Assembly: GCA_021432655.1 (NCBI GenBank)
Contig: MU271430.1
Span: forward strand, 1 to 64,000
Direction: 5' to 3'
Source of the DNA: Atractiella rhizophila
Lineage: Eukaryota
Length of the DNA: 64,000 nucleotides
Part shown: one piece after another, positions 1 to 64,000 of the stretch
Numbering within the stretch: position 1 is the stretch's first letter
Layout: each line of letters opens with the position of its first letter
Position numbers and translations under genes: made by a program
The notes under the pieces: model-generated
The model's input: the letters and a program-made list of their open reading frames with translations, nothing else
Told to the model about the DNA's origin: nothing
Database searches by the model: none

Positions 1-565
1 GTTGGCGAAGGGGAGCGTTCTTATCTCCCGCCAACCCCAGGTCACCTGCCAGGATTCTTTCCCCATTGAAAACATTATCGACGATCCCACTCCCAATGTT
101 GGCCTATGCGGTTTCAGTAACGGTGTTCCTTACCCTCTTGACGCTGTCGGAGCAACTTTCCGGACCATTGTAAAGTCTTCCCTTCGCTCATCCTTCTCAC
201 ACTGATTCGTCTCCCAGGATTCAGAAACCTGTGAAGGAATTAATAACATTACCAACATTTTGAGCATCACACTCCCAGATGAATCTCTAGCGGAGCGCCA
301 CACCCTTAGCGAACCAGGTCAAACTGCTACGCTTAGTGCAGCTTCGAATAAAGTCGATAGGTCCAAGGTCTCCATTTCAGCGGGGGTGTTTGAGGCAGTA
401 GATCTGTGTGGGAGGTTCGATTTTTGGAAGGCGCAAATATCTTTTCAGTTCTAGCGGGATGCTGGCGCCAGCACTCTGTAATGTACAGGTTCTGTTAGAC
501 GGAAGGAGCTCGCTAAGCCTGAGAACAGAATTGAAAACTGAAAGTCAACGCTCGGAAGCGACATG
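1..565 (-). CDS. Possible 5' part of a spliced hypothetical gene running off the window
   Basis: Minus-strand open segments (VSESWETNQCEKDERREDF...; GPTLGVGSSIMFSMGKESW...) are separated by GT..AG intron-like stretches. No recognisable domain. Confidence 0.25.
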
Positions 566-636
566 AAACCCAAAGTTTTTATTCACATATAGGTCTATAC
601 ACAGGAGAGCAATCTATGCTATGACGAATAGACAAA

Positions 637-2332
637 CTAAATAGCAATGATCGAAATCAGCTCAAAGCCGACAGCTTTTTTGGGATGACTGCTCTGGTCC
701 TTCCCCAGCAGCTTGAAAGTGATCACATGTTTCCCCTTCTTTACATTCTTGAACACGGTCTGTGGGACACCGATACTTGCTTTGAAGGACCAATAGCTTG
801 CAAGCTTGACTCCATTCCGTTCGTCCCCATCCAGATCTGGCGACAGTCATTAAACAGTCATTAGTATTGATAGTGAGGATGACAAAAGAAACACACAAAC
901 GAGCACATCTCCAAGTTGAAAATTCTTCGTTCGCAACCAATCAATGAGGATTTCGCCTTCTCCTCCGATTGGAACGTTTAGCTCAAAAGAGACCATTGAT
1001 CCCGGGTTTGTTGCGGAGAGGTATCGTTTATCACCACCAAACGTAACGGGTTCCCACCTCGACTTAACATTAATAAGATCACAGTCGCGATGAGAGACGC
1101 ACCCCTCATTGTTCTTGATCGACAATCCAGCAGCCGCCAAAATACATCGCTCGTCTTCAGGCATCGGGCTGGATTTGACGGTTTTCGACAAAGGGAAGAA
1201 GATACCTTTCGTCTGCAAGCGTCCTTCATCTTCATCAACGTCATCTAGGGGAGATGGTGGATGGCAAGATTGAGACGCGAGATAGGAGGTTAGAACGCGG
1301 GCCATAAGTTCGTGGCCCTTCGCAGAAGGATGGTTGGTATCCAGAAGAAACAGCTCATCCACGCTTTCAAAATGCTGTAAAAGCGACTGCGGGTTGGCGA
1401 AGAGCAATTGCTTCAGACTCAAGACGGGCACTACAAGCCTTCATAAGTCATAATAAGGTCGCAAGAGGATAGCGTACCGTCGTAGAACGTCGCGACCGGA
1501 AGATGCAGGAACTCCGGAGACTTTGCCCAAGGGGTGTGAGCAGCTCTGAACAAGCTTGCAGTCTCCAATACGACGATAGCAGGTCTTGAACTCCAAGCTT
1601 TCAGCCTACGTACTAGCCTTTCAAACCTCTCGATGGCCGTATCCGTCAGAGGGTACACGTCGTTAATCCCAAACTCGAGCACAACTAGATCCGGACCGTC
1701 TTGCTCGAGTGCGTTGAAATCAGGTTCGCTGGAGGAGACAAGATGGTGCGGCTGGAATTCGTCTGAGGAAAACTGGAGGGAGAGCTCAGAGGATAAACAG
1801 TACGCGTAGTAGGAAGAGGGAGTGGCTGATTTCGCCGCATTGTAGACGGTTGCCTTGAAGGAAAGGGTATCTTTGGCCCAACGATCCACGTGAGAAGGCC
1901 AGCACTCTGTGGCAGGGTCAACACCACGACAATAGCTCACTATCCGCGAAACGTGTCAGTGAGGCAGCTTTTGAAGCAAGAGACGCGCTAACCGCTTCCA
2001 CCGAGAACAACAACCTTCAGTTCTTCTTCCTCCCTTGCTCTATTCAGCACCCGTCGCACATCATTGCCTGTTCCTCCGAATAAAAGCGAACGATCCAGTA
2101 ACTCCCTCTCTTCCCCGCCTCCAAAACAAAGTCTATCAAAAGAGTCGAAATGAAGTGTTGATTGTAAGGCATCACTGAATCGTGACAGATGGTCCTGTCG
2201 CTGTGGGTAGAGAAGCCATATTGCAAATAAGAGAGCCAAGATGAATCCTGGCAGGACAAAACGTTTTTGACCATTTCGTGAGCGGCGGTCGACCTGACGG
2301 TTTTCTGGAATGAAGTAAGGAGCTGAAGCCAT
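637..2332 (-). CDS. SGNH/GDSL hydrolase-fold protein, CAP64/CAS3-like, with N-terminal TM anchor; multi-exon
   Basis: Motifs in order: TM FILALLFAIWLLY, block I KVVVLGGS, block III PDLVVLEFGIND, block V D..HPSAKGHELMA, C-terminal FELISIIAI*. Confidence 0.75.
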
Positions 2333-4285
2333 AACGAGCGTAGAGAATCGGGCGTGAAAGGAGGACCTAAGTAGATGCTGAAGGTGGAAGTGGTTAGCTC
2401 TCACTGTTGCATCAGTGTAGTGTGAGGCAACACATTCAGGCAATACCGACTTCATATAGATTGCTCAAATCGCCAAGTGATGAGCACAACTTCTGTGGAT
2501 GGAAGGCCCGACGTGTTTCAGTTGTCAAACCCAAGCAACACCATCAAACTAGTCCGACATTCAACGACTCGCCGTCCCCCTGTCAGTGCTGTCACATCAG
2601 CAAAGGAAGAAAGATGTTTCCAGAGTTTGGGGTTGAAACCAAAGTGGCTGCGGAGAACAAATATTGATACTCAGTAATGGTGTATTAACCAATGTCCTCC
2701 CTAGGAATATACCACAGTGGAGCATGCCAGGAATATGTCAAAGCGGCAATAATAGAAGAACTTGAAAATAATATGGTCGCTGGAGACAAAGAGATAGAAA
2801 GCGCCGATTACAGACTTTGTATGATGGCAACAGTGGACGCATCAATGCGAGTCTGCAATTGCAAGTACTCCTGAATTATACAGATCATCAGCCTTACATG
2901 AACAACACATCCGCCCCTCAAAATCATTGCATTCAAGCACTTTACTTCCTCATAATGAAGGTCATCAAGTCATTCAAGGTGACTGATTTGCAGAGGCCTG
3001 CAAAGGCACTTAGGATCTTGTCCTATTCATTCTCTGCACCCAGAACAGATGCACGCTACCATTACTAACACCCCTATACGCTAGCTCTTGAAGCATAACT
3101 CTGCCTCCCATTTCTCTCAGCTAAACTGCAACTCACCTCAGTCCCCACCTGCAACTTATACACACACAAAAGCTACCCTTCCTCCCACACAACGGGAAGA
3201 ACACAACTAATGTCGTAGCTCCTTCCGTTCCGTTCCACGTTACGATAATCCAGGATAATCACTGCGATAGTCAGATACACCAGAGAAGAGAAACGGGACG
3301 AAGTTACAAAGCTTTGACGGTGCCGAACCTTATCTCACAATTCACCACGTGACCTCCCAGTCTCTCGCTTTTGTCAGTTTGTCAGCGGGATGTCTTTCTG
3401 CTGAAGTCCCAGAGTGAGGAATAAAGCTGCGACGTGTCGCTGAGTTTGTGACAGAATCCCAGGGGAGGTTTAAAGTGCGCCTCTTTTCGTGACGACTTCC
3501 CCAAAACTCAAATGGTGTCTTGGTTTGCTCCTCATTAGTGACCCCTGAAGCAGGCGTGATGGTCAAAGTCAACACAGCGATGCCTCCCAGTCTCCTCGCA
3601 CTCCGCGTCCTACGGACCTCCAGTTTTCGTGCTCAGGGATACGTCTAGCAGCAAGCTTTTGGCCGCAGCTCCTATGAATCGACTCTTCCTATCTCTCTGC
3701 GTGGAATGAACGACATTCGGATGAGGAGTCACTCCTATCCCCCGCCGAATACGAGCAGAAAGTCCCATTTGCTTGTTCTCTCCCGCCTACGACACCTGCG
3801 TGGTGATAAGACAAACAGGATAACTTTCTTGTTTGCTTCCCGGAGAAAGAAGCCGTCTGGATACGTTGATCCGTGTTAGGGTCAAGTTGTAGATATTGAG
3901 CATTAGTACATTGGCTTTCTCGCGTCCGACTTGTACTTTTTAAATGAAAGAGTACTAGAGGTGCACCGGAGCTATTCAAACACACATCTCACTTTCCAGG
4001 GATGGCCCCGTCAAAAGAGGGAACAGGCACTCACAACTTGAATCCACTCGGGACCATCGACGAAGTCTGCTCTATCCACGGTTAATGCTGTGGAGCTGCG
4101 TTACACCAATAGCAGGCCCAAGCAACAATCGCTGCGCTCTGCTTCATCGAAGCACTTCATTAAGTTAATCACGTCGATCAAATAGGGCGAGCTCTAAAAC
4201 CTGCTGCAGACATTTCCGTCCCCTCCCAGTAGGAATATCAAGTTCGATAGCTTCACTCACCTCGCTCTCAACTTTCGGTGTCAAC

Positions 4286-6084
4286 ATGTCACTTCTGTGC
4301 TTTGTTTCCTCCTCCCCTAAAAATCTTGATGATTCTGACAAACATGTCGTTATGCACTACGAGTTTACGAGACGAGCTTCAGCATTATGGAAGGAACGAA
4401 GGTGTGACGTTAATATCAGCTTATCAGCCCTTCAGGATACCCCTTTAGTTTCCGCCTATGCCGATGAGTCGATGTTTCCTATATCGCTCGCATTGGACAC
4501 GACTTCCGATGGCTGTTTTGGCGTCAGTCTCATCCTCGATCCTGAAAACTTGAGAATTGCAGGCATGAACCTTCTTTCTCAGCAAGGCAGTCATGATTTG
4601 TGCGAAGAAAAGGTCACTCTTCCCATTCAGGTCGAATTGTTCTTTCTTGAGGCTTGGGATGTAAATCCTTTCGACGACCTTCCACACGAGATTCTCCTTA
4701 GCGTTTTCGATGGCATGGTTACCTCCTCTGATTATGATTTTACGGATCGAGGCTCGTCGCGTTTCTTTCAGCACATACAGCTACTTCGCTGCGTTTGCAA
4801 ACGCTTCAACCGTCTTGCACTGACAACGCTTTGTCGCGTCCTTGGGACTTTCGTCGAGCGGCCTGGAGGAACAACATTTGGATCTGCCCGTCTCGCATAC
4901 CTCCCAGTTGATCCTCTGGATATATTCGCTCGATACCCGGAAAGTTTCGCTCCTTACTTGAAGAGGATCGGCTTGCGGGGAGTTGTAGAGCCATCGAATA
5001 GGACTTTGCGGCGCTGGAAGCTTCTGTTAAGCGCTTTTGGGATGTGTAAGAACTTGAACTGGATTGGGATATCGGTCAAACCTCCACAGAAGAGGAAGAG
5101 AAAGGAAGCTTTGTTGAGAGCACTGGGTGGGTTGACGAACCTAAACTACCTTCAACTCGCGAACAAGAAAAATCATGGCTATTCGAGGTGGGACTCAGAA
5201 GATTTGGCATTTCTTTTGCGCCAGACAGTGGTGACCAAGATTGAACGTCTAATCTTGGACGGTTGGGATTTGAGTGTTTTCAAAGAAGGTCTGTTCGACG
5301 CTTCCTTGACGAATCCGAGAATGCATCTCCTACAGATTCGATCTTGTCGAATTGGTTTCGACGTGCTCCAAGATATCCTACGATTCCTGCTGCCGCATGT
5401 TGATGACTATCCTATCATCCCTATCCCTTCCAAAGGGAGAGTCTTCCGCTTCAGCTCCTTCTTCCCCAACCTCGGACTTATGACTCCTCAGTCTCTCGTG
5501 CCACTACTCCTCGCCCATACGACTTATATTCACGGCCTTTGGATCGAGCTTACGTCTCACTCTAGGCAGGAGAGAGAGCATGCCATGCCAAAGCTTCCTC
5601 ATAGCATCGATCACTCAGTCCATGGATTTCATGGTGCGGTAATCCTTTTATTCGAGAAGTGAGCATTAAATTATGGATAGAATTGCGGGCACTCAGCATC
5701 AATGGTGAGCACGAGAATTCGACCCTAATCTCAGCAACATTTCTCGATGGACTCGATTGTCCTTTCCTCTGGTTACTGCAAATCAACTTCTGTTTTCTCA
5801 ACACGTCGTCAATCCTAGCTTTTCTCTCGACGTACGAGCGCTACGCCTCCGTTCGGACAAGCAATCTCTGGATGTACTACACTCCTTTCTGGGGAGACGT
5901 GGAAGAAACGGCACAGGATTGGGCGAGGAGATTGGCGGGCTTGGAAGGAGAAACGGGAAGGTTTGAAGATTGGAAAGATGGGGAGATGGGAGACAGAGTT
6001 TATGAGGGAAAGCATTTCGCATTTTGCTACAACGAAGGAGGGTTTGCGGCAGAGGACGAATTGTCAGCAGGGTTTTGGGAGTGA
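4286..6084 (+). CDS. F-box-like protein with LRR/RNI-like C-terminus; frame change near 5660 (intron or frameshift)
   Basis: 458-aa ORF with FDDLPHEILLSVF...LRCVCKRFNRLA (F-box-like) and LxxLxL repeats; it continues in ORF 5659-6084. Confidence 0.6.
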
Positions 6085-6619
6085 AGTGAACCTTTCCAAC
6101 TCAACGAATCGAAGGCGACACCAGAACCCGGATGCTAATCAAGACGGTATTCACGACTGGAAAGAACCATTTGCAATTCAGCTTGTCCTTCGATGCCGAA
6201 CCCGTCCAACTACCTTGCACTCTTCTCCATTCTGTGTTCCGAGATGTGATCGTTGAAGGTGTCTGCTACCAACATTCAAGGATCCGTTCAAACGGAAGTG
6301 GTGTTTTCCGCTAGGCAACGCTCTTCCGCCTAGTGCGATGAGAGAACGTTCGCATCGGCTGCTATCCTAGATTTCTTCTGCAAGCGTTGCTTCTCATATT
6401 TGTCCGAGATTTTCCCTCGCCAAGGAGGATCATGTCAGTTTGTTGTTTTCCCAGTACTGTTTAGCTTCTTTCCTTGCTTTCCAGCGAAAATCGTACAAGC
6501 TGGTACTGACAGGACATTTTGCGTACAGGAAGTCAGATTAGGTGACATGAATCACTATTTTACCATGCTGTGTCTTCCCTCATAAGGGCGATCCGAAGAA
6601 AGATGTTTGACCAACCAAT

Positions 6620-8651
6620 ATGAGCTCCCTGTGCATAATTCCCATGTTTGCTGGTTGCGTGAGTTTCTACCTTTCAAGCCAGATGCACACTAAGCTTGGG
6701 GACAAGGCCTTTCATTTGCGTTACAAGACGCAAGAGCCGACTGTCAAATCTTTCCTTCGCGACCTCATCCTGCTGAGTTTAGCATTTCTCATCATCCCAA
6801 TGTCAGGCGAATTCAACAATCACGGCGCAGTTGGAGTCTTCCTTGATCAGGCTAAGAAAGCACTTCAGCTTTCCAGCATTTATCTTTCCACGCTGTGCTC
6901 TAGCATTGTGGTTTATCGACTCGTCTGGCACCCGCTTCGCGATGTGCCTGGTCCGTTGCTGGGGAAGCTGAGTCAGTTATGGGCATTCTATAGGTCTGTT
7001 CCCGTCACCAAATTCTATATCTTACAGAATTCTGCTTTAGCACCTACCGAGGCGAGCATTATAAGGATGTAGAAGCACTTCATCGGAGGTACAATTCTGC
7101 TTTCGTGAGGATAGGTCGAGGTTCTCCATCTTTGTAGGCATGCCTGACGGTGATGAGCCAGGGCCTAATGAAGTATCAGTTGTGCATGAAGATGCAGTAA
7201 ACGATATTCTCAGTGGAAGCGCCAATCTGCCTAAAAGTAGACAGTTTACAGGTGTCAGAGGAGGATTTCAGCCGGCCTTGATAAATATTAGAGATCCTGC
7301 TGTGCACGCTGAGCGGCGCAAATATTGGGCAAGAGGTTTTACCCCTCAAGCGTGCGTCCCAATTTATGCATCGTAGTACCATGGCTTACAAATTCGGACC
7401 AGCCTGAAGGAGTATAACGTTGCAATGGACAAGAGAGTCGTTGAGCTTATGATCCATTTGAAAGCACACGCGAAACGTGGACCCGTGGACCTGAATCCTT
7501 GGTTCAAAGCTTTCTTGGTGGACGTAGTAGGCGATGTGTCTGGATTCAACTTTCAGAAGATGTCAGATGGATCCGATAGCGATGGTTTTTGGGCAGCTCT
7601 TAGCCGCTGGGTGCAACTAAATGCGTCATTACGAAAGGTTCCAGCCATTTTTTATCTGTTCAACGAGCTCTTTCCTACTCAGATCTTAAAAATGTACGGC
7701 GTGATGAACAAGAAGTTGAGGGAGCGATTGAAGAAGAGAGACGAGTCAAAGGATATTTTTTACTACATTGTCAGTTTCTCCTCGCTGCTGTGAGCTAGTC
7801 TTACTGTGCGCCTAGCTTGGAGATGTCGCGGATAGAGACCCTGAAGAGATTCTCCCACAATATACGCGAGAAGCGATCCTCCTTGTAACTGCCAGTGTGT
7901 GATTCGATTTTGCTCATTATCTTCCTCTAAAACATACAGGCGCTGATACGACTCACGCTGCGGTTCTCTCTTTGGTCTACGAGCTTCTTTGCAGTGAATT
8001 CAAATACAAAGAGCTTCAAGGAGCTATCGATTCTCTCTATTTCGACATAGGCGCTTCTGGTGCAGACCCGCTTCCTCAATCTGTCCTCTGTTCTAGCGGG
8101 GTTCTCAGCGCATATATCAACGAGATCTTACGCATTTTCCCTCCAGGGAAGTCTGGTCAGCCTCGAGAAATACCGAAAGGCGGAAGAACCATTTGTGGGA
8201 AATTTTTCCCAGAGGGAACTACCATTTCTACGCCTGCTTATGCCATGCAGCGGAGCCCGAAGTTCTTTAGTCCTGGCGCTCATGAATTCCGACCAGAAAG
8301 ATGGCTGCATCCCGAGAAAGAGGCGAGTACTCCCCTTTCCTCGAATGTTACTAAACGGAGAACTAGGAGAAATTCTGCCCTAAGGTTTTCTTTCCTTTCA
8401 GTGTACGCTTCCACTTCAATTCATTAGAGTCCTTCATAGCCTCACGAATTGAGCAGTACGGACCTATGAATTGCATCGGGAAAGGCGTAGCTTTGGACGA
8501 GATGAGGACGCTCATATCTGTTTTCCTTAGAACATTTGATTTCGAGGTTGTCAAAGGTGGTGGATTTGAGACATTTGCTGAAACCCAGAAGGACTGGATT
8601 GTTACAGTGGCTGGGCCACTGACTGTAAAGCTACGGGAGAGGAAAGTATAA
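6620..8651 (+). CDS. Cytochrome P450 monooxygenase, multi-exon
   Basis: HPLRDVPGP, I-helix (A)SADTT, K-helix EILR, FRPERW, heme motif F..YGPMNCIG split by an intron. Confidence 0.95.
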
Positions 8652-8800
8652 TTGAATTTCGTGAGAAATAATATACACAGGATACATGTGCCCTTGAGAG
8701 TTTGAAACAAGCTTGAAGGTTGGGATCATTGCACAAGCGATGGTTATGATGACAGAACTGATGGCTCTGAACTAAAAGCAGAAATGTACAAAGTCTGCCT

Positions 8801-9268
8801 TCAACGATAGGCAACTCTCCTCCTTTTCCTTCTTATCCCCTCATCAGCCTTATCTTCCACCCACCTCCGTTTCCCTGATCGCTTCAGCGTCTCCTTCTCT
8901 AAGTCGTGATGAGGAGGCGGCCACAACGAGCGAAGCACGATATCGTTCTCGAGCTCTTCTTCCAAGCATCCATCATCTTGCCCGTCTGCGTTCACAGCAC
9001 CATCTTCCTCTGCTTGTAACTCTTCCTTAAGCGCAGCGCTGTTCTTCTCATCCGAATATTCGGTTGCCGCACCCCGACATGAGATTGAAAGACCAAATTG
9101 TCTCCTTAACCGCTGTTCTTCCTCTTCGTCGTACCTCCAGTATGCGTCCTGCTCCTCCAGTTCTGTCTCAGCCATATCATCTTCGCTTTCCTCCAGATCA
9201 GGCGGCATGATTGCGCGTCCTCGAAGCTGAAACCACTTCCTCCTTTTCTGTAGCACGGATGCATACAA
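8801..9268 (-). CDS. Small acidic/basic hypothetical protein with a C-terminal NLS-like RRKRRR
   Basis: 155-aa ORF, E/D-rich; no family recognised. Confidence 0.4.
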   Translation of the reverse strand: MYASVLQKRRKWFQLRGRAIMPPDLEESEDDMAETELEEQDAYWRYDEEEEQRLRRQFGLSISCRGAATEYSDEKNSAALKEELQAEEDGAVNADGQDDGCLEEELENDIVLRSLWPPPHHDLEKETLKRSGKRRWVEDKADEGIRRKRRRVAYR

Positions 9269-9422
9269 TCCTCTAGGTTTCCGCGAGATCCGTTGACGTC
9301 TGAGGTCAAGACGGCGAGAACAAGCACATTTTAACGATCGGGAAGTAGAGGGGGAAGAGGAGAAAAGAGGGACCGGCTCAAAGAACTTTGAATGTTCTAT
9401 CGAATTTTCAGTTAGCAGTAAG

Positions 9423-10500
9423 TCAGGAACTAAGCAGTAGCGGACCTGGGAGGATCCACTTGAAGTAAGCGCGGATGAGGAGGATCAGACCTTCACGCTC
9501 TGTGAGATTGGAACGGAGGTGGACGCGTCGGGATTCGAAGCGGTGGATGAACCGCCAGCTCTTGCGCAGTGCTCCGAAGGTGGGAGCGTACAGGTCTGAG
9601 CGATCTTCTGAAGTGAAGTGAGGGTAGAGACGCACTGTACCCGCAGGATCACCATGGGACTGCTTTCATTACAGGAAGGGAGGGACGAACGGTAGAGGTC
9701 AGATGACCAGTGGAATTGTCCTGCTCCTCCAATGATGGAGCAGACGGTTGATTTGGAGGATGTGCAGGCGACAGGGGGATAGAGCCCTAGCAGGACTCCA
9801 TGAAGAGGAGGAAGTGGAAAGTTCTTCCACACCATCATATATTGAGTAGAGCCGACGCTAACAGGGATAAAGTCGAGAAAGAAATGTCTCAGCTTTCTCC
9901 TTGTTTGATCTGAATCGAGATTCGCAACATAAACTACAGAAATATGTCAACAACTTTTGCATAGTGAGGGAGGGAGGGGAACGTACGAGCTTGAAACACT
10001 TCTGACGAGCGAGAGAAATGGAAGATGGCCGCATCTCCCTCTTCCCATGCGGAACTCTTTAAAGCGCTTTCTGCGTGAGCATGAAGAGATGGGAGGAAGA
10101 AGATGAAGCGCCGCTCCAGCTCATCAGACAAGCGGAACCTCCCTCTCCCTCCTGATGCTTCCAGCAACGATGAAGGAGGGAGGTGAACACCGACATCTGA
10201 ATAGAGGTGGAGGAGAGCGGTATTTCGGGACAGGTGGGAAAGGGAGAGGCCGTAGGCGGTGGGTGGCATTGGTTAGGTGGGCTGGGTGTTGTTGAAGACG
10301 TTGGATATCCTGTGGCGGTGGTTGAATGTGGACAGTGGGAGAAGAAAGAACCCTTGAGCTCTTGTACGAGAATTGTTGTTGTGGTGCTCGTGAAATAAGG
10401 TTAAGAAACAAGACAAGAGGACAAGGACGCGTCTTCACTGACGCAGACGACAGACGCAGAATCAATGATGTAGAATACGCATTCGCCGCGCTGACATGGA
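9423..10500 (-). CDS. Hypothetical multi-exon protein
   Basis: Chain of overlapping minus-strand ORFs (10124-10561, 9934-10269, 9485-9838, 9423-9635) with intron-like gaps. Confidence 0.35.
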
Positions 10501-11310
10501 GCATGAGTACGATAAATGTACAATAATGCGAAGTGAAGTAGTTGAATACGGTGGGTGACATTGTTCAGAAAATGCTATCATCTCCAGTGCATCCTCCTAG
10601 AGTTGACGTTAAGTCTGCTGTGAGATACTGATGAGTAATAAGGGAGATTATTGGCTGAGGCACGAAGCAGAGGCAATTGATAGCGGCCATCTTGTTGATA
10701 TAGACTACGAAAGCTTGTCCCTTTGTCCACCAAGTTGAAGGCTCCTTGCCCTTGAGTCTTGACAGTCTCCTAGCAACAAGGGGTGAACACCGAGCCTGAA
10801 CATAGATGTCGCAGCTTAATGCAGGGTAGATTGCATGATAATCCGTGGATAACGCATTTGGATGGCGCGTCTACAAAATGTCTAATTAATTGCACGGTGC
10901 AACTGAAAGATATCAACGTATCCACACGCTCAACCACTCAATGCGATGCTAGCTTAATATTACTCATTCATAGCGGTCTCATATGAAGAATGTCATTCAG
11001 TCTCATAAAGGAAGAGCATACGGTAGCGCCTCCCTTCCTTGTCCACTTCAACATCTTAGAACGCGTTCTGTCTTTTAATTGCCTCCCGTCCTTTCCCTTT
11101 CTGCCATCTATCTGTCCCTCAAGCCTTGCCTCTGGCCACACTCATTCTCTGCCTGTCACGTTTCCTGCTCCCTGCTGCGGAGAACTTCCGCCGAACATAG
11201 CCAACACCAGGCGTACAGTCGCGTCGAAAACAACGCACTATCCATCATTGATCATTCCCCAACGCGTATCGGCCGTTCTCCAGCTTCTTGGCGTAAAATA
11301 AGGCAGAAAC

Positions 11311-14300
11311 ATGGATCTCACGCTCGAAGAAGACCCCGAATTTGCTCCTCCTCCTCCTCTGCCCTCTCCTCTCACAGCAGAAAACACGACATCCAACGCG
11401 ACTAGGAAAGAGACGAGCATGGAGATGGAGATGGAGGTCGACGAGGACTTCTTGCTTCCTTCGTCTCCTTCCCTTCCCATAGTGCCCCAAACTCAACGCC
11501 ACGTGAACACCTCAGAAAACGCGTCGTTGCTTCCTCCACTCCAGCTGGAGGTGGACATCGACATGGGTCTGGAGTTGGGCCAGGGTATGGAGATGGAATT
11601 AGAGGCGGAAATGCGAAACGAGAAGGAGGTGGAGATGCGGACTCGTCTTGGGAGGAATCTGTTGCTTCCGACAGCAGAAGGGGAGAGGAGTGAGTTTGAG
11701 GGAAGAAACTGGGATGGAGAGAGGGTGGTATGGAGGAGGAAAGTACCTTCCAATAAGAGTAATACTCTGGTGGACGAAAGGGTAGGTTCCTTGTCTTCTA
11801 TTTGGTGGGACGGCGACAGTTCGTGAGAGAAAGTTTCACCTTACACCTTTACTTTGCGCGCCAAGAACGTCCCTGTTTGTGTGGTAGATTGGGGGCGTTT
11901 GTCTTCAGCGATTTTGATACAAATGTCAGGGAGAAATGTACCATGACGCAACCCGCACATTGAAGGGTTACGTGACCAATTAGCCTCTGTTCTGTTTTCC
12001 TTCTGATCGATGACTGCTTAAATATTTTGCTTTACTCATAGGACCAATTTGGCTTCCTCCCTCTCCCGTTTCAGAATTTCAGAACGGGTATGTCTAGATA
12101 CAAGTTCAGGAACGGATCTGCAGAAAACGAGACAAGGACAAAAAACAGTACCCTGTCTTTTTCCTTTCCATGCATACGCATGCGGAGTTCAAGGGGAATT
12201 GCGCTTCATTTGTCTTGTCTTCCAGTTGTATTTGTCTGCTTCTTGGATAGCGAGAGGAATGTGCACGTCAGTCTTCTTCCCTATCCTCTCTTTTGTTAGA
12301 GCAGGAAGACTTGGAGCGCGACGTAGCGATTTATAGTCAACGTATTGGGGGAAGGTCCTCATAGCGTGCAGGAGTAAGGACTTATGCCCTCATTGGCATG
12401 GCCATGGTGCTCTGCTGTCACACGAGGAAGAGTTCCCCTGTGCCGCCTTTAGAGCGAAGATATTCAACTTTAGTCGCTTGCAGATACCGAACATGTTTCG
12501 CGAACTAACAGAATTTTTGCAGAAAGAATCGTTGGCAGAACTTTCGAAGGCCTTCCTCTCCGCGCCCATGCATCGGCTCATTGACAACGCGAAGAAGGAG
12601 ATCCTAGCGGAAAAAGCACAGAAAGCAAACGCACCAACTCCCATATCACCTCATTCACAAGTTCTTCCAGCTACACTCTGGACCGATAAATATAGGCCAT
12701 CACGATTCATGGACCTTTTGGGAGACGACAGAACGCATCGAGCAGCTCTCACTTGGCTCAAGTCGTGGGACTCGTGCGTGTTTCCGTCTAAAGTTCCAAA
12801 GGAAGGAAGGGCGAAGAAGCGGTTCAAGAGCTCGCATCCTTTGAGCGCCAATGGATTTGCAGAGGGAGACGAAGATAGGGATGCGTGGAAGCGACCCCGC
12901 GAAAAGGTCGGTGGTATTTGATCATTCCATGACATAAAGATGCTCACCCTCTATGAACGCAGGTTCTGCTCATGACCGGACCACCAGGACTGGGAAAGAC
13001 GACTCTCGCCCAGGTCGTAGCTCAAGCGGCGGGGTACAGGGGATTGGAGGTCAACGCTTCGTTTGTCTCTCTTGATAATTCGTTCTTGAGCTCATTGGCC
13101 CGAAAAGGGACGATCGATCACAAGCGACAGTAACTGGCATGATCAGAGGAGCCGTTGAACACACTGGAATTGGGAAAGTGCAAGAAGGTGGGAAAGTGAC
13201 GAATGAAGAACGACCTGTCTGTGTTATTATTGATGAGATTGACGGTGCTGGTGGAGGAGGAGAAAGCGTGAGTCCATTACATGTAAGGTCTCCCATGCTT
13301 TGTACTGAACCAGTCGTTGGGTGTAGAGTTTTATGAAGGCCTTGATCAAACTGATCACAGGAGGGGAGAAGAAGAATATCAAAAGCAAGTCTTAGCATGA
13401 TTTCTGGGACGCATACATTAACCGTTCTGCAACAGCCAAGAACAAGAAGGCAGAGAAGCCGCTCCTCCGACCCATCATCTGCATCTGCAATGACCTCTAC
13501 GCCCCTGTCCTGCGTCCCCTCCGGCCTTTCTGCAAGGTTCTTCGATTCTCTCCTCCCACCAATACGATGCTGGTGAAACGTTTGGCGGCTGTCTGCGAGC
13601 GGGAGACGATGCGATTCGAACAGAAAGGTCTTCGGGAACTCGTTGAAGGCGTTTCAGGAGACTTGAGGGGAGCCATGAACTGTCTGCAACTCCTCAAGAA
13701 AGAGAGGAAAGTAGATCAGACCTCTGTCAGACAAATTGTTAAGGAATTCGGAGGGAAAGATGCGGGTACCACACCAATGACTGTTTGGGAGAAGCTGTTC
13801 CGCGTGAAGAGGGAGAAGTTAGGTGCGGCCTCTCTTTCAACCTCACGGTCGTTCTGACCTTGAGGCAGAGACTGACAATCGATACTTTGACGAGGTTTCG
13901 AGACTGGTGAGCACATGCGGGGAGTACGATAAGCTTTCACAAGGTTAGGACGACTCCTTCCCCGCCGTGTTTAGCCTCACTTGAGGCCAGGTTGTTTCGA
14001 GTTTTATCCTCGATTTCACCATCACTCTTCTTCCTTCCTCGATCAAGTCACAAACGCACTAGATTGGCTTGCTTTTTTCGATTCTTTGGACTCCCGCATC
14101 AGAACGGAAAGAGACTACGAGCTCATGGCTTACATGCCCTACTCGGTCACAGCTTGGTATCCAATATTTGGAAGCGCGAAGGGATTTGGCGGCGATGAGG
14201 TTAAGCTGGAGTGGCCGAAGGAGGATTATGAGGTCCCTTTACCACTTATTTTGCCGAACTGGTAGACTGATCTTACAACGGCGCAGGGATATCTCAAACG

Positions 14301-15217
14301 AATGGCTCATGAGGAAATTTCCAACAGCTTTCGCCAAGGTCTACCTGTGGAAGTACGAAGCATTTTCACAAGCGTCAACACATCTCTGGAGCTCGCACCG
14401 TACATGATGCGGATCCTCTCACCGGACCTAAAACCAGTTCGCCTCCCATCTTAGTATCGACGGCTAGTTCTGAGGTCTTTTTTAGATAAATTCGCAAATT
14501 ATCAAGCAAGAAGAGAAGCAACTGCTTAACAAACTAGTGGATACAATGGGGAGAATGAAACTCGCATTTTATCAGGAACGTAACGACGATGGACAGTTGT
14601 CGTACAAACTAGAACCGTATGCTCACTAATCACAGCGATCTGCCAGACACTGAGAACGTTGACAGCGCAATCGATGTGTTCGTCCACTATGAGGGAAAAA
14701 GAGCCCCGGACATTCCGGCATCGCGATATGGTGTAAGACAACTTGTGACACGCGAAGTATGTGTACTGTCTGCCCTCAACCCAATCTCTAATAAACACGG
14801 TAGATGGAGGCGGAACTCATCCGCCGGACAGAAGGGCGAACGGAAAATCCAGATAATGTCCAGGATATCTTCGACGCTTACAAAAAGTACAACATTTGAT
14901 AATCTGCCCTTCCTCTTCTAACGAGTTGACAGGCAAAAACCAGTCGCGTCATCTCAAGCGGAACAAGAGACTGTAGGGTATTCCTAATCCCACTTCTGCT
15001 GCTTATTGCAATGGTTTAGGTCGCCAAAGACTTCTTCGGTCGACCGATTGTCAAAAAGGCTGAAAAACTGGATAAAGGTGCGATTGACTTACCCCCTAGC
15101 TTAGGCGTGGACAAGAAAGGGAAGGCAGAAAAGGGCAAAACACAGTGTTTATTCAGGTACCAAGAGGGTTTCAGCAATGCTGTTCGGATTCCCAGAATGA
15201 TCGAGGACTTCTTATAA
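11311..15217 (+). CDS. CTF18: Ctf18, RFC-like clamp-loader AAA+ subunit, multi-exon
   Basis: LWTDKYRP...LKSWD, Walker [16 protein letters not shown], Walker [22 protein letters not shown]-terminal [12 protein letters not shown]. Confidence 0.95.
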
Positions 15218-15456
15218 CCGTTTCATACGATACCTTACTTCTAGTTCAGCATTCGTATTTCTTGTACAATTCTTGATTAGCTCTCAAAGCAATTGATCTT
15301 GGTCCCTCTCTCGATGCACATTTCATCTTCACAAAATGCAGTAAACATACGTTAAATAGATACCGCAAAATGCACCACCAACGAAGGATTGTGAAAGAGG
15401 ACCTCAACGAGAACTTGATGGAGGTTGCAAACTAGCCTTCGAAGCTGCGTGCTTAA

Positions 15457-17847
15457 CTACGAGGCATACCTAGAGTAAGCTCTGATTTGTGGCCCCTTTT
15501 TATAAAATACCTGCGCACAAGATAAGCAGATAGTCAAGCAAGATAAAAAACTGAACCCAGAGGATAGGGATCATCAATATGCTAACCCCGGCCAACAGGC
15601 TACATCCGCCGCCAAGTCCCAAGTGCCTGTACATGGCATTTGCCACAAGAGGGAAGAGTGCACCAGCAAGGCTGCGGAATAACGCGCTACCAGCCAGAAG
15701 AGAAGCAGCGAATCGTGGGTAGGAAAGAACGACATAGAATGTGCAAGATTGAAAAATAAGGTAGAGACCAGCTGTTTCTCCCTTGAATGTGCTGACTGCA
15801 GTGATGCAAAATACTCACGGACGTTGAGAGCAGAAGCGATAACAGGCGCGATCCAGTGAATACCTTTCCGTGACAACCAACCTGACAATTTATTAAGCGA
15901 AGATCGAACTGCACCAGAGGACACAAGGACAAACCAAAAAGAAACAACCTATGAGGCATTCGGTCAGCCGGTAATAAAAGGTAGGGAGAGGCGTACGAGA
16001 TAGGCGGAAAGATTGAGCCAATGAGGCCAATCTGGAGTACATGTTCTGGAGTCCAAGTGCCAGTTCGAACGATGAACGTTTCGACGTAATATCTTTGATA
16101 CGCGACATGTGCCACAAATGTCAGAATAGCTCTGCTCCACCATCAGTAGTGCCCCGCGTAGTTAACGGAGTGAGGCTAACCCGACACCTATAACAAGATT
16201 CAGAAACTGTAAAAAGCATCCTTGAGCACGAACCTATACCCAAAAACGGCAATCCACTTATGCCTCCATCAAATCCGTGAATCCCTACGAACACAAGCGG
16301 AAACGCCTCAAACCTACTTGACGTCATGAAAATCTGATGAGGTTCGAGGGGATGACACTTGCCATAAATAAAAAACTCCATACTACCATTAAACATGAAT
16401 CTGCGTTTGTAGGAATGAATGCATGCAGTACTTACCAGAAGCGCAATGTAGAAGTCCACGAAGAAGACAACAGGCTCAGTCAACAGCTGAAATGGTCTAA
16501 CGAGATTCTCAAACAAAATATTCGCAGCCGACAGGTGAGCTTGGTCTAATTCTGATTGGCTGCGAAGGTCTTCATTCCCTGTGAGCTTGCGCAGTCTCCG
16601 ACTGCGTTTGAGGAGAATCGTAGCGCTGTATGTCTCTGGCAGGAACAACGCGACGAGAAGTAGGCAGAAGCTCGAAATCCACAAGAGCTGCAGCGGCAGT
16701 TACTTTATTTGCGCGTGTGGCAACTGATAAAACTTACTTCATAAAGGCTCCATTTCCAACCGTTGGCTTCTACAGGAAAAGCTAAAAGGGATGCATAAGA
16801 CAGAGCATGTTGAATATGAGCGTGCAACTCTGTCTCACTTACCGCTAATAACCGGTCCCATTACGGGAGCGAGGAAAGCTGCAACAGTGCTGAGAAGTGG
16901 GAAGGAGGTTAAGGTTGAAGGACTGGCGCACAAGCAACACTCCAACAGCTGATGGCATACGGTACTTTTTCAGGAGACCAAACTGGTTGTTCCTCGAATC
17001 AGTGATCAGTCGATATCAGCAATAAGAACGCTAACTGTCTGACAGAGTTGCTCCTCCTGTTGAAAGTGCCGGACTCGCAAAGAACCCGTTGAAGAATCGC
17101 ATCGCCATGAGTACGGAATAGTTCGTCGTTGCGACGGCTGGGATCTGAAAAATGACGAAGAGTAACAGGGTAATAAGATAGGTCGGATTCCTTCCAATAG
17201 ATGGTATCTCGGACAACGGAGAAAGGATCATTGGACCTGCGAAGTCTGAGGAAAGTTGAATGACAGGAAAACCGGCTGACCGATGCCATAGCCAAGGATG
17301 AAAAGGGAGAGGCCGAGTGTTGATTTAGTAGTTGAGACCTCGAACTCTTCTGCAACACCGGGTATCGAAGAAGCGCTGCAAAGAATTAGCAACATGGCAT
17401 ATGGATGACAAAATCTCACTATATTGCAGACCCTATGTAAACGGACCATGTAAGAGACATGATTAAGCAAGTCGTGAGGGCCTTTTTTGCAAAGCTCCAG
17501 TTCTGGGGGTTCTCTTCGTCATCCGAGCCATACCAATCAACAAGATTGGGGTCAATTTTTTCCTTCTCGAATGTTTTATCGCCGATGGTTCCTTTCCTGC
17601 AATCCTCTGGATCTGCAAGAGTGCATGATGAATTAAAACATCCATTCAGGTCGCTGCCTTCTGCATGCAAATCATTGCAACACTTCAAAGTAGAGTTTCG
17701 AGAGGTTCTGGGAAGGTATATGGGGGGAACCACAAAGTCGTTACGCTGCTCCTGGTGAGGAAAGAGGCGTCCGCGTGAGAGGTAGTGCAAGCAAACTCCA
17801 ACGGAGGAGTCACGAAAGGAAGAAGTAAGTGCTTTGGTAAAGGACAT
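15457..17847 (-). CDS. MFS drug:H+ antiporter (DHA1; Flr1/Tpo1-like), multi-exon
   Basis: LVDWYGSDDEENPQNWS, LSPLSEIPSIGRNP, MRFFNGFFASPALSTGGA, LPETY, C-terminal GPQIRAYSRYA*. Confidence 0.92.
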
Positions 17848-19453
17848 GTCGACGTCGAGTGAAGCAGTTGTGAACATCGAAGGGAGGGGGTTTATAAATG
17901 TCTCTATGTGCTGCCCATAGCTGGATGCACCACCAGCCAGTCCTCCGACCTCCTCTAAGCATCGGACATATGTGAAATAGAAACCACATCACTCCTGCAA
18001 TTGCGTGCCCACAGTATATAGCGCAATAGCCCTGGGGTCTACGGAGGTTGGCTGAGCCAACCAAACTCGGCGTTTAGAGTGGTGCCCTCCCCCGGCTGCG
18101 TGAGAGATGAGACAGTCACTCGCGTCAAACTTGAAGATGACAGAATGTGTCGGTTAATGACCAACACAGACCAACTTTCACCTCACGGGACGTTTGTGTC
18201 TCTTCCACTGGCAAGCGACTAGTAGAACATGACAACTTGCCAGCATCACCATGTCAGCGCCGAATCTCAGCCAGGAGCCATCTGTACATGAAGAATCTAA
18301 TAAAAGGAGCCCATCCTAGCTATTCATTGTAACTGGCCTTGCCTGAAAATCTTGCAGGTAACCTGCGGTAACTAGTGAGAACTCACGATTCGAGGGCAAA
18401 AAATAATGTCGCTCCCTCCAGCTCTACCACTGCTTTCTCCTTATACTCAACATTCAACAAAGATAGGGGCTCAGTCGCTTAGATGAGGCTGAGAGGATTT
18501 ACGGTGCAGAGACTAAGCAAGAGTGAAGCTCCCATCAAGACGAACTAACGTCGTGCTTTTAGCTGTTCGGTTCCGACTTTGCTGCTTTGCAAAGAAGGGA
18601 TTCATCTGGAAAGCAGCAGCAGGCAGGGCGCAACATTCCTGTCCTTGTGATGAATACGTATCTCCATTTCCAGATTATAAGACCTTGCCACTGTAAACAA
18701 GATTGAGGATTCGCTCTCCACTCATTGTCACTAGAATTTATAAGAATTATGAGCTAGACAAACTTCGACCGCGAAGTTGTTGAACAAGGGCTGAAGCTTG
18801 AAAACGAAAGCAGCCAGAGATGCCATAGGAGGAGCACAAGGCTGAAAGATCATAGCCACGAAGAAAGAACGAGTTATACGGCACTATATCTTCTAAATCT
18901 TTCAAGCACAGAACACAAGTTTCCCTTTCCAAATGTGACCGCAGAGGGATTTTCATATACTGAACAAAATCAGAAAGATGAAAGAAAGATCGAAGTGTAT
19001 GTGCATCAGCGTAGAATTAGTCTCTTCAGTCACTGAACTGTGAACAATCGAACGAGGGAACGAACGGTATTAAACAGGTTGAGGATGGAAGAAAGGAGCG
19101 ACGACCCAGTGATAGATGTCTGAACGAATCCACAAGAGACCAGAGGGCAGAAAATAAAGAGGTATTGAATGTATGTTTCTTTGGAACCGAACTGAGCAAC
19201 GCAAATCTTGAGTGTCCACCAACTAGGCGTGCTAGGGGGAAAATAAGGTAGGTGTATTTACGTTCTTTGTTGGTTGGGATATGAGAAGACACTGAACTGG
19301 TTGGGGGACCAACCTCCTGCTACTATGGTCAATCGAAGGAATAAATGGTCTGTAGAAGAGAAGGAAAACATCGACAAGGCAAGATAAGGGAACGTATTAT
19401 TCAATGAAGAACTAAGTTGTTCCAGTAAGTGGTTACTGCTGATCTCACGTGGA

Positions 19454-22400
19454 TCACTGAGTCGCGAGTTGGGGAGAGATGTTGGCTGGTGTTTCGAAGG
19501 ATGATCGTTCGGCAATTTCAATGCCCTCGAGCTCCTCAGTTGCAAGAAGCTTTTCGACTGCAGCAAAATTAGTTAATTTCTGAAAAAGGTGTGACCACCT
19601 ACTCGCTATCAGGTGTTTCGAATAAGCAGAAGAATACTTCCGGAGGTTGACAAGCTGTTGATTCGTCTTTGCAACCAACATCTCACGTTGTTCGCCCGAG
19701 ACGACGAGAAGAAATTTCTGGCCACCAGAGTCAGCAATTGATGTGCATGAATGTGCCCATACCTGGAGAGGGTAATTTGCAAATTGGTCTTTCAACATCG
19801 CTCCAATGGTGGAGGATCCATCATGCTTAGGCATCAGAATCTCATCGACGAGTTGTTTTCTCTCTTCCTCGTTGGCGTAAACGATGCACTTTTCGACCAC
19901 ATTCGAAGCAAATTTGTGTTTGCTCATGTGAAGGACTTGACCACTGATCTTAGAAATGACGTTGGATCTATCAGCCGGCTCCCCTTTCTCCAGCACCCAT
20001 TGAATCACGTACTGTATCGCTCATCAATCGCATGTTGGAGAATAAGGAGGGAACTGACGTTGCCATATTGGTCCTGCATTAAGTTCTGGGTGTAGCGATG
20101 CAGCTCATCGAGCAAGCTTCGCGTCTCAGATAATGGACAATTCTCGAACACACGCTGAAGCACCCGACAACCGTAGGGGTGGGTCGCTAGGCTATAAACT
20201 TGTCCAACACAAGCGTTGGTGATGAATTGAATGCGATCAGTCGGTATACGCTCAAGCGCTCGTTGGATTACGTGGTTCGCGTTCATGTCTCGAGCACATT
20301 TCAGCACGTGTCCGTCAAGCTCGGCGACCAAGGCGATCTGTTGCTCGAGTGGGATACATTCGAGGGCCTGTTTATATTTTGTCAGCAATCATAATGAGAA
20401 GTTGGCTGGGCAACTAGCCTTTTGGATCACACGGCATCCGTACATCTGCAACGAGAGTCGGAGGACATGGCCGTGTAAGGCGTTAGCCAGAGCAGCCCTT
20501 TGTGCAGGAGAACCTTGCTCAAAAAATTTCTGAACAACATCTGTAAGGATTCAATCAGCCCCGGTAATGGATGGGGATAATGGTACTGACAGTTCGCAAA
20601 TACATCAATTGATAGCTGAAGCACACTGGGTAAGAGCTCGTCAAAAGCCAACTTCTTTTCTTCAGGAGTGGCAGTCTCGAGCTTGTGCTGGATATGCCTC
20701 GATCCGAGCTGATCAGAAGCAAATTCGATGAAGTGATTGACGATGTCCTAGATACAACACCTGAGATCCACCTCTAAAGCTGGGGAATCCGGACTCACTG
20801 TAAGCTCCCATTTCCGGTGTCTGTTGGTCCTAAACTCCTCCAAAAGCACGCTCCGCTGCTGCTTCATCCTGTCGTCCTGCATACTCGGCGCCCTGGAATG
20901 ATGCCCAGCATGACCAAGGTGTTGGGGAAATCCCATGCCGAAAGGGGCCCCACCACCGATACCCATAGGAGGTGGGTGTCCATGACCTAGCACTGGACTT
21001 GGAAAACCAGAAACGTTCATCCCAAAATCCATAGAATGGGGTCTCATCATACCGCTTCCAGGTGTATGGCCCCTTCTCATCATGTTCATGTTGGGCATTT
21101 GGGGACTTGGCACGAGGACTTGAGTGGGAGGCAGCTGACGATAATCGAAGGCTGGACTGGAGGCGGAACTGTCAGGTCCAAGAGGAAGGTGAAACTCTGG
21201 CATGACGAAGGGTGGGACAGGAGACGGAGTGAGATGAGGTGGAGGTGGCATCTGGGGAGGCATCAAAACCGGGGAGTAGAGATAATTTCGGCCGTCTGAC
21301 ATGCTCCATGCACTCTGAGTTTTTCTGAGCGTTCGCGTATCCTGTGGATGAGAAGGCAAAGGATGAAGAACTTGTGGAGGCCGAGGTGAGGATACCAGAG
21401 GAAAATGCTCCCTGTTAGGTGGGTTGGGCAAGGATGGAGGATGGTTGGGATACATTGGAGCCTGGGGAAAAGAGAAGTTGGCGTTTGACTGTGGTTGAGG
21501 TATGACTTCGCTGGGAAAGTCCATCCCTCCCAACCCGAACGTGTCCATCCCAACTTGCCCAGACATCAACTGGTTTCTCATTGCCTGCGTCGGCACTCCA
21601 GCAATACTCTGCGATCTATTAAATGTTGGTGCAGCCCCCATCCCGACAACAGCCTCCGAGGCCCTTCTGGTCTCCTCTTCTTTACCTCCCAAGGCAAGGC
21701 TTCCAATCCCCGCAGCAAGTTCTGCTTCGTAAGGATCGTCAACGCTTTCTTGTATAGTCGATGTGGTAGGAATGTATCCCGCGGGGGTTGTATTCATCCG
21801 CTGAAGTCGGGGTTGAATCTGAGTGGTAGCTTGCGAAGGCTCTAGGCCCTCAAAGGAAGATATAGACCTGTTGTGAGGACGAATTGAGGAGAGACCGGTG
21901 GCTGTATTGGAGCGAGCATGCGATGGGGTACTGTAGACCGGCGTTTGACCTATTCGCCACAGGTTTGTCAAGGAACATAGATGAAGAAGAGAGCGTACTG
22001 TTGCGAGTTGCAGATGGATCCATTCGACGATTAGTAATGGGGGACGTCGAGGCAGACCTAGTATGCGAATGGGTAGACGACTGATTGGTCTCTTCAGTCG
22101 CAGGCTCTTCAGGGAGATTTCTCAGGGAACCGATAGAGGAGCCGTAAATTCTCGAGTTCTGGTGATAATACCCGTCCTGGAAAAGACAGAAGTAAGAAAG
22201 GAATTATGGAAGCAGATGGTGCCGACTCATGTAGCAGGAATGCAGTGTTTACAATTTGCAGATCTCAATCACAAGAGCTTCAAATGAGCTCAAAGTTGCA
22301 TTAGCCTTCGGGTCTGATTCTACAAACCATCCAAAACAGTGGAAATAACAGAAAGAAGGCACCGACGTTGTAGCAAAGTTCTTCCACAATTGTTCCACGC

Positions 22401-25026
22401 CGAATTTAATCATGCACCTGAGACAGTCATTTCTGCAAGCTACTCCGCAGGATACGAACTCTCCCATCAAATGGACAAGATACTCAGAACCAAATGTAAG
22501 GTGAAACTCAGAAACGGCGTCAATGAACGAAAGGGGCGCCAGGGTGACTTGCAGCCAGCACAAATATCTGACGTCGTGACTCCTTCCATGCAGAAGGTGC
22601 TGCGTTGCACAGAAGCGACGGTGACGAAAAAGCAGGTGATCAAATCGATGAAATACGGAAGAAGTGGAATGGCCTTCGTGATATGAAGAGATTACAATGA
22701 GAGGCTCTTCGGCGTGAAGGTCCACTCAAATGGTTCTATCCACCGCCGAAAATCTCTCGGCCGTCAAGCTTCTTGTGAAGTCACCGATTCCTTGGACGTG
22801 AACTGTACGAAGTTCTCATAAAAATGCCCATTACTCTTGATGGAGCGAGGCATTGAACAACACATTAACACGGGGAAGGCGTCGACTGAGCATCTGCAAT
22901 CATGACGCCACAATTTCCTGGAGTCGCATATTGCACTCCATTATTTCAGCGCCATCACCCAGGAAACCACTTCTCGGGAGACTGAAGTATTTCCTGTTTG
23001 TTTTGTTGAAGGGTAAGATGGGAATAACCATTAAATCAAGTTTCCCTCGTTGCCCGCGCCATTTTTGCAAATGGAAGGGTCGGGATAATTGTTGACTCTG
23101 TTATGACCATGAGACCAATACAATATAAGGGTCACCCGGCCGTTTGAGATTCCACCGAAAACACGGTGGTCATTTACTGGCTAGGCACCTCAAGCAATGA
23201 AGCACCGAGCGGGCAACATAACGCTGGTGAGGCGTACGACAAAGCAGAATGCAAAACGCCACAACAGCTACACAACGGTCTCCCGAGCAGGGATCAATGT
23301 TTTAACGATTCGTCGAAAATAAGGATCATTATACCGTAAGTAGATGATGAGGTTTCAAGATGATGCACGAGGTCAAGCTTGAAAGCGATTGTCGACAAAT
23401 GCTGAGGAAGTTCCAAATTGGACCGTGATATCAGCGAAGGGCAACACACATTTCTATACAGGAAACGACTATATTCGGCAGGACGGAAATGAAGTAAGAA
23501 GAGGCACTGTAAAGAAATGTGTAATGAGTAATACCTTCCGCATGGAATGTGGAATATGAGACAGCTTATTTTCTTTATTCATGAAATCAAATGTGTCTGA
23601 AGGCGGACTGCCCGGACCAGCTTAGCGACAGAACAAAACAAGTGCGAACTGCAAATATTCCAGATCTCGTTCCGGTTACACACTTCAGAGTGTGAGAAAG
23701 TTGCCAGTTCAATAATCTGCCTCCGTCACCTCTTTTACTGGAGACCAAGTCATGATCCACACAAACCCTTTTCATGAGCAATAGACGAACACCAACCCTA
23801 AAACAAACGGTGCAGCTGCTAGATTCATCAACGCGCATAGTTCCTTGGACAAATCGGAACACTGATGCTATGTTATCTCGGAGGTTCCTCGGGGGTCAGG
23901 AAGCAAGGGAAAAGCATCAAGCTTCGCTGCAAGTTCCACTGGGCCTTCAATATGCTGTGCAGCTGTGACAACTTGTGACTTTCTCCCGATGCAGCTGTCA
24001 TACTACGAGCACACAACGGTCACAGCTGATAATTCGACCGCAAACACTCTGTTATAATAAGGGAAGACAAGAAAGTCAAGAGAGAGAGCCATCGCGTCCA
24101 TCCTTGCCTCCAGAGGCAACTAACATGATGACCCGGCAACAAATAGTGCATAACAGAGGAGCACGACGGACGAGAAATTAAAAGAGTCTCTGCCAAGCTT
24201 CCATACGAAAAAGAGGTAGTCAGAGAGGAAGCAAAAAGTCGCCACCTTCCCTTCTAGCAGTCAACGGAGATGAGGTCCTGAGCTCCATACTCACAAGAGC
24301 ACGTTCACTATCCTCTGTCCCCAATTCCTTGAAAGCTAATTCAAATGGTCGAAAGATCATGGTGAGTGAAAAACAGTGCCTCGGCATATTGGCGACGCAA
24401 GCTCAGGCTGACTCGATCACACTGAGCTGGTACATCCCACTTTGAAATCAGCAAGAATGCCGCGCTCTCGCCGCGTCCCCATAGCTTTCTGGCTGCGCAA
24501 AACAACGCCACGGGAGGTTTACGTTGCCCCAAGCAAACATAAACAACATAAACAAAACAAGAGCCAAAACATGCCTCCTTTCCCGCCCACCACGCTGAGA
24601 GAGAGAACGCACCTCAGATGTCTTAACTCCCCACGAGTGACCAAGCACCGGCGCGCTCCCCTTCCTCCCTCCGGTTCCATTCACGTACGCTGCTCCGCCT
24701 TCATTTTCCTCTTCCCAACCAGATCCTCCCAATGCACCGCTGCCGACGGGAGGCGTACCTACCGGTTCTGGCCTGTAAGCGAAGAAGTCACCACCCTCGC
24801 GACCTCCCACGGACCCGGGCGTGGGAGGGTTGCGTGTGCCGTTGTTCGCCCCGTTGGTGTTGTTTGTGCTGGGGATGGTGGATGGGACTGGAACGGACTT
24901 TAGGCCGGTGTTGAGGAGGTTGACCGACGGGAGTTTGCCGAGATGGAGGGAAGTTGGATGGGAGTATGAGGTTGGGAGAGTGTCATAGGATTGACGGCGG
25001 GTGCCCAGTGGACGTGTAGATTCCAT
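19454..25026 (-). CDS. Pumilio/PUF RNA-binding protein (Puf3/Pum-like), multi-exon, with a 2.4-kb first intron
   Basis: PUF repeats [65 protein letters not shown]. Exon 1 (24613-25026) joins in phase to the exon starting at 22176. Confidence 0.92.
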
Positions 25027-25809
25027 ACTTCTTGATTCCAGTCAAAATTGATGACAGGTAAGAGGAGACAGAGAAGAGACACGAACGATTAGAAAGTACG
25101 TAGATTAGGTAGATCGTTGGATTAGATAGATTTTGTCCGTTGATTGAAAAGTTTGAGAAAAGGTGTTAATGAATTTACAGATCCCTTCGAACTCCTCACA
25201 GGCGCCAAAATAGCAGCGAGCAGAACCTCTAGCTGGCAGTGTATTAGTTATGCGTGTCAGGACGTGTGACGCTGAGTCTGAAGGAGAGAAGAAGCTGGAC
25301 CGGGAAGTGTTGGTCGTTTGCTTTGCTGAGCAAGAGAGGTCGGCGCAAACAAGGTGAATTTTTCGAACCTTCCTTCCTTCGACTCTTCGACGACCAACCA
25401 CAGAAACTTAAGGACGTGTAGATTCCATACTTCTTGATTCCAGTCAAAATTGATGACAAGTGTGAGGAGACAGAGAAGAGATACGAACGATTAGGAAGTA
25501 CGTAGATTAGGTAGATCGTTGGATTAGATAGATTTTGTCCGTTGAAAAGTTTGAGAAAAGGTGTTAATGAATTTACAGATCCCTTCGAACTCCCCACAGG
25601 CGCCAAAATAGCAGCGAGCAGAACCTCTAACTGGCAGTGTATTGGTTATGCGTGTCAGGACGTGTGACGCTGAGTCTGAAGGAGAGAAGAAGCTGGACCG
25701 GGAAGTGTTGGTCGTTTGCTTTGCTGAGCAAGAGAGGTCGGCGCAAACAAGGTGAATTTTTCGAACCTTCCTTCCTTCGACTCTTCGACGACCAACCACA
25801 GAAACTTAA
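25010..25809. repeat. Tandem duplication, 2 x ~400 bp, covering the PUF gene promoter/5'UTR and first codons
   Basis: Copies 25010-25411 and 25412-25809 are near-identical, with a few substitutions and a 4-bp indel. Confidence 0.95.
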
Positions 25810-27541
25810 CTGTCGGCCTAGCTGTTACTAGTGGTCAACTGGAATATCTGGACACTCAGAATGTGGAGCCGTCTCGAGATGAGAATCCTGTGAGAATGGA
25901 AGTCGCCGTTCGAAGGAAATGGCCGGGCGAAGCGGAGGGAGGGACGCTGAGGGAAACTTCAAGCCCCAACCAAGGTCGGCCGTCCTTCGATCTTTCTGCA
26001 CTTTTGCTCCGCCGCCGGGTTGGGTTGTGTCATTCGATACTTTGAAATACGAAGCGTGGAGGTACTTATTGTGTTGTTGCAATAGTGTTGAGTCTTTCGC
26101 TTGTCTTCGAGAAGACGAACAACCATGCAGCAACGTTGAAGGAAAGTGCAATTCAACTCCCACACGGAGCCTAGAGACTTAGCTCCCTGTTATACTAGCT
26201 AGAGAGGCAGCAAGGAAGAACCCTCATTGACATCTGCCCATCTCTATAAAAGTTTCCGCTGATTGGAGCTAGAGAACTTGAAGGACAGCTTACTCCTAAT
26301 CTCCTTATTTTATCATTCGTTGGCCAAAAATCGACCTTACTTCCCTAACGTGGATGTATCAAAGGTACCATTAAGCGCAAAGTAAGATCGACTCATATGT
26401 CCAGGAGCAAAGCCAGTTAATGTCGCGTTAGTGGGTGCTTGTTATCAGGCGCTTTCCAGGGCATAGCGCACGTTTATGAAGAAATACTTGAGAAGGAATC
26501 CAACAACGTATTGCAAGGGTCCACAATAACGTAGGATTCCAGAGGGTTGTAATAAGCACGATCATTGCGAGAGGGATATGAAAATAATCGGCGCTTCTTT
26601 GCGAGCTTACTCTTTGGTTTGTGATCTGTCGGCGCGAATGAAGGCTCTCATGGATTTTAAACGTCGTTATGAGGTTACTTTTGTTCATATTGTGTTTCGG
26701 TTCGATGACCTGCAGAGCCAATCCACGTTCACTGTTCTAGCGTCCTTCGCTCGTTTTTGAGGCCTTTTGATCGTGTCCTTATCCCTCTCACTTGGGCATG
26801 CCTTGTGTAGCTTGTTCATGTGTCTGGACGGAGTACAGGAATTAGGTAATACTGAAGAAGTCACGACTGTAGGCCAGAGAAGAGGTTGCATCAATACAAC
26901 ACAAATCGTAAATAATATACCGTTGCAGCAATTTTAACAGTCGTTCTCTTTCTATGCACGACAGGATAGACAAGGAGTGTGATCCTGATGAGTTATTGTG
27001 CTGCTCCAGCTCAGGTCCCTGCGCAGCTTACATCAGAAGGCGAAAAGCTTATTCTCCCTCGCTCCTTGATGCAACGTGGATACTGAGGCTGATAAGTCGT
27101 ACTGGGAACTCTGTTTCTCGCCCTCTTGCCCACCTGATTGCCCACGAACAATATATTCGTGCTCCTCTGAGTGTGGACTTTCCGAATCGTGCTTCACCCC
27201 ATTTGGAATTGTGGTCTTGTGCATCTCTTTCAACTCAAGTGGGGATATATTAGCGCTGACTAGTGCTGACTCTTCGGCGCTCTCGCCTATCGTTGCTAAT
27301 ATAGACAATCACGCCAGGACACACGCTATCTTATCTTAGCGCAATCAAATTTCAATGCGGCATCCAGCTCGCTCAGATTGGTTGCCGCTGCGAGTGCAAT
27401 TCTTGCCACAATCATCATGATGCACGCTGACCTTCTGTAGATATAAAGCAATGTATTCACGATTGTTCCTTTCAAGCGTCAAGCTGTTCGCCATCAATCG
27501 CAAGCTTCCAAGAGTCCCAGCTACAAGACGGCAATTAAATA

Positions 27542-29396
27542 ATGTCTGGACAAGACAACACAGCGCGACCGTCGGTCGATCATGGCATTCCTGCCTCTTT
27601 CCCCTCAGACGAGAAGGTTTCTCCAACCAACACACAAGTCGGGGAAGCAGGGGAGATCGACTCTCTCCCAATTCATGCCCCACCAAGTCGGGTCCCCTTC
27701 TTCCGCTCAACAATATTTCAGATCATCGTCGTTGGAGGCGTCTTTTTCTGCGCTCCCGGGATGTACAATGCCCTCTCTTCTCTGGGCGCTGGTGGACTTG
27801 CGAGTCCGTGGTATGTCAATGCAACCAACGCAGCGGGCTATGCTTTCATGGCGGCTTTCTGCGTCTTCGGAGGCGTTATCGTGAGCTGGATTGGGGTGAG
27901 ATGGAGCCTGTTGGGGAGTAGTTTTGGTGACCTTATGTGGGTTTATCACTTCCGCAAGGAATCAATACAAGAGTCAAATTCATGAGAGGGACAGCTATGC
28001 CATCAGCTTATATATCAATTCTAAGAACGGGACGCAATGGTTCCTGCTCTTTGGCTCCATACTCTCTGGCTGTTGGTACGCGCACCATCTTAGATCTCAG
28101 TCTACGGCTCATAACAATTGTCTCAGTGATGGATTACTCTACTGCGTCGAAGGACCCGTCATCACTGCGTACCCAGAACCGGACCGCAGAGGACGCATGC
28201 TCGCTCTCTGGGTGTTTATGCGCTCTGCAGGTCCGGTCATTGGCGGCGCGATAATTTTCGGTCTCAACCATAGCGCGGATTCGACGGGAGCCGTCTCTTT
28301 GACCACCTACCTTGTCATCATTGGCATCAGTGCGGCTAGTTCCTTCCTTCATGACGATCGCGACGAGACCACTGAAACTTTTGATAGTGTGTGCTGGACC
28401 GTTCATCGCGCTCTTGATTTCCCCTCCGTCGAAGGTTGTGAGGAAAGATGGGCGGCCCATCAAATTTCGAAAGATAACACCTATGGAAGCGACCAAAGGA
28501 TGGTGGCGGTCTGTCATGTCACCCCAAGTATGTCACTCCTTTCTCCTGGATGATGGCCGAACGTAATACTAGATACTGTTGCTCTGTCCTCTTTTCTTCA
28601 CATCCTGGTTCTCCGGCTCGTATATCGGGACTCTCCAAACCCAATACTTCACAGTCCGCGCGCGGTCTCTCACCTCTCTGATCTCTCCCTTCGGTGACAT
28701 CTTGGGAGGATTGGTCATCGGATATTTCCTCGATTTCAAGAAATTGACGAGAAACCAACGTGCCAAATACTCCTTCATCTTCCTCATGGCCCTCAATCTT
28801 GGACTTTGGCTGTGGGCAGCCGTAATTACGAAACAGCTCAGAGACGATAGGCCAGAAATCGATTGGACCAGTGGGAGGTTTGGAAGGACATGGGCACTTT
28901 TCCTGCTCTTTGAGTGCGTGTCTATTCCTACGAACCGTGGAATTATCCTGAAGGATCTGGGTAACACGTAAGATTTTGTACTTTCGCAACCCAGACTGCG
29001 CTCTATTGGATTGTCGGGCATATGTCTGATGACATGAACGAACTCTCGTACATGACTGGCACTTTACGAGGCGTGGAATGTGCAGGGCAAGCGGTAGCAT
29101 ATGGGGTGAAGAGCAGTGATACGAATGATTGGGTATCCGTTGGGCTTAACGTTGGTCTGAGTGCGTCCTCATGATTGCTGACCTTGTTCGTTTTTAACCA
29201 ATGATTTTCTTGATATTGTGCAGTTGTCCTCAGCATCCCCACTGCGTGGATGGTCATCAGCAAGCTTGCAATGGTGGATCCGAACGAGAAAGGTGACGAT
29301 GCTGAAAAGGGAGAAGGGTTCGAGGATGTGAAGCAACCGGAGAGAGCTTTTACGGAAAAGAGTTTGGACGACAAAAAGGGTAGTTTTGACTACTGA
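27542..29396 (+). CDS. UNC-93-like MFS transporter (DUF895 type), multi-exon
   Basis: FFCAPGMYNALSSLGAGG, AYPEPDRRGR, VVRKDG, YFTVRARSL and many TM segments. Confidence 0.88.
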
Positions 29397-29922
29397 TGCT
29401 TGCGTGAACAGGACAGGCGAAATGTAGTCATATAAACGAATGTAGCGATTTCGGTCAGAATCTTTCAAGTGTTGATGAAATAGGAATACAGTAGGATGTA
29501 TTGGTGGGCTCTTGGAAGTCTAATTCGATCTGAAGCAACGACATGCGCCAAGGATATGCAACCGTTGCACTGAAAAGACTACCCTCGCTGTACTCATTCA
29601 TGTCCAAGCTGAACAAGTATTTTTCGTAAGACAGATTTGATACTCTCTGCAATCCAAAGTGGACGTTGCAACCTTACTGTAACGGCCTTCCCTCTCAAAC
29701 TGTACAAGGTTTGATGCATTGACATCGATGAATGGCATGCTTTTCGGTGGTCGGAAAAACATTTGAGAATTTGAACACTCATTATTTGCGTTTTAGGTGT
29801 ATGTAATTCTGGCGACATCACATCAACTTATCTCATGTCTTGGCACAGAGTTCTCCCAGTTGTGATCACAAGGCGGCGCGCTTGCTTGCGTTTGAACTGG
29901 ACGCCTGGGATCTCGAACCTTC

Positions 29923-31479
29923 ATGGCTTCGAATGACCAATTAACCCCAGCGTCTCCAGCGACTGCCTTGCGACGGCCTACTTTCGGTCACCTGCCTCCT
30001 GAGCTCGTGAGCTGCATCGTCCTACAATTATGCCAAGATGAATCGCTCTCAACCCACTATCTCCTCACCCTCAGCGTCTCACGCTACCTTCACCGTTGTC
30101 TACACCAATACGCGCTGTGCAGGCCGATTTTGGTAAACATCTTCATGGGCAGTTGGTTCATATCGCATCCGAATGCCTGCGAAAAACTCAGGTTTCTAAA
30201 AATTTGGCCACAGAATAGTCGAGAGGCACAATTATTTGGGGACCTCCTGAATTTATCGCGGAATATAAAGGCTCTCGAGATGTCATGGGATCCGAAATGG
30301 CCTCACGAATACATACTGGAGTTGCCAAAACACCTGCAGCACACGCTTATTACGCTTTCTCTGAATATGTGCCCTGGAGTTGATGGAGAGGCGACGACAC
30401 GATCTTTCGAGAAACTCTTTGAGACGCTGCAGCACTGCAAGGAACTCAAGAATTTATATATTGATTCGGAAGCCGTTGATTCCGAAGACGTGAAGCTTCC
30501 CAGGAATGGGAAACTGGAAGCTCAACTTCGCACGTTCAGTTTGAATACTTCGCCCTCGCTGTCGTTCACCAGTTATTTCTCTAATAACGTCGGCTGCCTC
30601 GTCAGTATATCTCTAACAGAAGATTCATTCGATTTCGACCCTGGGAACGAATACCTTGGAGGCGAAGAGTTACGAAATTTTGTTAACGCTTGTGCCAAAA
30701 CTCTCGAAGCGTTGGAACTTTGGGTCAGCTGCTGTACAAACCTAACAGAGATGCCACGGCTGCGCTGGCTCAAATTACGATACATCGGTCCTAAAGCCGC
30801 CGGAAACTTTCACGACATCGTCCCTGCCATCAAACGTTCAACAAAGCTGGCTTATATCGCTCTTCATATGCTAGAACCCGGAATTAATTGGAGTGATGAA
30901 AGTCCACTGCTGGGAGTCGAAAGTGCGTCTTTCGACGAGTGCAGCAAGGTCCTACAATACTTCGAGTCTTACTTCGCTCCAAATAACATTCGCTCTCTTG
31001 CCCTCACAGACGTCGACGAGACTGAAGCGAGCGAATGTATCACCCTTCTACGTCCCCATCTTCGCCGTCTTAAGATCGACTATCTCACAGCCTCCATATG
31101 CGCTGCCATTGCGACCTGCATCTATCTATTGGCCGTAGAATTTGAGTCAATGGCCCCACGATTTTTCGACGTCCTTGACTCCCACCCTGGAGAATGGGAA
31201 CTGGTGCGATACATCTTCTTGGAATGTGGTTACATCAGTGAAACAGCCTTCAAGCATTTACTTGGCGCGCAGAAGAACGGACTTTTTCCCTCTTTAAAAG
31301 GCATCTATTCGTGGCAGGAGGATTTGGAGGAATTTTGTGAGAAGATCGAAGCAAGGGACTTTGAATTTTCAAGTTGCGAAAAAAGGTATCAGCATTGGAT
31401 GAAAGAAGTGCAGTCTCGTTTGAGGTTTACGTTTACTGAACCGATGTTTGGTGCTGAGGACTTCCTTGCTGGATTTTAG
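29923..31479 (+). CDS. Intronless F-box-like/LRR-like hypothetical protein (518 aa)
   Basis: N-terminal FGHLPPELVSCIV and recurrent LxxLxL motifs. Confidence 0.65.
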   Translation: MASNDQLTPASPATALRRPTFGHLPPELVSCIVLQLCQDESLSTHYLLTLSVSRYLHRCLHQYALCRPILVNIFMGSWFISHPNACEKLRFLKIWPQNSREAQLFGDLLNLSRNIKALEMSWDPKWPHEYILELPKHLQHTLITLSLNMCPGVDGEATTRSFEKLFETLQHCKELKNLYIDSEAVDSEDVKLPRNGKLEAQLRTFSLNTSPSLSFTSYFSNNVGCLVSISLTEDSFDFDPGNEYLGGEELRNFVNACAKTLEALELWVSCCTNLTEMPRLRWLKLRYIGPKAAGNFHDIVPAIKRSTKLAYIALHMLEPGINWSDESPLLGVESASFDECSKVLQYFESYFAPNNIRSLALTDVDETEASECITLLRPHLRRLKIDYLTASICAAIATCIYLLAVEFESMAPRFFDVLDSHPGEWELVRYIFLECGYISETAFKHLLGAQKNGLFPSLKGIYSWQEDLEEFCEKIEARDFEFSSCEKRYQHWMKEVQSRLRFTFTEPMFGAEDFLAGF

Positions 31480-31602
31480 TGTATGGATCAAGTTGGAAAT
31501 TTTGGACGGAGGTGCAATTGTAACATTCAAAACTGGTCACAACAATAAAGGCAAAGTGATTGTTTGCATCTCTCCGAACGCCAAACAACTGGCAGATGTT
31601 GG

Positions 31603-34225
31603 TCACCGGAAGTTGAGCTGGCAATCAGGTTAGCAGATTGCACGGTATCAGAAAGGCACAAACCTTGATGAGAAAGAAAAGCATGTCCATCAGAACGTGT
31701 ACAGCAGTCCAAACGCAACTTGTCACAAGTTCAGGGTACTCCCGAAACTCATTCAGTCCAAGCTACCAAACTCGTTCACGTCCATCACCCTTAAATTAAT
31801 AGGACACGCACATTCGTGACATCCACCTTGAAGCTCCACCAACATAGCTGTCGAGCAATAAAACTGCTGGTCAACTCGATCGTCCAGATAACCAGCGAAG
31901 CGACGGCCGTCAACCTGTAGTTGTACGGATCGCCTTCAGTTTCGAAAGCGAAGAAGGGGTATATCTGTCGATTCGGACCGTAATGGAGGATGGTGAGCCA
32001 ACCAAGGAAAGAGAACATGGTGACATTCTCAGATAGATTCCGAAGATATAAGACTGCGAATATGTCAGCAGAGATTGTCTGAAATGTGATCAACTAACCT
32101 TGGCCCATCATTTCCCGATGTTGCTCTAACGTCTTTTCGTAACCCACGAGCAATTTGAGCGCGGCGTAGGAAAGGCTCGTCATGCTGAAGGGATAGAAGA
32201 AAATGACCCAAGCTGATGAGGCGAGCTGGATGGAAAGGTACTGCGCTTGCACTGCTCAGCATCAATCACAGCCGTTTTGAGGAACATACTTGATCAGGGG
32301 AACGCAAGCGCGCGAACAAATTACGGTAAAAGATAAAGTAGACACTACTTTTCGTTTAGTACGATCAATGGCAAATTGCCGACTCACAGAAAGTAGTAAT
32401 ACTGGACAGGAAGGTGAGCAAAACCAGCAGAAATGAAGTGGACCACGTACACGAAATACGAAGACAAGTGCGCGACTCCGAATCTTTTCCTCCATCACCC
32501 ATCCGCTGATCCCGCTTAAAACTTGAACAGTTCCTACCCAGCTCCAAACATACACAAGACCATCCAAACTGGAGTGCGGCAACGTTGAGAGGTATATTGC
32601 TGCGTAGCCCTGACCGGCAAGTAAAGAAAAGAGGGCGAGCGAGATCGAAAACAAGAACCACAAGAAGCGAATATAACTTCGAGGTATCCGTCTCGTTAGC
32701 TGTAAGCTCAAGAACCTTGGGAAATTCATGTAAGCTTTAAGACTAGAGAATGGCAGAAAGCCTACGATTTTTGCACCTCTGTCAGGGAGTGTCTGTAATT
32801 CTGCCGTCGGCCTCTCCTCAACTTGGCAAAGCACGTCAATGCTGGACCCATCATCACACAAAACGTAAGGGCGACCCAGAGCGTTTTGCGCTCCCAATCT
32901 ACATCCGTCTGATCCGATCCATGTTTGTGATGTCGCCGTCGTATGCGGAAGACGTCGAACTGATGCAGAAGGAGTCCAACGAGAATGCCGGTGAACCAAT
33001 AAACAGAGAAGGAAAGCTTTCCGCCCAGTCGTGATGGCCACCAATTTAGGCGGTAGAGGTCGAAAAGTTTGGTGACAAAGATAAGAGCCACTGCGAGATA
33101 TAGGCCGTAGTAGACGACTTCAAAAACTTGTTTAGCCTAGACGGTAGGAACTTTGGAAACTCACAGAGAAAGAAGTAAAAATTAGCATCCACGGGGAGAT
33201 CCTCGTCATTACCATCATCGTCCACTCGTTGATTAGGCTCCACCAGGAAGGAGGCGGAGGTATTAATGTTACTACTATCTTGAAGTCCAAAATCTATGAA
33301 AACGACTTGCTGCTGATCTTGATCTTGATGATACAACTCGGAACGTTGAATGTAATGAATGAGGGAGTCTTCTGCTTCTCCAACGTTATCGTGTCGATGC
33401 TTTGGTGCTCCGCCCCACCAACTTGAGTTCCCGCCTGGCCATGGCCATGGGAGATCGGGTATCGAAGGTGTTGCCGAGTAGGGATCGGAAACTGGAAATG
33501 GGATTGCGCACCAGATCCAGACCTGCAGAGTGTCGTTAGATTACTTCGACTGTGACGGGGTCAGCAGGCAACGTTTTAAGTTGTTGCTTGTGAAATAGTG
33601 CACCGCAGGGAACGCAAACGGGTTAGACACTTCTTCACTTTGATTAGTAAAGGAGATAATTCACACTTCAAAGGAGGCGGATATGCTGAACGATTAATCC
33701 CGTCAAGGGTAATGATTTGGACGAGCACCATAGATGCTCTTTCGAAGCTAGGACAAACTGATCTTGTGAAGACCTGACGACGATAGTGATGTAGTGCGGC
33801 ATTGAGGAAATTATGTACAGACGACAGACCAAACATAGAGAGGCTTTGGGGACCAGCTCAGGCAACAGTGGCAGCGTTTGTCTGGTGATTATCCTATGCA
33901 TAGAAAAGGTTTGTTTGCTTTTGATTGCAAAGCAGTGAATGATTTTCGTGGGACGGTAAACCACAATCGCTCCGCCTTCATCTTCCCAAAGGCTTCGTAA
34001 ATAGGCGAATGCACGACTCACCAATAAACTAGGTGCGCCAACAAGCACGCTCCACCGCCTGACCCAACTATCCAGCCACCTCTCCACCAGCTCCTTGCTT
34101 GGTCTCAGCCCTAGCACAAGCCATCCGGTCTCTGTGTTTCCCTCTTCCTCCGCCTGCTGCCGGTTGGGAGGAGTTCGAGGGGGGGAGCGTAGCCTTGCCC
34201 GTGGATTTGGCGGATCTGCATGCAT
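31603..34225 (-). CDS. Conserved fungal multi-pass membrane protein of unknown function, multi-exon
   Basis: Spliceable exons: WVRRWSVLVGAPSLL|VWIWCAIPFP, DANFYFFL, LNWWP, GQGYAAIYLSTLPH, HYGPNRQIYPFF, ending FFLIK|LNFR*. Confidence 0.8.
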
Positions 34226-34590
34226 TCCAATGAGATGAGCGTAACTGAGGTATCAAGGAAGTCACTTGCCATCCCATCCTGCGCCGTCTGAGTGTGTTGC
34301 GCCGCGCTGGAGGGGCTGGAACATTGTTTATGGACTGCACATTGACATTGACTGAACAGCTGAAAGAATGGACAAGCGCAGTAAAGTCAATCTGGGAACA
34401 ATCTAAGCCCCTCAGCATGGCGAGAGATGAGGGGCCCGTGGCGAAACGACAAAAACGACGATTAGTAAAGAATCTTTCATCTTCCCTCTTGCGCCAATTC
34501 GTCCACTTTGAGACTCCCTCAGCTTTTCTTCCCGCATCTCTTCCCGCATTGGGGGAGGAACTTCCAAAAAACTGTTACACAATTGAAGGA

Positions 34591-37500
34591 ATGATGGATT
34601 ACGACGACCTACCCTCCTCATCTGCAGTGCGCGGAGACGACCCAACATACTCTGACGAGGTTGGCGCGTCCATGCAGCCTCTAGACTCGCATGACCACCC
34701 GGATGCTGGGTTGACCTTAAGTGGGATTTCAGGTATGGAAGGCATTGAAGAAGCCGGGGAAGAAGAAGAGGAAGAGGAAGGAGAGGATGCTATGAAGGAC
34801 AGCAGTGAAGAGGAAGAGGAGGACGAGGAAGCTGAAGAAGAGGTGCGAAGGGGATTCATTGTCGATTCGGATGATGAGGAGGAACGAAGGAGGCGGAAGA
34901 GGAGAAAGAAGAAGCATAGAAANNNNNNNNNNNNNNNNNNNNNNNNNNNNNNNNNNNNNNNNNNNNNNNNNNNNNNNNNNNNNNNNNNNNNNNNNNNNNN
35001 NNNNNNNNNNNNNNNNNNNNNNNNNNNNNNNNNNNNNNNNNNNNNNNNNNNNNNNNNNNNNNNNNNNNNNNNNNNNNNNNNNNNNNNNNNNNNNNNNNNN
35101 NNNNNNNNNNNNNNNNNNNNNNNNNNNNNNNNNNNNNNNNNNNNNNNNNNNNNNNNNNNNNNNNNNNNNNNNNNNNNNNNNNNNNNNNNNNNNNNNNNNN
35201 NNNNNNNNNNNNNNNNNNNNNNNNNNNNNNNNNNNNNNNNNNNNNNNNNNNNNNNNNNNNNNNNNNNNNNNNNNNNNNNNNNNNNNNNNNNNNNNNNNNN
35301 NNNNNNNNNNNNNNNNNNNNNNNNNNNNNNNNNNNNNNNNNNNNNNNNNNNNNNNNNNNNNNNNNNNNNNNNNNNNNNNNNNNNNNNNNNNNNNNNNNNN
35401 NNNNNNNNNNNNNNNNNNNNNNNNNNNNNNNNNNNNNNNNNNNNNNNNNNNNNNNNNNNNNNNNNNNNNNNNNNNNNNNNNNNNNNNNNNNNNNNNNNNN
35501 NNNNNNNNNNNNNNNNNNNNNNNNNNNNNNNNNNNNNTCCGAGGTTCCCATTCTTTATGCTCCTGCTGTTTGTAAGACGTTCCTCTGTCGTGTGAACAAC
35601 GGCTGCTTGAGAAGGAGAAGGAGGGAGTCGGTTAAGGAGCAGGTTCAATGCGGTTGACCCTTTTCCACGAAGACATAGCGGAGGAGCTACTAAAGAAGAG
35701 AGTTCCTCAAGGTCCGAAGCCTCTGGGAACAGACGCAGAAGCTTTCCATACGTAGGAAGCATGCTGAAGATTTGAGCAATTGGCGCGCCCTGAGCTGCAA
35801 CTACAGTTAGCACTGCTCCGGCAGCTTAAGCCGACGTTCCTACAACTCCTTGACTACCGAAACTGTCTCCTCCACTTGTCCGAACCGAAAGTCCATGAAC
35901 TTGAGGACGTTGTAAGTAAACTAGTAATCGTGCGTACTTTTAACCGCTCCTTCTTACGCTTGCATCATCCCTACGTATAGTAGCTAGAATGAGTAGGGAA
36001 AGAGGCAGCCAAACTGTCACTGGCAAGGCAAGAGGTACTTGTAGGAGGAGTGTCGCGCAGACTCAACTCCCAGCACAGGTTACAGCCACCGTCGCTGGTA
36101 GAAACGCGGATGTATCAAGAAGACTTGTTGAAGGGTTCATAATGTTTCTAGTTCCTGTCTGGCAGTTCTTATACTAGGAGGGAGCAGGTGAGGCTTAAAC
36201 GCGCATGCTTGGATCTGCGCATAAGGTCTCCGTAAACCAGCTTCAGACCCTGCAATCGTAGCAAGCTTGGAGCTAACTGCTTTCGCAAACGTTCCAGACT
36301 TCCTCCTTCAGGATACCAGATGTACGGCGTAAGTTCAGTCGTTACTTAGAACTATCACATTTCCTTGTTTGGACAGGCTTAAGCTTCTGCCGCGAGAAGG
36401 ATCAGGAAAGTATGGTACAGAGAGACTGTCCAAAGAACTTGGGGGTGGACGAAGAAAGAGAGAGAGGAGCAGAAGAAGTAGGGAGCCGAGATCGGGTATA
36501 AGGGAGAAGTAGGAGTCAAGGAGGTAAAGGAGGAACATGAAGGTCGAGTAGGTAAGCGAGTTTAGTAAGTGGAGGAGGTGGCAGAGATATAGAGCGGTAT
36601 AGACCAGTTTCATGCCTAGGCAGAGGGGGGCAACCCTGCCATTCTACGAGTCCTTAGGCGCTGGCTAGCTAGAGGAGGAGGTATTAGAGCATGAGGGGGT
36701 GAAGAACGGAGAAAAGCTCGAACTCGTAGAGGTCTCGCAGAAGCTCAAAGAAGCCGGAGCTGAGGAAGGGAGACGGACTCGTTGAAAGGGTTGCAGAAGA
36801 AGTGTGGTACGAAGGAAAGGTTGTACCGGGATTTGGATCGTGACTCCCGTAAGCGGCAGGTCTCAAGGTAGACCAGTTACTTCTTACAAACTGGAAGCTC
36901 GCGGAAGAGTTAGAACAGGCAGAGGTATAGATAACTACGGAGTAGGAATACGAGAGAGTGGAGGCGGTGGGATAGGGAGGAGTAAGCTTTGAACACGAGG
37001 AGGTGGAATAAGGATAGGAAGGGATACGCCCTGCTCTATCAGAAAGGCTACGCAGGTGTGCTTTCCCTGGAGGGTTTTAAGCGCTACCTTCTTGAGCTGT
37101 GTGAAGAACTCTGTAAGGGATATAAGAGAGAGCTTTTGCCCCAGAGAAAGGGAGAGACAGCCGGGCGTGTTTAAGGACCAAACAAGCTCCCCTCTATGCG
37201 CCACGGTAGGTCAACTGTGTGGCAAGTTAGAGGAGAAGCAGTAGGGTACCGAACTCCTCTGACCGTTCTTCTGCTACCCTCTCCCACCTCCGCTCCCTCC
37301 TCTTCCGCTCAACGTAAGCAAGGCCCTGCAGCTTTCTGGCCTACATAAGCAGGAGCAGGCAATCATCTGCTCTCCGCTAAACCCTTCCGAGCTTCTACAG
37401 GAAATTCTGGCTCTCCAACCCACCTCCTGTCGCGACCGAGTAGTAGAGGAAGATCCCGGGTTCGTATCAGCAGTGGGCAAGGCAAATTGACATTGTGTGC

Positions 37501-40347
37501 AGACTATCTCAATGGCTCCCTACTGGAACAAGTCCGTTGGCAAACCTTTTGGCAGCACACCGGATATCATTGCCGTCTCCCATGGCCACGGTGATCCGAA
37601 GCACGACCTTGTATGGGCTGTCCATCTCGACTCCAGCGGTCGATACGTCCGTCACCTCAAGCTGGAGAATCTTCGAGATCCCGAAAACAGGGAAAAGTTC
37701 AAGAGCTTCATCTTGGAGTTCAAATCCACTCTTTCAGCCATCGTCGTGGGAGGATTTACACCTTCTACAGCGAAGCTAATGGGAGACGTCAAGATTATCA
37801 CTGGTGCGGCAGCCGACGAGCTCAAAGCGGATATTCATTACGAGGACGCTCTTAACGATACCGCCAGAAGTGCAAAAGCCGCTTTCGATTGTCTCTATAT
37901 TCAAGACGACGTCGCAAGGATCTATCATGTCTCTCAACGTGCAGCGGAGGAGTTCCCATCATTGCCTCCGATTTTCAGGTATTGCGTCGGCCTTGCGAGG
38001 TATGCTCAGAGCCCAATCAACGAGTATGCGGCGTTGGGGAAGGATATGACCGCTGTTACTTATGATCCATGGCAGAAACTGGTTCGTCCTGACTTTCCTC
38101 CTGATGGCATTGATATGTATTGTGTCATAGTTGTCAAGGGAAAAGGTTATGAACTTTCTGGAAAGAGCGATGATCAACGTCATGAATCTTGTTGGCATCG
38201 ATATCAATAAAGCGGTTCACAACAACTACTACGCCACTCTCCTTCAGTACATATGCGGATTAGGGCCGCGGAAAGGTCAAGCCCTCATCAGTAAAATTTC
38301 ATCGAAGCTGGTACGTTGTATGGCTTGCGTACGCTTACAATATACTTACCAGGAGAAATTACAGGGAGGCCACGTTGTGTCCAGGCATCAACTTATCCAA
38401 ACGGAAGTCCTTACTCCTGGAGTATGGATGAACTGTGCCTCTTTCCTCGAGATCCCCCTTTCCAACGCACCCGACATTACCGCTCATGCAGAAGGAGTCG
38501 TCGAGGATGCTTTGGACGGCACACGCATTCACAACGAAGACTACGATATCGCGAGGAAGATGGCGGCGGACGCGATGGAGATGGACGAAGAGGAAGTTAG
38601 GGATATTGCGGAGAATCCTTCAAAGTACGTGAGGGATTTGATGCAGATCAAGGACAAGGCGAGGCGACTGGAAGAGCTGAGTCTGGACGACTTTTCGGAT
38701 CAGCTACAGTCGATTATGGGCGTACCGAAGAGGAGTTCTGTACATATGATCAGGGAGGAGATCCAAGATCCTTATGGGGAAAAGAGGTCACCTTTTAATC
38801 CACCTCAAGCGCGGGATGTTTTCACGATGCTCACTGGAGAGACCCGCGCAACTCTGGATCACGGTCTCATTATCCCCGTTGTAGTCACCAAGTTTCGTCC
38901 CGACGAGGGTGTCAACGTCCGACTGGATTCCGGTGTCGAGGGTGTTGTCTTCTCACAACACTTGTCTGATACTCCGACGAAAGCAGCAGAGGTCTTCCAT
39001 ATCGGTCAGACAGTGCAAGGAATGGTCATTGCCGTCAACCATCAGCAATTCAGCGTCGAGCTTTCCTGCCAAAATTCCGCTCTCGCTACAGGTGATGCAG
39101 ACTTCCGACGTGTAGCGGTGGACGTGTACTATGACCTCGATGCCGCGGACCAAGACAAAATGGCAATGGAGCGGAAGGCCAAAAGGAAATCCAACAAGCT
39201 AAGGAGAGTCGTTCAGCATCCCAACTTTCATAACTTCAACGCCGGTCAAGCGGAGCAGCACCTTGCTGGACGGCCCAGAGGCGATTGTGTCATTCGTCCT
39301 AGCTCAAGAGGCATGGATCATTTAGCTCTGACTTGGAAGGTTGATGAAGGAGTCTATCAACATCTTGGTTCGTTCTCTTCAGCAACCTCTTTCATTTGCT
39401 CACGTCTAGTTTTAGACATTTTAGAACTTGACAAGCCCAATGAAGCCTCCCTTGGGCGTACCCTGCGTGTCGGCGGAAAGTACTCGTACTCAGATCTCGA
39501 CGAGTTGATCTTCTCGCACGTAAAGGCCATGGCAAGGAAGGTGGAGGAAATGATGAACTCTGAAAAGTACAAAGGATCTGAGCAGGAACTGAGTGCGTTT
39601 TAACCTTGTCCGCTGCCGTTTTTGTGAGTTAGCATGGGCAGATACCTTTCTTACAAACTACGTCATGGCGAATCCTGACAAAAGCATCTACGCTTTTGGC
39701 ATTGACAAACGGAATCCTGGTCAATTTCTCTGTTCATTCAAAGCTAACTCTAGTAGTCCTATCCAGAGTTGGGTATGTCTCTTCCTGTACTTTCCTGGTT
39801 GTGGCTAACATTCTCTCAGTCTGTCAAACTGGTTCCAGGGGCTTTCGTGCTTCAAGACAAGTTTTCGGACCCTCTACCAGACATGGTTATGTTGGTGCGT
39901 CACTATTGGATCAGTATACCGTTTCATTGACCTTCAGGTCAGTGCAACGCATTCAAAACCCGATACACCGTCATGGGCCAACAGGCTCGAGCTGCTCCAG
40001 CACGCACCCAACCAACTCCCTATCACCAATCATCGCGAACTCCCAATCCATACGCCGCTCAAACCCCTATGCACCCGTCACGAACCCCAAATCCTTATGC
40101 CGCTCCTTCAGCTGGGTCCCACACGCCACATTACGGCGCTCCGACACCTCGAGTGCCACCTGTGGGCACTGTATATGCAACTACGCCTCATTATGGCGCT
40201 CCCACGCCTGTGTGGCCTCCACCTGGATCGCAGACTCCCAACTTCCCATATCAACAACCAGGCCCACAGCATGCAGGGTGGGGCGGAACCACGCCTGGTG
40301 GGCCTGGTGGCGGCGCGCTGCAGCAGCAGAGTTATGGATATCGTTAA
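34591..40347 (+). CDS. SPT6: Transcription elongation factor/histone chaperone Spt6, interrupted by an N gap and a reversed block
   Basis: Acidic N-terminus with GFIVDSDDEEE; YqgF region ARYAQSP; HhH GLGPRKG; LDGTRIH; S1 and tandem SH2 (HPNFHNFN, VIRPSS, YSDLDELI). Confidence 0.96.
34923..35537. other. Assembly gap (N run) within SPT6
   Basis: Run of n characters. Confidence 1.
35538..37485. other. SPT6 sequence reversed but not complemented
   Basis: Read right to left without complementing, it translates to DDYAWALE...DIFEPSQIASRLLTDEDEYIRSFDVPERMQL...VKPTEKGMSKIDDMHPYY|EFKYLKAKP...RNWLREEEEEFVG. Confidence 0.95.
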
Positions 40348-40847
40348 TTGTGATTGCATCTTCCTTGAAATCCTCCGAAAATGTACTACTTCTGTTTATG
40401 GTTGAAGGTAGTAAATAAAGCCCACAGCAGCACGGTGAGATAATGAGTGCTAATGACGAGCAGCCTTCATCTGGTGTGCCATAATATTATTTGCCCCTTT
40501 TTTTGCATGTTAATCTGTAATCTGCACCATGACTGTCAAACACGGCATCCGGTCCGCCTTACTCCTGTTTCGATTTCAAGGCAAACGGCAAACAATGATC
40601 AAGACCCCATGAGCAGCTCTTCCCGGCTAAACCTGGTACTGGTACGCTAAGCTCAAGGGGTTTCATGAAATGGGCTAGCATTGGTTTGTTATAAATCTCG
40701 CTTTATGATGGTGAAAAGGCCGAGAAATATCCTTCCCCATAAAATGGATGTCATCTCCACTCTCTATCCCTTTCATCGGTCCATCTATCGATCTATCCTC
40801 CCATCTTCTATACCAGTCAGATTCTGCTCTCATACCAACAGTACGAG

Positions 40848-42716
40848 ATGGGTGCACTCGGCGCTGAACTAGCCCCAGACAACCTCACAATCCCAACGAA
40901 GAACCTCGCCTTCGTTCTCCACGGCATAGACGATGTGAGTCTGCCCTCCAACATCATTCCATCCACTCACACCTTCACAGGTCAAATTTGAGACGCGCCC
41001 CGTTCCCAACGCGCAAGATCTCACTGGGGACCAGTCTGTCTTCTCATTACTATGAACATCTTGACTCATCAAAAGGATGGATGCAGGATCATCGTCTCCC
41101 CCCGGAAGACGGGCATCTGTGGTTCCGACGTCCACTACCTCAAACATGGCAAGATCGCAGATTTTATCGTCAAAGATCCTATGGTCCTGGGACACGAAAC
41201 TGCTGGCATAGTCGTGGCTGGTACATCTCGATGTCTCCTTTTTTGCCTATCACTCCATGGGCTAAAATGAACACAGTCGGGCCCAAGGTCACACACCTCA
41301 AGAAGGGGGATCGCGTCGCCCTCGAGCCCGGAGAGACATGCAGGACGTGCTACGACTGCAAAGCGGGCAGGTACGAACTTTGCCCGTCCATCGAGTTTGC
41401 CGCTACCCCTCCTTTTGTGAGTTTTCGTGGAGACTTCCTCTTCTCTCTCTCATATCGTTGTGATAAGCACTGACTGCATTGGCAGGACGGAACTCTCCAG
41501 GGATTCTACAAACTCCCTGGGGACCTGTACGTTCTTTGCTCACCTCTCCCTTCCCAATCGCTGACTTATCCGTTCGTAATCAAAGTGCCTACAAACTTCC
41601 CGACGTGAGTTACAATCTACTGCATCGAATATATCATATAACGAAACCGACTGTTTGCGTGATAACAGAATGTAACCCTAGAAGAAGGAGCGATGATCGA
41701 ACCGCTCTCCGTTGCGGTCCAAAGCGTGGCACGTATCGGAGGGATGAAGGCTGGGTTGAACGTCGCCATATTTGGGTTAGTTTTCTTCCATTTCTCTTTC
41801 TCCTCTTCTTTCTGTCGAATAAAAAGATAGTAACCCTGCTGTGAAGAGCCGGTCCAGTAGGACTCCTGGCTCAAGCAGTAGCAAAGGCATTAGGGGCTAG
41901 GAGGATAATTGCCGTCGACATCCAGGAGCGCAGGCTAGCTTTCGCGAACAAGTATGTTGGGTCAGAAACTTTCATTCCCCCCAAACGTGCGTCAATTCTA
42001 AACTCTCTGAGTCTTGTTTGTCTTACGTTTCTGTTTGATTTAGCGGAGGAGGGAGAACAGAGGATCGCGTATTCGAGGAGGGTAGCGGGGATCATGAAGG
42101 AGAAATTCAAAGTTGCGGACAGGGGATTGGAGGGCATCGACCTCGCTGTCGACTGCACTGGAGCTGAGGTCCGTCTCCCAACCTCCATCGTCCTCTACAC
42201 CGGAACGACCCAACTCGGGGCTTCTGAATGGAGACTGATGGAAGGCTGAGAACAGGCATGTATCCAAACTGCCCTCTACCTCGTCAAGGACGGCGGAACG
42301 TACGTCCAGGTGGGAATGGGCAACGAGTTCGTCCAAGTGCCTATCACAGCCATCCTCACCAAGGAAGTGACCATCAAGGGTTCCTTCCGGTTCGTCTCCC
42401 TTCCTACTGCTTGCACAAAATATTTCCTGATGTTTTCTGTTTGGGTATTGATTTCGACGATAGGTACGGACCGGGCGTGTATGAGCAGGCAATAGATTTG
42501 GTAGCTAGGGGCCTTGTAGACTTGAAGCCACTCATCACGCATCGTTACAAGTTCAAGGATGCAATTCGAGCCTTTAAGACCACTCAGGTTCGTGTTTCTC
42601 CTTCTCTCCTCCTGCGATGTTTGACGCTGTGTGATGTCCTTTCGTTCTAGGACGCGAAGGGGGAGGATGGGGAGGATGCGATCAAGACCATCATCGATGG
42701 ATACGATGATGATTGA
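40848..42716 (+). CDS. Zn-dependent polyol dehydrogenase (xylitol/sorbitol dehydrogenase, MDR family), multi-exon
   Basis: [25 protein letters not shown], CxxCxxC...C structural Zn site, IEPLSVA, G(A)GPVG, GSFRYG, LITHRY. Confidence 0.95.
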
Positions 42717-43092
42717 ACCAGGTAGGTACAAGGAAGATGCCGCTTGCGGACGAAATTGGGCCGCGTTAACAATGTTGTGAGGAATATCAAACGTCGACCC
42801 TTACGTGTAATTCGATACAGAGGAAGTTACAAAGACGCCCCAGTGTACAGTGTTGCATGACCATGTAGAATGGTATAGAGCGGCTGGAGCAATCTCTGAA
42901 TCGGAAGATGAACCCTCCATTTCAAACCTATGGCATGAAGAAAGGGCAAGAATGAAAGACAAGAGACTGATGTAAGCATTAACCATGACTGTACATAGAG
43001 TGAAGAGACTATGAATGTTAAGGGACGTATTCTACCTGCTTGCTCACAGATGACGCACGTCAAAGAGACGCCGTAAAGGATTTTGCCATCTT

Positions 43093-46000
43093 CTACGCTT
43101 TCGCGCCGCTGAAGAACCAAGCGGAGCCAGCAGTACGTTTCTCTGCGAACTTAATGTTAGCTATTGAAGGGTTTAAAACAAAATGATGCTCACCAGATGG
43201 TGCTGCTTCACCACCACCTCGCAGAGGTTTTGCTATCCGCCCAAAGCTAAGCGGAACTCCCTGTGCCGGTTTTTGCGCTGTAACAAACGTCAGCAATATG
43301 ATTGCAGGGACTGAGCATGCATACCTCTCGCGTGCTCTAATCTCTCACGAACAGCTTGGAGTTGGGCTTCGAACTTCGCGTTCTGGGTATTGAGTTTGTC
43401 TTGCGCATCTTGAAGAAGGGTTTCTAGAGATTGAATGCGCTCGTTCCTAGCGAGGAGCTTCCTCTCCGCAATGGCGACGTCTTTCTTCAGCGAGGAGTTT
43501 TGCTCCACGAGCTAGAAACCGGTGTCACGAAGTTTAGGAGAGTAGCGGTCAACAAACCTGTTTCTGAACAAGCGTAAGCTGATCCAGGTTACGGGTGAGG
43601 AAGTCCATCTTCCGCTGCTGAGCCTTGCTATTAGAATTCCGAAGTACGTTATTGTACTGTTCCCTCGTTTCATCGAGGGAAATCTCGAGCTCGACAACCT
43701 AAAACTAGGGATGAGCTTTGCTCGTAAAAAGAGCGAGCCTATACCTTCTCGCAACGGTTTTGGAGATCCCTCATGAGAGACTTCTTCATGGTATCAAAGT
43801 CCGCGAGTTGAGCGGCCATCGTTTTCCTAATCCTCTCCATATCCTTCGCGCTTTCCGCGAGGTTCTTTCCGCCTTCGATTCCTGCGGCAGTGACAGCAAA
43901 TGCGCGCTACAAAAAGACATCAGCGTTCTAATATTATATTGAGAGAATAAACGACCTTCAACTCTTCGTTTGCGCCTTTAAGAGCTTCGACTGTAACACC
44001 CAGAGATTTAATTTCTTGAACCTTCAAGTCAAGTTGCTGTTTGAGGTCCGAAATTTCGTTCTGGGCTGCTTCTCGTTTGAGAGAGTATTGAGCTTCAAGT
44101 TTAGTCTCAATGGATAAGTCAGTCTACCATTAGGCTGCACAATTGGCGATGGCGTACCTTGAGGTCCTGAGCAGTTTGAGATATATCAGCATCCCGCTCC
44201 TCCTCTTCCTGAATCGTCTTGTCCAGCAGCTCCTCGTACTCAGTCTCCAAGGTCACAAGCCTGCCTTCGAGTTCGTCACGACGTCTGATCAGAATTTCAT
44301 TCTCTTCTTGGGCTTGACGAAGGCGCTCCTGCTGTTCGTTCGCGAGAGTCTGCGAGTCGGCAAGCTGGCGACGGAAGAGGGAGATATCCTCAGGAGTGAG
44401 CTCGCGCTCTGAATTCATCGCGTCGTCCAACTTGGAGAGGGATGAGCGGATCTGCTCTTCCTTCTCCGAAATAACGCCCTGCGTAGAGACCGTTCACATG
44501 GATTAAGGAAGCCGGGAACAAGAAAACTAACAGTATCAAAGCCTGCCATCATCTGTGCCATTTTCTCCTGCTTCTTCTTCTCCTTTCCCTCTTGCGTTAT
44601 GCTCTTCTGAGTAGCCTTCAGCTCATTAAGGGACGCCTAACGGCTTTCTTAGCAAAACCAATGGGAGAAAATGTCACATACCCTAAGTTCTTCTAACTCC
44701 TTCGTCAAATCTGTATTCTGCTCCTTTAGTGCGTCACTGGTGATAGCGGCTTCCTTGTTCTCGTAGCTTAGCCGTTCCAGCTGTAGTCTGAGGTCGTTCA
44801 GCTCCGTAGACATCGTCTTGTTTTCGTTCGAGACCGTTCCTTCCTGCTCCTTTAGGAACTGAAGCTCTTCCTTCATATCTTTCGTTGATTTCTCCAATGC
44901 TGCTAAGGCTGATTCCTATCCATCCAATATTTAGCATCTTCCTTCTGTAGTATCAGAAAACAGCGCAAACCTTTTCCGCCAATTGATCAGTTAGTTCATT
45001 CTCCCTCCTCAGGAAGTCGTCACGCTCATCCTTATCCAATCCCACCACCGTCGGTGTCTGCGGTCTTGAATCAAGCTCTCCCGCGACGTCCTGCAGTGCA
45101 CGATGGACAGGAGTGAAAGGTCTCGAGGAGGCAGCAGATGAGGGTTCCTTCGCACTTGGGGGAGGGGAGAGAGCCTTCTTGTCCCCACTCGCGATCTTCT
45201 CCAGCTCTCCGGGAGAAAGACCCAATGCCTTCTCCATCGAGGCCCATGCTTCCTTGTCCACTTTCCCTCCGGATCGCCAGATGTTGATTTCTTGCTCTAA
45301 GAGTGAGATATAGGCGTGAGAATTTGCAACGTCGCGTTGCGCTTTCTTCAGGAGTGCTTTAAGTTCGGCGGGGGAGAGCTCAGCGTTGACTCTAGCCTTG
45401 TTCTTGATCGACTTAGCTCTGCGACCCAAACAGAATGAGATGGACAGCAAGCAAACGGAGGGAAACAGACCGAACACCAAAGCGTAAGGTTGAAAGTGTT
45501 TCCGCTTCATTGTAGCTCGCAGGAGAACAGTTGATAACGAGTGTTGTGCGAGAGTTCCCTCCTAAAGATTCTTGAAGGATTCTAGTGAGCTTAGAGTCTC
45601 GATATGGGATATGACCGCTCTACTTCCCCAAGTGCGTCAGCGTGCTATCCACGCTTGACCCTAACCCATCCCTAAACTAGAGAGACAACGACGCACTTTT
45701 CCATCGGTAAGTGCATTGATAACCATTCCTAACGCTGACAAAGATTTGTTGATCTTCTTCGCCTCCTCCAGCGTCTGGCCGCTCGCACCAGTCTTCCCGA
45801 CCTTCTCACTACCAGCTAAATCAACGAGATAGAGACTCCCAGTCTTCTGCGTTCCCGTTTCCGTGTTCCTGCAGTTGATGGTGATAACGAAGATGGAATG
45901 CGACCGCGAGGACTCAGCATTCATGTCTGCACGTCGTCGTTAGCAATGCACATGGAGATATAGTAGAGCAGACGCACTGGTAGCTGTAATTGCTCGATTG

Positions 46001-46803
46001 TTCCCACCCTGCCGCATGATCTCGTACACCTCAGGCGCGCTCCCGACGTAGTAGTCGGAGAGGCCTTTGACGTATACACCTTTATTCTTCTCTTCATGAA
46101 TCGGTAAATTGTCGTTTTGAGCTGGAAATAAACGATGATGAGGAAGCAGACAAACAATGAAGAAGAAAGGAGACAGACGGGCGAGAAGATCGCGAATACG
46201 TTCCATGTAGATTTCCATATAGGAAACCTTGACGAGGTACTCGAGATTTGCAGGAGATGCCATGATGGATTCAAAGATCTGTTCCGTTATTCGCGGAGTG
46301 ATACCCTTGAGGGAATTGTCGTCGATGTTACCCTACGGTCAAGTACAACTCGTTTCATGCTGGGGCAAAACAGAGCGACAGAGTTGGCGCACCATCATGG
46401 TCCACGACTTTCCGGCTCCCGTTTGACCATAAGCAAATACCGTTCCGTTGTATCCATTCATAACATCTAGCTACCTGTTGGCACCCATAGCTGTAACTGG
46501 AGACAGAACAGAAGGCGCACCATCAACAATTCCCCTAACCCCATACTCGAAGACCTCTTCTTGCTGCGTCTCCATGGGAAACACCCTGTCAAAAGCAAAG
46601 CCGGCAGCATCGGGGCCTTTCATTGTCTCTTGGCTTTTCAACTTGACGGTGGTGCGGTCATCGTCGATTTGAACGATGATATCGGAGTTGAGAGACTTCT
46701 CAGTGGCGTTTGGTGGTCGAAAACTGGCCAATTCTTTGGTGATCAATTACAATGACCATGAAACGACTAACCGACAAACGACCTTGATGTTGTTGCCAGA
46801 CAT
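43093..46803 (-). CDS. Kinesin-1 heavy chain (conventional fungal kinesin), multi-exon
   Basis: [15 protein letters not shown]-loop [28 protein letters not shown], coiled coil, tail [10 protein letters not shown]. Confidence 0.97.
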
Positions 46804-47129
46804 TGTGGTATTATGTACTGTAAGAGCTCATCGTGAAACGGGCAGTGGGCTGGAGTGTAGAAACGTACCTGAGAACCGCAACAAAAGGTATCAGGAGGAA
46901 AGGTACGAGAAGGACTAGGGGAGTATCCTAGGAGGGTCTAGTGAGATATCGCGTTGAAGGGGGCGGAGGGTCGTGAATCTCGTTGCTACTTTCTTGCTGC
47001 CGCTTGGGGGAGAGTAAGCCCCTCAAAGGGTCAATAAGCCGAAGGTTCGCATTTTTGAAAGAGATTGGTTTTGATCAAGTTGTGATCGATATTCATCATG
47101 CTGCAAAACGACTGGCAGCTTAACCGTCA

Positions 47130-48280
47130 TATCACTCAAATACTCTCGTCACACATGTTCTCAAGGCTCTTGATGGCATCTTCCAGTAGCTGCAGCTAAT
47201 CCTTCCCTCATTGTGAGGAGCTGCGTAGGTGCTTGATGATTGCTCTGCGCTAGATACGTGCATTCCTTATTACTTTTTGGATGAGACCGTGAGGAAGAGC
47301 ACAAACCTTTGATAGCACCTTTAAGTTTCACCACAACAGCATCGTCCGACTCCCCATTTAACTCTTCCTCACCTAGCCGACTTGCATCCCCTTCCTCTGG
47401 TGTAGCCGCAGTCAGAGACAGCTCGATTCCCCCGTGACATTGAGTGTTGGGCTTAAGTCATGTGGCGTTTCGTAGTTTGCGCAAGTTTTTCACTTGAATT
47501 TCGGATTGCTTTTGAGTATCTTTCACAGCGGGCAAAGTTGGATATTCGGGTGACTAGTTGTCTTGTGTAGCAGACAAACATGGACAGGTGTTATTGTGAT
47601 GAGTCGTTAACGTGCATCTGAATTGATTGGAAGAGCGAAATTCGCGGCCGTCGGTAACAAAATTACAAAACCCTTTCTCACTTTGTTGTTGGTCAACGGA
47701 GAAGAGTCCTGTCGTTTGCCATAAAGCCCTTGCCAAAGAACCTCCTCTGTGTATTCCCATCGTATCTGCCCCTTGTTTGACATGAAACCCTGGGCGTCCT
47801 TTCAAGAAAGACCCAAGGCCGAAATTTAACGCAGCCGTGTCGCCTCTGGAGCGACAGTCGGAATCGAGCCCCTAACCTTTAATCTGACAACTACTTCAAT
47901 TTGTCTCAAGACCGAGGTAACCCGGAGCGAAACGCAACATTCATGAATGTGACAGACTCTGGCTTTCTGTTCTAAACTGGCAACCATCAAACCACAGCAG
48001 CATTCCTCTTTGATTTGCCCACATGTTGATGCACCTTGTGACAGTGGTCCTAGATCGATCCAAACAAATGGACAAACGGTTACAAGGGCACTGCGATTGA
48101 TCTGACATTGACATTGCTTGAAGTGCCGCATTCAGTCGACAAGCTTCGAAGGTCAAAGACTTTTGTGATCAATGGACATGCCAACATTGTTACCCTGTCA
48201 TCCTGTTTGTGCCTAATTTTCTGCGAAACGAGAAACACCCATAAATATGCCAAACAACACAAAGCAAAACCAATAAAAAT
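47130..48280 (-). mobile_element. Decayed hAT-family transposase remnant
   Basis: Fragments in hAT order across broken frames: SRTTVTRCI, G.HRGGSLA (cf. HTGxNLA), SATQDN (cf. TTDNAS), TLNV (cf. AHxLNL), RAIIKHLRSSSQ (cf. RxIVxxIRSSPQ). Many stops. Confidence 0.5.
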
Positions 48281-49885
48281 CATTTGAAGATCTCATTCAC
48301 TTCTCAGAACGCGTGGCTCATCCTTAGAACTGGAACTAGAACCGACCCTTTGACAACGACTCCAACTTAATATCTAGGGGTTCGGATCGAAACCTATTAA
48401 CCCTCGGCATACTGTTCTCGACTGACACTAAATGAGCTGGTGACAGGCATGAGCCTTATTCACTCTCTGACTTATCTACTCGGTCCCAAAACTCATAAGA
48501 TCGAACTATTAAAAATCCAATGGACGACAATTGCGTGATCTCTTGGATCAGTGACAAAACAACTGGATGGAAGGGAATATCAGATTATGGGCATTAAAAT
48601 GCTCGGTTAGAACAATAAGGGTAATCTCAAACAACACAAACATTTTCTGACCATTTTCCGTACCGTACCGCTGGGTGGACGAGTTTAAATTGAGGCAGTT
48701 TCAGAACCGGCGTCGCACTCGACCGCACCTCTCTGTCGATCGTGAGGGTCCTACCACATTATGTCCGTCGCTCTAATAAACCCTCTCTCCTACTTTCTTC
48801 TCCTGCACACATCGCCATGGTGTTACACTTCTGTTATTCTCTTCTCTCCCCTGCTTTTGATAACTATCGTCACTTAATACGTGACCTGTGCGTGAGTCAA
48901 CAGTGATGCTCGCACTGATGGCCTAAGGAGAGTCACCGAAGGATGGACACTTGTGCAAAGACGTTACGGGTGTTACGGGCCATCGGTCGTGGTGTAGCCA
49001 GGTATGTCATTTCTTTACTTTATGGCTGGTTTCTGTGAGCAGGAGATGGATCGATTCTGTCGACGAAGTTAGGGTGAATGGTGAATGGGCAATCCCGAAG
49101 AAGCACCAGCATCTGGCTTCTAAGCACCCTTTTTCTTAACTTCGTTCTACAACCGTTACTTATCTATCCTTTCTCGTAACAGTTTCTCTCCCTTCGGGGT
49201 TTGAAATACTTAGTCAGATGGATTGAGGTGTGACAATGCAGGTAGATGAGGCATGAGGTGTTGGCTTTTGGAGAAGGATAGAGGACAACACATCTAAACA
49301 TCGGCGAGCATTACCTCTCTTGTCGTCCTTGACGTCGCTTTGGAGAATTTTGTGCTCCCCGTCGCCTTCGTCTTTGAACAGTGCTTCAATGCCTTGCGTG
49401 GTCTCGTTTAGTTGAATAGTACCCGCAGTTCTCCTTGGATTTCGCCCGATGCGCTGAAGGCGAATGTCCGTCCTGGAAAACAGCCTATCATTGACTGTTG
49501 GGAGCCTACAACGGCTACTTTGATGGAACTACTGCAATGCTACATTCACCCTGTTGCCTTCATTTCCGGGTAACCACGACAAGTGAAACCACGCTTTTAC
49601 CTCAGCTTACACTTTTGGTACAAGAACGGGGATGTCAGCGATCATGACAGCCGGAGAGGACAGGAGATCTGGCACGGTCTCGCCAGACCCGACGATCAAA
49701 AAGGACTGGATACAAAGTGGAACCCAGCCGATCGGGTTGTTTGCCAAAGATGCTTCGCCCAAGCTTGCGCTTGGGGAACATGATGGATGACCATAACGGC
49801 ATGACCTGGCTTCTCCCCAGCGGTTTCTCGTACACAAGTTGAGTGTTTCGAGGAGAAGCGAGCGCTCAATCCGAGCAAGCAGGAT

Positions 49886-51013
49886 ATGGGAGACTCCCAT
49901 GCGTATACGTCTTCTGACCCAGAAGAACCAGAAGCAACAAACTTCAACTTCCCCCCAAGCATCTATCAAAATCAGCCTCCAGTTGTTTTATCATCCAACT
50001 TCGAGGCTGGACCCCAATGGAACCCTTCTAGTCACTCGGTCATTCCCCATGGCTCCTTGCATCAGTCACCGAATCGAGACTTCCGACCACCCATGGCAGC
50101 CGATTTAACCCCCATCCCAAACCACCTACGATTTCCTTGGACCTTTAACTCCCCGATTTCTTATCAGAACCGTCAACCTAACCATCCTATTTATGCTCCT
50201 CTCCCACCGCCATTCTCCCCCATGGCAGTTAGACTAACTCATCAAACTGGCAACGTGCATGGCGCGTCTGCTAGTTTGATCTCCACGTCTCCCTACAACC
50301 TTTTAGAGACGTTCCTATCTGATTCCCCGAATGCGAATCCTAGGTTTGCTCGGCTCTCTGTCGTGCATCCAACTCTTAACTATGACCACATGGTCATGAA
50401 TCCTACCCCGTTCGAAACCCTACCCAACGACTTTGGCAGCACGGGTATGTCTTCCTGTCGATATCTTGTTTGGGCCGATCGCAACTTGTCTATAGGAATG
50501 AATGCTGCGGCAGCTCCCAACGAAGCTGGTGTGGTTGTGGACAGAGAGTTTGAGAAGATCCTGGCAGGTTCAGCCGTGGAGTCTACCAACCTACATAGGC
50601 AAAACAGTACGCTGCCTTCTCAGCTGATTACTTTATGGTCAGATGTGTATCATGTAGCTGTCAAATCTCAGAAAACACTGGAGATCACAACCCTTAAGCG
50701 AACCTTCATCCTCTATTTTTCAAGAGAAGAAAAAAGGATTTGGGTGTGGGAAGAACTCCTGTTTCATGAACTTGACCCAGTCCAGGAAGGCTTAGACGGG
50801 CCAGTCATCTTTGGACCCAGTACTAGTCCAGCATATGTGGAGGTTACTTTGGACGGAAAGGTGTGTTTACCTTCCTCGGCGAATCACAGAGAGCGAAACA
50901 GTGCGCGACCTGACTCAGCTGCTTCCTGTCTGATCTATGCAACAGATTTTCTAAGGGGCCAATTAAAATCAATCGGTAGGCTGCTCAGCACCATTTATTA
51001 TTTCTCGAACTAA
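49886..51013 (+). CDS. Hypothetical protein with Pro-rich N-terminal half; probably has extra 5' and 3' exons
   Basis: 375-aa ORF; no family recognised. Confidence 0.5.
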   Translation: MGDSHAYTSSDPEEPEATNFNFPPSIYQNQPPVVLSSNFEAGPQWNPSSHSVIPHGSLHQSPNRDFRPPMAADLTPIPNHLRFPWTFNSPISYQNRQPNHPIYAPLPPPFSPMAVRLTHQTGNVHGASASLISTSPYNLLETFLSDSPNANPRFARLSVVHPTLNYDHMVMNPTPFETLPNDFGSTGMSSCRYLVWADRNLSIGMNAAAAPNEAGVVVDREFEKILAGSAVESTNLHRQNSTLPSQLITLWSDVYHVAVKSQKTLEITTLKRTFILYFSREEKRIWVWEELLFHELDPVQEGLDGPVIFGPSTSPAYVEVTLDGKVCLPSSANHRERNSARPDSAASCLIYATDFLRGQLKSIGRLLSTIYYFSN

Positions 51014-51675
51014 TGATAGTATCTCCACGTAAGTGATTGTGCACACAGGCCATCATTCAAATTTGATGACAAGAAGCGACCGTCAGTTATCTTGTAAGCC
51101 GTTCCTCTATTGTGCTATCTAGAAGTGTTGCTGCTTAGGGAGCGATGTAGGAATCATATAACCAATCGAGAACGCTGCCCGCTGCACAAGAAATATCCAG
51201 ACTTGATTCAATTTGCAGAATGGTGTCGAGATCTCTGAAACAAACAACGAACTTAACGCTCTATGCCGTTCAATAGCTCACATTTGTCTGCTCTGGTCCA
51301 ACCGTCGCCGTATACTAGCCGTGTCTCCGAAGATCCTCATTACTTGAGTTACAGCTGCTGGTTCCTTTCATCGTTTTGCTTCCGTACCTTTTTCATTAAT
51401 TGATGAGCCCGTCTGTGTTGCATGTTGTTGCTTTGATACTATGTCTTCGTTTCATCCACTTCCACCTCCCACCCAGAGCATCATCCATCCAAAAGCCAGT
51501 ACGGTAACCAATGCCATTGCTTCTCCTGGATGCGATAAAAGTACATGGAAATGTAGACGTTCTCTGTACCAGTTGTAGACTTATGTGATTTTCTTCAAAG
51601 AAAGCCGTTGACAACATCCCCTGAAGGCAGGAGTTTAAGGTGGTGTCAGTTGTGCAAGCCACTAACAGAACTTTA

Positions 51676-52085
51676 GGGTTCAACCCTGCCACTGTCAGGA
51701 ATGAGATCCTGGCTGAATCCTTGCCTCCTGGCTGCCCTGGGTACAACCCTGCCTCTGTCAGGAACAAGATCCTGGCTACTTCCTTGCCTCCTTGCGGCCC
51801 AGGGTACAACCCTACCTCTGTCAGGAACAAGATCCTGGGTACATCCTTGCCTCTTAGGCACCCAGGGTACGACCCTGATGCTGTCGGGAGCAGGATCCCA
51901 TGTACATCCTTGCCTCCTCGCTGCCTAGGGTACAACCCTGCCTGTGTCAGGAACAGGATCCTGGCTGTATCCTTGCCTCCTAGGCACCCACGGTGCGACC
52001 CTGCCTCTAATAAAAACAGCATCATCACAAAACTGTTGGCTCTTAGTCAACCAGGGTAGAACCCTGCCACAGATAGGAATAACAA
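51676..52085. repeat. 63-bp tandem minisatellite, ~7 copies
   Basis: GGGTACAACCCTGCC...AGGAACAAGATCCTGG units start at 51676, 51739, 51802, 51865, 51928, 51991, 52054. Confidence 0.95.
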
Positions 52086-52300
52086 TCCAGTCAAAATGTC
52101 ATGTACGTATAAACACCTGCAGGCACAGGCAATGTCCTCTCTAAGACATCTTAAAACACTTATATATTGAAATCCTTGCTTTATTGGAGAGCTTTGGTTC
52201 ATATGTGGCATATATGTCCAATTGAACAAGGTACATTCAAAGTTGCAAAATTAATTTATAGTAGTTTAGAAATCTGTTCTCTGTACGTTATTAACGATAA

Positions 52301-52496
52301 GTGCAATTTTCGCAAAACTGCACAGGATCAATAGGTTATCGACATCAGGTAGAGAGGGGTCTCAGGGGTGCAATTTTGTTGAAAGTGTCCCATGTCGATG
52401 GGTTATCAACACCTCGTGTAGAGGGCTCTGAGGGGTGCAATTTTGTTGAAAGTGGCCCATGTCGATAGATTATCGACATCAGGTAGAGAGGGGTCT
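52301..52496. repeat. 67-bp tandem repeat, 3 copies
   Basis: GTGCAATTTT at 52301, 52368, 52435; internal ATGTCGAT-n5-ATCGACAT hairpin in the third copy. Confidence 0.9.
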
Positions 52497-52985
52497 ACTA
52501 CTATTCCTTCGCGACGGAACTGTTCCGTCAGTCAAATTTGGCTGGGGAACGGAGTTAGGGTCAGGGCCAGGGTGAGTCCCGTCAGCCTAGTTGCGAGGCT
52601 CTGACTGACGGAACTAACCTGACGGGACGGAACGCACCGTTGAGTCCCGTCAGCTCGGACGCGACAGCCAAAATGTTTCGCGAGGTGGGTTCAGCCCCGA
52701 AGCAAACTCGCTCAAACATGCGAGGTTCATCGCGAGGGGCCTACTACTATTCCTTCGCGACGGAACTGTTCCGTCAGTCAAATTTGGCTGGGGAACAGAG
52801 TTAGGGTCAGGGCCAGGGTGAGTCCCGTCAGCCTAGTTGCGAGGCTCTGACTGACGGAACTAACCTGACGGGACGGAACGCACGGTTGAGTCCCGTCAGC
52901 TCGGACGCGACGGCCAAAATGGTTCGCGAGGTGGGATCAGCCCCGAAGCGAACTTGCTCAAACATGCGAGGTTCGTCGCGAGGGC
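52495..52985. repeat. 246-bp tandem duplication rich in inverted GACGG(A/G)AC motifs and telomere-variant G-tracts
   Basis: CTACTACTATTCCTTCGCGACGGAAC... at 52495 and 52741. Confidence 0.95.
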
Positions 52986-53279
52986 GCCAAGTTCGCTACC
53001 AGTCGCGAAGTGGGCACTTCGGGTCGCTGGCTGGCTGCGACGTGTGAAGTGCCTTCCAGTCGCGAAAGGTCAAGTTTGGTTCAGCGATGGGTTGCAACGT
53101 GCGAAGCGCCCCTGTAGTTGCCAGGGAGCAGATGTGCAAGAGAGCAAACTCACGGGACAACAAACTCGCAAGAGAGCAAACTCGCGAGACGGCCAACTCA
53201 GGAGGCAGCAAACTACCGGGCTGAACGCAAACGCTAGGTTGCAAACTCACGAGACAGCAACAAACTCGCGAGATTGGCT

Positions 53280-54230
53280 TTGCATCTGCACTCCCAGTTT
53301 TGCTGCAGTGAACAGGATGTTACCAGAGCGAGCCAAGCTTTGCAAGAGCGAAGAGATTTGGCCCAAGCAAGTTGGCTGCATCCCAGCGAACTGCACTTCA
53401 CCTGAGCAAGCCAAGGTGCACTGGAGCGAACTGCACCCCGCTGGAGCCAGCCAGGCTTCGCAGGAGCAAACTGCACTTCGCTGGAGCGAGCCAGACTTCA
53501 CTGAAGCGAACTGGCTTCGCCCAAGCAAGCCTGACTTTGCTCCAGCGAACTGCAGTTCGCCCGAGTAGTCTGCCTTCGCAGGAGCGAGCCTGGCCTTGCT
53601 GGAGCGAACTGACTTCGTCCCAGCAAGTCTGGCTTCGCTAGAGGGAACTGCACTTCGCTAGAGCGAGCTGGGCTTCACAGGAGCGAACTGCACCGAGCGA
53701 ACTGCACTTCGTTGAAGCGAACCGGTCTTCGCAGGAGCGAACTGCACTTCGCCGGAGCGAGCCAGGCTTCGCAAGGAGCAAACTGACCTTCCCAGCAAGT
53801 CTGGCTTCGCTAGAGCGAACTGCACTTCGTTGAAGCGAACTGGCTTCGCCGAAGCAAGTCTGACTTTGCTCCAGCGAACTGCAGTTCGCCGGAGTGAGTC
53901 TGCCTTCGCAGGAGTGAGCCTGGCCTTGCTGGAGCGAATGCACTTCGCCCGGGCAAGTCTGGCTTGCTTCACTCCAGCAAACTGCTCTTTTCCCAGGCAA
54001 GCCAGACCTTGTTGGAGCCAACTGACTTCGCCCCAGCGAGTCTGCGTTTGCTGGGGCGAACAGGAAGTAGTCTCGCGTCGCTTGAGTAGCCCTGGCTTCA
54101 TTGAAGTGACAGGAGGTCGCGAGAGCGAACTGACTTAGTCCCAGCGAGCCTGTCTTTGTTGGAGTGAACTTAACTTCATGGCAACAAACATACCTTTGCT
54201 GAAGCGAGCTAGGCTTCGCAAGAGTGAACC
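53280..54230. repeat. ~20-bp quasi-palindromic minisatellite (GAGCGAACTGCACTTCGC) with higher-order duplication
   Basis: Many copies; perfect palindrome GCGAACTGCAGTTCGC near 53546 and 53875. Confidence 0.9.
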
Positions 54231-54455
54231 TGAACCAGAGCCCCCCAAAGTGATCCCAAGCCCCTGAGGCTCTACTTCCCCGAAGGGGCTCTCAGAAAGT
54301 CCTTATAAGGCTGACTCCTCTCAGGATCCCCCAAGAAATGCACCGGTAAGTGTTTGTCCGAAATTGTCCCCTGCTGTGTTTTCGTTGCTCTGCTGGCCGA
54401 AGGTGAAGTGCTCACTTGGAGGATCTGAATCCTCAAACAGCACTCGGTCCTGCCG

Positions 54456-54930
54456 TTTGCTGTGGGATTGATCAAGGCGACCTATGCGTCCACTTCTTTC
54501 TCCCAAGGCGAGCCAAAGGTCGGGCGCTCAAAATGGATTCGGGTTTTGAAGGTGGGTTCTTGGTCTTCAGAGCATCTTGTGGCACTTTGTATATATCTTA
54601 CTGGCAGAAAGCAAAGTGTGTGCTTAGGAGACAAAACCTGAACATGTACTTGTTCCTGAGATTTGCTGTGGGATCGATCAAGGCGACCTAAGCGTCCACT
54701 TCTTTCTCCCATGGTAAAAGGAAGGTCAAGTGCTCAAGAGGTGTTTGGGTGTCAGAAGTGGGCAGGCACTGTTCAGGCAGTTTGCATGAATAACTAAAGG
54801 CTCAGGATACTCAGCACATCCACAGGCTTAGATGGTACTTGTGGTGGCTTAGACCTCAGAGGTTATCCTATGCTCAAGATTTTGCTATTGGGATCGATCA
54901 AGGCGATCTATGCGTCCACTTCTTTCTCCT
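54456..54930. repeat. ~50-bp conserved block x3 at 206/219-bp spacing
   Basis: TTTGCTGTGGGATCGATCAAGGCGACCTATGCGTCCACTTCTTTCTCC at 54456, 54662, 54881. Confidence 0.9.
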
Positions 54931-54999
54931 ATAGCTATGACTGGGTAGGGAGCTGAAAGTACTTTGTGCCTGCACCTTGTGACGTCTGAGAGCAGGTGA

Positions 55000-55680
55000 T
55001 TTTTGCTTCAGAGACAGACACATTCCTTTTCAGACACTGGTTCGCGTGTTGCCTCGCGAGTGCTGTGGGATGTTGTGTGGATGTTGGTTTGCATGTCGTT
55101 TCGCGAGTGTTGTCGGATGGGATGTGTTGGTGTTGGTTTCGCTGCAAAGTGGCTTGGGTGCCGCCTTGCGACTGTTGTCCGGCGAGTTGTGGTGTTGGTT
55201 TTTTGTTGCAAAGCCGGCTCGGGCGCCACCTCGTGAGATGACTGTCTTGGGTGTTGGTTTCGTTGCAATGTGGCTCTGGTGCCGAGGAGTGGTTCGCATG
55301 TAGCCCTCGCGAGTGCTGTCGGCTGGTTTGTGTTGGTGTTGGTTCGTTGCAAAGTGGCTCGAATGCTGCCTCGCGAGTGCTGTCGGCTGGTTTGTGTAGG
55401 TGTTTGGTTTCGTTGCAAAGTGTCTCGGGTGCCACCTCGCGAGATGAGTGTTAGTTTCGTAGCCTCGCGAGTGCTGTCGGGTGGGTGAGTTGGTGTTTGG
55501 TTTCGTTGCAAAGTGTCTCGGGTGCCACCTCCCGAGATGAGTGGTCGTTTTGTAGCCTCGCAAGTGCTGTCGGCTGTTGGTTCATTGCAAAGTGGCTCGG
55601 GCGCTGCCTCGCGAGTGCTGTCGGGTGGGTTGGTTGGTTTTGGTTTTCTTGCAAACTGGCTCGGGTGCTGCCTCACGAGA
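55000..55680. repeat. TCGCGAG / GTTGCAAAG minisatellite block A
   Basis: Repeated GCCTCGCGAGTGCTGTCGG...TTCGTTGCAAAGTGGCTCGGG; begins with the same leader as the block at 58261. Confidence 0.9.
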
Positions 55681-56289
55681 ATGCAAACTCGCGAGAGAGC
55701 GAACTCGTGACGAGTTTGCAACAGTCCTGCTGCGAAGGGTTGCTGACGAACGAACAAAATTGCAACTCTCGCGAAACAAAGATAATTCTCGCCAGCTGCG
55801 CGAACACGATCGCGAGCAGTCGCGACTCAAAAACGTTCGCGAGCTCTCGCGAGGAGAACATTTGGGCAAGCTGCCGCGAATGGTTGGGTCTCACGAAAAG
55901 AAGTTAAGTCCAAGCTCTCGTGAGCCTAGAATGATTGCAAGTCTCGCTCAAGCGAGGCGAGCATGATTGCAACCTCTCGCGAAGCGAAAACGTTTGCATG
56001 CTTCGCGAGGAGAGCACTCAACCAAGCTGCCACCAAGCGAACACTACAGTGGCCTGCTGAAGAAATATGCAATGCAAAACGAAACACGACATGAGAAAGC
56101 TCGTGCGAGCATTTGCTTTGGCTCGCCAACCCAAATCCTCGCCTCCTCTGTGTGTATTTTTCCTTTGCTTTTTTTTTCATGTTCGCTCACTCTTATTACA
56201 CATGATACGTAGTGATATCTAACACTCAGACCTACCACCCACCACCCTCACATCTAAAATACGAAGAAGAACGGTGATGCAATGGGGAA

Positions 56290-58130
56290 GTGCATTTTTG
56301 ATATATATGGGTGCGTATTTTGTCCTCCGCTTTTTTTGATATTCACCCACCCTCAATACCACTTATACGTCGTCGAAGCTACACCTCAGACCTGTCATTC
56401 GCGCCACTTACGTCTAAAATAAGATTGATAATGGCGAAGCAATGGGGGATTGCAACTTTCGATATATCTGAGGTTAGTATTTTGTCCTCCGCTTTTTTCA
56501 ATATTCATTAATTCTCAATACACATTATATCCTCTTGAAGCTACATATCAGGCGTCTCATTCGCGCTACTTACGTCTAAAATACCATGGATAATGGCGAA
56601 GCAATATGGAATTGCATTTTTGCATGTATATGAGGTGTGTATGTTGACCTGCGCTTTTTTTGATATTCACTCATTCTCGAAACACATTATACGACGTCAA
56701 AGCGACATCATGTGCCTCCCATTTGCGCCACTCATGTCTAAAGTCCGATGCATAATGGCGAAGCAACGGTTAATTGTGATTTTTGACATGTGTGAGGTGC
56801 GTATTTCGTCCTCCGCTTTTTTAATATTCGCTCATTCTTATTAAGAATTATACGTCGTTTAAGCTACATCTTGGGCCTCTCATTTAAGCCACTCAAGTCT
56901 AAAATACGAGGGATAATGGCGAAGTAATGAGCAATTGCGATTGTGAGATATATGGGGTCCATATTTTGAACTCCGCTTTTTTTGATATCCACTAATTCCC
57001 ATTAGGAATTATACGTCGTTAAAGCTAAATATTAGGCGTCTTACTTGCGCTACTCACGTCAGAAATACGATGGATAATGGCTAAGCAATGAGGATTCGCG
57101 ATTTTTGATATATACGAGGTGCGTATTTTGAACTCCGCTTTTTTAATATTCACTCATTCTCAATACAAATTATATGTCATTGAAGCTACATCTCGGGCCT
57201 CCGATTCACGCCACTCACGTCCAAAATCCCACGGATAATGTCGAAGTAATGAGCAATTGCAATTTTTGAGGTATGAGAGGTGCGTATTTTGTACTCCGCT
57301 TTTTCCAATATTCACTCATTCTCAATACGCATTACATGTCGTTAAACCTACGTCTCAGGACTCCAATTCGCGCTACTTACGTCGAAAATACGATGGATAA
57401 TGACGAAGCAATGAAGAATTGCGATTTTGATGTGTGTGAGGTGCGTATTTCGTCCTCCGCTTTTTTAATATTCACTCATTCTTATTAAGAATTATACGTC
57501 GTTGTAGCTACATCTCGGGCCTCTCATTTGCGCCACTCACGTCTAAAATACGAGTGATAATGGCGAAGTAATGAGCAATTGCAATTTTTGACATATATGA
57601 GGTCCGTATTATCAACTCCGCTTTTTTTGATATTCACTCATTCTTATTAAGAATTATACGTCGTTGTAGCTGGCATTCGGCGCTCCCATTTGCGTGACTC
57701 ACGCCCGAAATGCGATGGATAATGGCGAAGAAACGGGGAATCGCAATTTTTGATATATCTCAGGTGCGTATTTATCCTCCGCTTTTTTAATATTCACTCA
57801 TTATGAATACACATTATATGTCATTGTAGCTACATATAAGGCCTCCCATTCGCGCCACTCACGTCTACAATACCATGGATAATGGCGAAGCGATGAGGAA
57901 TTGCGATTTTTGATATATCTGAGGTGCATATTTTGAACTCCGCGTTTTTTAATATTCACTCATTCGTATTAAGAATTATACGTCGTTGTAGCTGGCCCTC
58001 AGCCCTTGCGTTCGCCCTACTCACGCCTCAAATGTGATGGATAATGGTGAAGTAATAGCGAATTGTGTTTTTGATATATGAAGATGCATCTTTTTGCTCC
58101 GCTTTTTTTACGTTCACTCGTCATTATTAC
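56290..58130. repeat. ~161-bp AT-rich satellite, ~12 diverged tandem copies
   Basis: CTCCGCTTTTT anchor (or close variant) at 56325, 56487, 56649, 56811, 56971, 57133, 57294, 57455, 57616, 57777, 57938, 58097. Confidence 0.97.
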
Positions 58131-58260
58131 ATCTTATACAATCCAATAACAACATTACATGTGTTACAATGCGACCTAACTGGAAAACACGTTGTGTATT
58201 GATGTCAGAGGTGCAATTACAATTCAAGTTTCCACATACCTATCTCTTTTATTTTGTTGT

Positions 58261-59058
58261 TTTTTGCTTCAGAGACAGACACATTCCTTTTCAGACACTG
58301 GTTCGCATGTTGCCTCGCGAGTGCTCTGGGATGTTGTGTGGATGTTGGTTTGCATGTCGCTTCGCGAGTGTTGTCGGATGGGATGTGTTGGTGTTGGTTT
58401 CGCTGCAAAGTCGCTTGGGTGCCGCCTCGCGACTGCTGTCTGGCGAGTTGTGGTGTTGGTTTTGTTGCAAACCGGCTCGGGCGCCACCTCGCGAGATGAC
58501 TGTCTTGGTGTTGGTTTCGTTGCAATGTGGCTCGGGTGCCGAGGAGTGGTTCGCATGTAGCCTCGCGAGTGCTGTCGGCAGGTTTGTGTTAGTCTTGTTC
58601 GTTGCAAAGTGGCTCGGGTGTTGCCTTGCGAGTGCTGTCGGGTGGGTGAGTTGGTGTTGGTTTTTCTTGCAAACTGGCTCGGGTGCCACCTCGCGAGATG
58701 AGGGTTGGTTTCGTAGCCTTGCGAGTGCTGTCGGCTGGTTTGTGTCGGTGTTGGTTCGTTGCAAAGTGGCTCGGGCGCTGTCTCGCGAGTGCTGTCAGGT
58801 GGGTGACTTGGTGTTGGTTTCGTGGCAAAGTGGCTCGGATGCCACCTCGCGAGATGAGTGTAGTCTTGGTTTCGTTGAAAAGTGGCTCGGGTGCCACCTC
58901 GCGAGATGCGTGTGTTGGTGTCGGTTTCGTTGCAAACTGGCTTGGGTGCTGCCTCGCGAGGGCTATCGGGTGAGTTGGTGTTGGTTTCGTTGTAAAATGG
59001 CTCGGATGCCACCTCGCGAGATGAGTATGGTGTTGTTTTGTTGAAAAGTGGCTCGGGT
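58261..59058. repeat. Block A', direct repeat of 55000-55680
   Basis: TTTTTGCTTCAGAGACAGACACATTCCTTTTCAGACACTGGTTCGC leader shared, offset ~3261 bp. Confidence 0.93.
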
Positions 59059-59079
59059 ACCAGTTCGTGAAGTGGTTCG

Positions 59080-59930
59080 TACTTCGTTTCGCGAGACCTG
59101 CCCGGCCGTTCACTTAGCCCAAGCTGCCTGAGTTTTCGCTTTGTGTTACCTCATAAGTGTTTGCCTTCGCGAGAGTTGCCTTGATGTTCGCTTCGCGAGA
59201 CATGCCGGTATCTTCGCTTCGTGAGAGCTGCCGCCTTATTCGCTTCGCAACTGCGGCCTGACGGTTCGCCTCGCGAGTGCTGCTCGGGTGTTCGCTTCGC
59301 GAGAGGTGCCTTATCATTCCCCTTATCGTTCACTTCGTGAGACCTGCTTGGTTGTTGGCTTCGCGAGAGCTGCCTGAGTGGTCGCTTCGCAAGACCTGTC
59401 TGCCGGTTGGCGTCGCGAGAGGTGCCTTATCGTTCGCTTCGTGAGACCTCCTTTGTTGTTGGCTTCGCGTGAGCCACCTTATCGTTCGCTTTGCGAGACC
59501 TGTCTGGCTGTTTAGGGTTGCTTTGCGAGACGTTGCAATTCGCTTCGCCTTAGCTGCCTGAGTCTCCCCTTCGCGTTTGCTCCCGAGTGTTCCCCTCGCG
59601 AGAGTTGCGTCGCTGTTAGCTTCGCAAGACCTGCCTGAATGTTTGCTTCGTGAGAGCTGCCGGGCTATTCGGTTCGCGAGAGCCGCCTGGGTGGTCGCTT
59701 CGCGAGTCCTGCTTAGGTCTTCGCTTGGCGAGACATCGCGAGACATGCCTGGCTGTTCGCTTCATGAGGTGCCTAAGTGTTCGCTCAGGCAGAGCTTCCT
59801 GAGGTTTCGCTTCACAAGAGGTGTGTGAAGTTTGCGTCACGAGACCTGCTCGGCTCTTCACTTCGCGAGAGCTGCCTGAGTCTTCGCTTTGTGAGTGCTG
59901 CCTGAGAGGTTGTAGCTGTTTTGCTTCGCC
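59080..59930. repeat. Short degenerate minisatellite (TTCGCTTCGCGAGAGCTGCC)
   Basis: Recurrent TTCGCTTCG(C/T)GAGA motif, roughly every 28-30 bp. Confidence 0.8.
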
Positions 59931-60590
59931 TTAGCTACATCCGAGTTGGGACGCCAGTTGCACCTAGGTTTGGATTCAATGACCATGGCTCGCTTCTTAA
60001 GCACCAACTTCTTACCACCGTACGAGCAGCTGAACTTTTGGGAGGGAGAAGTCGCGAAGCACAAACTCGATAGGGAAAAACATCTCTGAAGAGCCTTCAA
60101 AGCAAAAGGTGAGATGTGAACCCCCACTTTGGATCTGTTCTGAATCTCCGTGGGAACAGCTAGCCCTCCACCTAGTTTGCCATGAACACCAACCAAATTT
60201 GGAGCAAGCTGGGGCGCCCTCTAGCTGGGCCAAGAGGCAGGCAGCAAGGTAGGCAAGGATTTGGATAAAAGTGGCGATTGAGAGCGAGATGAGGAGGCAA
60301 AAGCATCCCGATGCAGCCTTCGAGCCAGGGAGCGAGGAGGAGGGTAGCGAAACGAGCATGTGAAATGAAAATGTGCTTTCGTCCCCGCTCCCCTCACACC
60401 ATGCCCATTTTAGTCAGCATCTGGCAGAGGACCATAAAAGGGCCTCTAAACGCACTGTGTCTCCCAAATGAAAGCATGCAAGGACCAGGCAAGAACATGC
60501 ACAGATCAGCGCGGGAAGAGCTGAAAGAGCTTTGGGCTACTAAGGGTACTCTAGGGTTCAACCCTGGCTCTTTCAGGAATGAGATCCAGG

Positions 60591-60604
60591 GGGTTAGGGT
60601 TAGG
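60591..60604 (+). repeat. Telomere-type repeat (GGGTTA)n running into an N gap
   Basis: GGGTTAGGGTTAGG immediately before the Ns at 60605-60629. Confidence 0.55.
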
Positions 60605-60887
60605 NNNNNNNNNNNNNNNNNNNNNNNNNGCTGCAAAAATTGTCGGACGGGACTGTGCAAAGCCCTGCTCTCTTGATTTAAACAGGGCTGTGTGAAGGTC
60701 AATCCTTTTATATTGACAGGATTGACAGGACGTTGACTTCTGTTACTTCGTTCATTGCTGGTGCATTTGGAATTTGGAGCGAATTTACGCTTGACTTCAC
60801 TTTCGCATTCTTCCTCCTACAAGTTAGCTTTAAAGCTCGACCTGGAAAAGTTCCTTTCCAGCTAGGGTTCGCCTCAAAGTTGCAACC

Positions 60888-62456
60888 ATGCCGAGGTCTT
60901 CCTTTTGCGCTATTTATCAGAAGGTTATGTATGATGATCACTTTCATTGGCCTATCTATAATCCTCTGTACGTAGAAGACAACCGTACTGCAGTGAGGAC
61001 AAACATTTCCCACTCGCCGACAACAGAAATGATACCTCTGTCCAATAACCAATTCTTTCACTTCAGCGTTGCAGCACCTGTTCCGTCAATTCAGGCTGAG
61101 TCCGCACAATGCCCTACCGTTTTTTTCGAAGGCACGGTCGACGTCCACAGACCGATGGTGTCTCGTATCCGCCACATGAAATCATGGTCTCCATGGACGA
61201 TCCTTCGACGACGACACTCGACATCACTTCCTCCCCAAGGGTTAGGGTTCCCACCTTCCGAAGGAGAGGCTATGGTGGTGAATGGAGGGTTGGGGATTTT
61301 GGATATTGCACCGAGCTTGGTACCTTCAGCTTTTCGCAAAACGTGCAGGACTTTTTAGGGCCAGAAGACGAAAGGCTGGATTTTCCTTTGAGAGAGGTCG
61401 CGTTGAATGCAGAATCTCCGATTGCCAAAGGAAGCTTCACTGTCACGAGCGCTGCGGTGGATGCAGGCCCTCCAGTGTAGGTCCTCGCTTCGGCGCTTCA
61501 AGAGGATATTATTTAATGGACGAGCGTAGCCCAGGCGGCGCTACTTTTGCGGTCAATTACTCCAGCCAATCCCAAGGAGGAGCCCTTCTTGCCACAACAT
61601 CAGATGCTCTTCGATTTGCCGTCACTCACCAAGGTATCGGTGTTGACTACTTCAAACGGTATTTCAAAACAGTGTTGGAAGAAGATGCACGAGCCGGGCA
61701 CTGTCCGAATGGTAAGAGGGAACTCTGTATGATCATCGGCGTTGTCAAAACCTTCGGTTGGCTTCGAGCTGTATTCGGTCAATGCGGTGGTAGCTTTGGA
61801 ATCAACGTTGGGGCGCACCCAGCCGGATTCCAAGTGGGTCGTGATTACGGTGCGATTTCAGGAGTCCACGTGCAACATGGCCCCAGGGTGCAACGTATGT
61901 TCACAGTGATGATCAGAACTTTATTAATGGCAATGATTATTAGGAAGCGGCGTCCTTGGTAGCGACGTGGGGGACCAGACACTATTTATCACTCGAATTA
62001 TGTGTAAACATGCGGGAATTACACAACTTGGTTGTCTCAAAGGAGGAGGGGAGTCAGGTTGGCCTTCCCCCGCAGATCCAGCAGATGAAAGCATGGAATC
62101 CGTCTTTTGTGATGGATCAAATGAAACTGTGATATGCTCTCACTCTGCTGCTATCAAGCAGCATTAACTTGTTGTAGGGGTGCGACCCTTTGAGCGTGCT
62201 CCTTGAGGCTATGTTGACTGTGAGTATTCCGTATGTTCAAAAAAGATTCCTCATTCCTCTGAAGTTACGCCCTGCTGCCGAATTTGCTATTGCGTCTGAC
62301 ATCGACTTGTGCACCCTGTGCGAAAAGGTGCGTTGCTCCACGTCCAAGCAGGTCTCTATTTAAGCTGGCTAGTCGAATTGGAGCCTCAAATCTGGCGAAT
62401 GGAATGTTCAAAAAAGCGGTAAAACTGTTACAAGGTTGTGGGGACTGCATCAATGA
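60888..62456 (+). CDS. Putative gasdermin/RCD-1-like pore-forming domain protein (~340 aa, 7 exons; 3' end uncertain)
   Basis: Phase-consistent GT-AG splicing (60888-60967, 61264-61476, 61530-61894, 61944-62128, 62178-62219, 62265-62327, 62373-62456) gives WPIYNP..VGDFGY...GGALLA...LCMIIGVVKT...DQTLFITRI...DPLSVLL...AIASD. Fold assignment is inference. Confidence 0.6.
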
Positions 62457-63559
62457 AGAAGCTGTCGGTACATATCAGTCTCTCTTTGGACATCGAACTC
62501 ACTTTGTCTGATAGGACTCACTCTCTCCGCTTCTCCACTCATTCTTCGGAGTCCGTTCTTGAAGGAATTGATCTACAAACTGTGACACACGAAGGAGGCA
62601 ACCACCTGCCGATATCGTTCACAAATGTGAAGCAGCCCGACGATGCGGAGGAGCCTTCTGTCGTTGGTGAATACGGGGACAATCAGGGAATGACCGAAGG
62701 CGGCGCCGCCCTCTCATTCGCAGGGGACTGTGAGGACAATGCCTTCTTGTCTACTGTCGTATTGGGAGGAAGACATGATAAGGCCAGCATGCCGAGAGAC
62801 ACACCTCAATTTCATGGAGACAGCCAGCTTCTGGAGTCGGAAAATGAGTCGATTCGATTGCACGAGTTGCCTACAGCGTCAGATATCGGAGATGACCTGT
62901 TGGTAAGTCCACTTCATTCTCTCATTTTCCTGCATTTGCTAATATATCTCAAGCAATCTTCGCTGCTCCTGAAATTCTTGATGTAGCTTAACGGTCAGAA
63001 AACTGGAATTCAGGTGATGAAATAAAGCTTACAAGCACACGTTCTTGCTATTACGTGTTTATCTTCCTCTCAGCGTGACAAGTCATGCCGTTTCGTGATG
63101 CCGCAAACAGTCTCATCAAGCAAAAAGTCTCGATAGAGAATGAATAGTTCACTCTGCCTGGGGAGAACTCAAGTGCATACATCCATCCCGACCTATTAGT
63201 GCCATGCACATACAGCAGTCACCCCCGGTCCAAACCTGGATGAGCACGAGATTCAAGTTGATGCGGAAGGAATTTGACATTTCCTGGTTCAGAGGGAATG
63301 CACAGGATCCCTTGAAAGATGGGCAGAGGGGTCATATTGATGCACGGGGTTAACTCCTTGGGATCGGGGTTCTTCACCTGAAGGTAAGTCATCCACCTCA
63401 CTCCTTTTTGATACATTCCTCTTGAATAATTTATTTCTTACTGGTACCAAAGGTGAAATATTGTTGCTGCTTAACCAGTGGCCTGTGAACACGCATATAT
63501 CTATTCATGGCTTCGCTTCTCCTATACCCTATGAGGGACCACATCTGCAAACAGCGATG

Positions 63560-63990
63560 TTCTTATTTCTCGTGTGATGAAGAAGTTGCTAATCACGATG
63601 TTACTGAAAGACTTCCCACAGCGCTTTAATTCACGCTAATTACGTCCCAATTACGTGAGGAATCGAGGGAGATACAATGAGCATTGCTATTTCGCATACA
63701 ATGGTGTCCTCGCACTCCGCTTTGTTAAATGTTAATCTAATGTTGAAGTCCTCAGTACTACCTGAAAGCCCTCTTTGAGCGCTTTAATGAGCGATGTTTG
63801 CATCTAGATTGTGTTAGAAACTAATGAGGCTATGATAAACATTGATATATCATTTTAGTGATGCTGAGTTTTCGCGCTCCGCTTTTTTTTTGATATCTCT
63901 CTGATATTTACGTGCTTAGTACACCATGAAAGGTCTCTTCCATTGCTTCAATCCACACTATTTACGTCCAGGTTACGGCGGGAATTGATG
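63560..63990. repeat. Highly diverged copies of the 161-bp satellite
   Basis: CTCCGCTTT anchors near 63715 and 63877 (162 bp apart), plus TTACGTC and AATGAGCA..TTGC matches. Confidence 0.6.
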
Positions 63991-64000
63991 AAGATATCAT

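What the first reader, a model, noticed from the sequence alone, without database searches (positions are those of the whole stretch)
35538..37485. Mirror-image DNA: ~1.95 kb of SPT6 reversed without complementation
Seen: the block has no Spt6-like ORF in any of the six frames. Read backwards as plain text it gives Spt6 hallmarks (DIFEPSQIASRLLTDEDEYIRSFDVPERMQL; DIGHDPQLRRAVR; PTEKGMSKIDDMHPYY|EFKYLK), including normal introns. Flipped, it ends in SLQN|gtttgt..., an intron that can close at the ...tgtgcag acceptor at 37502 and continue in frame into TISMAPY. It carries extra bases in homopolymer runs, typical of noisy long reads. Established: no known polymerase or recombination process makes a reversed, uncomplemented copy. 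Inference: a gap-filling software artefact beside the N run, which will corrupt the SPT6 model and create false orphan ORFs.
Basis: seen in the sequence. Interest (0 to 1): 0.75.

Follow-up and report, generated by a model that had tools for sequence, protein, structure and literature searches.

The report
SPT6 segment written backwards: assembly error
About 1.9 kb of an ordinary fungal SPT6 gene, next to an assembly gap, is stored back to front without being complemented; this is a data-handling error that hides a third of an essential gene, not biology.

Summary
Window 35538-37482 (1,945 nt, 3 nt shorter than reported) lies directly right of a 615-N gap. It gives no Spt6 match in any of its six frames. 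Reversed as plain text, it gives eight collinear matches to a profile of 40 Spt6 proteins, positions 242-726, running straight into the exon at 37503. A 5-mer orientation score is -31.5 for the block against +50.9 (sd 18.5) elsewhere in the window.

Contigs built from public sequencing runs settle it. One DNA contig reads the exact reverse of 35538-35567 immediately before 37483. Spliced contigs join the reverse of 35573-35602 to 37503, which confirms the predicted intron.

The turned block holds four ordinary short introns. It also has about six inferred one-base frameshifts, all in the half nearest the gap.

The only near-identical public protein I found is a 377-aa "hypothetical protein" of Atractiella rhizophila covering just the C-terminal end. 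Earlier notes of this scan, which I did not check, report the same defect at five or more other gap-adjacent places in this genome.

Verdict: a finishing or gap-filling artefact. Its biological interest is low, but it matters for curation.

The parts
34744..34922 (+). End of the upstream SPT6 coding sequence (acidic N-terminal region), in normal orientation. It stops at the gap.
   Evidence: Pfam PF14632 SPT6_acidic, E 1e-06. Own 40-homolog profile, positions 20-82, i-E 3.8e-15. Orientation score of 33900-34922 is +26.2.
34923..35537 (.). Run of 615 N (assembly gap). About 160 positions of the Spt6 profile (83-241) are missing here.
35538..37482 (.). Mirrored block: the true + strand sequence of the SPT6 middle part (profile positions 242-726), written last base first and not complemented. 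Read from 37482 down to 35538 it is the real sequence.
   Evidence: homology appears only after plain reversal. (k-mer orientation score -31.5 against +50.9 elsewhere). (run-derived contigs read the reverse of its left end next to 37483 and 37503).
37062..37412 (.). Inside the block, read right to left: the conserved DIFEPSQ...PERMQL region, profile positions 268-380.
   Evidence: i-E 3.7e-29.
35573..36124 (.). Inside the block, read right to left: the best-conserved stretch (profile positions 562-726), ending with the exon end ...SLQN at 35573. It is interrupted by a 57-nt intron at 35962..35906.
   Evidence: i-E 3e-56. (intron candidate GTTCGC...TTGCAG). (exon end confirmed by X3 and X4 contigs).
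36319..36371 (.). Inferred 53-nt intron (GTTTGT...TGTAG when read right to left). It accounts for one frame change.
36109..36161 (.). Inferred 53-nt intron (GTCTGT...TGTAG when read right to left). It accounts for one frame change.
35538..35572 (.). 5' part (35 nt) of the intron that spans the junction. Read right to left it starts GTTTGT.
   Evidence: The loose end of the X1 DNA contig is the exact reverse of 35538-35567.
37483..37502 (+). 3' part (20 nt) of the same 55-nt intron, in normal orientation, ending ...GTGCAG.
   Evidence: The X1 contig aligns from 37483. The X3, X4 and X5 contigs join at 37503.
36435..37437 (.). The half of the block nearest the gap in true orientation. It holds six inferred one-base frameshifts, near 37421, 37142/37137, 37031/37023, 36770, 36630 and 36445.
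   Evidence: Frame changes between collinear profile matches with no room for an intron. This is inference from homology and open frames, not from reads.
37503..38080 (+). SPT6 exon (YqgF/RuvX-like domain), in normal orientation.
   Evidence: Pfam PF14639, E 4.1e-25. X3 contig piece 37503-38080, with a joint skipping a GT..AG intron to 38130.
38130..40344 (+). Remaining SPT6 exons (HHH, S1, tandem SH2, C-terminal tail). Introns were seen in spliced contigs at 38081-38129, 38310-38363 and 39367-39414. The public 377-aa model P0127 covers only 39022-40344.

Best explanation
Window 35538-37482 is not a property of the organism. It is a 1,945-nt piece of the + strand of the SPT6 gene that some sequence-handling step of assembly finishing stored in reverse order without complementing it. 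The piece sits in the right place and has the right length. Turned end for end, it is continuous with 37483, completes a 55-nt intron and splices into the exon at 37503. Its other end faces the 615-N gap.

Most likely it is a one-sided patch that extended the right-hand contig leftwards into a gap that could not be closed. Either the extension was written in the order it was grown, or a minus-strand patch was complemented but not reversed; the two give the same string. The patch seems to be of lower quality than the flank, with about six one-base frameshifts, all in the half farthest from the solid contig. That would fit a low-coverage or single-read patch.

Shown: the reversal, its boundaries, the true continuation at the junction, and the damaged public gene model. 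Inferred: the kind of software step, the read type, and the frameshifts.
For: (1) Homology appears only after plain reversal. A profile of 40 full-length Spt6 proteins matches the flipped block in eight collinear pieces, profile positions 242-726, best i-E 3e-56 and 3.7e-29. These are followed without loss by the exon at 37503 (positions 726-928). The deposited block matches in none of six frames. tblastn gives the same result for the 4 homologs printed of 11 run.

(2) A 5-mer orientation log-likelihood ratio was trained on both strands of the window. The five 500-nt windows inside the block average -9.24 (range -16.3 to -3.7). The other 246 average +9.18 (sd 5.78). Of these 246, 5 are negative: four are between -0.15 and -2.05, and one (-10.33) overlaps the block. 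The whole block scores -31.5, against +50.9 (sd 18.5, minimum +27.1) for 264 random stretches of equal length.

(3) Contigs made from public runs by another assembler. The X1 contig (3,843 nt, DNA by guess) aligns to 37483-39437 with 5 substitutions and no indel. The 30 letters before 37483 are the exact reverse of 35538-35567. The X3 contig (which skips three GT..AG introns, so is spliced) joins 37503 to letters that are the exact reverse of 35573-35602. X4's loose end at 37503 was not found in the reversed block; set beside X3's string it differs by one letter (my reading). X5's letters are the reverse of 35566-35595. None of the four strings occurs on either strand of the deposited window.

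(4) The block abuts the N run with no N on its other side. The left flank of this gap and both flanks of the 25-N gap at 60605-60629 have normal orientation scores.

(5) The turned block contains four short introns of the local type, 53, 53, 57 and 55 nt.

(6) Consequence: the only near-identical public protein found among proteins of 226-2060 aa is P0127. It is 377 aa, named 'hypothetical protein', from Atractiella rhizophila, and 376 of 377 residues match window 39022-40344 exactly.

(7) Earlier notes of this scan report the same kind of block, about 2.1-2.2 kb beside gaps, at five or more other places in this genome. I did not check these.
Against: I could not read the public record itself or the assembly's own raw reads, and no whole genome is held. 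So I cannot show at which step the reversal entered, or that it is in the deposited record rather than in a later copy.

I found no paper that describes such a bug.

The 'noisy long read' idea is weak. Homopolymer runs are not enriched in the block: 5.1 against 11.9 runs of 4 or more per kb. The six frameshifts are inferred from homology and open frames only; some could be unrecognised introns or real lineage-specific insertions.

The 500-nt window 37001-37500, which lies almost wholly in the block, scores +3.2 rather than negative, and the 300-nt window 37188-37487 scores +0.7. The k-mer score alone therefore does not fix the right boundary.

The best DNA holder, X1, may come from material related to the source of the assembly. 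It differs from the window at 5 of 1,955 positions.
Confidence: 0.96

Rival explanations
1. The reversal is not in the public record. It was introduced later, in a derived copy or in the preparation of this window (for instance as a planted control).
For: I could not read the public record. No whole genome is held, and the collections available do not contain it.
Against: The public annotation at this locus is already damaged. The only near-identical protein is a 377-aa C-terminal fragment named 'hypothetical protein', although spliced transcripts of the upstream exons exist. The block sits exactly between an N run and solid contig, which is where a finishing step acts. Notes of this scan report the same defect at other gaps of this genome (unchecked).
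Confidence: 0.03
2. A real chromosomal inversion: SPT6 is disrupted by an inverted (reverse-complemented) segment in this strain.
For: None beyond the loss of the reading frame on the + strand.
Against: A real inversion would leave the gene readable on the minus strand. The three minus-strand frames of the deposited block give no Spt6 match. Contigs from four runs continue across the junction in the un-inverted order, and two are correctly spliced.
Confidence: 0.003
3. Real 'mirror' DNA: the organism carries a reversed, uncomplemented copy produced by an unknown process.
For: The string exists in the record. The reversal is exact enough to keep exons, introns and splice signals.
Against: No template-directed process yields a same-strand reversed copy (established knowledge of polymerases and recombination). 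The strings read from four runs at the junction are the reverse of the block and are absent from the deposited window. SPT6 would be destroyed, yet spliced transcripts of the normal order exist.
Confidence: 0.003
4. Chance resemblance of a purine-rich, low-complexity stretch to the charged part of Spt6.
For: The block is purine-rich (GC skew up to 0.43, AT skew up to 0.27), and part of it encodes charged, low-complexity protein.
Against: i-E values of 3e-56 and 3.7e-29 fall on non-repetitive conserved segments. The eight matches are collinear, continue in frame with the next exon, and contain correct intron signals.
Confidence: 0.001

Closest known systems
Mis-oriented contigs or patches in scaffolds (ordinary reverse-complement orientation errors, false inversions at gaps)
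   Same: A piece next to a gap is placed correctly but in the wrong direction. It breaks gene models and comes from scaffolding or gap closing.
   Different: An ordinary orientation error leaves the gene readable on the other strand. Here the string was reversed without complementing, so none of the six frames reads it and standard tools (blastx, read mapping, gene callers) see only anonymous DNA. I found no published description of this.
Reversed, non-complemented sequence used on purpose as a null or decoy sequence
   Same: The same operation on the string. It keeps base composition and length but destroys homology, which is exactly why the block looks like orphan DNA.
   Different: That use is deliberate, takes place outside sequence records, and is never joined to real flanks. 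Basis: the search listing only (for example PMC3531169 and PMC4971761 hold the phrase 'reversed without complement'). I did not read those papers.
Other mirrored blocks noted by this scan in the same genome (e1-7588550, e1-7572163, e1-7574415, e1-7574419, e1-7588955)
   Same: Blocks of about 2.1-2.2 kb beside assembly gaps, written backwards without complementing and hiding ordinary genes. The size and position are like the present 1,945-nt block.
   Different: They lie in other scaffolds and hide other genes. Those notes are unchecked by me. I do not know which side of the gap they lie on or whether they also carry frameshifts.
Spt6 (S. cerevisiae Spt6 / human SUPT6H), histone chaperone and transcription elongation factor
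   Same: This is the gene that the block belongs to. It has the acidic N-terminus, YqgF-like, S1 and tandem SH2 domains in the usual order, and the middle part is collinear with 40 fungal Spt6 proteins. The best full-length relatives are Pucciniomycotina Spt6 at 44-49% identity over the queried part.
   Different: Nothing unusual in the gene itself, apart from two apparent charged insertions relative to the profile (inferred).

Membership tests
Reversed-uncomplemented assembly artefact | Homology or coding sense is absent in all six frames and is restored by plain string reversal | tested here: met
Reversed-uncomplemented assembly artefact | Strand-symmetric k-mer statistics are those of reversed DNA | tested here: met
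   Block LLR is -31.5 against +50.9 (sd 18.5, n=264) elsewhere. With the tested window left out of training, it is -9.24 against +9.18 per 500 nt.
Reversed-uncomplemented assembly artefact | Sequence derived independently from reads contradicts the deposited order at the boundary and agrees with the reversed order | tested here: met
   Loose ends of contigs from X1, X3 and X5 equal the reverse of 35538-35567, 35573-35602 and 35566-35595; X4's string was not located (by eye it differs from X3's by one letter). None of the four is present in the deposited window.
Reversed-uncomplemented assembly artefact | It lies at a seam of the assembly (gap or contig end) | tested here: met
   The left end is the first base after the 615-N run.
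Reversed-uncomplemented assembly artefact | The assembly's own raw reads do not support the deposited order; the responsible program is identified | not testable with these tools
   The run ids are coded and only contigs were available. No genome or pipeline record is held.
Biological inversion | The gene segment is readable on the opposite strand | tested here: not met
   No match in the minus-strand frames of the deposited block.
Spt6 gene | Acidic N-terminus, YqgF-like, S1 and tandem SH2 domains in order | tested here: met
   Pfam PF14632 (E 1e-06), PF14639 (4.1e-25), PF21710 (2.1e-23) and PF14633 (1.3e-49). HHH PF14635 is only a weak partial match (E 0.001, below its cut-off).
Spt6 gene | Middle part (HtH/DLD core region) collinear with other Spt6 proteins | tested here: met
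   Only after reversal: own profile positions 242-726. Pfam was not run on the reversed translation, so the Pfam names of these domains were not tested.

The most novel reading that the evidence does not exclude
The defect is systematic. One finishing step mirrored every one-sided extension into unclosed gaps, so this assembly, and possibly other public assemblies finished with the same program version, carry many blocks of about 2 kb of real but unreadable sequence. These blocks hide genes from annotation and seed databases with truncated or orphan models. A simple k-mer orientation score, or a flip-and-search of gap flanks, would find them all.
Probability: 0.3. Interest if true: 0.35.

Novelty: not a real feature. 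Interest (0 to 1): 0.2.

Why it matters
It has no bearing on biology; the fungus has a normal, expressed SPT6. It matters for data quality. A mirrored block is invisible to six-frame searches, to read mappers and to gene callers. An essential, universally conserved gene is therefore represented in public protein sets only by a 377-aa 'hypothetical protein'. That could be misread as gene loss or truncation in comparative studies and in completeness scores. The scan's notes report the same defect at other gaps of this genome. The record therefore deserves a systematic check of all gap flanks and a correction. The orientation score used here is a cheap screen for that.

Tried and rejected
1. Whole-genome scan of other gap flanks: not possible, because no genome is held for this window. 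Within the window, only this block has a clearly reversed k-mer score, and the flanks of the second gap (60605-60629) are normal.

2. Depth of run contigs over the block. All four laid runs show zero depth in the 14 bins from 35538 to 37357 while covering the flank. The best share of sampled words was 0.45 for a query that was half block and half flank. By the tool's own caution, missing cover from contigs proves nothing, so I rest the case on the loose ends and joints instead.

3. Independent DNA of a close relative from metagenome contigs, to pin the indels base by base. Only 1 of 138 pattern matches encoded a relative, and it has 24% identity (L001), so it is useless for that purpose.

4. 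Literature on a known bug. The searches were: phrases for 'reversed but not complemented' (9 papers listed of 15, all by title and abstract start about deliberate controls or unrelated); 'uncomplemented/gap/assembly/reversed' (unrelated); 'PBJelly/reverse complement/bug'; and the passages of PMC6191289 and of preprint 10.1101/166231 that mention PBJelly. The last two only describe its use. Searches for the assembly method of Atractiella rhizophila gave nothing usable. I therefore name no program.

5. Homopolymer enrichment as a signature of noisy reads: rejected as a general statement, because the block has fewer runs per kb than the rest of the window.

6. Two of the frame changes that first looked like frameshifts turned out to be 53-nt introns.

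7. Whether annotators called false genes inside the block: not tested. Mechanical ORFs of up to 130 aa exist there, but I ran no further search on them.

8. The exact gene structure of the gap-near half (insertions versus frameshifts) could not be settled without transcript letters.

Full report
WHAT IS THERE. The window has a run of 615 N at 34923-35537. On its left, the + strand encodes the acidic N-terminal region of Spt6: Pfam PF14632, E 1e-06, and positions 20-82 of my own Spt6 profile. From 37503 rightwards the + strand encodes the rest of Spt6. The domains are YqgF-like PF14639 (E 4.1e-25), S1 PF21710 (2.1e-23) and SH2 PF14633 (1.3e-49). Full-length relatives are Spt6 proteins of Pucciniomycotina and other basidiomycetes, at 44-49% identity over the 412 residues queried. 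The reported block lies between the gap and 37503.

CHECK OF THE OBSERVATION. I reversed 35538-37485 as plain text in a script and translated it.

I ran tblastn with 11 full-length homologs and printed 4. In the deposited orientation there is no HSP inside the block in any of six frames; one downstream HSP of P0004 merely runs 75 nt into it. With the block flipped, all 4 printed homologs gain collinear HSPs over about residues 237-750, and these abut the downstream exon.

I then built a profile from 40 full-length homologs: the first 40 by id, of 1450-1720 aa, among the 120 listed. I searched it against all six frames of both versions. The deposited version matches only at the downstream exon. 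The flipped version matches in eight ordered pieces on + frames, profile positions 242 to 726. The independent E-values are 0.016, 3.7e-29, 9.2e-09, 1.2e-06, 6.2e-10, 0.18, 4.2e-04 and 3e-56. The exon at 37503 follows (positions 726-928, 7.1e-64). There is one noise hit on the minus strand (E 9.9). This cannot be chance.

A TEST THAT DOES NOT USE HOMOLOGY. Real DNA has nearly the same k-mer frequencies on both strands, but not the same as its plain reverse. I trained an order-4 model on both strands of the window and scored each stretch against its own reverse.

- With the tested stretch left out of the training, the five 500-nt windows inside the block average -9.24 (range -16.3 to -3.7).
- The other 246 windows average +9.18 (sd 5.78).
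- Five of those 246 are negative. Four lie between -0.15 and -2.05, and the fifth (-10.33) overlaps the block.
- The whole block scores -31.5. For 264 random stretches of equal length the mean is +50.9, sd 18.5, minimum +27.1. The model here was trained on the window without the block, so the random stretches are slightly favoured.
- The left flank of this gap (+26.2), the right flank (+32.5) and both flanks of the small gap at 60605-60629 (+30.7, +22.9) are normal.
- Against: the windows nearest the right boundary score +3.2 (37001-37500) and +0.7 (37188-37487). This score does not fix the boundary.

READ-DERIVED EVIDENCE. A search of public runs with 35538-39437 (half block, half flank) listed 20 runs, and none held more than 0.45 of the sampled words. 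I laid X1, X3, X4 and X5.

- X1, a 3,843-nt contig, aligns to 37483-39437 with 5 substitutions and no indel. A further 791 letters of it do not fit the deposited sequence. The last 30 of these are the exact reverse of 35538-35567.
- X3 contigs skip three GT..AG introns (38080>38130, 38309>38364, 39366>39415), so they are spliced.
- X4's loose end at 37503 was not found in the reversed block. Set beside X3's string it differs by one letter, which is my own reading.
- X5 joins 37503 to the reverse of 35566-35595.
- None of the four strings occurs on either strand of the deposited window.

So the real sequence has the block in reversed order, in the same place. The flank begins at 37483, not 37486, and the 55-nt intron (35572..35538 plus 37483-37502) is used.

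X1, X3 and X4 all read G where the window reads A at 37685 and 37694. In the frame set by the exon start, both are third codon positions of GAA codons. The runs are therefore not simple copies of the deposited sequence.

ANATOMY OF THE TURNED BLOCK. Of the frame changes between successive profile matches, two are explained by 53-nt introns of the local type: deposited 36371..36319 and 36161..36109, GT(T/C)TGT...TGTAG. A 57-nt intron lies at 35962..35906, between ...MHPYY and EFKYLK.

Six further frame changes leave no room for an intron. I read them as one-base errors, near deposited 37421, 37142/37137, 37031/37023, 36770, 36630 and 36445. Five are a net +1 and one is a net -1. Three lie at runs of four or more identical bases, including a G6 and a G5 run. 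All six are in the half of the block that faces the gap. None is in the 900 nt next to the solid contig, and the flank shows no indel against X1 over 1,955 nt. This is inference from homology and open frames. Some of these changes could be real insertions or unrecognised introns. Homopolymer runs as such are not enriched in the block: 5.1 against 11.9 per kb for runs of four or more.

Between the upstream exon (profile position 82) and the start of the turned block (profile position 242), about 160 profile positions are missing. That is compatible with a gap of the stated size.

HOW IT AROSE. The piece has the right place and length, is seamless with the right-hand contig once turned, and faces the N run with its far end. 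That is what a one-sided extension of a contig into an unclosed gap looks like. Such a string ends up reversed if it is stored in the order in which it was grown outwards, or if a minus-strand patch is complemented but not reversed. The cluster of probable indels at the far end suggests a low-coverage patch, which would fit noisy long reads, but I could not test this.

Earlier notes of this scan describe the same kind of block, about 2.1-2.2 kb beside gaps, at five or more other places in the same genome, and in no other genome so far. I did not check them. If they hold, the fault is systematic for this assembly. I found no paper that describes such a fault, and I name no program.

CONSEQUENCE FOR PUBLIC DATA. 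I searched the large protein collection with the downstream part of the gene, first for proteins of 722-2060 aa and then for 226-721 aa. The only near-identical protein was P0127. It is 377 aa, named 'hypothetical protein BT69DRAFT_1284201 [Atractiella rhizophila]' by its source, and its only listed Pfam domain is SH2. In P0127, 376 of 377 residues lie in exact matches to window 39022-40344. So this essential gene is represented only by its C-terminal quarter. Models shorter than 226 aa, and possible false models inside the block, were not looked for.

COMPARISON AND VERDICT. The gene is an ordinary Spt6. The feature is an error of the orientation class, but of an unusual kind: reversed and not complemented. 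That makes it invisible to six-frame searches and to read mapping. The rivals fare as follows. A real inversion fails because there is no minus-strand match. Real mirror DNA fails because the run contigs contradict it. Chance fails on the E-values. Only the possibility that the reversal entered after deposition remains slightly open, because I could not read the record itself. Biological interest is low; the practical value is for curation of this assembly.

Noticed in passing
window 37503, with deposited 35566-35572: The short X5 contig (146 nt, depth 2.7) joins 37503 to the exon end plus the first 7 letters of the intron. That would be a donor 7 nt further downstream, which would shift the frame. 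It may be a rare mis-splice or a contig artefact.
   Followed up: no
window 37685 and 37694: All three runs that cover these places (X1, X3, X4) read G where the window reads A. Both are third positions of GAA codons, so the change is synonymous. This looks like strain or haplotype differences rather than errors.
   Followed up: partly
window 39022-40344: The public protein P0127 (377 aa, 'hypothetical protein', Atractiella rhizophila) starts at an internal Met, 1.5 kb downstream of the block's end. The exons at 37503-39021 are therefore also missing from the only model found, although they are in normal orientation and are covered by spliced contigs.
   Followed up: partly
window 60605-60629: A second gap of 25 N. 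The 1-kb flanks on both sides have normal orientation scores (+30.7 and +22.9), so there is no mirrored block here.
   Followed up: yes
deposited about 36900-37020 and 36630-36770 (read right to left): Two open, highly charged stretches of roughly 40-50 codons have no counterpart in the 40-homolog profile. They lie between profile positions 394 and 398, and just before position 436. They are probably lineage-specific insertions in this Spt6, but they lie in the error-prone half of the block.
   Followed up: no
L001 (metagenome contig Ga0066639_10041021), 2210-2611: This was the only metagenome locus confirmed for the YqgF exon. It is a distant relative (24% identity over residues 18-155) and was of no use here.
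   Followed up: no
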